Shown here: positions 1-64,000 of the stretch, piece by piece
How positions within the stretch are numbered: position 1 is the first letter of the stretch
Layout of the letters: each line of letters begins with the position of its first letter
DNA from: the human T2T-CHM13v2.0 reference genome, Homo sapiens
Reading direction: 5' to 3' (one strand)
Assembly: GCF_009914755.1 (NCBI RefSeq)
Contig: NC_060933.1
Length of the DNA: 64,000 nt
Position numbers and translations under genes: made by a program
Notes under the pieces: generated by a model
What the model was told of the DNA's origin: nothing
Databases searched by the model: none
The model's input: only the letters and a program-made list of their open reading frames with translations

Positions 1-506
1 TGGCAATGCAATAGCTAAATCATTCCCCCTCTTAGAAACACAGATTTTTCCATAATAATGTTATAATGCACAAAGCCTTGTAGTTTGCAAAGCCCTCTCC
101 GCACATGTATTCTCCAGTAAAATGAAGATAAGCGCTGGTTATCCAGATCCCTTGGGAAATGGATCTTTTACCACACCGTGTTTCCATATTATTTTAAGCA
201 CGTCTCTAGAGAAGTCTGGGGGTGTAGCCTAAAGCATTCTGAAAGTCTTGTTTTAGCTTTAAAATTCATATGAATTTTGCATTGTACTTTGTAATTTTTT
301 TTTGCTTTAATAAAACAATAGCTACCTTCTCAAAAAGATTTTAGTAAAATTTAAAATTATATACTAGGAAGATGTCTGCTTGTCCTGTGACATTACTCAT
401 ATTTTTTCCGGTGAATACTTATTTGGCATATGTACGAGCCAGACATGGTCCTTTTCCACCAGAGCTCACAGTACGCTGAAGGAAATAGGTATTCAACTAT
501 CAGACT

Positions 507-791
507 GGCCAGGCGCGGTGGCTCACGCCTGTAATCCCAGCACTTTGGGAGGCTGAGTCCAGCAGATCACTTTAGGCCAAAAGTTTGAGATCAGCCTGGT
601 CAACATGGCGAAACCCTGTCTCTACTAAAAACACAAAAATTAGCCGGGCGTGTTGGTGCACGCCTGTAATCCTAGCTACTCGGGAAGCTGAGGCACGAGA
701 ATGCTTGAACCGGGAGGCGGAGGTTGCAGTGAGCCGAGATCGCGCTACTGCACTCCAGCCTTGGTGTCTCAAAAAACAAACAAACAAATAA
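507..791 (+). mobile_element. AluS element, CpG-rich, small deletion near 3' end
   Basis: GGCCAGGCGCGGTGGCTCACGCC start. TSD aac(t/a)atcagact at 495-506 and 792-803. Confidence 0.92.
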
Positions 792-829
792 AACAATCAG
801 ACTAAGTGCAACTGTGATAAATTCTCAAC

Positions 830-1170
830 TGCAAAGGCGCTAAGGTGCACGGGAAAACCTAATGTGGACTCTGGGACTAGGTAAGGCTTTCTAAGGAAAT
901 GACATTTCAGATCCCCCAGGAGAGGCAGCATTGAGACACTTCCAGGTAAAGGGAAGGAAATGTGAAAAGGCCCAAGCAGGTGGGGCCGAAGTGAGATGAG
1001 ACTGGAGAGGCAGGCAGACTTTGTGGACCGTTTTTAAATAATGATTTTGTCTTATGAGCCTGGAAAGTCAATGAAGGGTTGCCAAGAGTTGGGAGCAGGC
1101 AAGCAGGATCACATTTCCGTTCCTGAAAGATGGCTGAGGTGGTTTGTGAGGAACTGATTCGTGGAGGGTC
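830..1170 (-). mobile_element. Probable ancient L2 fragment
   Basis: Degenerate motifs (ggcttt..aggaa.tgacattt, gagatgagactggagagg) resembling antisense L2. Confidence 0.45.
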
Positions 1171-2054
1171 AGGATCCAGGGCGGAGAGAGTCTGAGCTTA
1201 TCCTACTTAGTGAGTGTTTAGGGTTTTCTGTTTTTGCACTAACTGCTCTTTTGATTGTTTTTAGTTCTTGCCTCTGCTCTCCTGTGTACGCATCTAGGAG
1301 GCTTTCAGAGTGCTTCTCTGTAATAGTTTCTGTTTTGTTACTTTTAATCCACTGCAGTTTTAGGAAGGAAATGAACCCTGTTAGAATTTCAGGTTAAATA
1401 AGAGAATATAGGTTCTGAGTGAGAGGCTCTTTTCTGTGCATACACTTATTGCCATTTGGTTTGCTATCTCAGAGATCTTTCTGCTTATTTTCTACTTTTT
1501 GTGTTGCCTTTCCAGTTAGACTAGGTTCTTAGATGCATGAATAAGGGTTACATTATTGCTTTAATAATATCCTGGAATCTTACCTCGCAGGATTTTTGTG
1601 TAAAGAAAGTTATGTGAAATTTCTCTGCAAAGTATTCAGTGCCATATAAAGAAAGGTAATAATTGTTAGTTATAATGGTAGCTTAGAGACCTCCAAAACT
1701 AATTACTTACCAAATGTTCATATGTGGAAATTTCCCTCCCTCCCCCACCCCCATGAAAAACACATATTCCTATTTCTTCTGGATAGCATGAATCATTGTC
1801 TTAAGTGCTCTTGTTACTCTGTGCCTTCGCTGGCAGGAAACTCAAAGCCAAATTTTCAGATCATTGTAGGAAATGAGTGGATCCATATGGCATGTAGATC
1901 CATGTCTTAATCCCTCCTTTGGTCTTGTTCTATTCTATTTATAGATTTCCTGTGCCTGCTTTATTGATGTTTTTCTTTTTAGTAGATCTCTTATAAGGCA
2001 CTCCAATCCACCACTCCAATCCACCTTCTCCTGTTAACAGGGTCGAAACTGCTA

Positions 2055-2445
<391 letters not shown>

Positions 2446-2616
2446 TTAAAGTAAAGCCTTAACCACCACTGCATGTGCACCTAAAGTCTCCGTGCATGCC
2501 AGTATAAAACCTCATATTATTGGCAAACTTAAGTATGTCTCCCAATGGCTCATAGATAATCTCCTTTAGTTTAATCTCTGAGGTCCCAAACTCCATCAGC
2601 CTACACTATACCAATA

Positions 2617-3031
<415 letters not shown>

Positions 3032-4042
3032 TATATGTTACCGTCACAAGCACTGTTGGTCACTTGGTAAAAGGACAGAGATTCAAAAACTTTTATTCAT
3101 TTAGGGTTATTTTTATCAACAAAGACTTGAAGATTCCATGATTCACTACATCCATTCAAACTCTGCAAGAGTGTGACCATATCTTCCAGCTTTTGATATG
3201 GTTCTGGATAGCTTAAATTAGACATCCTTCTTCTGACATAAGTTGATACTTTTCCTTGATTTCAAGTTCTTTAGTGATTACCCTCTTTCTGTATCAGTCC
3301 TTGAGTTTATGAGCTGAGGTTGTATGTAAGACAAGCATAGAACAACCTTCGGTAATCTGGTTTCTCTTGAGGATTTCAGTTCTGCTAATATTTAATAATC
3401 CAGCATAATTCCTAACATATTGTATAGCCTTTTTGGTCACAGGATTTAAAGTGTATGAAAGAAATACACAATTATGACATGTATGTATCATAAACTTCAA
3501 TAAATTTGCTTGTATATACAGATGCTTATTTCACCAGCTTTTTCTCTGGGCATGAAATCTGTCCAGAGAAATAATGCCCTTCTTTTCTTTTTTATTCTGC
3601 AAACAAGGTCAGGCTCCTTCTCTTTTTCTCCCACTGTGCCCTTTAATGAGTCCAACCAGAATTTTGTACTATGTGTTTATCTGACACATTGGAAGACATT
3701 CTGGTGCCCCATATGGTAATTCTACCTCTGAAAATGAAGTTTTTGAGTAAATAATGTCATGGGAACATATTGACTTTTAAAAATGGTTGTAATCCCATTC
3801 TCTGAACCATACTCCATGGCCAGGGGCTTGGGTTACACTGACTAACTTAAACCAATCAGCTCCCAGTCCTGGAGCTGGGTCAATCCTCCCCAAACCACAT
3901 GGCTGATTGAGGATAGAGCAAGATCTGGTGACTACAAAAAGGGTGAAATGGAAAGAGGGAAACAAAAACACCACCTTCCCTGTTCACCTCAGGCATATAA
4001 TAGTGAAAAACTATAAACTTCAATGTAAATGTACCACAATAA

Positions 4043-4415
<373 letters not shown>

Positions 4416-5654
4416 AGATTTTTTTTAATAACATGGAAAAAGTTAATTTCACATCTTAACTGAAAAAGCCTAGATAAAAAATTCTGTAGATGGATGGCCA
4501 TAACTTTAAAAAATGCACAGAAAAGAATACATCAAAATGTGAATGGTAGCTCACTCAAGTAATAGGGTTATTTTCTTCTTTCTATGTTTCGGTAGCTTAC
4601 GTTTTTTTTTAAACCAACGTACAGATGACCTTAATTTGAAAAACAATAATACTAAGAATGTGGCTGTAAACATTAATACCCCTTACCACCAGATGCCATA
4701 AAAATAATTATTGGGTCACTTTGCATTTCTAAAGCATTTTTTCCAAATTTGATTTATCCTTCAAGGCTTATTTTAAACACCGCATGCTTTAAGAAAATGT
4801 TTTTAGACTAATTTACTCTCATTGAAATACCTTATCTTCTGAGCATTTGTTTGTAGCACTAGGAGCCTCACAGCCTTTGTGGAATGTCAGGATAGAAATA
4901 GATTTTAAAAATGATTAAATTGGTTGCTCATTCCGTTTAACACTTGCTTATATATTTGGTTGTTTCCAAATTTATTTTGACAGTAAAGTAGTTGAATATG
5001 ATGGTCATCTGGTAGGAACACTATAAAATATTGACATATTTAATTCATCCTACAAACCAGGCACAATTTTACCAGAAGAAATTATGACTATGTGGTTTCT
5101 ATATAAAATATGCCATTACAAGTATATTTCCTTGAAAATAAGCTGTGAAATTAAGTGCTCAGCAATTTCAGAATTTTTTCTTTTAACATGTGTTTGCTAC
5201 AGATTTATAACTTTTTGCCATCTTATTAGTAAATCAAGTGGTAGTAAATACCAATGACTGAAGGAAGATGCCTAGAATAAGAATATAAAATTGAGAAAAT
5301 TCCAATAGATATTTTCCTCTTACCAGTTTGTAGACAAAAATTATATATACATGCATGTGTATGTGTATATATATGTTACCATTATTCATTTTTGGCAGGA
5401 GTCCCCCTTGGTGCTGTTTCTAGAATGGCACTGACATATGGACACATGATTTAAAATCACTGCTCTATTCCTGTTTTCTGTTAGGTATTTTGTTCCACGT
5501 TGTTGGTATCACCTCTCCAAGTTGTTTATGAACCCTGAAAGATCAGTGAGCAAATGTCAACTACATTCTCTTAGTATTTCCTCCACTAAATACGTAGCAT
5601 ATTACGGAGTACCCAGGAAGAACTCATCAAATATTTGTTGGCTGACTGATTATA

Positions 5655-5762
5655 CAGACACTCCTTGGTGGAGTTACAGTTTCTACTCAATGCCTATAGC
5701 TTTCCCACCATTGTAAAGTCAAAAAGTCATAAGTTGAACTATGGTATGTTGGGGACTGTCTG
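5655..5762 (+). mobile_element. Short MER47/Tigger5-type element
   Basis: TA|CAGA...GTAAAGTCAAAAAGTCATAAGTTGAAC...GGGGACTGTCTG|TA. Confidence 0.6.
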
Positions 5763-6021
5763 TACTTATTAGCTATCTTTCCAGTTATTCCAGTTAGAGT
5801 GTTCAGGAAGATTATGTAAATAATTTGCCATTAAAACAATTTCCTTTTCATTTGCTGCTATTTTTTATTAGTGTTCAGTAGTGTCCGAAAAAAGTTATAG
5901 ATGTGTCCACTGACTCAAAAATAAGGAGCCTGGTAAGACTTTAAGAGTATATAAAATCAGTGTCAGCAATTTTATCAGATCTTTAACCCTTCTGTCAGAC
6001 AAGGAAATTTTTCCCTCTTTC

Positions 6022-6035
6022 CTCTCTCTCTCTCA

Positions 6036-6068
<33 letters not shown>

Positions 6069-6078
6069 CACACACACT
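6022..6078. repeat. (CT)n-(CA)n microsatellite
   Basis: Read directly from the sequence. Confidence 0.95.
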
Positions 6079-6476
6079 ATAAGTGATATCCTGTGAAATT
6101 CTATTTCATTAAAGCACTACTTCTTGAGAATTTTTTTCCATATGCTTGCACAATATCAGCATTCGGGATGAACAGTAACAATATAGTGAACAGTCATGAC
6201 TATATTTAACATTTCCAGTAGGTAATACTATTTTTAAAAGCTACCAAATGATTAGATCTTCATTCCCCAAACTTTACTAATCTAATATGCGCTAGCTACT
6301 GTAGCAGGCATTTAAAAGTTCAAGCCAAATATCACAAGCTCTATCCTCAACAACTTGTCAACTTGTCTACTTTAAGAAAAATCAGACAGACCTCTAATCA
6401 AATAACTCCAGTGAAGTTTACTGACTGGGATAAAAGACACACAAATGAGAGCCTGACTAAATGGTGTTTTTGTGTT

Positions 6477-9898
<3,422 letters not shown>

Positions 9899-11176
9899 TA
9901 GAAGTCAAGTCTGTAGTTAAATGAGCAGGTTTTCTTCCTCAAAAGGAATTTTGTTTCCTAATTGTAAAAAATATTATGATCACCTGGATGTGATGGTTTC
10001 CATTTAACCAGAAGGCTTGTGAGTTTCTCCCAGGCGAGAAATTGATGTATTTGAAAACACTATGGGCAGACAAATGTGTCTGCTTCCAAAAAAAGAATAG
10101 AGATCATCTTCCTAAATGGATGAAACTTCTGAAAGTTCAAAAGAAATGACTTAGTGTCTTTGACATTTTCTATCAAACAGAAAACTGACTTTTGAAAAGG
10201 GACATTAGTCAGTATAAACTGTTAAAAAAAATCCACATTTTCTGCTTTTATTTTATTCCTCAGAGAAACTTATCCTTCTTCTGCCTTCTACCTCAAACTC
10301 ATATCTTTTTATTAAATCTGACTGTGGAGATGCTTCTAAGTTAGGTCAGTTTTGCTATGGATTGAATTTTGAGAGCGCTTTTTAATTTCAACATTCACAC
10401 AGCCGAGCACTGCTAAATTGAATAGGCTGTGGTTATGGGAACTGCAGGAACTGAGATGGAACCAAGAAATCTGTTACTGGAGAAACCTTTTGAGTGTGGA
10501 CAGATTTTAAGTCACTCTTAATAAGATATGGTAGGTTAAGGAATAACATGTTGTGGGATTCCGGAAAGCAGCTTTTCACCCTTCCTTGCCGTTTGGGAAT
10601 TATTTTCGTCCTCACACCACTGCAAACTTAATCAAGAAAACAGAATTTAAATGGGTCTCAGTGAGCTGTGTAGCATACATCTGAAACTCGTGCAACTATA
10701 AAATTCTTTTGCCAAGTGGATAGTTAGGGCTGTATTAGTAGCATGCTTCTCAAAGAGCATCAAGTATGCATTTTAATTCTATTTGCATAGAACAAAGAAT
10801 AATCCCTTAGGCTTCTGTATACTCTGCTAAAAAAAAAAAAAAAGTTGGGGGGGGCGGTGGGGAGGTTGAGAGATTTCAGCTATAGTTTCTCTTGATCAAT
10901 TTTGAATCTTAAATAGGAAGTGATGTTTTTCCCAAGTCTTCCATGGATCACTAGTTCTGGGGGAAGACAGTAGTTATCATGTGGGAAAAAAAGGTTTCAG
11001 GATCAAATACATCTGGAGAACTCTGGAGTAAGCTAAATTGGACAGGTTTTTGTTTTTGTTTTTAAATTGCAGGGCCTCTAGGAGACTTTAATTATAAATT
11101 TCTAAGAGGGAACGAGAGATGATGGAATTACCAAACTTACAGTGTTCCTTTCGCAAGAAATTTTTTGAGGGACAGG

Positions 11177-11421
11177 CAAGGGTGTGTTATGACTTCTGTG
11201 GGCCCCTTGCTCCACAAGCAAATATTAAAGATTATATTTTATAAATGGGTTGGTATAAAGATGAATATATTAATAGTCTATAATAAAACATTTTATCTGA
11301 CCTAAAAGTTCATTTTCTTTTTGCTTCCAATTTTAAAGGAAATTAAAACATTTTCGTGGGCCCCTGCAAGTATTGTGCCTAGGCAATGTACCTACTCTGT
11401 CTAATAGGTAAGTCGACCCTG
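11177..11421 (-). mobile_element. hAT-Tip100-type MITE (ORSL-like)
   Basis: GGGCCC-containing subterminal motifs, AAAACATTTTCGTGGGCCCC, CCCTG end. Name is from a remembered consensus. Confidence 0.55.
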
Positions 11422-11574
11422 GGTCTAGGTATTACACAGGAGGAATGAGTCACTGCAATAAACCTACAAAATGGAATCTAGAAACACACTATGGCATTTC
11501 ATCTGAGGTACTGAGATTGTGGCCGCAGGGTCGCTTTTTTTCTTCATGCAATGCTCACTGAAGAAAGAAGTCTA

Positions 11575-11617
11575 ACACACACACACACACACACACACAC
11601 GCACGCACACACACACA
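11575..11617. repeat. (CA)n microsatellite with CG interruptions
   Basis: Read directly from the sequence. Confidence 0.95.
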
Positions 11618-12112
11618 GTGGCAAAAAGTAGACTGTGGCAAATCTCCATGTTATTGATTCTATGTGAGCTCTACTCATTCAGTATGTTCCCTTAAGCTAA
11701 AATACTACGTCTCTTTTCAGTGTTTTCAATGTAAATCTATATGCGGTTAGATGAACTAGCTGGAAAAGGAGATTCTTAGTTACTCATTTCTACGTATGAA
11801 TCTAAATATTCATTCATGCTCAGAGCATCTTTGAGAGGAAAAGTTCCACAGCTGAAACTGATGTCACCAATCTTTATTATGGATAAGACTTTCAATTTAT
11901 GGTTCTATTATTTTGTCACAGTGAACTTACTGGCTAGGGATATTGAGAGATGAACATTATTAATCCTTCTTTGACAAGCAAAGTCTGGGTAAGAAGCTGT
12001 GGGTAATGCTCACAGTGGGTTGGACATGATACCAAATTTGACTTTTGGCCATGTTAACCAAATTTCCAAAGACTGATGATTCGTCTTGAAAGATAAATTA
12101 GTAAAAGGGAAG

Positions 12113-12473
12113 TGATATAGTTTGGATATTTGTCCCTGCCCAAATCTTGTGTTGAAATGTAATCTCCAGTGTTGGAGGTGGAGCCTGGTGCGAGGTGTTG
12201 GGTCATGGGGGCAGATGCCTCATGGCTTGGTGCTGTCCTTGTGATAGTGAGTTCTCACGAGATCTGGTTGTTGTAAGTGTAGCACCTCCCCTGTCATTCT
12301 CTCTCTTGTCTTTACCTTCTGCCATGAGCAAAAGCTTTCTGAGGTTACCCCAGAAGCAGATGCTGGCGCCACGCTTCCTGTACAGCCTGTAGAACTATGA
12401 GCCAATTAAACATCTTTTCTTATAAATTACCCGGTCTCAGGTATTTATAACAATGCAAAAACAGCCTAATACA
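12113..12473 (+). mobile_element. MST (MaLR) solo LTR
   Basis: TGATATAGTTTGG...CCAATTAAA...CTAATACA. 5 bp TSD (g/t)gaag. Confidence 0.88.
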
Positions 12474-12599
12474 TGAAGTTTTGATATAGTCTAGGGATGT
12501 TCAACTCAGAACAGTATTATTTGGTTTCTCTACTGAGAGTACATTTACTAAAAAAAAAAAAAAAAAAAAAAAGTTGCCATTTCTTGGCTCAGGAGCAGA

Positions 12600-13740
<1,141 letters not shown>

Positions 13741-13914
13741 AAACATTTTAGACTTTTTGTTATGCAAATGCACAAAGACATATGTGTATATTCAATGTAG
13801 TATTGTTGATAATAATGAGGAATTGCTAACCAAAATGATTATCACTCGGCAATTGATTAAATAAATTTTAGTATACCAAAAAAGGAATATTATAAAACAT
13901 TAAAACAAATGTGA

Positions 13915-14270
<356 letters not shown>

Positions 14271-17200
14271 ATATCCACAATATACTGTTAACTGAAAACT
14301 CAAGTTACAAAACAGTATGTTTAGACTGATCCCATTATTATCTTAAAAATATTAAATATTCATCCAAAAAATTTGGAGTAATATATAGCAAACTGTAATA
14401 GTAGCACACTCTCCATCATAAATACCTACAACAGTTGAAACTTTTATAATAAGCATTTATTATTCTTGTACTCAGAAAAAAGTCATTTAAAATTTTTTTA
14501 AAGCTTTTAAAAAAATGACCATTCAGAAATTCTAGTAGAATTATATTTTTCCTAAAAGTTTTTTTTCTCTCTCAGGCCCAATTAAGCACTGGATCTCTTG
14601 TGGCATTGAAACATACAGCAAGAGAGTTTGTGGCCCATCAGCTTTTTTTCCATATACCTGTCCTCTCTATGGCTGCTAGTGTGAGATGGAATTGAGATCA
14701 TTACCACCCTTGGCTTAAAAACTCATCTAGAGTACCTTTATTAAAATCAGAAACCTGAACTCTATCATTAGCATGAGATTTCTCTGCTGCTGTAGACTTA
14801 GTAGCAATTGTTAATGAGTCACACTATATAATCATAAAAAAGATTAACAATTCTCCTTATAGAAATTTTGGTAAATATAAAATAATTAAAAGAACAAAAT
14901 TACTCATAGCTCCTTCGCTCAAAGCAACTACTGTTAGCATGTAACATTTTTAACATTTTAAAAATTCATTTTTCGCCATGTCTCCATTTTTACAAATATG
15001 TGATCATATTCGGTAAACAATTTTGCATCTTGCTTTCATTATTTAGCACATTTAATCACATTATTTTAGAAATTTCTCTGTAAACATCATCTTAATGGTT
15101 ATTTAATATTTAATAATTTATCTAATAACCTTCTGAGAAGCTTGACATTTAAGTAGTTTCCAAGTTTTCATTGATAAAAGAAATTATTAGTGAACATCTT
15201 TGTGCATAAAGCTTTTTATTTTCCAGGTTTTCCCATTAGGGAAGTTACTAGAAGTGGTACTGCTATTGAAGAATGCAAGACTCTTGATACAAATGGCGAA
15301 ACTGCTTATTCTAACTTACACTCCCACCAGTAATGAGAAAGGGTGCCTGTTTCATTATACCCATTATTCATTTGATATTATCAGTAAAAACAAAACCAAA
15401 ATTTGGTAGGTATAAATTGAAGTCTTTTTTAAAATTTGTATTTCTTTGCTACAGGACTGAATATTTTTCTGCCACATCTGTTACCCACCTTTTTTCCTTT
15501 GGTCAGTGTGTGTGTGTTTGTGTGTATACTTTCTGTTCATGTCTTTTACCTATTCATCTACTGGGTAAAAGAGTTTTTATAACTTATCGAGTTGCAAGAA
15601 TTCTTCACATAGCCAAGGTATTCATAAATATACATACTTTAAATTTTGATATAATCCTAAACTTAAAGAGAAAGTTGTAAGTATAATATAAAGAACTACA
15701 AAAATCATTTTTGTCTGCAGCATTTTCTGCAAATGTTGCCGCCAGTTATAGTTTTTCTTTCGTTAGGATTTTGTTTAAAATTTAGCCTGAAAATGTGAGT
15801 TTATTGGGCTTTTAAAATCACAATTATTTAATCCTTTCTAAGATACATAGTCCTCTCCTCTAGGAAAATTCAATATTAAATTATATTTTTGTCAAAATCT
15901 TTTTAAGTAATTTGACTTAGTTTATATATCCTTTTAGTCCATTCAAAAATGAAAGATGAGGCTCTACACTGATTTTTTCCAAAATATTTAGTAATAATTG
16001 TTTCCCCAAAGTTTTACTGAATAATCTTTTGTTACTGGTTTTTAATGTCCCATGGATCACATATGAAATTCTCCTAGACAGCGATTATTTTGCAGATGTA
16101 TCTGCCTACTCCCATGTCTATACTATAGTTCTTGAATTATTATAGCTTTAGACGTAGCTATTCTCCACTAATACAGCCACTTATTTATTTTTCCAAACTT
16201 TATAATTATGTTGTAAAGAAAATGTGGCTTTCATTGGCATTGAGTTATACAAATAAGAATTTGCTCTCTCATTGAAGAATGTCATATCTCTTCTTTTGTA
16301 CCTTTCAGCAGTTTTGTGGTTTTCTTTGTATAGGTCCTTCATGTTTCCTAGGATATTAGGTTATATTGTGGATGGAATCTCTTCCTCTTGCATTTTATTA
16401 TGTTTGTAACTAATTTTTGCTACTATATTAAGAAGAAACAAAAATGTTATAGAACAAACAAAAATCATTTACCCTTAAAAAATAGAGAGAATGCCTAGCT
16501 TTAATTTATGTTACCTCTAGGTGCACTCACTCTTCAAGGTAACACATGTGTAAAATGTACCTGTGGACAACTGAGTAGGTTAACTTGTGTGGGATTATTA
16601 CTTTACATTTTGTAAGTATTGGGAAAGCCTTCAATAATTATTAACTTTGTTCCAGAATAACTTGTCCAATATACCTTTATTGTAGCAATAATCAGACAGA
16701 AGAGTTAGTTCTCTTTAAAGCCACTCTTGGTTTGAGATAACAAAATCATAGTGTCTACACATAAAATAATGCTTGTCTTGCTTTTTCTTTGGTTTTATCT
16801 GTTCTATTCAGCTCATCCCCAAATCGTAAATTTGTTTAAAAACAAGCTAAAAAGCAAACCTGTCTTATTCCTGTTGGAAAATTTAGCTGTCTGCCAAGGG
16901 CTCATTTCTTCTGAGTCTAACTCTTGTAGCAGTATAGTGTGGGTAGGTTCAGTATGGTAGTACAGTATAGGTGGGTTGCTCAATGAAGCTAGGCTATGTG
17001 CATGCAGCTGGCCTAGAACCAGTTCCCATCTGTAGAATCATAAACCAGAGCACAAAAATCAGTGACATAGTCTAACATCCCTCGAGATTTCTCCTCATGG
17101 GAGTAAAGAGTATAATGGAGACCTGAGGTGAACTAGTCATGCCTAAAAGCCATCTGCTTCCTAGGAGGTTCATCAAACTGTCCGGGAGAGCTAGATTTAG

Positions 17201-18239
17201 AGTTTTGAAGGGTGGCCAGTGGAAGAAAAGATAAGAGTTTTATATTTTCCATTATTTGCTAGAGTTAACATCTGTGCCAATTTAAATCTGTACATTCACC
17301 AGGAAAAATCTACCAACCGTGATGAATAAGTATATTTTCTCTTTGTTTTTTTTTTGTCCATTAGATGAAACTTTACCAAATGTATTGGCAAATTACATTT
17401 TTAGAAATATTAAAAACATTCCAATTGGATTTCAGAATCAAATGTTCACTTGGCCAATTTTATAAGACTTTAAGGTTTTAGAAAATATTTTAATAGTTCT
17501 CTTAAATCAATTTTCAAGTTTTCCACAGTCTATACTAAAAATTCAACATTTTCTACTATTTAAGACTATATTATGTGGACAAATTTATGTATTATGATGT
17601 TAAGTGAAAACAAGCAAAATCAAGTATGTTGTTTTTATATTTATTTTTATGTAGCAAAATGTGTTAAAAATAATGTTACTGCACAAAAGTGATAGTAATT
17701 GTTGTTAAGATTGTGGAACTCAAGTGATTTTTTTTTCTGTTTTTCAAATGTTTAAATGTTATGTTACCTCCATAACTAAATAAATGTGACGTTTACATAT
17801 TTTATCATTGATTTAATTTAAAAAAAAAGCACTCAGAAAGAAAAATATTTTTATAATCTTTCACTGTACTTATATGTTCAACAGAATTCAAATTAGGGCC
17901 ACATGATCAAGATAAACAGATCAAGAAGTCACCTTAAAATACTTTCAATTTTATTAATGTTCCCAATTATCACTTGTTCTATTAAGCAAAGATGATATAG
18001 TCTTAAATTTAATATAACAATTCCAATGTACTACATAATCACACCTACCTATGTCTGTCAAACACTTATTAAAATAGTAAGCCAAATTATGTTACCCTCT
18101 ATTAATTAGTCTTTGTATGGTTTGCTTCCCAAGGAAGCTACCACATACTTGATCAGGGGTTACAAACTAGCAGCTGCAGACTGTTTGGAGCTAGGAAGGC
18201 AGTTGGATGGTTTGTTACCTCCCACAGTGTTTTTTAATT

Positions 18240-21200
18240 AATTAATTAGATAAATAAAAATTATATATATTTATCATGTATGGCATATTTTGAAATATTT
18301 ATACACTATGGTATAGCTAAATCAAGCTGACTAGCATCTGTATTACCTCATGTACTTATCATTTTTGTGTGAAAACACTTAAAATCTACTCTCAGCAATG
18401 TTCATGAATACAATACATTGACTATAGTCAGCATGTTGTACAATAGATTTCTTGAACTTAGTACTCCTAGCTAACTGAAATTTTATATCCTTTGACTAAC
18501 ATCTCCCCAACACCTCCCACTCCCCATGCAGCCCCTGATAGCTACCATTCTATCCTCTGTTTCTATGAGTTCGACCTTTTTAGATTTCCATGTATAAAAG
18601 AGATCATACAAACTTTGTCTTTGTGTCTGGCTTATTTTACATAACATAAAGTCCTCCAGGTTACTCCATGTTGTGGTAAATAAAGTATTTCCTTCTTTTT
18701 AAAAGGCTGAATAGTGTTCCATTCTGTAAATATACAACATTTTATTTAGCCATTCATCCACTGCTGGACATTTAGTTTGCTTCCACATTTTAGTTATTGT
18801 AAGTAATTGTAAATAATGCCTCAATGAACACGGGAGTGTAGCTATCCCTCCAACACACTGATTTCATATCCTTTGGATAATTACCCAGAAGTGGTATTGC
18901 TGACTCATATGGTAGTTCTAGTTCTAATTTACTGAGAAAGTTCCATACTGTTTTCCATGATGGTTGTACTAATTTACACTCCCCCCAACAATGTGCAAGG
19001 ATTCCCCTTTCTCCACATCCTCACCAACATTTGTTATCTTTCCTCATTTTGAAAATATCCTCTCTAACAGGTGTGAGATGATATCTCATTGTAGTTTTAA
19101 TTTGAATTAACCTGATGATTAGTGATGTTGAGCATTTCTTCATATACCTGCTGTATTTGTCTGTTCTCTCACTGCTTATAAAGGAACACCTGACACTGGG
19201 TCATTTAGAAAGAAAAGAGGTTTAATTGGCTCATGATTTTGCAGGCTGTACAGGAAGCATGGCAGGATCTGGTAGGCTTCCGCAGAGGCCTCAGGAAGCT
19301 TCCAATAATGGCAGAAGGCAAAGGGAAGCAGGCACATCTTACATGGCCAGAGCAGGAGGAAGAGAGAGGGAGGAAGCGCCACACACTTTTAAACCAGCTC
19401 TCCCGGGAACTCACTCACTCACTGTCACAAGAACAGAACGGAGGGAATGATACTAGCCCACTCATGAGAACTCTGCCCTCAAGATCAAATCACCTCTCAC
19501 TAGACCCCACCTCTTAACACTGGGGATTACAATTTGACATGAAATTTGGTGGGGACACAGACCCAAACCATATCACCTGCTGGCCATTTGTATATCTTCT
19601 TCTGAGAAATGTTTATTCAGATCCTTTGCCCGTTTTTAAAAATGGGATTATATGACTTTTTGCTGTTGAGTTGTTTCAGTTCCTTATATTCTGGATATTA
19701 GTCCCTTCTCAAACAAATCATTTACAATATTTTCTCCCATTATACAACTTATCACTTCACTCTGTTGAATGTTTTCTTTGCTGTGCAGAAGTTTTTAACA
19801 TTGTCTAGTTTGTCTACTTTTCATTATTGCCCTTGCTTTTGAAGTCTTAATCATAAAACTTTGCCTAGATTAATGTCCTGAAGTGTTGTCCCTATGTTTT
19901 CTTCTAGTAGTTTTATAGTTTTGGGTGTTATGCTTAATTCTTTAATCCACTTTGAGTTGACTTTTGTATATGGTGAGAGATAGGGGTCTAGTTTCATTCC
20001 CCATCCAGTTTCCCCAGCACAATTTATCAAAGAGGATGCTCTTTCCTCAATGTGTGTTCTGGGAAGCTTTGTCAAAAATCAGTTGGCTATAAATATGTAC
20101 ATTTATATCTGAGTTCTCTATTCTGCTTCATTGTCCCACATGTCTGTTTTTATACCAATACCATGCTGTTTTAGTTACTATATATATCTTTGTAGTATAT
20201 TTTGAAGTTGGGTAGTGTGATGCCTCCCGTCAGGTAGTGTGATACCTCAGAATTGCTTTGGCTATTCTGGCTCTTTTTTGGTTACATACAAGTATTATAA
20301 TTTTTTTTCTATTTCTGTGAAGGATGTCACTGGTATTTTGATAGAGATTGCATTGAATCTGTAGATTGCTTTGGTCATTTTAAGAATTTTAATTCTTCTG
20401 ATCCATGAGCATCGGATATCTTTTCATTTGTTTGTGTCCTCTTCAATTTCTTTAACCCGTGTTTTGTGATTTCCCTTATGTAGATCTGTTACATTTTTGG
20501 GTAAATAGATTTTTAGGTATTTTTGTTCTTTGTAGCTAGCTGTTGTAAATTGGAATTGCTTTCTTGATTTCTTTTTCAGATAGTTCATTATTGGTGTGTA
20601 CAACATTACTGATTTTTGTATCCTGGAACTTTACTGAATTAATTTATCAGTTATAAAAGTTTTTTTGCTGGAGACTTTAGGTTTCTCTATGTATAAGGTC
20701 ATACTGTCAGCAAAGAGGGATAATTTGACTTCCTATTTTTTAATTAGGATGCCTTTTATTTCTTTCTCTTGCTGAATTTCTCTGGCTAGGACTTCCAATA
20801 GTATGTTAAATGAGAGAGGTGAAAGTGTGTATCCTTGACTTGTTTTAGTTCTTAAAGGAAAAGCTTTCATCTTTTCCACATTCAGTTTGATGTCATTTGT
20901 GGGCTTGTTGTATATAGTCTTTATTATGTTGAGGTATGTTTCTTCTATGCCTAATTTTTTTAGAGTTTTTAGCATGAAGGGATGTTGGCTTTTATAAAAT
21001 GCATCTTCAGCATCTATTGAAATGATCATATGGTATTTGTCCTTCATTCTCTTGATGTGATATATCACATATATTGATTTGCATATGTTGAAACATTCTG
21101 GCATCCCTGGTATATATCTCACTTGATCATGGTGCATTATCTTTTTGCTATGTTGTTGGATTAGGTTAGCTAGTATTTGGTTGAGGATTTTTGTGTCTCT

Positions 21201-24200
21201 GTTCATCAGTAATAGTGGCCTATAGTTTTCTTTTTTGCTATGTCCTTGTATGGTTTTGGTATAACAGTAGTGCTGGCTTTGTAGAATGAGTTAGGAAGAA
21301 TTTCCTGCTATTCAGGATTTTTTATAATGGTTTGAGAAAAATTCATGTTAGTTCTTCTTTATAAGTTTTGTAGAATTAAGCAGTAAAGTCATCCAGTCTT
21401 AGGCATTTCTTTCTTGGGAGACTTTTTATTACTGATTAGCCATTGTTACTCATTATTGTTCTGTTCAGGTTCTCTATTTCTTCCTCGTTCAATCTTGGTA
21501 GGTTGTATATGTCCAGGAATTTACCCATTTCCTCTGGGTTTCCAAGTTTGGTAGTGTATAGTTGTTTATAATAGTCTCTTATGATCCTTTGTCTTTCTGT
21601 AGTATCAGTTGGAATGACTCCTTTCTCATCTCTGATTTTATTGATTTGATTCTTTGCTCTCTTTTTCTTAGTATAGCTAGAGATTTGTTGATTTTTTTAA
21701 TCTTTTAAAAAACCCAATTCTTTGTTTTGTTGATCTTTTGTATATTTTAACCTCTATTTTGTTTATTTCTGTCTGATCTTTATTTCTTTCCTTCTACTAA
21801 TTTTGGATTTAGTTTGTCTTTATCTTACTGGTTTCTTGAGGTGCATTGTTAGGTAATTTATTTGAAATCTTTATACTTCTTTGATGCAAGTGTTTATTGC
21901 TATAAACTTCCAACTTAGCACTGCTTTTGCTGTATCCCATAGGTTTTGGTATGTTGTGTTTCAATTTTCATTACTTTCAAGAATTTTTTTTTCTTAATTT
22001 CTTCATTGACTCAGTGGTCATTTAAGGCATGTTGTTTAACTTTTATGTATTTATAGTTTCCAAAGTTCTTCTTGTTACTGATTTCTAGTTTTATTCTACT
22101 ATAGCCTGAGAAGGTTCTTGATGTGATTTTGATTAAAAAAAACTTTTTTGAGACTTGTTATTGGCCTAACATATGATCTATTCTGATGAAGTTTACATGT
22201 GCTGATGAGGCATACAACATATCTGCCACTCTTGAATATGTTCTGTAAATGTCTGTTAGGTTCATTTGGTCTAAAGTGCAATTTAAGTCCAACTTTTCCT
22301 GGTTGATTTTCTATCTAGATTATCTGTCCATTGCTAAAACTAGGATGTTGAAGTCCCCAACCATTATTGTATTGAAGTCTATCTCCCTCTTTAGATACAA
22401 TATTTGACTTTCATATCTACGTGCTCTAGTGTTGGGTGCATATATATTTAAAATTGTTATATATCCTTGCTTAATTGATCCCTTCACCATTATATAATGA
22501 CCTTCTTTGTCTCTTTTTACTTTTTTTAATTTAAAGTCTCTTTCATCTACGATAAGTATAGCTACTCCTCTTCACTTTTGGTTTCCATTTGCATGGAATA
22601 TATTTTTCCATCCCTTCACTTTCAGTCTATATGTGATTCTTTGCTGATGAATGTGAGTTTCTTATAGGCAGCCTATAGTTGGGTCTTTTTTTTTTCCCAT
22701 CTAGGCAGTCCATATCTTTTAAATGAGGAATTTAATCCATTTACATTCAAGGTTATTATTTGATAGATGTGGACTTACACCTGTCATTTTTTAATTGTTT
22801 TCTGGTTGGTTTATATATCCTTCGTTCCTTTCTTTCTTATTATTATTGCTGTTTGGTGGTTTTCGGTAGTTGTAACATGAGTGCTTCCTCTTTCTTGTAT
22901 ATCTGCTCTACCAGTGAGTTTTATACTTTTGTGTGTTTTCATGATGGTAGATTTTGTCTTTTCACTTTTAGATGTAGGACTCCCTTAAACATTTATTCTA
23001 GGACCAGTCTAGTGCTGATGAATTCCCTCAGCTTTTGCTTATCTTGGAAAAACTTTATTTCTTCATTTCTGAAGGATAGTTTTAGTGAATATTTCATTCT
23101 TGGCTGACAGTTTGTTTCTTCTTTTAGCACTTTGAATATATCATCCTATTCTCTCCTGGCCTGTAAGTTTTTTGTGGAGAAATCCACTGTTAGTGTCATG
23201 GGGATTCCTTTATATGTGACGTGACACTTTTCTCTTGCACTTTTCAGAATTCTCTTTTTTTTTTTTTTTTTTTTTTTTGACTTTTGACTCTGACTATACA
23301 GTGCCTTGGAGAGGATGTTCTTAAGTTGAATCTATTTAGGGATCTTTGTGTTTCCTGCATCTGGATGTTTATATCTCTTGCAAGACTTGGGAAAGTTTCA
23401 ATTAATATTTTGTTAATAGGTTTTCTATGCCTTTGCCCATCTCTCATTCTACTAGAACACCCAAAATTCAAATTTTGGTGGCTTCATAGTGACCCATATG
23501 TCACAGAGGCCTTATTATTATTAATTTTTTTCTTTTCTGTTTGAGTTATTTCAAAAGATTTGTCTTCTAGTTCTGAAATTCTTTTTCCACTTGATGTAAT
23601 CTATTGTTGAAGATCTTGATTGTATCGTTTATTTCATTCATTGAATTTTTCAGTTCCAGGATTCCTGTTTAGTTCTTCTTTATGATACGTATCTCTTCAT
23701 TAGTTTTTTTTGAGATCATGAATTGTTTTCTAATTTCTTTTTATTGTTTACCTGTGCTCTGTTGTGTCTCACTGAGATTCTTTAATAGCATTTTGAATCA
23801 TTTTGAGGCATTTCATATATTTCTTTTTTTTCAGAATATGTTGCTGGAGAATTATTGCATTGCTTTGGATGTATCATGTTTTCTTGCTTCTTCACGTTTC
23901 TTGTATCTTTACATTGATACCTGCACATCTGGTGTAACAGTCACTTCTTTCAACTCTTCTTTCAATAGATTAGCTTTTGTAGGAAAAGACGTTTTCCTGA
24001 ACATATACCTATAGTGTTAGTGTAGGGTGCTTTGGCTTTGATTCTGGGTGGGCATGGTGTAGTCTCTGTATTATATCTTTAGCTATAAAAAGTGTTAGTC
24101 GTGTCTGTGAGTTCCTTAGTAGATTAGGCTGTGGCTATTAAGGGAGGTTTTGCTGGGCACAAGGATTTCAAGTAGTCCAGTCTTCTGGCACTAGTGCTGG

Positions 24201-24330
24201 TGGTTGTGGACCAAGCATGCCGGTCCTTGGGCCCTGGGTGGCATATGTGAGCACTGGTAATAGTGAGTCTGGGATGGCTGATCCTTGGCCCTCCAGGCAA
24301 CTTGGCTGGGTGCCAGTAGTGGCAGCAGTG
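18240..24330 (-). mobile_element. Long decayed L1MA-class element (3'UTR, ORF2 and ORF1-side sequence), interrupted by an MST LTR
   Basis: ORF2 remnants at 19851-20075, 20424-20606 and 20733-21206 ([13 protein letters not shown]). ORF1-like remnant at 23244-23471. Confidence 0.85.
19152..19575 (-). mobile_element. MST (MaLR) solo LTR inserted in L1; perfect 5 bp TSD CCTGC
   Basis: TGTATT...CAAACCATATCA. CCTGC at 19147-19151 and 19576-19580. Confidence 0.92.
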
Positions 24331-24335
24331 AGGCC

Positions 24336-26480
24336 ACACATCTGAATATCATCATCATGGGAGTTAGGTTTCAACATATGAATTTTGGAGGGACACAAAC
24401 ATTCAGACCATAGTATTCCCATTTCATAAGTTGTCTCTACACTCTGTTGATTGTTTACTTTGCTGTGCAGAAGCTTTTTAGTTTGATAGAATCCAATTTG
24501 TCTATTTTCACTTTTGTTGCCTGTCTTTTCATATCAAAAAAATCATTGCCCAGACCAATGTCATGGAGCTTTTATCCCATGTTTTCTTCTAGCAGCTGTA
24601 CAATTTAAGACTTTCATCCATTTTGAGTTGATTTTTGTGCGACGGGAGGTAAGCGTTTTAACTTCACTCTTCTGCATGTGAATATCTGGTTCACCAACAC
24701 CATTTATTGAAGAGACGGTCTTTCCCCATTGTATGTTCTTGGCACCTTTATCAAAAATCAATTTACCATACAAGTGTGGATTAATTTCTGGGTTATTTTA
24801 AGCTGACAAGAACTTTTAATTTGATCACATCGAAAAACTCAACACTTTTACTCTCCCCTCAACAAAGTTTATGTTTTAGATGTCACAATTTATATCTCCT
24901 TATATTGCATTTCTCTTATCAAATTATTGTAGATATTAATAGTTTTGTCTGTAAACCTTCATACTAAAGGTATAAGTAAATTAAACACCACCATTACAGT
25001 ACTAGAGTATACTGATTTTGACAGTGTACTTACTCTGAACCAGTGAGTTTTACACTTTCATAAGTTTTCATTTTACTAATTAGTGTCCTTTTCTTTCAGC
25101 TTGAAGAACTGAAAGACATTTCTTATAAGACAGGCTGGTGTTACAGCTTTTGTCTGTCTGGAAAAGTATTTATCTCTTCTTCATTTCCGAAGGACAGCTT
25201 TGCTGGGTAAATTAATCTTATTTGGCAGGTTTTTTTTCCTTTAGCATTACAAATATATCATTCCACTCTATCCTAGCCTGTAAGGTTTATGCTGAGAAAT
25301 TACTGTTAGCCATATTGATATGTGATTTACTTATTTCTTATTATTGCTTTCAGGATCCTCTCTTTTGTCATTGATTTTTAACAATTTGATTAATAACATG
25401 TCTTGGCATATTCTTGTTTGAATCTGATTGAAGACTGCTATAGTTTTAATATTTATCCCCTCTAAAACTCATGTGGAAATTTAATGTGAAATGTGGCCAT
25501 ACTGAGAGGTGGGATCCTTAAAAGGTGTGTGGGTTATTAGAGTTCTCCCTTCATGGATGGATTAATTCATTCATGGATTAATGAATAAATGAGTTAATGG
25601 GTTATCATGGGAGGAAAACTAGTGGCTTTATAAGAAGAGAGACCTGAGCTAGTATGTTAACATACTCAGTCCTCTTGCCATGTGATGCCCTGTACCAACT
25701 TCAGACTGTAGAGAGTCCCCATTAGCAAGAAGACTCTCACCAGAAGTGTTCCCTCACCCTTGGACTTCTCAGCCTCCATAATTGTAAGACATACATTTCT
25801 TCTTATTATAAATTACCCAGTTTCAGACTGTTATGAACGAAATAAAACAGATTAAATAAACTTTGAACTTTCTATACTTGAATATTTTTATATTTCCCAA
25901 GATTTGGAATGTTTTCCGTGTGGAGGGCAGTCTAGAGCCTAGAGCCACAGGAGCCATCTTGGCCTGGAGGCAAGCCTAGAGCCTGAGTCTGTGGGGCTGG
26001 CCTGGTGGTGGGGCAGGCCTGGAGATTAAGTCAACCATGCAAGCCTGGAACCTGGGGCTGCAAGATTCAGCCTGGTGCTGGGGTGGGCCTGGGAGCTCAG
26101 TCTGTAGGTACTAGCCTGGGGCCTGGGGCTATGGGGGCCTCTCTGGCACTGGGTTTAACTGAAGAAGGCTAGTGTTGGGGTCTGAGGCAAAGTCCAGTGC
26201 TCTCTTTTCCCTCCTTCCCTCAAGCAGAGGGTATGTCTCCTTACACTATGCTGCCTGAGGATGGGGGAGGAGTGACAGAGATAATGTGAAACTGTCCTTC
26301 TTATCCTCATGAATGCCTCTTACTTCAGTTCTATACCCAAGTGCTGTCATCTTTCACCTGATTCCCTTAGCTCTTCTGGAGGTATTTTTTGTGCTTGGAT
26401 TGTTGTTCAAACTGATTTTCTGCTGGCAGGATGAGCACTGTAAAGTCCTATTCTGCCTTCTTGCTTATGTCTGGACGTGG
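24336..26480 (-). mobile_element. Mosaic of MaLR end fragment and old L1 fragments (ORF2, ORF1 and 5' region)
   Basis: ACAAACATTCAGACCATAG MaLR terminus. ORF 24561-24773 reads YGKLIFDKGAKNIQWGK. GC-richer L1M 5'-like stretch at 25920-26480. Confidence 0.6.
25436..25860 (+). mobile_element. MST-type (MSTC/D-like) LTR
   Basis: TGCTATAGTTT...AAAACTCATGT...TATAAATTACCCAG. Confidence 0.8.
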
Positions 26481-28176
26481 AATTCCAGTACTTTAAAAGA
26501 CAATATAACTAAGTAAAAATACAAATCAGTTACCATACAAATCAGTTACCATGTAGTTTTACATCTAGTCAGCTTTACAAGTTTACTCTAACTTCATGCT
26601 CCTGTCATCATGTGAGATTGTGACATTGCTCAAGTCTAAGGCCAATACGGAAGATTTAGTGATGGCAATACCTTGATTTAGACGTTTCCTTCTGGTCCAC
26701 TACTTCAGTTTTGATACATGTTTATTTACACTCCTTTATGTACTTTGGTACAGACTTAAACAACTCAATAAAATCTGAAAGTGTATTTATTCTCTTTTTA
26801 TATATTCAACTTGTAATATGGTTCCCCTGTCTAGCCATAATGTTCATTTTTCTCTGTGATATCTAATGTGGATACTTAATGGTCACTGTGAACTTATTTG
26901 GGGATATAATCCTATTTGATTTTTCAAGTGACATATCAGCTTTTAATTTGTTAGTGGTAATAAACTCTGTTTGACTGTCTTTGCTTTCATCCTACACTAA
27001 AAATTGGGACTGTTTTAAACATTGCTTGAATACATGTTTATTTAAACACACAAAGATCATAGGGATGATAAAATAGAAAAGTAAAGTTTCCCATAATTCC
27101 ACACCTAGATTATACTTTTAAAAAAGATTTATAGCTATCCTAGTGGATGTGAAGTGGTTATCTCCATGTGGCTTTGATTTGCATTTCCTAATGACTAATG
27201 GTGTTGAACAACTTTTCATATGCTTACTGGACATTTTTATATCTTCTGTGGAGAAGTGTCTGTTCAAATCCTTTGCCTATCTTTACATTGGGTCATTTGC
27301 TTTTAATCGTTTAGTTGTAAAAGTTATTCATAAATTTTGGAGACTAGTCCCTTATCAGATATATAATTTGCAAATATTTTCTTCTGTGGGGTCGCTTTCC
27401 ACTTTCTAGATAGTGTCCCTTTAGGTATGAAATATTTTAATATTGAACAAATCGAATTATTGATTTTTTCTCTTGTACTTGTGCTTTTGGTGTCATAACT
27501 AGAAAACTTTTGCCTAAAATAAAGGCCATAAAGATTTACACCTGTTTTCTTCTGAGTTTTATGGTTTTAACACTTACATTGAGGTTTTTATCCTTTTTGA
27601 ATTACTTTTCATATTTAATGTGAAGTAAGGATCCATATTAACTCTTTTGCATTTAGATATCCAGTGTTCCAGAATCATTTGTTGAAAAGACTATTTTTTT
27701 TTCTCATTGAATGATGAGGAATGATGAAGAATTTTTACCCTGGTGAAAAATCAGTTAATCATAGATGTGTGGGTTTATTTCTGGACACTAAATTCTGTTC
27801 CATTGATCTATATGTTCATCCTTATTCCAGTACCAGACTGCCTTAATAAAGCTTTATTGTAGGTTTTGAAATTGGGAAGTGTGAGTCCTCCTACTTTGCT
27901 ATTTTTTATTAGGATTGTTTTGGCTATTCTTGGTCCTATTCAATTATATATAAATTTTATGATCAACTTGTCAACTTCTAAAAAGAAGTCAGCTGAAATT
28001 CTGATAAAAATTGTGCTGAATCTGTAGATCTGTTTGGGGAGAACTGCCATCGTAACGATGTTAGGTCTCCTGATCCATGAACATAGAATGGTTTTCCATC
28101 TTAAATTTCTTTCAGCACTGCTTTGTAGTTTTATAATTATCTTGTTAAATTTTTATTCTTTTTGATGCTATTATAC

Positions 28177-28481
28177 TTTTATTTTATTTTTTGTTTGTTT
28201 GTTTTTTAGAGATGGGGTCTTGCTCTGTCACCTAGACTGGAGTGCAGTGGTCTGGTCATATCTCACTGTTGCCTTGAACTTCTGGGCTCAAGCAATCCTC
28301 TCATCTCAGCCTCTTAAGTAGCTAGAACTACATGCCCAGCTAATTAAAAAAATAATTTGTTCATAGAGATGAGGTCTCACTATGTTGCCCAGACTGGTCT
28401 TGAACTCCTGGCTGCAAGCATTCCTCCACCTTGGCCTCCCAGAGTGCTGGGATTATAGGCATGTGCCACTGCAACCAGGCT
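28177..28481 (-). mobile_element. AluJ
   Basis: Reverse Alu with J-type GGCTCAAGCAATCCTC. Confidence 0.88.
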
Positions 28482-28812
28482 AATTTTACTTTCTGATTGT
28501 TTATTGCAAGTGTATATAAAAATACAATTGATTTGTATCCTGCAACCTTGCTGAAATTGTTTAGTTCTAACAACTTTTTAGTGCGTTCTTTAGAATTTTC
28601 TGTGTAGAAGATCATGACATCTAAGAATAGACATAGTTTTAGTTTTTTCTTTCCCATTTGAATGCATTTTATTTCTTTTTCTTGCCTTATGGCTCTGGCT
28701 AGAAACTCTAGTACAATGTTGAATAGAAGTGGCAAGAGCAGATATCATGTTTTGTTCCTAATCTAAGAGGGACAGACTTCAGTTCTTTCACTATTATATT
28801 AGCTGTGGGGTC

Positions 28813-29128
<316 letters not shown>

Positions 29129-32100
29129 TAGGCTGTTATAGACACTGTTTATCAGCTTGAGGAAGTTGCCTTCTATTCCTAGTTTGTTAACTTTCTTTTA
29201 ATCAAGAAAGGGTTTCGGATTTTGTCAAGTGCTTTTTCTGTAGCTATAGAGATGATAATCGGATTCCTCCCCACTTCATTATATTTATGTGGGCTACTGT
29301 ATTGATAGACTTTTTTATGTTAAATCAACTTTGCATTCCTAGGATAAACCCATATATCATAGCATATAGTCTTTTTTTTATGCACTGCTGAATTCAGTTT
29401 GCTTGTATCTTATTGAGGATTTTTGTTCTGTATTCATAAGGGATATTGGTCTGATTTTTTTTTCTGAGATATATTGGTCTGGTTTTGATACCAGAATAAT
29501 TAATTCTGGCCTCTTAGAATGAGTTCCCTCTTCTATTTTTGGAATGTTTTGTGAAGAATTGGTGTTAATTCTTCTTTAAACATTTGGTAGAATTCACCAG
29601 TAAATTTATCAGGTGATTGATTTTTCTTTGTGAGAAATATTTCGATGATAAACTCAATCTTATTTATTATAGGTCTATTTAGATTTTCTGTTTCTTCTTG
29701 AGTCAGTTTTAGCAGTTTGTGTTTGTTTTTAGGAATTTGTCCATTTCATGTGTCATCTAATTTGTTTACAATATTCTGTATAATGCTTCTAATTTCTGTA
29801 AAGTTGGTAGTAACGTCTCCTTTTTCATTCCTGAGATTAGTAATTTGAGTCTTTTTTCTTGGTCTTGTTAAAAGAGTTTTCAATTTTGTTGAAATTTTCA
29901 AAGAAACAACTTTTGGTTTCATTAATTTTCCACTATTGTTTTTCTATTCTCTATTTTATCTCCACTGTCATCTTTATAATTTTCTTCTTCCTGCTTGCTT
30001 TGGGTTTAATTTACTCTTTTTTTCTGGTTTAGTAGTGTGGAAGTTTAGGCTATTGACTTGAGGTCTTCCTTCTTTTTAAATGTAGGTATTTACACTAAAA
30101 ATTTCCCCCTGGGCACTGCTTTTGCTACATCCCATAAAGTTTGGTTTTGGTATGTTTTATTTTCATTCACCTCAAAGTATTTTTTATTTTGCCTTGTGAT
30201 TTTGTCTTTGATCCATTGGTTATTTATGAGTGTGTTGTTTTATTTCCACATATTTATTTCCTCAAATTTCTTCCTGGCATGTTTTCTAATTAATTTGATG
30301 TGGTCAGAAAACAGTATTTATATTATTAGAGTGCTTTTACATTCATCAAGATTTATTTTATGGCTTAACATATGGTCTATAATGGAAAATGTTTCATATT
30401 TCCTTAAGAATGTATATTCTGCTGTCTTTGAGTGAAGTGTTCTATAGATGTTTTTAGGTCTAGTTGGTTTAGTGTGTTGCTAAAGACTTCTATTTCCTTC
30501 CTGATCTTGTCTCATTGTTCTATTATTGAATGTTGAGTACTGTTGACTTGTGTATTTCTCTTCAATTCTATTGGTTTTGCTTCATGTATTTGGGGCTGTT
30601 AGGTGCATATGTTTATAACTGCCGTCTTCTTAATGCATTGATCCTTTATCATCAGAAAATATCTGCCTTTGTCTCTAGAAAAAAATTGTTGTCTTGAAAT
30701 CTATTTTGTCTGGTATTAGTGTAGCCACGCAGCTAGCTCTTTTGGTTAGGGTTTGCATGATATATCGTCTTCCATCGTTTTACTTTCAACCTATATGTAT
30801 CTGTGAATCTAAAGTATGTAACTTGAAAACAGCATATAGTTGGACCAGTTTTTTAATCCATTCTTCCAATATCTGCCTTTTACTTAGTTTAATCCATTTA
30901 TTTTATTGTAATCACTGATAAGATAGGCTTTATGTCTGTTATTGCTTTCTATATGTCTTTTTTGTTCCTCAATTATTTCATAACTGCCTTCTTTTTGTTA
31001 GATATTTTCTAGTGTACAATTTTAATTCCTTTGTCATTTCTTCTTTTATAATATATTTTTGAGTTATTTTCTTAGGGAAAACTATTAGCATCTTAATGTA
31101 TAACAATCTGGTCTGGATTAATACCAGCTTAGTTTTCATACTAGATACAAACTTTGCTCCCTTATAGTTTTGTTACCCACCCCAGTTATGGTGTTTTTGT
31201 CACAACCTACATTTTTATATAGCGTGTGCCTATTAACATAGATTTATATTTATTGCTACATGCAGTTGTCTTTTGAATTAGATAGGGAATGAAAGGAGTT
31301 ACAAATAAAAAATACATCACACTGTTCCACATGGATTTGACTAACTGTCTAGTGCCCTTTCAGTCTGAAGCATTATCTTTAGTATTTCTTTTTAGGGAAG
31401 GTCTGCTAGTGAAAAACTCTGTTTTAGTTGATCTTGGAATTTACTAATTTCTCTTTCATTTTTGAAGGACAATTTTGCCAGATATAGAATTCCTGGTTGA
31501 GTTTTACTTTTCAGCAGTTAGAACATGTCTATTGCTGCCCTCTGGTTTCCATAGTTTCTACTGAGAAATCAGATATTAATCTTACCAAGGATCCCATACA
31601 CATGACAAGTAACTTGTTTTCAAAATTTTCTTTTTCTTTGGTTTTGACAATTTGAGTATGTGTCTGTGTGGGTCCCCTTGAATATATCTTACTCAGAGTT
31701 CAGAGTTTCTGGAATTTGTACATTGACGTTTTTCATCAAATTTAGGATGTTTAAAGCAATTATATATTCAAGTTTTCTTTTTAACACTTTCACTATTTTC
31801 TCCTACTGTGAATCCCATAATGTGCATGCTGATTGGCTTGATGGTGTGCCACAGATCCCTAAAGCTATTTACTTTTCTTTGCTGTTTTTTCTTCTGCTCC
31901 TCAGTCTGTTTATTGCCAACTAACCTGTCATCAAGTTTGCTGATTCTTCTCCCTAGCCAAATCTGCTATTGAGCCCCTTTAGTGCATTTAGTATACCTTT
32001 TCACAGAATCTTTCTTTCCTTTTAAAATATCTCTCTTGATATTCTCTATTATATATTACATATATGAGTCATAGTTTTTGTATTTTCTTTTAGTTCTTTG

Positions 32101-32904
32101 AATATAGTTACTTTACTTCTTTGAACATATTTAAAATAGCTGATTTAAATTCCTTATCTTCTAAGTCTAATGTCTGGTCATCCATAGAGGCCATTTCTAT
32201 TGTTTGCTTTTATTCCTGGGTATAGGCCATACTTTGTCTCTTTCCATGTCTTGCAATATTTTGTTGAAAATTGAACATTTTGAATAATATAATGTGCCAA
32301 TTCTGGAAATCAGATTCTCCACCATTCCCAGGTTTATTGCTACTGTTGTTTGGTGACTTTCCTGAACTAACTTCATAAAAGTCCATATTTTTTTTTGTCA
32401 CAGGTGGCCACTGAGGTCTCTTCTCAGTAGCATGGTGGTCAGTTAGTAATTGGGACAGATATTTCCTTAAAGCAACAAATCTCCCATTTATTATTGAGGA
32501 GCTCATTGTGCATGCTGGGGCAAGACTTCCACATTCATTTAGGTAGTTTTCAGCTCTGCCTTAGCCTTAAGTTTCTGTTCGCGAATAGCCTTAAAGTAAA
32601 TAAGGAGTTAGAGTTACAGCCTTCTCAGGTATTTCCTGAGCATGCACACAGCCCTACACATGTGTGGCATACCCTTCTAGATTTGAATTTCTTTTTAATC
32701 ATGTCCTTATTAGTGCTTTTGGTGTCTTGTCCAATTAAATCTTGCCTACCTCAAGGTCATAAAGATATTTTGTTTTCTAGTGGTTTTATGGATTCTTAGT
32801 TTTATGTTTCATTCTATGATTCATTTTGAATTAATTTTTGTGTATTATGTAAAAGTTGGGCCTCTTTTTCATATGGAAAACCTGTTGTTTCAGTATTGTT
32901 TATC

Positions 32905-33201
32905 TTTTTATTTTATTTTAAGACAGAGTCTTGCTCTGTCACCCAGGCTGGAGTGCAGTGGTGCAATCTCATCTCACAGCAAGCTCCGCCTCCTGGGTTC
33001 ATACCATTCTCCTGCCTCAGCCTCCCGAGTAGCTGGGACTACAGGCCTACACCAGCACACCCGGCTAATTTTTTTATTTTTTGTAGAGACAGGATATCTT
33101 GCTATGTGCCCCAGGATAGTCTCAAACTCCTGGCCTCAAGCAATCCTCCAAACTTGGCCTCCCAGTGATGGGATTATAGGTGTGAGTCACTTCACCTGGC
33201 T
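32905..33201 (-). mobile_element. Chimeric Alu: AluY-type right arm plus AluJ/FLAM-type left arm
   Basis: GCAAGCTCCGCC...CCATTCTCC (Y-type) versus TTGTAGAGAC...GCTATG...GGCCTCAAGCAATCCTCC (J-type). Confidence 0.75.
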
Positions 33202-34905
33202 GGAAGAATGTTTTATGTGTTATCTAGTTATGAATATGGCACCCTAATTTTTCCAGTGTTTTTCTTCTTTGTGAATATAACTGGAAAAAGACATAGTATG
33301 TTATATATACACATATATACATGTGTATATGTGTGTATATACTCATATATATGAGTATACATATGTATGTGTGCAGAACATGTACCCAAGGCAAAGCCAA
33401 GAAACAGAACCCTGTCAGCGTCCCACAAGTTCTTCATCTTTTTCCTGTCCCTGGCATGGTTCCACTCCCCAACTAGATGCAACCACTATCCTGATCTTTG
33501 CAATAATTTTTTCTTTAATGATTATTTTTAAACTTTACATGAATGGACTCATATTGTGTATGTGTACTTTATTCTCATTCACCAAAAATTTTTTTCTGTT
33601 TATAATTCTAGATTACCACTGTCTTCTGACTCAATGTTGCTGTCAAGAAGTAAGTTATCAGTTTAATCTTGTCTTTAGCTCTTTTTGATTTCTTTTTTCT
33701 ACTGGCATTCTACAGTTTTGGTATGATGTTTTTTAGTTTATCTGCTTTGAATAAAATTTTAATATATTTTCCAACATTTTTAGTTGTGCTCAGTAAGAAG
33801 GTTGGTCCTGCTATGATTAGAAATGGGATTTAAATAAAAAAAAAAAGTTAGAATCTTATTTACATACTGCTTTGTAACCTACTTTTAAAAACTAAACTTA
33901 TTATGAGGCTTTTTCCTTGTAATTATAAGTTCTATTTTTATGAGTGCATAGTATACCTCTACAGGAAAACACTAATTTACTCAATCTATTGTTGCACATT
34001 GTAGTTCTTGGTGATTTTCTAGTATAATAAATGCTACACAAGATGATTTTTTTTATTCACATGGAATAACTGAAATTAAGACATATCAATGCCACCAACT
34101 AGATGTATCCTCATTTAGTTATAAACAAGAGATAATGTGATTATTTTTGCTCCAAGGGATGTCAGTAGATGGTATGGCTACACAACTTACTTGAAAATAA
34201 AACAAATGGGGGTGACTGGTGTTGCACCTGTCCCATTGAGTCACTACCTTTCAGTATTTTTCTCAACAATATATCTAGTGAGGTCACTAGCAATTTTAAA
34301 AAATATGAGAATATAAAATATGATAGAGGGTCAATTCAGCCTAGTTAGCTTCCCTACACAGACCTTTCGCTGATCATGCTGCTGTAGTTATTGTGAGAGG
34401 TATATGAGAAATCTGATACAAGAGACATTTGTATTATCATCAGACTTTTCCAATACTAAAAGAGTAAATTCAGAAATACCATTCTGTCTGTTGCTCATAT
34501 CATTAAGAAGAGGTAAAGCACTCAGAATCCTGACAGCCAGGATTACTCTAAGAATCTCTTTGTGAAATAAAAAACAAGATGTAAATTATTGCTTCCTTTT
34601 TTTAAAGCTAAGGTGGGGAGGCAAGCAACCCTTCAAATTCTACTTCTGTGACACTGGACACATATAATGATACTATTGTGTTTCTCTTAAAGAAAGGGCA
34701 CACTGTAACTTAAAGTTGATGCCCAACAGGGTCATTTTGGAGTAAGTTTCTAGCAGACAAAAGCTATGCTATTTAAACATCTCATAAAAAATACCTTTTC
34801 TTTTTTTAAGTAATAGAGTACCAAAAGCAAAACTTTGAGCTTCCAACATGAGGAAAATTGTGCTATCTGCTAAATGTAGACCAATGACAAAAGGGTTATC
34901 ATATT

Positions 34906-35012
34906 TAATAAATATAATTGGCTAGTGTATCATCTTGGATCTGTTATTGTTGATCTATAAATAATAAATATAATTGGCGAATGTATCATCTTGGATCTGT
35001 TATTGTTGATCT
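34906..35012. repeat. 51 bp direct tandem duplication (34906-34956, 34962-35012) with ATAAA linker
   Basis: Two copies with 2 mismatches. Confidence 0.93.
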
Positions 35013-35095
35013 TTCATTTCAAAAAGCATGTTACTGAGCAAATCAATTTCCCAGGGAAGCACTTTACTAAGACCAATTTTTGTCACACTTCTTAG

Positions 35096-35479
<384 letters not shown>

Positions 35480-36104
35480 AGTACTGCAATTTTAAACAAT
35501 TGTACTTTGCCATCATGCAAAATAAATTTGATATCCTGTTTCCTACCCAAAATATACATAATAGTAGTGCATTATATAAAATGTAATCCTAAATAGTCAA
35601 GGGATAAAGTAAGATAGGTCTTTCCCATAACACACTTCTGAAATATTTAAAATTTGAGTTAAAAAAAGTATCCACTTTATCAAACACTTTTTGGAGTCTA
35701 TCTATGTATTATATTGTGTAAGTAAGACCACTATATCTGGCTTATAACATACAGAAGTGAGACTCAGGATTGAGAAAACATAGGATGTAACACTAAAATA
35801 ACCGAGTAATTATATGTGCTCTACAGCTTCATTTGAAATGGATGGGAAAAAGCGTATCTAGTCATAATAACTTTTATAAGGCAATTAGTCACTGTTAATA
35901 CAATTTAAAAACAACTGTGGCGATATCTCTAATTTGTTTTTGACATTTCTTTTATGTTCTAGACATAGTGGCATTTTTATTCTTTCTACAAATGTAGGTC
36001 ATAAAATTATTGGTTTCATTTAGACAACAGTTCACACCTCCACCCCCCTACCACCATCAAAGCAAATAAAATGGAAAGCTTGGTAGACTAGACTCAAGTT
36101 TAAA

Positions 36105-36164
36105 GCACCAAAAGTAAAAACAAAATCACACTTAACACTCATTTTAGGAGATAAAAGGTTTACT
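36105..36164 (-). terminator. Candidate distal poly(A) site: AGTAAA (36164-36159) plus GU/U-rich downstream element
   Basis: Minus strand reads AGTAAA-ccttttatctcctaaaat-GAGTGTTAAGTGTGATTTTGTTTTTACTTTTGGTG. Confidence 0.55.
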
Positions 36165-36760
36165 TAGAAATTGCAAACATTTAGCAAAGGTAAGACAAAT
36201 ACTATTTTCCATATTCTACAGAAATACAATACTTTATAGCTGGCTTGGTACATGGTCACATAAGAACAAATCTAATGGAAAAAGAATATTTCATTCTACT
36301 TTTCTGCCACTTATCACAGTGTAATAAGTGCCAGTAAGTCCTGGAAGACAGTTGCAGAGGAAGATTAGAATCCCAGGGCTGTTTGTTAATATACATGATT
36401 ATATTGTAAGAATAATATAAAAACAAAATAGGTAAGATATACAATTAACATGCAATTTAAGCTATATTATTTTGAAGAAACAGGACAGAATTTAGTGAAC
36501 GCAACTTAAAAATTTGTTAATGTAGTATAATCAGCATATCATGGTATTTTACATGGTATGGAATTATTCCTCCTTAATAATGCTTGGCAAATTGGAACAG
36601 GCTGATCCTACTTCTAGAACATATTAAAATGAAGATGAAGGAAAACAAGTGGATAATTCTATTAGATGCTTTTCTAAATATTCTGAATTTTTAAAGTACC
36701 ATAATTACAGGCCTACCTCACCATCTCCAAAGTTAAAGTCATATTTTATACTCTATGAAT

Positions 36761-37068
36761 CTGTACTGTCCAGTATAGTAGCCCTTAGCCATATGTGACT
36801 ACTGAGCACTTAAAATGTGGCCAGTCAGAATTGAGATGTGCTGTGAGTGCAAAATACACTCAAATCTAAGACTTAGTATGGAAGAAAAAGAAGATAAGGT
36901 GTTTCATTAATAATCTTTTATATTGATTACATGTTGAAATGATATTTTTAATATACTGGGTTACATAAACTGTTATTAAAATTAATTTTGCTTGTTTCTT
37001 TTTTAATATGGCTACTAGAAAATTAAAAATTATGTTGTGGTTCACATTATATTTCTGTTGAACAATGT
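36761..37068 (-). mobile_element. MER33 (hAT-Charlie) within the PTAR1 3' UTR region
   Basis: CTGTCCA.TA..GTAGCC.CTAGCCA..TGTG..TA.TGAGCACTT, ATTGATTACATGTTGAAATGAT and GGCTACTAGAAAATT motifs. Confidence 0.8.
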
Positions 37069-40000
37069 GGACATAGATAATCTACAGTCATTACATTAGC
37101 CTTAGAATTTAGCATCATACTTTTAAGCACTCTGGGGTACTAACTTGAACTCCCAGAAACCCATAAGCACACTCTGCATATAAATTATTGCAAAATTCAT
37201 TCTTATCTCTCTGAAAGATATGCATTTTAAGGGTAAAAAGAATTCACAAAATATTGAATCCTTAACAAATGTCAATTAGTATATGGAGAGAGCTAAAGGA
37301 CTTCAATGTAGACTGTTACATTGGGGAAAAACAGATCAAGAAACATAGCAGTACAACAGAGGGAAGACCATTAGTCTCTTCAGTAAAATAGTTAGCCAAA
37401 CTTATCTTTAATGGCCAATGCCTGACCCTGCACCATAGATTATATATGTAACTTTTCCATTTAAACATAAACTATAAGAAAATCTTAAAACAATATTGAC
37501 GGCAGCTTACTTATATCTTCAAGCAATGTAAAATTAACAGGCATGGTTAATTTTAATGGCAGAATATAGTAGCTGAGAACTTCTTTTAAATGAAAGCTCC
37601 TCCATGTTAAATTATGCAATTGACTAGTGTCCACAAAATTCGAGTCAAAAAAAAATTAGACGCTATTAAAATCATAACTGGCCTTTTTTTTTCTCCCTCT
37701 CCTTTTTTAATCTTTTGTAGTGTATAAATATTTGGCATACTTATAATACCTCATCTTTTATTTTTTCCAACTCAAAAACAGTAAGTTAATCTAAGAATGC
37801 ATTCCATTATTTTCCTAAAAACAACATATGCCAAAGTACAATACTGACAGTGGTCACCTCAGTCAGCAGCCAGCATCGAAGTCATGCATCAAGAACCTCG
37901 CCAGGAGGCAATGCCTAATTACATTTGTACTATACACTCTGTTCCTCACAGTTCAGGTAGGAATGTTTATTTGTGTTTTATAAAACTGTTTAATCTTTTT
38001 ACATTAGGTAAACTCTGTCAAAAATGCTTTGAAAACCACAAATTAACAGATGCTGAGACTACTGTATCATTCACAAAAAGTTCTTCCTCATGCCAAAGAT
38101 GTTCTGAGAAAACAAGCAGAAGTTTATTGTAACTTCACATTTTACCATTACCACTCTTAAGACGCTAGAAACAAGTAAGATTTAAGGAAAAATAAAAAGA
38201 ACCTAAACCCGATAGTACTGGATATACCAATACAGAGACTGATTGCAGAAGACTACAGCAGTTCTCTCTAGAGTTCAGCCAGCTGCTTATTAAGACATTT
38301 AATTACATTTATTAATATGCCTTGCACAAGAAAATACTACTTAATCTTTCACATCTCCTATCTTTCAACTATGTTCTGTATAAATAATACTTCTATTACG
38401 TTACTAACTCCAGCTTAAATAAGCCTCATAAATCATGTCAAATGATATAATTTCAAAATTCCACACATATATTACTCTACAAATATACTCCTTGGTGAAA
38501 AGATGTCAACAGTCTCCTTTCTGAAAGCTGTTAGTTTGATGTTAGATCAATCACTGACTAAGCATTTATTGAGCATCTACTATAACTGTACCCAGTCTTT
38601 AACTAATAAGAAAAAAATACCTGCTCCAAATGCAAGATGATATTTGTAAGGGAGGATAATTTATCAACTTTTTCTAATAGAATGCTCCTTGAATCAATAT
38701 CTGCCATATGAAATTATATGACAAGTAAACCTCAAATTTATTACCTATCACCTTATAATGATAAATAAGCAATCTAAAGTATGCTGCATAGTACCTTGAG
38801 GAAAGTGACTGCTATACTTAAAATTAAGGCTGATTCCTAAAAGGTATGGAAGAAAAGCCAGAATGTTATTGTTTGTAAACCACTAAAGACTTAATATGAA
38901 CAGTTTACATAACTATCTGGTTAATTTGGGCAAATGAGCACTTGTGTTTGGTTTCTAACTTTGCTGGAAGGTGTTGGTCTAATAAAGAAAACTGCTTTAA
39001 GTAGGAGCACTTTTAGCATACACAAAAATAAAAATCCTTTGTAAATTTCACTTGCAATGTTGTGCAACTGTATATCTTTGCCTTATGCATTTGAAACTGA
39101 TTATGTATTTTATGCAAAATGGTATATTTTTCCCAAAGCTAAGAATATGGACAATGATGATATGATAGCTAAGCTAGTTTTATCTTTCTAGCTTTTATCA
39201 ACTCTTGACTTGTTGAATTCCTACAATGTGCAAGGCAGTATGCAATGTGTTGAACATATATGAGGTCTACACATAAAACAAAGGGAAACTGAAGTCTTTG
39301 GAAGCAAAATAGTTGTCAATTTGAAAACCAACGGTAATCATTTTCCTCAACAGTATTTCTAAAAGTTGAGAATGATGTCAACTAAAACAAAATACAATCA
39401 TCCCCACCTCTACCAAAGATGGAACTATAACACAGAAATCATTTCCACAGAAGACACGAGAATGTTCATACTAGAGCCATAGGGACCAAAGCAGCAAGAT
39501 AAACAATGAGGCAGTCACAGAATATCTACTAGCTACTGTACTGGTAATAGTTTATAAAAAATACGATCTATACTAAAATTTAAGAGCTAATAATATATTT
39601 AGCATATTTTTGCCTTTTCTTTTTGCCACTGAATATAAAATTTGTCCTGAATTTACTAAATCTTCTACACCCTGAGGAATAACAACAGACTAATAAAAGT
39701 AACGTCAGGGTTAGCTTTCTGGACAATAGAATCATCCAGAAAGCACAAATTATATATAGCTAATATTCTTGGAAGCACAAGGTTTCATCAGCAGACTAAA
39801 CTACTGCCCTGTATTGTTCTTAGCAAAGAGTTTGGTTTTACAGTGTTAACATGGCCTGGTGAGAGTAGAGAAGTCAAAGTTGGGAGCCTGAGGTTTCCTC
39901 TCCCACCTGAGATCCACAACTGATTCATTGGTTTTCTGTCTTCACCATGAACATGGCATATTGCTGCCCTTTAGGAATATATTATTCAACAGTTCTCTGT

Positions 40001-43000
40001 AAAAGCACTTTGGAATCTTTAGCTATATATTTCTATGAAATTATATTTGCTATCTTGAAATATGGAATTCCTATCCCTCCCTTCTCCATATACAAACAGA
40101 TAAAATGATACATTTAAAATTTCATCTACGCATTTACTTCTTTTCCTCCAATACCTGAGAGAAAGCAAGTACTGTTTTCCCCCTTTCAACTATATTACAT
40201 TATGCCTGAATTTGAGAGGGAAGGAAGGTCCTAAAGTAAGGCAAAGGATTCATTTAGGACAACGTTCTGGCCTTTATTTTAGGGCAGAGTGCCACTGTTT
40301 CCCTTTGGACGCAGGTTTCAGGCTAATCTATTTGTGCACACACCATCCTCTAAATGGGATGCCTCCAACCCCCAAAACGTTAGTTGCCAGAAAGAAAGAA
40401 CTAAATCTTGGTAGGGTGCTTAAAATGATAACTAATGGAATAATCAAAGCATCCTGCCTGCTTATATCAGTCTCTCACTGAAGGATAAAATACCCTACGG
40501 GGCCATGCCTAGCGATGGGAATAAATAAAACAATGGGCCACAATCAACTGTTTGATAAAACTTCCATCCTGTTTTCTTAAACATTAAATATAATCTTGCT
40601 CCCAAAAAAGTAAGAAAGGCACTCGAATTAACACAGTCTCTACAGTTATTTTTTAAAAGACACTATGTGACAATAAGGAATTCTTAGGGTTGATTTTTCT
40701 TCATTAACTTCTCAGTGCCTCCACACATCTCTCCATTAAATGGGAGCTTATTACAGAGCATACCTAGGTATGGGGAGGCAGCAACACATAAAGTGCTAGG
40801 GTTTGCACAGTTCTATTTGAGAAATTTATTCAAGACAAAAGGTTCAGTTGTTATCAGGTTCAAATTTTCTAGCATACTTTAAATATCTGTAAGTTTTAAA
40901 ATATAATTTTCCAGTAGCAAAATAATAGTTAGCTTAAAACAGCTTTTTAGAAAAAAAAAAATCATGTTACTTCCCTTTACAACTAAATCTTTAGCATCTT
41001 CTATAACTCAGGGGAACTAAGGTAGGGATTATTAGATTGTTGTACAGTAGGTGGTATCTGCCATCTTGTGCTATGTAAGAGAAAATTATTAAACTGACAA
41101 TTTGTTTGCTTCAATACTAAAAATTCCTTTTACACACACATACATGTGTGTGTGGCCCAACAAGAATAAACTGGCATGACCTGAACATACCTAAGTGGCA
41201 TACGATCTACTATGTATTTGCTTTCCTGCAAACTACTGCATAAAAATCCAAAAACTTTTGTTTCCGTATCTTGTATCACATAAGCCCTTATTTAAAAATT
41301 TAAGTACTTTTAGAGATAACCTGTATATATTTAACCCTACTAATAATTAAGCCTTTAAGTGAGAACTGTACCATAGGAATAAGAAATATGACTGAAAGTC
41401 TGGGCCCAGAGTTTCTTAAGAGGTAATAAAATGCTAAAATCTACAGAAGACAAAGGGGACATTAATACATATCAAATCCCTAAGCTTAAAAAATGACTCA
41501 TACAGATTTAAGAAATATCTGAAAGAGTCACAGTTCAAGTTGCGGGGAAAAAAGGAGAAGCATAAAATGATATGTGCACAGGTACAGATCAGTAAGTCAC
41601 TGAAATCAAAGAATTTCTTCAGATGATTAAAAGCAGTTTCGGCTCTGTATGCAGGATCTGTCCTCTAGTATCACAAATGAACAGAAAGTGGTGTTCTTAA
41701 TGCAAGTGGGTTCTTTAGCTCTACAAATTTTTAATATATATTATAATACAGTTAATTGACAATTACAGAGCTGCATTTCTTGGCTGGGATTTAACAAGTT
41801 TAAACAAGGTAATGAAATGAAGAAAAAAAAAGTCTAAATCAACTTACTCTATATGCAATAGCTCTTCCCAAGTATTACGAAACTAGAAAGCATCATTCAT
41901 TCCCAATCCATTGCACTAATCCATCAATTTCTCAATCATCACTCATTCTTAACACTCACAATCTTTCTCTTCCTGTTAGTCATTCATTAATTTAATAAAT
42001 ATTTAATGAGTCCTCACAATGTGCAGGGCACAAGTAGAATCTGGAAAACACCGTACTGCCAAAATAGGTACACTAAAGTACACTAAGGTACACTAAAGGC
42101 GGGGTGAAGGTGGTGTTGGAGACAGTTACAGAGCTTAATGCTTTTTGCTTGTCAGTAGTATTCTTAATCCACAGTAGGATGACCCACTGTTCTTCCAGTG
42201 AAAGTTTAATGAAATATGTGTCAATAAGCCATCTTTTCCTTTTAACAATTAGATTGTTATAGAAAAATAAGTGAAGACTAAAAGTCCCAGAAAACAGACA
42301 CATCCTTTCTACTACATAAGCTCAGTCAAAGACATTATCATGCTACAGCTAGCGGGTTTAAATATTAACCACTTAGGAAAAAAACCAACCATATAGGGCA
42401 ATATTAGGATTTTCTGTGAATGAACAATTAAAAAATGCAAACTCTAGAAATAAAGCAGCACACAAAAGTTACATACTAACAGTATCCTTTGGGTATTTGC
42501 ATTTTTGCTCTCTACTTTAAACTTTTAGGAAGGAAACAAGACATATTAAAGGACTGTGCGGCTTCAGAAAAGAGTGGGTTAAGAGCCTTAGAAGATATGA
42601 AAATAGTTTACACACCAAAGATAGGCAAGATAATCAGTGGAAGGTACACAAAGGCATGGAGCACTATAAAACTTAGCTAGTGTTTTATAGGGTATTGTCT
42701 ACACTCATTTCCTGACATTTTTTCACATCAAAGCATAAGCCCTATTACTCAAAATGTGAAAAATGATTTTTAGGAAAAAAGGTAATACTGAGTTAGGCCA
42801 GAATCTGGCAACATATTTTAGTGGAATGGGCTGAACCACCCATGTCTTCTCTGTGTAGTTTGCCCCCAAACACTCACAGGAGCTAAAAATCATAAACTTA
42901 TGATTTTATCCATAGAGGTCTAGGTGGACCTTGAGGTATTTAATTCAAAATATGCTTTGTACACAAAGGGCCATGGAATTATGTTCATAATGGTATTTTT

Positions 43001-44335
43001 TCATCTAAATAATATAAAAGCTATAAAAAGGTAATTTTTTACTTGAGAGAAGAACAAATTCTGTCTACTGGGGCCAGGCTAGACAACTTTTCTGGCGTTC
43101 TTAAGTCTCAACTCACTTCAACAGTCTGCCACTCAACAAAACCATGATGCCAAAGAAAAGGACATATTTCTTCTTCTTTAAGGCAGTCTACCTAACTCAA
43201 GTCCAGGCTTTCCGTAACAGTGAGAGAGAGGTTTACTTTCCCTACATCTTTATCCCCACTTTACAAATTACCTAGCAAGTAAAAAGAACAACAGGCAAAG
43301 CATTGTTGTCACACTTATTTCTGCCACTATTACTCACATTCTGCACAGATAGGACAACTGACAGCTTCCATCATTAGGGAAACTTTTAGAAGGGCCACTC
43401 TTCATATTTCTGGTATATGAATGTATTTTAGATGAGGTATGAAATTCATTGCAAATAGGGGGTAGAAATCTTGAAGACACACCCCTGAAGTAAGAAAGGA
43501 AAGATATACAAAAATGACACACAAAAGTGACAAAAAATACGTAATGGATTGGCAAAACAAAGTATATGAAAAGAAGAAACAGACCACTTACAAAAGGGCA
43601 AATATAAGAAAGCAGACATTACATGGCCCATTCCCCACCCTCATCCCACCTACCTGAAAAACTCAGCCCTTGTTATTGGAAACATAAGATACGGCTATAA
43701 TGTGGATACTTTGGTACCTCATCCCTGATTAAGTTCAGTATCAAAGTGTTTTGTTTTGCACATACTATTCCTTCCCTTGGCATTTGCCAGTAAACTTTAA
43801 CAGTCACTTCATGATAATTTTATAGTTTCCATAGTGTATCCTCAATAATTTAGATTTTTAAAAAGGAATATTTTTATGGATCTATTTCTTTATATATTTC
43901 TCCCATTTGTCATAAGTGAATTTGAAATTAAAAAGTAGTAATAGCTAAAAATGGCATTCCAGGTTTTCAGGAAAAAAAAATCAATTTTATAAGGACTGAT
44001 GTGTTTTGGCATATACCAAATTTGAGGTAAAAATAATCTATCAAAACTAGCAATAAAAATAATTTTCCTTTACTGCAATTACATAAACTCTTAAGTTAGT
44101 TTTTTCTTAAATAACCATTTAAAAAATGGATTACATTGGAAGCATTTTTTTCATATAAATTCCAATACTTCTGACTTTGGTAATTGGGTAGAACATGCTA
44201 GAGAAAGAGAACTAGTTTACATTTTTAAACATTCGCCCATCTAGCCATTTGATTCTCAAAACAATTACATCAAGTTATTCGGCATTCATACCAACATTCT
44301 TCAGTTGAACTGCAACATAAATGTTTATTTTCAAT

Positions 44336-44585
44336 TTGTTTTAGAGACAGGGTCTCAACTCTATTGCCCAGGCTGAGTACAGTGGTGCAATCATGGCTCA
44401 CTACAGCCACAAACACCTGGGGCTCAAGCAATCCTTCTGCCTCAGCTTCCTGCATAGCTAGGAACACAGTTGCATAGCACCATGCCTAGCTATTTTGTTT
44501 TACTTTTTGTAGAAATCGGGTCTTGCTATGTGGCCCAGGTTGGTCTCAAAGTCCTGGGCTCAGGCAATCCTCCTGCCTAGGCCTT
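44336..44585 (-). mobile_element. 5'-truncated AluJ, sense in the PTAR1 3' UTR
   Basis: GAGACAGGGTCTC...GGCTCAAGCAATCC J-type. Confidence 0.88.
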
Positions 44586-44955
44586 AAATTTTTAATTTTT
44601 AAAAGAATTTGCCTATGCAGCAATTGGACTGAGGGGGGTAGAGGTGTGTGTGTGTGAACCAATCAGGAAAACCAAATGAGAAGCCCCACATATAGAAATA
44701 CAAAGGGTGAGAAGTTAAACAGAAAATTTAAGACTCGCTGTTCAGCAGGAAGGAACTATACGATTATTTTATCCCCACAGGAATGCCAGTTATTAACAAA
44801 ATAAATAAAATGAAAGATTTACTATGGACTTTCAACCTAAAGACGAAGAACATATGGTTAGCCAATAATAGTAAACAGTTCATGCAACTATGTAAATAAT
44901 AAAAGAAAGCAATATTGCACTAAAAGGGGAACCTTGTAGGACTAATTCACCTCTT

Positions 44956-45182
44956 TCATTGACTCAAAGTAACCAGCCATTTCCTGTATGCACTGGCAAA
45001 CCTGGCTTGCTCCACGTTCCGACAGGTGGACAATACTTGATCAATGAACCTGTGCTCCATTTCTAGGCCTAGGGAGTCTGGAACTGGCGTCCGCTTCAGG
45101 CGTTTGGTTTCCTGGGAATAGCCTTGCTTGCTAGAGTCATTCAGTCCATCTACTTCCATTGCTTGAGACAGCTGGGAGCCTG
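44956..45182 (-). CDS. PTAR1: PTAR1 last coding exon: (A)GSQLSQAMEVDG...RFASAYRKWLVTLSQ*; TGA at 44958-44956
   Basis: Lies within ORF 44956..45246(-). Acceptor cttatccCAG|CAG. C-terminus matches PTAR1 as I remember it. Confidence 0.93.
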
Positions 45183-45263
45183 CTGGGATAAGGTGCAAGT
45201 CACTCAAAGTCCCCCCAGGGCTGTCTGCAGGTGACAACTGGGTCATGCTGTGAGGAAACCTAC
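45183..45263 (-). other. PTAR1: 81 nt GT-AG intron that is in frame and stop-free (exitron/retainable intron; +27 aa if retained)
   Basis: GTAGGT...CCCAG, length 81. Read-through gives GRFPHSMTQLSPADSPGGTLSDLHLIP. Confidence 0.8.
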
Positions 45264-45298
45264 CATTTAAGTGATGCTGAAGGTAGAAAATATGCCGC
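45264..45298 (-). CDS. PTAR1: PTAR1 35 nt coding exon (probably exon 7): (R)RHIFYLQHHLN
   Basis: Acceptor cttcccctctctatcgCAG|G, donor AATG|GTAGGT. Phase 2 start matches the previous exon and phase 1 end matches the last exon. Confidence 0.9.
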
Positions 45299-46244
45299 CT
45301 GCGATAGAGAGGGGAAGGAAGAGAATAAAGAAAATCACATTACAAAGTCAAGCTTTTCCAGAAAAAAAAGTTTGCAATTTCAAAACATACAGTATTCAAT
45401 TCACTGCCCATTTCATAACCAAGTTATACAGAGGAAGGAGGAAAAACAGTAGAGATGATGTTCCAGGATATTTGGACAAAGAAAGCCTTATAACTCCAGC
45501 TTACAGGTTTGTTTGTGAGAAAGAATACAGTCCTAAGGTTTTTCATAAGCATTTACTGAGATGACAATGACTTGGAGATGGTACTCTATGGTAACCGTAA
45601 TATAAAACTAGAAATATGTGACAGTCTTATTTCTGCTATAAGTTATAAATATAAAACAAAACCAAGACAAATCTCATTGATATCCTAGAAGACAAGTGAT
45701 TCAGAAATAAGGGGAATGAACAGTTCCTTTAGAGGCTTAATCTGTGGCCTCTATCAAGTACTTTAATAAAAATAACATATCTGTTGTAGTGGGTCTTATT
45801 CCCTAAAAGTCAACTGAACTTTACCCTAAATCCATCACCAACTACAGTTTTAAACATCCACATGCATTGGGGATGTGCTGGGCTCTGAGCAAAACATGTA
45901 AAAGATACAGTTCCTGTTCTCCCTCCGAGGAGAGCAATTCTCCTGCCCTTACAACCACCTACAATTGTTTGTTAAAAATGAAGATTCCCGCGTCTAATCT
46001 CCAAAAATTTCAATTCAGTGGGGGCACATCCATGTACAATGAACTGTATAACTTCTAGGTTGTTACATCTCATCATTCACATTAGCAACTCTAAGCCCTT
46101 AAGAGAATTCTATTCATTTTCCTTGCATATTCTGAAGCAGACAGGGAGCACATAATGTTCCACTTTTACAGGGGGTAAAACTTAAAGGCTAGATAAGCTG
46201 CCTAATGACAATGAGTCAGCAGTAGAAAACCGGCCTATGTAATA

Positions 46245-48601
46245 CAGGCATACCTAGTTTATATTATGCTTTGCTCTAATGTGCTTTGCAGATACTGTAT
46301 TTTTTATAAACTGAAGGTTTGGCAATCTTGTGTCAAGCAAGTCTATCAGCACAATTTTTCCAACAAAATGTGGTCACTTTTTGTCTGTGTCACATTTTGG
46401 TAACATTACTAATATTTCAAACTTTTTCAAGATTATTATATCTGTTATGTGATCTGTGATCAGCGATCTTTGATGTTACTACTATAACTATTTTGGGGTG
46501 TCACAAACACACCCATATAAGATGATAAACTGAACCAATAAATGTTGTGTGTGTTCTGATTGCTCCACCAACCAGCTCTTCCCCCATCTCTCTCCCTCAC
46601 CCCAGGCCTCCCTGTTCCCTGAGATACAACAATATTGAAATTAGGCCAAGCAATAATCCTACAATGACCTCTAAGTGTTCAAGTGAAAGGAAGAGTCACA
46701 GGTCTCTCACTTTAAATCAAAAGCTAGAAATGATTAAGCTAAGTGAGGAAGGCATGTCCAAAGGTGAGACAGGCTGAAAGCTAGGCCTCTTGTGCCAGTT
46801 AGCCAAGTTGTCAATGCAAAGGAAAGTTTTTGAAGGAAATTAAAAGTGGTAACCCAGTGAACACACAAATGATAAGCGAAACACAGTCTTACTGCTGATA
46901 TGGAGAACGTTTTAGTGCTCTGGATAGAAAAGCAGATCAGCCACAACATTCCCTTAAGCCAAAACCTAATCCAGACTAAGGCTCTAATGCTCTTTAATTC
47001 TAAGACTGAGAGAGGTGAGGAAGTTGGAGAAAAAGAGTTTGGAGTTAGCAGAGATTGGATCATGAGGTTTAAGGAAAGAAGCCATCTCTATAACAAAACT
47101 ACAAAGTGAAGTAGCAAATGCTGATGTAGAAGCTGCAGCAAGGTATCCAGAAGACCTAGCTAAGATCACTGATGAAGGCAGCTATACTGACAAGAGATTT
47201 GCAATGTAGATGAAATACCCTTCTATTTAAAGATGCCATCTAGGACTTTCATAGCTAGAGAGAAATCCATGCCTAGCTTCAAAGTTTCAAAGGACAGTCT
47301 GACTTTTGGTAGGGGCTAATATAGCTGGTGACTTTAAGTTGAAGCCAAGGCTCATTTACCATTCCAATAATCTTAGGGCCCTTAAGAATTATGCTAAGTC
47401 TACTCTGCCTGTATGTTGACAGCACATCCGTTTAAAGAATGGTTAACTGAATATTTTGATCCCACTGTTGAGACCTGCTGCTCAGAAAAAAAGGATTCCT
47501 TCCAAAATATTACTGCGCATTGACTATGCACCTAGTCATGTGAGAGCTCTGATTGAGATGTACAAAAAGATTCATGTTGCTTTCATGACTGCTAACACAG
47601 CATTCATTCTCTAGTCCATGGATCAAGGAGAAACTTCAACTTTCAAGTCTTGTTAAGAAATACATTTCATAAGGTTATAGCTGCCACAGATAGTGATTCC
47701 TCTAATGGATCTGGGCAAAGTAAATTGAAAACCTTCTGAAAAGGGTTCACCATTTTAGATGCCATTAAGAACGTTTGTGATTCATGGGAGGAAGTCAAAA
47801 TATCAACATGAACAAAACTTTGAGAGAAGGTGATTCCAACCCTCATGGATGACTTTGAGGAGTTCAAGACTTCAGTGTAGTAAGTCACGGCAAATGTGGT
47901 GGAAATTGCAAGACAACTAGAATTGGAAGTGGGGCGTGAAGATGTGACTGAATTGCTTACAATCTCATGATAAAACTTGGATGCATGAGGAGTTGCTTTT
48001 TATGGATGAACCAAAAAACAAAAAAAAGTGGTTTCCTGAGATAGAATCTACTTCTGGTGAAGATGCTGTGAACATTGTTGAAATGACAACAAAGGATTTA
48101 GAGTATGACACAAACTTAGTTGATAAAGCAGCAGCAAGGTTTAAAATGACTCCAATTTCGAAATAAGTTCTACTGTGGGCAAAATGCTGTCAAACAGCAT
48201 CACACACTACAGAGAAATCTTTCATGAAAGGAAGAGTCAAACTTCATTGCAATCTTATTTTAGGAAATTGCCACAGCCACCCCAACCTTCAGCAACCACC
48301 ACTCTGATCAATCAGCAGCCACCAACACTGAGGCAAGACCCTTCACCAGCAAAAGATTGCAACTTGCTGAAGGGTCGGATGATCGTTAGCATTTTTTAGC
48401 AACCTAGTATTTTAATTAAGATATGCACATTTTTTTTTTAGACATAATGCTGTTGCACACTTCTTAGACTATAGTGTAATGTAAAAGTAACTTTTATATG
48501 TACTGGGAAACAAAAAAAAATTGTGTGGCTCACTTTATTGCTATATTCACTTTATTGCAGTGGTCTGGAACTGAACCTGTGATATCTCTGAGGTATGCCA
48601 G
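46245..48601 (+). mobile_element. Near full-length Tigger1 (TcMar-Tigger) DNA transposon with decayed transposase
   Basis: TA|CAGGCATACCT...AGGTATGCCAG|TA termini. Transposase remnants from ATG 46664 (MTSKCSSERKS..LTLNQKLEMIKLSEEG; [14 protein letters not shown]) broken by stops and frameshifts. Confidence 0.93.
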
Positions 48602-49251
48602 TAGCTTAAAAGGTCTATCTTCCCTCTTGAAAACATGAAATAAGTGTCTTGGTTTTAAGAGAAAAAGAATGTTCTCTACTAATGAAGGTGCCAAAGAGGG
48701 GAGATAATCTTTTATGTTCTGAATATATTTAGTAAGGAAAAGCAGCTGACCAGGTCTCCTCAAATAACCTGCAAGACAGACTAGACTGGAGAAAGAAAGA
48801 AAATCTCAATAACTTTAGAAATAGGCAATTTTAAACAATGCCTACCTCCTTCCTGCCTAGCACAGGCAAGTCTTTCATTTACAAATACAATGCTATGGCC
48901 TAAAGTAGAATCTGTATTTATGAAGATGAAGATGCCTCCAAATAAAGGAAGATCCAAAAGAAATGAAGCTGGGAAGGGGTCACATATGTGACTTCAGTCC
49001 AACATACTGTCAAATGTACTCACAACTGAAGTTGATAGGTTGCTAACCCTTTTTCACTCTTTGCTACCAGACTTTCCCCTCTCTCAAAGAGAAATTCTCT
49101 TACACTTTAAACAAAAAGTGTCAAGAGATTATACTTCAGGTAAGTTAATTTGCAGACCATCAGGGTTGGAAAAATGATAAAGCATACCTTATTCTTGGGG
49201 TCTAATCAAATCTCAATCCTGACTGTGCATCAATGTGTTGAGCTTTTTCTA

Positions 49252-49574
<323 letters not shown>

Positions 49575-49751
49575 GAGAGATGGCAGCAATCCATCCTAGA
49601 TATGCTAAATATTAGTATCTCCAAGGAAGGAGTCAAAAAAACTTCTGATTCTGTTTTATTTTGGAACTAACACAGGTTATTCTGTTGCACAGTCAAGGTT
49701 GAATATCACCATCCTAAGCTGCAGGCAGAGATCTACATGAGGAATCTCTTA

Positions 49752-49781
49752 TTGATGATGATGATGATGATGACGATGATA
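49752..49781. repeat. (GAT)n trinucleotide repeat, intronic
   Basis: Read directly from the sequence; about 9 units with one GAC. Confidence 0.9.
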
Positions 49782-49938
49782 TGGTAACACAAAACCTCTT
49801 GTATTCACTCAGGCAAAGCTCCACAATCAGATGACCATGTTTACCCAAGCAGGCAGGAATCAGGTGTAACTAACACCTTCTGCAGCTCTCATGAAGACAT
49901 GCAGTTTTGTGTAGGAAATAGATTTTCCCTTTTCTTAC

Positions 49939-50243
49939 CTATGACACCAAAGGGTTTCATGTCCTGGGTAGGAATCAATAAGATCAGTGCTGAATTCAAC
50001 TTCTTCTTCTAGAAGATGGGGAAGATTAATCCTTGGTTCTTCTGTTGAAACTGCTGCTTCTTCATCTTTTGGAGGAACTAGGGCTGGCTCACTTCTCAAA
50101 GGATTTTGCTCCATCACAGAACTGTCTATCACAGTTTGGCTAATCAAAGACTTAAGCAAAAACTGGCGGTAGTGAAATCCACTGTGGTCTGAAACGTGCA
50201 TAGATGCCCAATGTTTAGTAGAAGATAGTTCATCAAGAAGAAT
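49939..50243 (-). CDS. PTAR1: PTAR1 coding exon (probably exon 6), 305 nt: ILLDELSSTKHWASMHVSDHSGFHYRQFLL...YPGHETLWCH(R)
   Basis: Overlaps ORF 49935..50201(-). Pyrimidine tract plus AAAAG|ATT acceptor, donor AG|GTAAGA. Repeat motifs SDHSGFHYR and PGHETLWCHR. Confidence 0.96.
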
Positions 50244-51877
50244 CTTTTAAGAAGAAAAAAGGGAAGTAAGAAGAAGAGTTCCCAAAGGTTCTTCTTTCTC
50301 CATTATCGCCTCTGATTTCTCTTTGATTTGTTCCTTTTTTGACAAGACCATTCTTACCAATATTTTGTACACAATGTCTAGCACAGTGCTCTCACTTAGT
50401 GGAAGCTTAATACATGCGAATTTTCTCTTTCCCATATAAAAGTGATAGATTTTTTTTTAAGACTAAAGAATTTAAGGACTCATTTGTCATCCTTTCCCTA
50501 GACCTTGACTACTCACATTCTGATTGGTACACACAGAGAAGGAAAATAAAATTCTAAAATAATGATGAGCATTAGGGTATTCATTTACAAGTAATGCTGA
50601 CGTAAAAGCAAAAATATAAACTCAGATTACTTTGATATAAACTTTATTTTACATTTAATAAATGTGTATAATATGTAACTTATTATCTCTACAATAGGCT
50701 CAGTGAAATTATTTGTTCTTCAATATAAATGTCATGAGGGCAGAGACCGTGTCTGTCTTGCTCACTACTTAATTATAAGGGATTAGTAGAAAAACATGAT
50801 GCACTAATAATAAGATTTTTTCAAGAGCTCGTGACTTTAACTGTCTCAAACTTACTTAACAGTAATAATAAATGGGTTTTAAAATAACTGAAAATTCAGC
50901 AGCAAATTGTTTAAATCTTTGTGATACCAATATCTTGCAAACTAAAGAATTTCAAATGAAATGATTTTTTAAAAAGCAGCACCTATGCAAAAATAATTTA
51001 TTTGAGAGTGTCTTGGACAGGTCGCAAACATAAATCAGTGAAAGGTATATCAAGTGCCTACCACGTTCCGTCAGAGGATTTTCAGACCAGCTAAGGAAAA
51101 AAGACATACATTTGTGAACAGTTAACAATACAGACAGCATAATGCTGAATGACACCTTTACCTGTTTGTCAAAGGTCCCAGGCAAATGCCTTCTCCTGTA
51201 CCATGATCTTTTTTCCATTTCTTACACCATTTTTCTTCCGTGGGAATCTTTCCTTTTGCTGAACCCCCATAGTACTTATGTATTCCATCACATTTATTAA
51301 AGAATTTCAGTGCATCTCTTCATTCTCATTAAACTCAGTGAGTGAGGGCTTTAAGATATTTATTCATTCCTATCTGATACTTCAATCCCCCTATACCTAC
51401 TGACATCAAAGTGGATACATAAATATTTTATGAAATGAATGAACAATTTAATAAATAAGGCAAATAGTAAGATTACTTCCAGCCAAGATAGTCAAGTTGT
51501 ATCAGTGATATGTTTTAAACATCTCCTTTAAGTTCCAATGAGTTTATTCATAGCCACCTAAATTTATTCCAGAGGCTATAGCTGGCAAGTATCTGAGAAA
51601 TGGAAAACAGTATCTTTATTTGATTTTAAAAGGTGAAGAAAAATAGCACCAGATAAACTCCTACCTGAAATAAAAATCAATCTTACATTTATTACATTTT
51701 TGAAAAATAAACCTGTAGAACATTCTGGCTATAATACAGCAGCTTTTTTATTTTGGCATGGCTTCTTAACATGGATTGAAAAGAGTACTCCACTTATTTA
51801 AAATGAACTTATATAATATGAAAACATTTAGATTATTTCTAACTGGATATTTCTATGTATAAAATTGCAGTTTATTA

Positions 51878-52249
<372 letters not shown>

Positions 52250-53569
52250 TTAAAAAAATTCTTAGGCTTTTAAAGAGAAAATCCACTATATTCTTTTCCC
52301 TAAGATATAAAGATGCATATTAGAAACTTTAACTGGAATTTCAGGGTATTCTCTTGTTAGAATAAAAAGATATAAAGATAGAGGCAATGATTTTTTTAAA
52401 AAAGACAGCAATTACTTTTAAGTGATCCAGTTAACTTTTAAGTGATCTAAAGATACTATATGAAGATATGGCTTTAATGTACAGTACTGATGGGATAAAT
52501 GACCTTCGTATGATATACGTTAAATATCTTTCTTTTCCTACTTCCATATGAAAACATGAATAAGTGAATAAATAAACTACAAGAAAACTGCAAATGCAGG
52601 GCTATGAAAAAGAGGGATAACGTGCTAAAAATGAAAGACTACTAAAAATACATATGCCATAGGTCCTTTAAACTTTTAAAAATAGTATTTGGGTTTTCTT
52701 CTGATTATAAAAGTGATACAAAATGATCAATATAGAAAATTCCAATAATATGGGAAAATATAAAAAAGCAAACAAAAATCATCCATTATTTTGTTGGCCA
52801 GAGATCACTACTTGTAACATTCTGGCAGAAAACAAATCTTTCAGGTTTTTTTCTATGTATGCACATGCACAGAGTTTATTTTTAAGAAAAATCTGGGATA
52901 TTCTTTTGTACCAATTTTATTCTACTTCAATTATAAATACATTCCTATGGCATTAAATATTATTCTATAATTTTTAACTCGTAAAATATTTCACCCTCAA
53001 GATTAACAGAATTTAACCATTCCTGTGTTTGTTTCTACTCTTGTATAAGTAACACTCATAAATAAATCTATGTACATATCTAATTATTTAGGAGAAATTT
53101 GTAGAAATATACTTGCTGGAACAAAGAAAAAAACTTTATAAAGTTCTTGATATATAAAGTGTCCTGCAGAAAGACTGTATAATTTATACTCCTATTGGAA
53201 GTACATGTTAATGCTTATTTCCTAAATTCATCATCAATACTTTAATCTTCACTAATAAGAATCACATTTCATTTTAATTTACATTTCCTTAATTATCATT
53301 AAGCCTAAATATCTTTTCTTGTGTGATTACTTTTCCTTTGTTTCTTCATTTATGAACTGCCTATTTTGCCTAATTCTCTACTTTTATGAATTATCTAATT
53401 TACTATTTGTGATAGTCATTATTTTTCTTACGAGTTTGTAAGAGGTCTTTACATATTAAAGATATTAAGTCTCTATTTGTCATATGTGTTATAAATATTA
53501 TTTTCGATATATTACTGCAACTGATTTTTTAAATTCTTTTTTTTTTTTTAAAGATTGGGAGTCAAGTAA

Positions 53570-54060
53570 AATTCTTTTTTTTCTTTTCTCCCTCAGGTCT
53601 ATTGAAGAAGTATAAATGACAAATTAAAATTGTGTATATACACACACACACACACACACACACGTATACACACACATATATATATACGATGTACGACATA
53701 TTGTTTTTATGTATACACTGTGAAATGATTACCACCATCAAGTGAATTAACTTATCTATCACCTCACATAAGTATTTTATTTTTTGTGGTAAGAACATTT
53801 AAGATAACGCTCTTAGAAATCTTTGGGTATACATTATTAACAGTAATTACCATGTTCTACCATTAGACCTCCAGAACTTACTCATCCTAACGGAAACTTT
53901 GTACCCTTTAACCAGCAACTCCCTGTTCCCCACCACAACCCCTACTCCTGCAATCACCATTCTACTATTTCCATGAGTTCAACTTGTTTAGAGTCCACCT
54001 ACAAGTGACACCATGCAATATTTATCCTTCTGCGCTTGGCTTATTTCACTTAGCATAATG
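53570..54060 (-). mobile_element. L1MA/MB 3'-end fragment containing (CA)n/(TA)n
   Basis: ACCATTCTACT..TTCCATGAGTTCAAC and TGGCTTATTTCACTTAGCATAATG L1 3' motifs. Confidence 0.8.
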
Positions 54061-54469
54061 TGAGTCTCTTTTCTTCATATAGGTTTTTATTCCATTTAAA
54101 GTTCAATTTGGTATTTAAGATTAAAAAAAAAAACCACCTAACTTTCTATTTTCTAAAAAGTCAATAAATTTTACCAGCATCACAAATTGAACAGGGAATC
54201 CTTTCTCTAATTATGTGAAATGCCATATTCATCATTAATGAAATATGTACATATTATGTATTGGAATTTGTTTCTGGACTTTATATTCTGTTCCATTACT
54301 GAGTCTATTTTTGAAATAGCATCACAATTTTAATTACTCTGTCTTATTAATAAACATGTAAGTATCTAATGGTAGAGTGTTCTTTATTGTTTTTCCCAAC
54401 AATTCCTCAGCTATTCTTTAAGCTTTATTCTAATGTACTTTAGAATCATTTTTGAAGTGAAAAAATAAA

Positions 54470-55250
54470 TCAGTGGTTTTTAATATATTCACAGAATTGT
54501 GCAACCATTGCTCTTATCTAATTTCTAATGTTTTCACCACCCCCACAAAACCCCATTCCTATTAGAAGTTACATCCCATTCCCTCCTCCCCAGCCTCTGG
54601 CACCCACTAACCTGCTTTGACTATTCTGAACATGTTATATAAATGAAATCATACAATATGTGGCCTTGAATCTGACTGCTTTCAATCAGCATGTTTTCAA
54701 GGTTCATCCACGTTATAGCATGTATCAGTATTTCCTTCCTTTTTTATGGCCAATGTTCTATTGCATGGATACGCCACATTTTGTTTTCCATTCCTCAGGT
54801 GAGGTATTATTTTTTGGCTATTATAAATAATATGGCTATTAATGTTCTCATACAAGATTTGGTATGGAATGTGTTTTCACTTCTCTTGGGTATATACCTA
54901 GGAGCAGAATTACAGGGTCATATATGGTAATGCATGTTTTTCTCCAAGAATATGATATATATTAACTATAGTTTTATTAATATATAGTGATTCTATGTTT
55001 AATTATTTGAGGAAATGCCAAACTGCTTTCCACAGTGGCTGTACCATTTTACATTCTTACCAGCCATAAATAAGAGTTTCAGTTTCTCCACATCCTAACC
55101 AACATTTGTTATTGTCCGTATTTTGGTGTGAAGTGGTATCTCACTCCCTGTGGTTTTGCTTTGCATTTCCCTAATAGTAAAGATGGTGAATATCTTTTCA
55201 TGTCCTTATTGGTGGTGTGGGTAGGTTTTTTGGAGAAATGACTATATGTG
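54470..55250 (-). mobile_element. L1MB-class 3' fragment
   Basis: TTTTCAAGGTTCATCCA, GGGTATATACCTAGGAG and TGAGGAA.TGCCAAACTG motifs. Confidence 0.8.
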
Positions 55251-55606
55251 CTTTTTTTATGTGAAACTTGTAATTTGCCAGTAGTAATAAACTGCCTGAC
55301 TGTGAATCTTTCCTGCCACACTACCCTCAAATATAAAAATATTTTAAAATTTACTTAAATGTTTATTTAAGCATGCAGACATCAGAGAGAACATAAAATA
55401 GAAAATTAGTGTCATAATTCCACCCTATACTACTTTTAATCAATCTTTATTCTTTAACCTTTTTCTGACTAGAAAACAAATATATGCTTTTATAAAAAAT
55501 ACAAGAAAAAAATCTATAGCATTGTTGTGTGTATGTATTACTATCTGTTCAGCATTTACCATGTGCCAAGCACTGTTTCAAACACTTTAAAGTATTTGCT
55601 GTCTCA

Positions 55607-55990
<384 letters not shown>

Positions 55991-56144
55991 TTAAATCATC
56001 TTCCAAAATATACATTTTAGTCATAACAAAATATTCCAATGTGATGGATTGTAATCTAACAATTCCCTCATTATTGAAGGGCTACAGCTTTTCTAGTTTT
56101 TCACTACTATAAATGCTACTTTTATATATCAAACTTCTATATTT

Positions 56145-56390
56145 AATAGCCAGTGTTTATTGAGCACTTAATTAAGGCACTTTGATAGCCACTTTATATG
56201 AATCCTCCCTTTCAATTTGCATCACTCAGTGAGATGGGAATTATTGTCACCCTCCTTTTCCGGATGAGAAAACTGAAGGTTGAAGAGGCTAAGCAACTTC
56301 CTCAAGGCTACACAGCAAATTGGTGGTAAAGCCAGAATGCAAAGCAGGTCTGCATGACCACTGAGTGAAGCTTCTAATCATTCTACCATA
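56145..56390 (-). mobile_element. MIR
   Basis: TTTATTGAGCACTTA...GATGAGAAAACTGA...TAAGCAACTT.CTCAAGG core. Confidence 0.75.
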
Positions 56391-58159
56391 CTTCATCTTC
56401 CATTATTTCTTTATGATGAATTCCTGGAAGCAGAACTCTTAAAAATAACACCCTATTTTTAAAAGTGTGATAAGTGCTGCCATGTTGCCCTTCAGTAAGC
56501 TTATAACAATTTGAATAATGCTCATTTTCATACTCTTACTAATACTCGATGCCAGCACTTTAAAAAGTCATTTTCAATTTCCTAAGTTAAAAAATGCTGG
56601 CTCATTTCATATATATTTTTAAGCTGATTTAGACTACTGGTATTTTTGTGATTACCTCCTGTAACAGACAAAGCATAGTAGTAAATGTTCTAGGTGGGCC
56701 CAATGGCTTATAACAACAGAAAGGGGATTTTGCAAATTTAGGACTCCTCACTGACAACAAGAGCAAGAGATGTTGCAGTGGCAAGTGGTGAATGGAAGAA
56801 TGGTAAGTCTTCCTCCAAGGGCGGGTCAAGGAAGGATGATGACATCTGAACCCAGGAGTGGACCCTGGCAGCTGAGCTCACCATTAATGAGTTATAACTC
56901 ACCATTAATGAGTTATCTTTACCACCAGATGGTCTCAAGTAACCAAAAATTTCACTTTGGCCCCTTGTTCCTGATTTTATGGAAATGCCACTTGTAAAGG
57001 TCCACATCATGGCAGAAAAATTTCCAAAGATCTCTCAGTCAACCTGGACTCCGCCTTCCTTTTTATCCCCAATCCTCCCCATATCTCTTTCCTCTTCCCA
57101 CACACTATCAAGTCATGGATCTGAGATGACCACCAAGCACTCCATATCCCTGACAACCCACCAAACAACTTGTAATCATGCCTCCCAACTCAATGTATCT
57201 TCCTTCCCCCGGCAGCTATTTCCAACGAGCGCATCCTAGATGAAGAACGATTTTTCTGTGCTCCCATTGTATTCTGATGCTTTGTAATTGTTGGTCTACT
57301 TTCTCAACTAGATTTTCAATTTGTTGAGAGCAAACACTTTGTTTTACTGCGTATACAGGACAGTCGGTGGGTATGATAGGGTTTTATACTTTTTCATCAA
57401 TAAATTGCACGGAGTTGATCAAGCAAACTGGTAGCCAATTTTCTATCTCTGGAGAACAGAGAAAGGAACTAAAATCGAGTGAATCTCTCTCTATTAGATG
57501 CCCAGTAATTTACATCCATTAACTCAATTAACTCTCACAATAATCCACTGAGGCAGACAGTAGAGTCCCTATTTTATAAATGAAAACAATAAAACCTTGC
57601 TTTCCACATATAGGTAGTGGGGCCAAAATCTGAACCTAGGTTGATGTGATTCTGAGCCTTGGTTCTTTCTATTCCATTAGGCGGCCACCCCTCCTGAAAC
57701 TCAAAGCCATGTAAACTGAATGGGGAAGGCTTCTCTTCCAGAATTATTGGCTTAAAATCCTCTGAAAGTAAAAAGTCTCCCATTTGCCCTGGCCAGGAAA
57801 CAAAGAGAGAAATGGGAGCATGGGAAGAGGGATGTAGGAAGAAGAGGGTGGTAAGTTAAAATTACATAACACTTCCCCACTTATCTGAAAGCATCACCTG
57901 GGGCACTTCAATCTTCAACTTGACCTCTTTTAACTGTCTCAAGCCTGAGAAGCTTTTTAGATGAGCACCCTAGATTCTTATGGCACTGTGACGCCATCAG
58001 AAAAGAAAAAACTGAGATACCGTAGTATATAAGGAGCAAAAGGGACATGTGGCTCTCATTCTGATGAATAATAAGTGGTACAACTGTAGCTAAGTCTAAG
58101 CCATTAAAATTCTCTGGAAATCTCCATCTCCTCATTTCTAAACTGAAAGGATTAGGCTG

Positions 58160-58313
58160 TGAGAGTTTCCAAACTGGCTCTGCATTCAAATAACCCTGAG
58201 TCAGTGGAAAATACTGATCTCTAGATCCACCCTCATTCTGCTTTAGTAGGCTTGGAGTGGAACTTAGGAATCCCCAGGTAATTTATAGGCTCAGCCAATT
58301 TTAAAAACACCTG
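58160..58313. mobile_element. MER5-type hAT MITE
   Basis: GTTTCCAAACT...CCCCAGGTAATT...AAAACACCTG; degenerate. Confidence 0.55.
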
Positions 58314-58743
58314 GGTGAGATTGTCTATCCCTGCCCTCCTCTCCCCCTTTTCAGAGGACGAGAGTGTGAAAAGACAGCCGCTGACTTAGTATATTGTCAC
58401 ATAACCAAACACTACCAAGAAATAGCAATTCCAGTTCTATAAGGCTTAATAATCCCTTCCTGTTTCAGGATAAAGTGAGTTATGCTCAATCTTCCTCAGT
58501 TGGTTAAACCTGCCTTGCTTTACCAATGCACTAGCCTTAAGACTGCCAAAAACAGCACTAGTGGGGAATGCAAGCTTTTTATTTAATTACAGGGTTCCTC
58601 CAGAGGTAGCAGCTGTTGCGATTCTCTCAAGTTGCCAGACCATCAGTTTCTCTACTCCTTCAAAGCTCTTCTGAGAATGAACTACTACCAGAAGATTTTA
58701 AGGGCAGACAGGCAGTCTGCCCAGGAGACAGTAATATTCCTAC

Positions 58744-58957
58744 CTTGACATCTAGCTTGGCCAAGTGCTGTAAAACCCAGATGCGATGGGACCAAGCATT
58801 ATAGTTGCTTGGGTATCTCCCTGCTGCTTCACCACAGACCTCCATCTCTTCTTGTATGAGTCGCTGTGCCCTTTCTGTGGGAATTGTTCCCAAGTTTCCT
58901 TTGGTCACAAAGGAAGGCAAGGAGGTTTCCTGAATTAGCTGTTGTAGCACCCATCGC
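58744..58957 (-). CDS. PTAR1: PTAR1 coding exon (probably exon 5), 214 nt: RWVLQQLIQETSLPSFVTKG...YPSNYNAWSHRIWVLQHLAKLDVK
   Basis: Lies within ORF 58660..58950(-). Acceptor ttaaCAG|G, donor AAG|GTAGGA. Contains the PFTA repeat motif PSNYNAWSHR. Confidence 0.96.
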
Positions 58958-60419
58958 CTGTTAAGGCAGCATGTGGGAAAGAGAACACAGAAAGAACATA
59001 AACCAGAGAGAAAAATAACCAGTTTTCATTGTTCCTAATTTAATTTCCATTCAGAGACAATGCAAAATAATACCTGTTTATAAGTCTAGTATTTTGGAGA
59101 TGGGGAGGGGTTGTTTTGTTGTTTATGATGATACTAATTTAGCAGTATGGATGAAGGGTGGAAAATGGATAAACAGGAAAAAAAAAAAACTTTAAAATCT
59201 GTAATACAGAGAATGTCATTACTTCTAAAATGACAATCCCAAAACTCCACTTGGCCAGGAAATGTAAAGGCAATTGGTGTGTGTGTGTGTGGTCGTGGTG
59301 AGAGGTCATAAATTAATGGCTGATAAATATTATAAGGAGTCATGATTCACATCTTTAAGTATATATGCATGCCTCACCCTATGTGCATTTGTTTGCAAAC
59401 AAGAAGCTGCATTCTGATAGCTTTCATTCAGCAAAATTCTGTATTATAGCATAAAATCTGGAAGGTAACAAATATAATTCATTAAACCATTAAGAAGGTG
59501 TCAAAATATCCTTATCCACAAATTCTCCCTTTGTCTGTTTAAGATTTGCATTAACATGTATTTACATAAAAAACACTAAATAGTGTTTCGAGCTACTTAA
59601 TGTGTTTACTTTGTACCAGTAATTTACTTATATAAAAGCATTTTTTAGACTAAAGATTTCAAACCCAAAGGTACAGGAAATTAAGTAAGAAAACTCACTT
59701 TGTCATTTTAAAATAATGGAATTTCTTATTTAACAACAAAATATTGCTTGATAAAAAAAATTAGACAAGCCAAACTGATGGATGCATATTTAACAGTTCC
59801 TTTCCCCTGCCACCATCCCTTTCCAAACCCCCATACACACAGTCATATACCCTTCTGTGGTATACTATCTCAATTTCTGGTGATGAAGAAAATATAACTG
59901 ACTATGTGGTTTGGAAGAAGCTGACCTGCAATGTTAACTAAAGGCACGATTACCACTAAGACACCTGGAACGGACATAAGATCCTAAAAATGCCCACGAT
60001 TTAAGAAAAATTAGAGTGGCTTAATAAACTGAGAATTTCAGAGTGACTTCTTCATTGGTCCTGACTAGCAAGCCCACACCATCCCATTTTGGTCAAATAA
60101 GAGTAGTTACACAGGGTCCAAGAGGAAGATGGTTCCAGGTGGCCAGGATTTTGAGAGTCCTAAAGTGCATTCTGGCTATCTGTCCCATGCTTTTAACCTA
60201 AAAATGTTCTTTGTATGTATGGATTTTAGCAACTTTAGCTCAGCCTACACAGCATTCGCTTCAGCTGCCCTCAGCTTTCTCTGTAAGTTAATTTTAATAA
60301 CCACAACCATCACCACCAACATCTTTACCAGGAAAACAACCAAATGCTTTTAAAATCCATATTGCTCATTACAGTTGAGTATCTATAAATGCAATGCCCA
60401 CAACTGCTTCAAAGAGTTA

Positions 60420-60670
60420 ATAATAGCTAACGTTTATTGAGTATTTAATATGTGCCAGGCACTGTGGGAGTGTTACATGCATTAACTCACGTAAACTTGA
60501 CTGTTAACTATATGAGACAGGTGTAATTATTATTCTCATTTTACAAATGAGAAAACTGAGGCTTGGTGAGTTAAGTAATTTCCCATGAACACTTAGGTAG
60601 CAAGTTATATAGCTCCTAGATTTAAATGTAGGTAACCTGACTTCAGAATTCATGCTCTGGAACCAATAAG
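60420..60670 (-). mobile_element. MIR
   Basis: ATAGCTAAC.TTTATTGAG...ATTTTACAAATGAGAAAACTGAGGC...GTTAAGTAA core. Confidence 0.85.
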
Positions 60671-60754
60671 TAACCTTGCCTCTCACATGTCATGTTTCTT
60701 TCTCCAGCCAGTCTGAATCCTAAGTAAGAGTACTATGTTGTAAATTAACCACAC

Positions 60755-60859
60755 CTGTGAATCCATGTTTCTGGACTCTTTGGAAACTTGGTTAAGGCGA
60801 GTTTTCCCAGATGTAAATCCTTAATTGGATTTAAAGTGCCAGAGAGGATCAGCTCTTTC
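60755..60859 (-). CDS. PTAR1: PTAR1 internal coding exon (probably exon 4), 105 nt, phase 2-2: (R)KELILSGTLNPIKDLHLGKLALTKFPKSPETWIH(R)
   Basis: Hand translation of the minus strand. Acceptor is T30-ACAG|G, donor is AG|GTGTGG. Peptide is one prenyltransferase alpha (PFTA) repeat (PKSPETWIHR) and joins in frame to the next exon. Confidence 0.95.
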
Positions 60860-60860
60860 C

Positions 60861-60863
<3 letters not shown>

Positions 60864-60893
<30 letters not shown>
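60864..60893 (-). repeat. T30 mononucleotide tract forming the polypyrimidine tract of the 105 nt exon
   Basis: 30 consecutive A on the + strand, 1 nt from the CAG acceptor. Confidence 0.9.
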
Positions 60894-60895
<2 letters not shown>

Positions 60896-61826
60896 AAACA
60901 TTACTTTATCCTTATATCCAAAGGTTCTACATGGCTTTTAATATAATCTCATTGTGAAGCGAATGTCTAAGAATTTTAAAACAAAAAAAGAAAGAAAAAA
61001 AGCCCAAGCCACTCTGGGATATAAAACACTCATAAATGTGACATGCAGTAATCAAGAATGTATTCTCATAATCCCAATATAACAAACTAATAAGCAGAAA
61101 GAGAAGCTCTTAAATCAACAGATTTTAACGATTTTTAAATCTTAACTATTTGCGTGAGGGTAAATGGGGTTTTCTGGCCTATCTCATTTCCAAAAGTTGT
61201 GAGACCTGATATCGTACCTATAGGGCCAATCCAATACCAGCCAAAATTGGTCCAGTTTCCTAAATAGGACTTGACATGGTCTATTTCATTACAAAACCAC
61301 ACATACAACAAACACAATATGGTTGAGATGTAAGGGAAAAAAAAATCATTCATGGAATCACTATTCTAACCAAATTACTATTTTTTATTTTTGAATTTTC
61401 CCTTCTACTTTTCCCTATCACACATACATTTTAACATATAATTTTACATCCTGCTCTCATTATATCTTAAGAATTTCCCCATGATTCTATATAATCTTTG
61501 TAATGAACATTTTAAATGATCAAATTAGTTTTCATTTAGAAGCTATGCTTTTCCCTTCTTGTTAGACATTTAGGTTGCGTCAAACTTTTTGTTATTTTAA
61601 AACAAATCTGGGCAGGGGAAGCTTTGTGCTTATAACTTCTTTCTTTTGTATTCTTACTTTGGATAAGTTTCCAAAAGAGCTATTAACAAGGTAAAATACT
61701 TACATGACCCTTGATATACGAGGCCATTCCTTTTTAAAATATTAATATAAGCAGCAGAAGTAATAGCAATGTAATGTTTTGGTTGTTTTTAAAACTGTTC
61801 AAGCCCAACCAAAGCTTCAATGCAAT

Positions 61827-62154
61827 CAGTTGTCCCTTGGTATCTTGTGGGGGCTTGGTTCAGGACCTCCCAAGGATACCAAAATCTGCGAATGCTCAAG
61901 TCCTTGATATAAAATGTGTTGCCATATAACCTACACACATCCTCCCATATACTTCATATCATCTCTAGATTACTTATAATACCTAATACAATGTAAATGC
62001 TATATAAATAGTTGTTACATTATTCAGGGACTAATGATAGGAAAACAAAGTCTGAACATGTTCGCTACAGAAAGCAATTTTTTCCCCAAATATTTTCTAT
62101 CTGCGGTTGGTTGAATCCATGGATGCAGAACCTACAGATACAGAGGGCCAACTA
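61827..62154 (+). mobile_element. MER2 (TcMar-Tigger MITE)
   Basis: CAGTTGTCCCTTGGTATC...GGATACCAAAATC...GGTTGAATCC..GGATGCAGAACC...GAGGGCCAACT. Confidence 0.88.
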
Positions 62155-62724
62155 TATAAAGAATGTCATGCAAGAGCTTTCTATACCTGTTTCTCAGGTA
62201 AATACAATTTACATTTAATTTCTCAGGTAAGTTTTTGATAAGTGCTGATATTACACTCTCACTGAATTCTCAATGTATCTATAATTTTATAATAAAATCA
62301 GATCATTTGTTATTATTTATCTTAAAATGTCCTTCCTGTGTAGGGCTGATTATTCATTTATTTTAGAGAAGTTTAAGCCAGAGAAAACCAGAATCCAGCT
62401 CTTATACCATATCTACTTAGACGGACTTAATTCCTAAATACCACAATACATTTTCTTTCCAACAGTGACATACTATTTATAAAGTTTTATTTGATAAAGA
62501 AAACAACTATTTTCCTTTCAATGTTCAGGAAACCAATTTGTCATTATATATATATAATATATATATAAAATATATATTTTTTTCTTGCAACAGCCAATTG
62601 CTTTTGCAGTCTTGGATTATTTTTCTTCTGAAATCAGTAACATTTTGTTCATACAGTAAGTCAGGATACCTATAAAGTAAAAGGAGGAAAATATTGCTCT
62701 ATGTAATTTTAACCACGTTTGAAA

Positions 62725-63178
<454 letters not shown>

Positions 63179-63697
63179 TATAATGAATTTATTGTATTAT
63201 GCTTAATTTCCATTTCATAAATTTAAGACCTCTTATTATTTATAACTGTCTACCTTTATTCCCATATATATCCATATATAAGGGGAGATAATCAAAATTT
63301 TCTTCAAAAAAGAGGCAGTTACCCTACAACTGAGTTTTGACAAAGTTTCTTAAATTATGGGCACTCTCTTTTGCAACCACTGCGGTACAGAATTTTAAAA
63401 AAAGAAAAAGAAAAAAATGGGGACTCCGTTAATATCTTTATTTTGAATTAAGCAGCATTTTTGGGAAGACATCTTAGCTTGAAACAACCTCAATCAATGT
63501 TAATATATGGACACTGAAAAAGATCACCTGATGGAATCAAGCAAAATTTTAATATCAATGTAATAAACATTGCTAGGGGTAGTACTGAACATTTGTAGGT
63601 GTTGGATATTGCTGAAACAAGTTTTTCAAAAATCACTTTAAGAGGAAATATGATATGTGGTAACATTAACAGCAATCACATAATCTAGTGCTATATA

Positions 63698-63989
<292 letters not shown>

Positions 63990-64000
63990 TAGAGCTACAT

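What the first reader, a model, noticed from the sequence alone, without database searches (positions are those of the whole stretch)
45183..45263. Exitron-like last intron of PTAR1: 81 nt, in frame, no stop
Seen: the GT-AG intron between the 35 nt exon and the last exon is 27 codons long and open. Retention inserts GRFPHSMTQLSPADSPGGTLSDLHLIP (Ser/Pro-rich, two SP motifs) with no frameshift or NMD trigger. It is GC-richer than the other introns and looks exonic. Known: PTAR1 pairs with RABGGTB as GGTase-III, acting on YKT6 and FBXL2. Inference: this is coding sequence that can be spliced out, toggling a probably disordered, phosphorylatable loop after the last PFTA repeat. My unverified recollection is that some non-human orthologues are longer at this position.
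Basis: partly seen in the sequence, partly recalled or inferred. Interest (0 to 1): 0.7.

Follow-up and report, generated by a model that had tools for sequence, protein, structure and literature searches.

The report
Alternatively retained coding intron in PTAR1
The 81-base last intron of human PTAR1 is genuine coding sequence that cells either keep or splice out, giving a longer or shorter enzyme subunit, but this switch is already annotated and published, and what it changes in the protein's work is unknown.

Summary
Window 45183-45263 (minus strand) is an 81-nt GT..AG intron. It is open only in the coding frame, and its GC is 55.6% against 35-39% in the other PTAR1 introns. The interpretation, coding sequence that can be spliced out, also holds, but it is not new.

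- **Annotation:** the hub's RefSeq table lists an exon 36142-45298 that retains the intron.
- **Structures:** PDB chain 6J6X_A carries all 27 residues, and 6O60_A is the spliced form.
- **Expression:** Horiuchi et al. 2021 (PMC8605363) list exactly this 81-nt event, HsaINT0133795. Retention is 62-74% in control HUVEC and 9-13% after WTAP knockdown, validated by RT-PCR.
- **Orthologues:** 80 of 120 listed PTAR1 orthologues carry the segment, from placentals to birds and crocodilians, 78 of them at exactly the human spacing. All 36 spliced-type models are placental. The long form therefore looks ancestral and the splicing derived, which is exitron-type.
- **Protein context:** the segment lies in an unmodelled linker after residue 327, outside the part that suffices for Ykt6 complexes.

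Phosphorylation and any functional difference between the isoforms remain untested. Interest is low to moderate.

The parts
45264..45298 (-). 35-nt penultimate coding exon. It encodes ...RHIFYLQHHLN, and its last base G is the first base of the split codon.
   Evidence: hub annotation. Residue N327 is also the last residue of the crystallised 1-327 constructs 6J74/6J7F/6J7X.
45183..45263 (-). 81-nt alternatively retained coding intron (exitron type). It encodes GRFPHSMTQLSPADSPGGTLSDLHLIP when retained.
   Evidence: GT..AG ends, open only in the coding frame, GC 0.556; listed as event HsaINT0133795, 81 nt, 61.7/73.86% retention in control HUVEC; present in PDB chain 6J6X_A.
45258..45266 (-). 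Donor site ATG|GTAGGT. The GT occupies codon positions 2-3 of Gly328.
   Evidence: Sauropsid orthologues have Asn at this residue. Asn codons are AAT/AAC, so they cannot supply GT at that position (inference from the genetic code).
45180..45185 (-). Tandem acceptor CAG|CAG (NAGNAG). The first AG gives N-A-G-S (402 aa) and the second gives N-G-S (401 aa).
   Evidence: the hub table lists last-exon ends at 45182 and 45179. Among the 120 listed homologues, 26 are of the N|AG.. type and 10 of the N|GS.. type.
45135..45245 (-). Cluster of six DRACH (m6A-consensus) motifs, all of GAC type. The central A lies at 45243, 45224, 45210 and 45200 in the intron, and at 45145 and 45137 just downstream.
   Evidence: 4 motifs in 81 nt (49 per kb, against 15-29 per kb in other PTAR1 exons, introns and the 3'UTR). 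Mononucleotide shuffles give a mean of 1.10, with 0.011 of 5,000 reaching 4 or more. Whether these sites are methylated was not tested.
44956..45182 (-). Coding part of the last exon. It holds the rest of the linker, the KRLKR motif and two conserved C-terminal helices, and ends in the stop codon TGA at 44958-44956.
   Evidence: Mean pairwise identity is 0.805 in 18 amniote long forms. Helices 393-407 and 411-428 have block-mean pLDDT of about 78-86. 6O60_A aligns out to its residue 400.

Best explanation
The 81 nt are an alternatively retained, protein-coding terminal intron: an exitron of the length-divisible-by-three kind.

**Outcomes.** If the intron is left in, the 35-nt exon, the 81 nt and the 9-kb last exon form one terminal exon, and the mRNA encodes a 429-residue PTAR1. 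If it is spliced at GT / CAG|CAG, the product is 402 or 401 residues. No outcome creates a premature stop.

**Evolution.** The long form is the older state. The segment is coding, at a fixed length, across amniotes. Birds, turtles and crocodilians cannot have the donor GT at this position. Splicing is a derived option, seen here only in models from placental mammals (inferred from protein models, not from DNA).

**Regulation.** The choice is regulated. The intron is short and GC-rich with a weak pyrimidine tract, and in HUVEC the WTAP-VIRMA-ZC3H13-CBLL1 module keeps it mostly unspliced (shown in print). I infer, without a test, that the dense DRACH cluster over and just after the intron is where that module acts.

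**Protein.** The 27 residues lengthen a flexible linker. This linker joins the catalytic alpha-subunit core (residues 1-327) to a conserved C-terminal helical pair. Splicing shortens a tether and removes a weakly conserved L-[ST]-P-x-D-S patch. It does not touch the catalytic fold. What difference that makes in cells is unknown.
For: **Sequence.** GT..AG ends, 81 nt, open only in the coding frame, GC 0.556 against 0.35-0.39 in the other introns. The pyrimidine fraction upstream of the acceptor is 0.6 against 0.7-0.9.

**RNA** (PMC8605363, passages and supplementary table 3).
- Event HsaINT0133795 is 81 nt, flanked by a 35-nt exon and a 9,047-nt last exon.
- Retention is 61.7/73.86% in control HUVEC.
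- After knockdown it is 12.76/8.83 (WTAP; 17.19 with a second siRNA), 42.7/38.57 (VIRMA), 32.19/17.96 (ZC3H13) and 36.97/26.36 (CBLL1).
- The text says RT-PCR validated the change.
- The abstract describes the regulated class as short, GC-rich introns with weak pyrimidine tract and branch point, often in the last exon.

**Protein.**
- 6J6X_A (366 aa) matches the retained reading 50 of 50 residues. 6O60_A is the spliced form.
- The 6J74/6J7F/6J7X chains stop at N327. The review PMC9141697 (passages) describes these complexes as binding Ykt6 and as a state in which the geranylgeranyl group has been transferred.

**Evolution.**
- Of the 120 listed homologues (187 found), 80 carry the segment and 36 are spliced-type, all placental.
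- In 18 amniote long forms the segment has 0 gaps, against gaps in 13 of 18 for the other floppy loop. Identity is 0.478 against 0.915 and 0.805 in the flanks. D341 is present in 18 of 18.
- Unnamed, more distant representatives (46-60% identical overall) also have a coding linker there, of variable length.

**Structure.**
- Residues 330-391 have pLDDT below 50.
- Modelled residues number 278 for the 1-366 construct against 276-282 for the 1-327 constructs. 6O60_A aligns through residue 400.
Against: - In the same RNA-seq table, METTL3 and METTL14 knockdowns left retention unchanged (61.39 and 62.18, one replicate each), although the text reports a reduction by RT-PCR. A role for m6A itself, and so for the DRACH cluster, is therefore doubtful. 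The DRACH excess also rests on one small count (4 motifs).
- The paper's own G-quadruplex idea finds no support here: 0 regex hits in 45083-45398.
- The evolutionary reading uses predicted protein models, which are in frame by construction. The list was ranked by similarity to a query that contains the segment, and 67 of the 187 hits were not shown. No orthologous DNA was available, so substitution pattern, GT/AG conservation and intron presence outside humans were not examined.
- Retention was measured in one cell type only.
- No peptide or phosphosite evidence was found for the segment in vivo.
- The AlphaFold2 model is weak overall (mean pLDDT 61.5, 24 close sequences).
Confidence: 0.85

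Rival explanations
1. The switch matters at the RNA level only. Keeping or removing the intron changes exon-junction and methylation marks, 3'-end processing or mRNA output. The 27-residue difference in a floppy linker is functionally neutral.
For: - The segment is poorly conserved in sequence (0.478 identity).
- It lies outside the 1-327 part used for the Ykt6 complexes.
- Both isoforms form crystallisable GGTase-III.
- PTAR1 TPM rises from 11.65/12.07 to 19.83/21.52 on WTAP knockdown, together with the splicing shift.
- Horiuchi et al. propose competition between last-exon definition/polyadenylation and splicing.
Against: - The segment keeps exactly the human spacing in 78 of the 80 long forms, and has no gap in 18 of 18 aligned amniotes, while another loop of the same protein varies in length.
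- D341 is invariant in that panel.
- A neutral linker would be expected to drift in length, as it does in more distant representatives.
Confidence: 0.3
2. It is an ordinary constitutive intron whose open frame is chance. The retained transcripts are unprocessed pre-mRNA or annotation noise.
For: An in-frame, stop-free 81-mer is not rare by chance, at roughly 0.06-0.12. The RefSeq Select transcript is the spliced one (hub table).
Against: - Retention is 62-74% in oligo-dT-primed HUVEC RNA and drops to about 10% on WTAP knockdown.
- GC is 17-21 points above the other introns.
- The segment is coding in 80 of 120 listed orthologue models, including sauropsids that cannot have the donor GT.
- A laboratory cloned and crystallised the retained form.
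Confidence: 0.03
3. It is plain exon, and the 'splice' is a rare cryptic event or a reverse-transcription template-switching artefact.
For: A paper found only in a search listing (PMC8240250, abstract) warns that some reported exitrons are such artefacts.
Against: - The junction has canonical GT-AG ends and no direct repeat: the longest shared word between the two junctions is 4 nt and out of register.
- The spliced form is the RefSeq Select transcript and was cloned for 6O60.
- Splicing reaches about 90% after WTAP knockdown.
- 36 spliced-type models from many placental species are listed.
Confidence: 0.02

Closest known systems
Exitrons (Marquez et al. 2015, PMC4484396; abstract and passages read)
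   Same: - It lies inside a stretch annotated as a protein-coding exon in one transcript, with canonical splice sites.
- It has no stop codon when retained and its length is a multiple of three, so splicing gives an internally deleted protein.
- It encodes a disordered region.
- Its GC is higher than that of ordinary introns.
- The orthologous sequence is coding in other species.
   Different: - The reference transcript treats it as an intron, so exon-based exitron scans may or may not list it. Their supplementary lists could not be read.
- Its GC is above, not below, that of the neighbouring exons.
- No paper in the searched library holds both 'PTAR1' and 'exitron'.
WTAP-complex-dependent last-exon intron retention (Horiuchi et al. 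2021, PMC8605363)
   Same: It is one of their validated cases. It is short, GC-rich, has a weak pyrimidine tract and sits in the last exon, and retention is lowered by knockdown of WTAP, VIRMA, ZC3H13 and CBLL1.
   Different: - No G-quadruplex-type motif lies near its splice sites by simple pattern search.
- METTL3 and METTL14 knockdown had no effect in the RNA-seq table.
- Unlike their MSL1 and WTAP cases, no alternative polyadenylation is involved as far as I can see.
NAGNAG tandem acceptors
   Same: The acceptor is CAG|CAG and yields products differing by one residue, Ala355 present or absent. Both are annotated (hub table).
   Different: Here the tandem acceptor belongs to an intron that is itself optional, so the locus has three in-frame outcomes (429, 402 and 401 residues).
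Exitron-type removal of disordered regions, e.g. TARDBP (bioRxiv 10.64898/2026.10.06.756961; search listing and abstract only)
   Same: A splice donor embedded in sequence coding for a disordered region lets splicing delete that region.
   Different: The PTAR1 segment is short (27 residues) and internal. No aggregation or interaction role is known for it.

Membership tests
Exitron (Marquez et al. 2015) | Lies within sequence annotated as a protein-coding exon in at least one transcript, flanked by coding sequence on both sides | tested here: met
   The hub's RefSeq table lists exon 36142-45298. The read-through frame is open to the normal stop. PDB 6J6X_A carries the residues.
Exitron (Marquez et al. 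2015) | Canonical splice sites and real splicing | tested here: met
   GT..AG ends. The spliced form is 6O60_A. Splicing was quantified, with 26-38% spliced in control HUVEC and about 90% after WTAP knockdown.
Exitron (Marquez et al. 2015) | Retention introduces no stop codon; for the x3 subclass the length is divisible by three | tested here: met
   81 nt = 27 codons, with 0 internal stops in the 113-residue read-through.
Exitron (Marquez et al. 2015) | Orthologous sequence is coding in other species (origin from an ancestral coding exon) | tested here: met
   80 of 120 listed homologues carry the segment, including marsupials, a monotreme, birds, turtles and crocodilians. This was tested on protein models only, with no orthologous DNA.
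Exitron (Marquez et al. 2015) | Both isoforms translated in vivo | not tested
   No proteomic data could be reached. The search 'PTAR1' + 'phosphoproteom' gave 3 irrelevant papers.
Classical detained/NMD-type intron retention | The retained intron brings a premature stop or frameshift | tested here: not met
   The frame stays open and in register. It is the last intron, so neither form places a junction downstream of the stop.
WTAP-complex-regulated last-exon intron retention (Horiuchi et al. 2021) | Retention falls on knockdown of WTAP, VIRMA, ZC3H13 and CBLL1 | tested here: met
   Their supplementary table 3 and text, read here. This is not an independent test of mine.
WTAP-complex-regulated last-exon intron retention (Horiuchi et al. 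2021) | Potential G-quadruplex at the splice sites | tested here: inconclusive
   0 matches to four-G-run patterns (runs of 2 or 3, loops up to 12) in 45083-45398.
m6A-dependent splicing event | Methylated DRACH sites at the event and dependence on METTL3/METTL14 | tested here: inconclusive
   The motif is enriched, with 4 in 81 nt and a shuffle fraction of 0.011. METTL3/14 knockdown left retention at 61-62% in RNA-seq, although RT-PCR is reported to show a reduction. No methylation map was seen.
NAGNAG tandem acceptor | Two AG acceptors 3 nt apart, both used | tested here: met
   CAGCAG lies at 45185-45180. Both exon ends are in the hub table. 26 and 10 homologue models show the two junction types.

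The most novel reading that the evidence does not exclude
The 27 residues may be a regulatory module of GGTase-III rather than spacer. They would form an ancestral, length-locked patch (core L-[ST]-P-x-D-S, with D341 invariant in the panel) on the tether between the catalytic core and the C-terminal helices.

Placental mammals would then have gained the ability to delete this patch by WTAP-controlled splicing. Cells could so tune localisation, turnover or substrate choice (YKT6 versus FBXL2) of the enzyme.

It is curious that the YKT6 laboratory crystallised the long form while the FBXL2 laboratory used the short form.

Mouse may lack the switch. Mus proteins read I-P-T-S at the acceptor, and Thr codons cannot supply the AG at either human acceptor position. 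If so, mouse would hide any isoform-specific biology.
Probability: 0.1. Interest if true: 0.6.

Novelty: already known. Interest (0 to 1): 0.27.

Why it matters
PTAR1 is the alpha subunit of GGTase-III, the enzyme that adds the second prenyl group to the SNARE YKT6 and prenylates FBXL2. Most work treats it as one protein.

In the one cell type measured, the 'non-reference' 429-residue form was the majority, and the two structural studies used different isoforms. Anyone doing rescue, antibody, qPCR or proteomic work on PTAR1 should therefore know which form they have.

Beyond that practical point, this is a clean, conserved example of a coding intron under control of the m6A-writer scaffold. 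It opens no new question by itself.

Tried and rejected
- **RNA structure masking the splice sites.** Folding 45153-45298 gave -36 kcal/mol against a shuffle mean of -40.5, z = +1.10, and 180 of 200 shuffles folded at least as well. Rejected.
- **G-quadruplex near the splice sites.** 0 pattern hits.
- **Template-switching artefact.** No junction repeat; the longest shared word is 4 nt.
- **Exitron catalogues.** The supplementary files of Marquez 2015 could not be read, so I cannot say whether PTAR1 is in their list of 923 human exitrons.
- **Primary structure papers.** Shirakawa 2020 and Kuchay 2019 are not held. What I say about the constructs comes from PDB chain sequences and a review.
- **Literature searches.**
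  - 'PTAR1' + 'exitron': 0 papers.
  - 'HsaINT0133795': 0.
  - 'PTAR1' + 'intron retention': 3, of which 1 relevant.
  - 'PTAR1' + 'm6A': 4, with no additional relevant paper.
  - 'PTAR1' + 'splicing': 38 held, 30 listed. I opened two beyond Horiuchi (PMC7494975 and PMC9636002) and neither concerns this intron.
  - 'PTAR1' + 'phosphoproteom': 3, none relevant.
- **Pfam.** On the 113-residue read-through it found nothing. On the full long form it found only the PPTA repeats.
- **Orthologous DNA.** None of the collections holds eukaryotic genomes, so no codon-level test was possible.

Full report
**1. The observation**

PTAR1 runs on the minus strand.
- The 35-nt exon (45298-45264) ends in ...TTAAATG.
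- The next 81 bases (45263-45183) begin GTAGGT and end TCCCAG.
- The last exon begins at 45182.
- Reading straight through from 45297 to the TGA at 44958-44956 gives 113 residues without a stop. The 27 residues GRFPHSMTQLSPADSPGGTLSDLHLIP are inserted before Ala-Gly-Ser-Gln.
- The other two frames of the 81 nt hold two stops each.
- GC is 0.556. The other three introns in the window have 0.352, 0.348 and 0.387, the coding exons 0.40-0.51, and the 3'UTR 0.338.
- The acceptor is a tandem CAG|CAG, which explains the hub table's alternative exon end at 45179.

From sequence alone the open frame is not remarkable. 0.37 of same-composition shuffles stay open, and 0.19 of 84-nt windows in the neighbouring intron are open in a given frame. 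Multiplied by 1/3 for length, that is about 0.06-0.12. The weight comes from what follows.

**2. Both RNA forms exist and the ratio is regulated; this is in print**

Horiuchi et al., J Biol Chem 2021 (PMC8605363), knocked down components of the WTAP complex in HUVEC. I read passages of the main text and rows of supplementary table 3.
- Their table lists PTAR1 event HsaINT0133795: an 81-nt intron between a 35-nt exon and a 9,047-nt last exon. These are the same lengths as here, apart from a 6-nt difference in the 9-kb exon between assemblies.
- Percent intron retention was 61.7 and 73.86 in the controls.

| Knockdown | Retention (%) |
|---|---|
| WTAP | 12.76, 8.83 (17.19 with a second siRNA) |
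| VIRMA | 42.7, 38.57 |
| ZC3H13 | 32.19, 17.96 |
| CBLL1 | 36.97, 26.36 |
| BCLAF1/THRAP3 | 50.59 |
| RBM15/15B | 54.62 |
| METTL3 | 61.39 |
| METTL14 | 62.18 |

- The text states that the PTAR1 event was validated by RT-PCR on oligo-dT cDNA and was reduced by all these knockdowns, METTL3 and METTL14 included.
- The RNA-seq and RT-PCR accounts therefore disagree for the two catalytic subunits.
- PTAR1 TPM rose from about 12 to about 20 on WTAP knockdown.
- The authors characterise the regulated class as short, GC-rich introns with weak pyrimidine tract and branch point, often inside the last exon. This intron fits: its pyrimidine fraction upstream of the acceptor is 0.6, against 0.7-0.9 for its neighbours.

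**3. Both protein forms have been made**

The PDB holds three distinct PTAR1 chain sequences.
- **6O60_A** (407 residues) is the spliced 402-residue form plus five extra residues.
- **6J6X_A** (366 residues) is residues 1-366 of the retained form. It matches the window's read-through at 50 of 50 positions.
- **6J74_A, 6J7F_A and 6J7X_A** (327 residues) stop at Asn327, the last residue encoded before the 81 nt.

A review (PMC9141697, passages) says the C-terminus was truncated to aid crystallisation. It also says the Ykt6 complex represents a state in which the geranylgeranyl group has been transferred.

Everything after residue 327, the segment included, is therefore dispensable for pairing with RabGGTB and for binding Ykt6 in the crystal.

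The window's 305-nt exon encodes the same residues as these chains at the positions where macaque differs, so the chains carry the human sequence.

**4. Where the segment sits**

- AlphaFold2 on the macaque 429-residue form (98% identical to human in the C-terminal 113 residues; 24-sequence alignment) ends the last core helix at 329. It gives pLDDT below 50 and no secondary structure for 330-391, and predicts two helices at 393-407 and 411-428 with block-mean pLDDT of about 78-86.
- The model is weak overall (mean 61.5). It also scores the N-terminal domain low, although that domain is ordered in crystals, so low pLDDT alone is soft evidence.
- Firmer evidence comes from the number of modelled residues: 278 for the 1-366 construct against 276-282 for the 1-327 constructs. 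The last aligned residue of 6J6X_A is 327. The 39 extra residues, including the whole segment, evidently were not modelled.
- 6O60_A has 300 modelled residues and aligns through its residue 400 to model residue 427, so the C-terminal helices are ordered in the full-length short form.
- FTase and RabGGTase alpha chains also align out to model residue 429. This suggests the helices continue the helical crescent, though at the modest Z values typical of repeat proteins.

The segment is thus part of a long flexible tether between the core and a conserved C-terminal helical pair. Splicing shortens the stretch between N327 and the first C-terminal helix from 65 to 38 residues (arithmetic).

**5. Evolution, from protein models only**

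A search with the 113-residue read-through found 187 homologues, of which 120 were listed. I classified them by the spacing between the FYLQHHL and QAMEVDG anchors.

| Class | Count | Notes |
|---|---|---|
| Carry the segment | 80 | 78 at exactly the human spacing, plus 2 recognised by eye where an anchor differed |
| Spliced N\|AG.. type | 26 | 25 by pattern plus 1 by eye |
| Spliced N\|GS.. type | 10 | 9 by pattern plus 1 by eye |
| In-frame 4-residue deletion | 1 | |
| Odd model (Prolemur) | 1 | |
| Lack the upstream anchor | 2 | |

- The long form occurs in placentals, marsupials, a monotreme, birds, turtles and crocodilians.
- All 36 spliced-type models are from placentals: primates, a colugo, rodents, carnivores, a porpoise and a golden mole.
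- In a panel of 18 amniote long forms the segment has no gap in any sequence, while the other low-confidence loop (residues 255-283) has gaps in 13 of 18.
- Mean pairwise identity is 0.478 in the segment, against 0.915 in the 27 residues before it, 0.805 in the 75 after it, and 0.509 in the other loop.
- D341 is invariant in that panel and L337 is present in 16 of 18.
- Unnamed representatives at 46-60% overall identity also have coding residues between the last core helix and the AMEVDG-like motif, but of variable length and sequence.

Two deductions follow from the genetic code.
- Sauropsids have Asn where human has Gly328. Asn codons (AAT/AAC) cannot supply the donor GT at codon positions 2-3.
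- Mus species read I-P-T-S at the acceptor. A Thr codon starts with A, so neither human AG position can exist there.

I therefore infer that the long form is ancestral, that splicing arose within mammals, and that mouse may have lost the in-frame acceptor.

Caveats:
- Predicted proteins are in frame by construction.
- The list was ranked by similarity to a long-form query.
- 67 hits were not shown.
- No orthologous DNA could be examined.

**6. How the choice might be made**

- The 81 nt hold four DRACH motifs, all GAC-type (A at 45243, 45224, 45210 and 45200). That is 49 per kb, against 15-29 per kb in the other PTAR1 exons, introns and the 3'UTR. Shuffles give a mean of 1.10, and 0.011 of 5,000 reach four.
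- Two more DRACH motifs follow within 46 nt of the acceptor (45145, 45137).
- Given the WTAP dependence, this is a natural candidate binding or methylation platform. It remains an inference, and the flat METTL3/14 RNA-seq values speak against a simple m6A mechanism.
- Local RNA structure is unremarkable (z = +1.10).
- No G-quadruplex pattern lies within about 100 nt of either splice site.

**7. Comparison with the known**

The event meets every exitron criterion I could test:
- It is annotated as exon in one transcript.
- It has canonical splice sites.
- It adds no stop codon and has a length divisible by three.
- The orthologous sequence is coding in other species.
- The encoded region is disordered.
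- Its GC is above intron level.

Translation of both forms in vivo was not tested.

It is also, by the authors' own data, a member of the WTAP-regulated last-exon retention class, and it has a NAGNAG acceptor. No paper in the searched library holds both 'PTAR1' and 'exitron'. The exitron catalogue of Marquez et al. could not be read, so the label itself may or may not be new.

**8. Verdict**

- the event is annotated in RefSeq;
- it is catalogued as a VAST-TOOLS event;
- it is published as a regulated retention;
- both isoforms are present in the PDB.

- the phylogenetic polarity (long form ancestral, splicing seen only in placental models, possibly lost in Mus);
- the length-locked character of the segment;
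- the DRACH cluster;
- the observation that the two structural laboratories used different isoforms.

Whether the 27 residues do anything is open.

Noticed in passing
window 45180-45185 (- strand): Tandem CAG|CAG acceptor. The locus has three in-frame outcomes (429, 402 and 401 residues). 10 of the 120 listed homologue models use the second AG.
   Followed up: partly
window 45135-45245 (- strand): Six GAC-type DRACH motifs lie within about 110 nt, spanning the intron and the start of the last exon. This is the densest stretch measured in the gene (49 per kb inside the intron). Methylation status is unknown.
   Followed up: partly
PDB chains 6J74_A, 6J7F_A, 6J7X_A versus window 45264: The crystallisation constructs used for the Ykt6 complexes end at Asn327, exactly the exon-intron boundary. 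The common part of all isoforms is therefore what was shown to bind Ykt6.
   Followed up: yes
Mus proteins P0053, P0054, P0057, P0060, P0061, P0069 (residues aligned to human 353-356): Mus species read I-P-T-S where human reads I-P-A-G. Thr codons cannot supply either acceptor AG, so mouse may be unable to make the short isoforms in frame. This is a deduction from protein sequence only.
   Followed up: partly
outside the window (about window coordinate 77395; hg38 chr9:69750781-69750950): The same supplementary table lists a second regulated PTAR1 event: a 170-nt cassette exon, HsaEX0050712. Its inclusion is 60/87.76% in controls and 92.59/100% after CBLL1 knockdown.
   Followed up: no
window 45278-45298 and 45094-45113: The published PTAR1 'DOWN' qPCR primer pair of PMC9636002 sits in the 35-nt exon and the last exon and spans the 81-nt intron. 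By my count it should give 205-nt and 124/121-nt products from the isoforms.
   Followed up: partly
PTAR1 residues 255-283 (encoded in window exon 49939-50243): A second low-confidence loop varies in length among amniotes, with gaps in 13 of 18 sequences, a 5-residue deletion in murid rodents and 4 extra residues in sauropsids. The length-locked 27-residue segment contrasts with it.
   Followed up: partly
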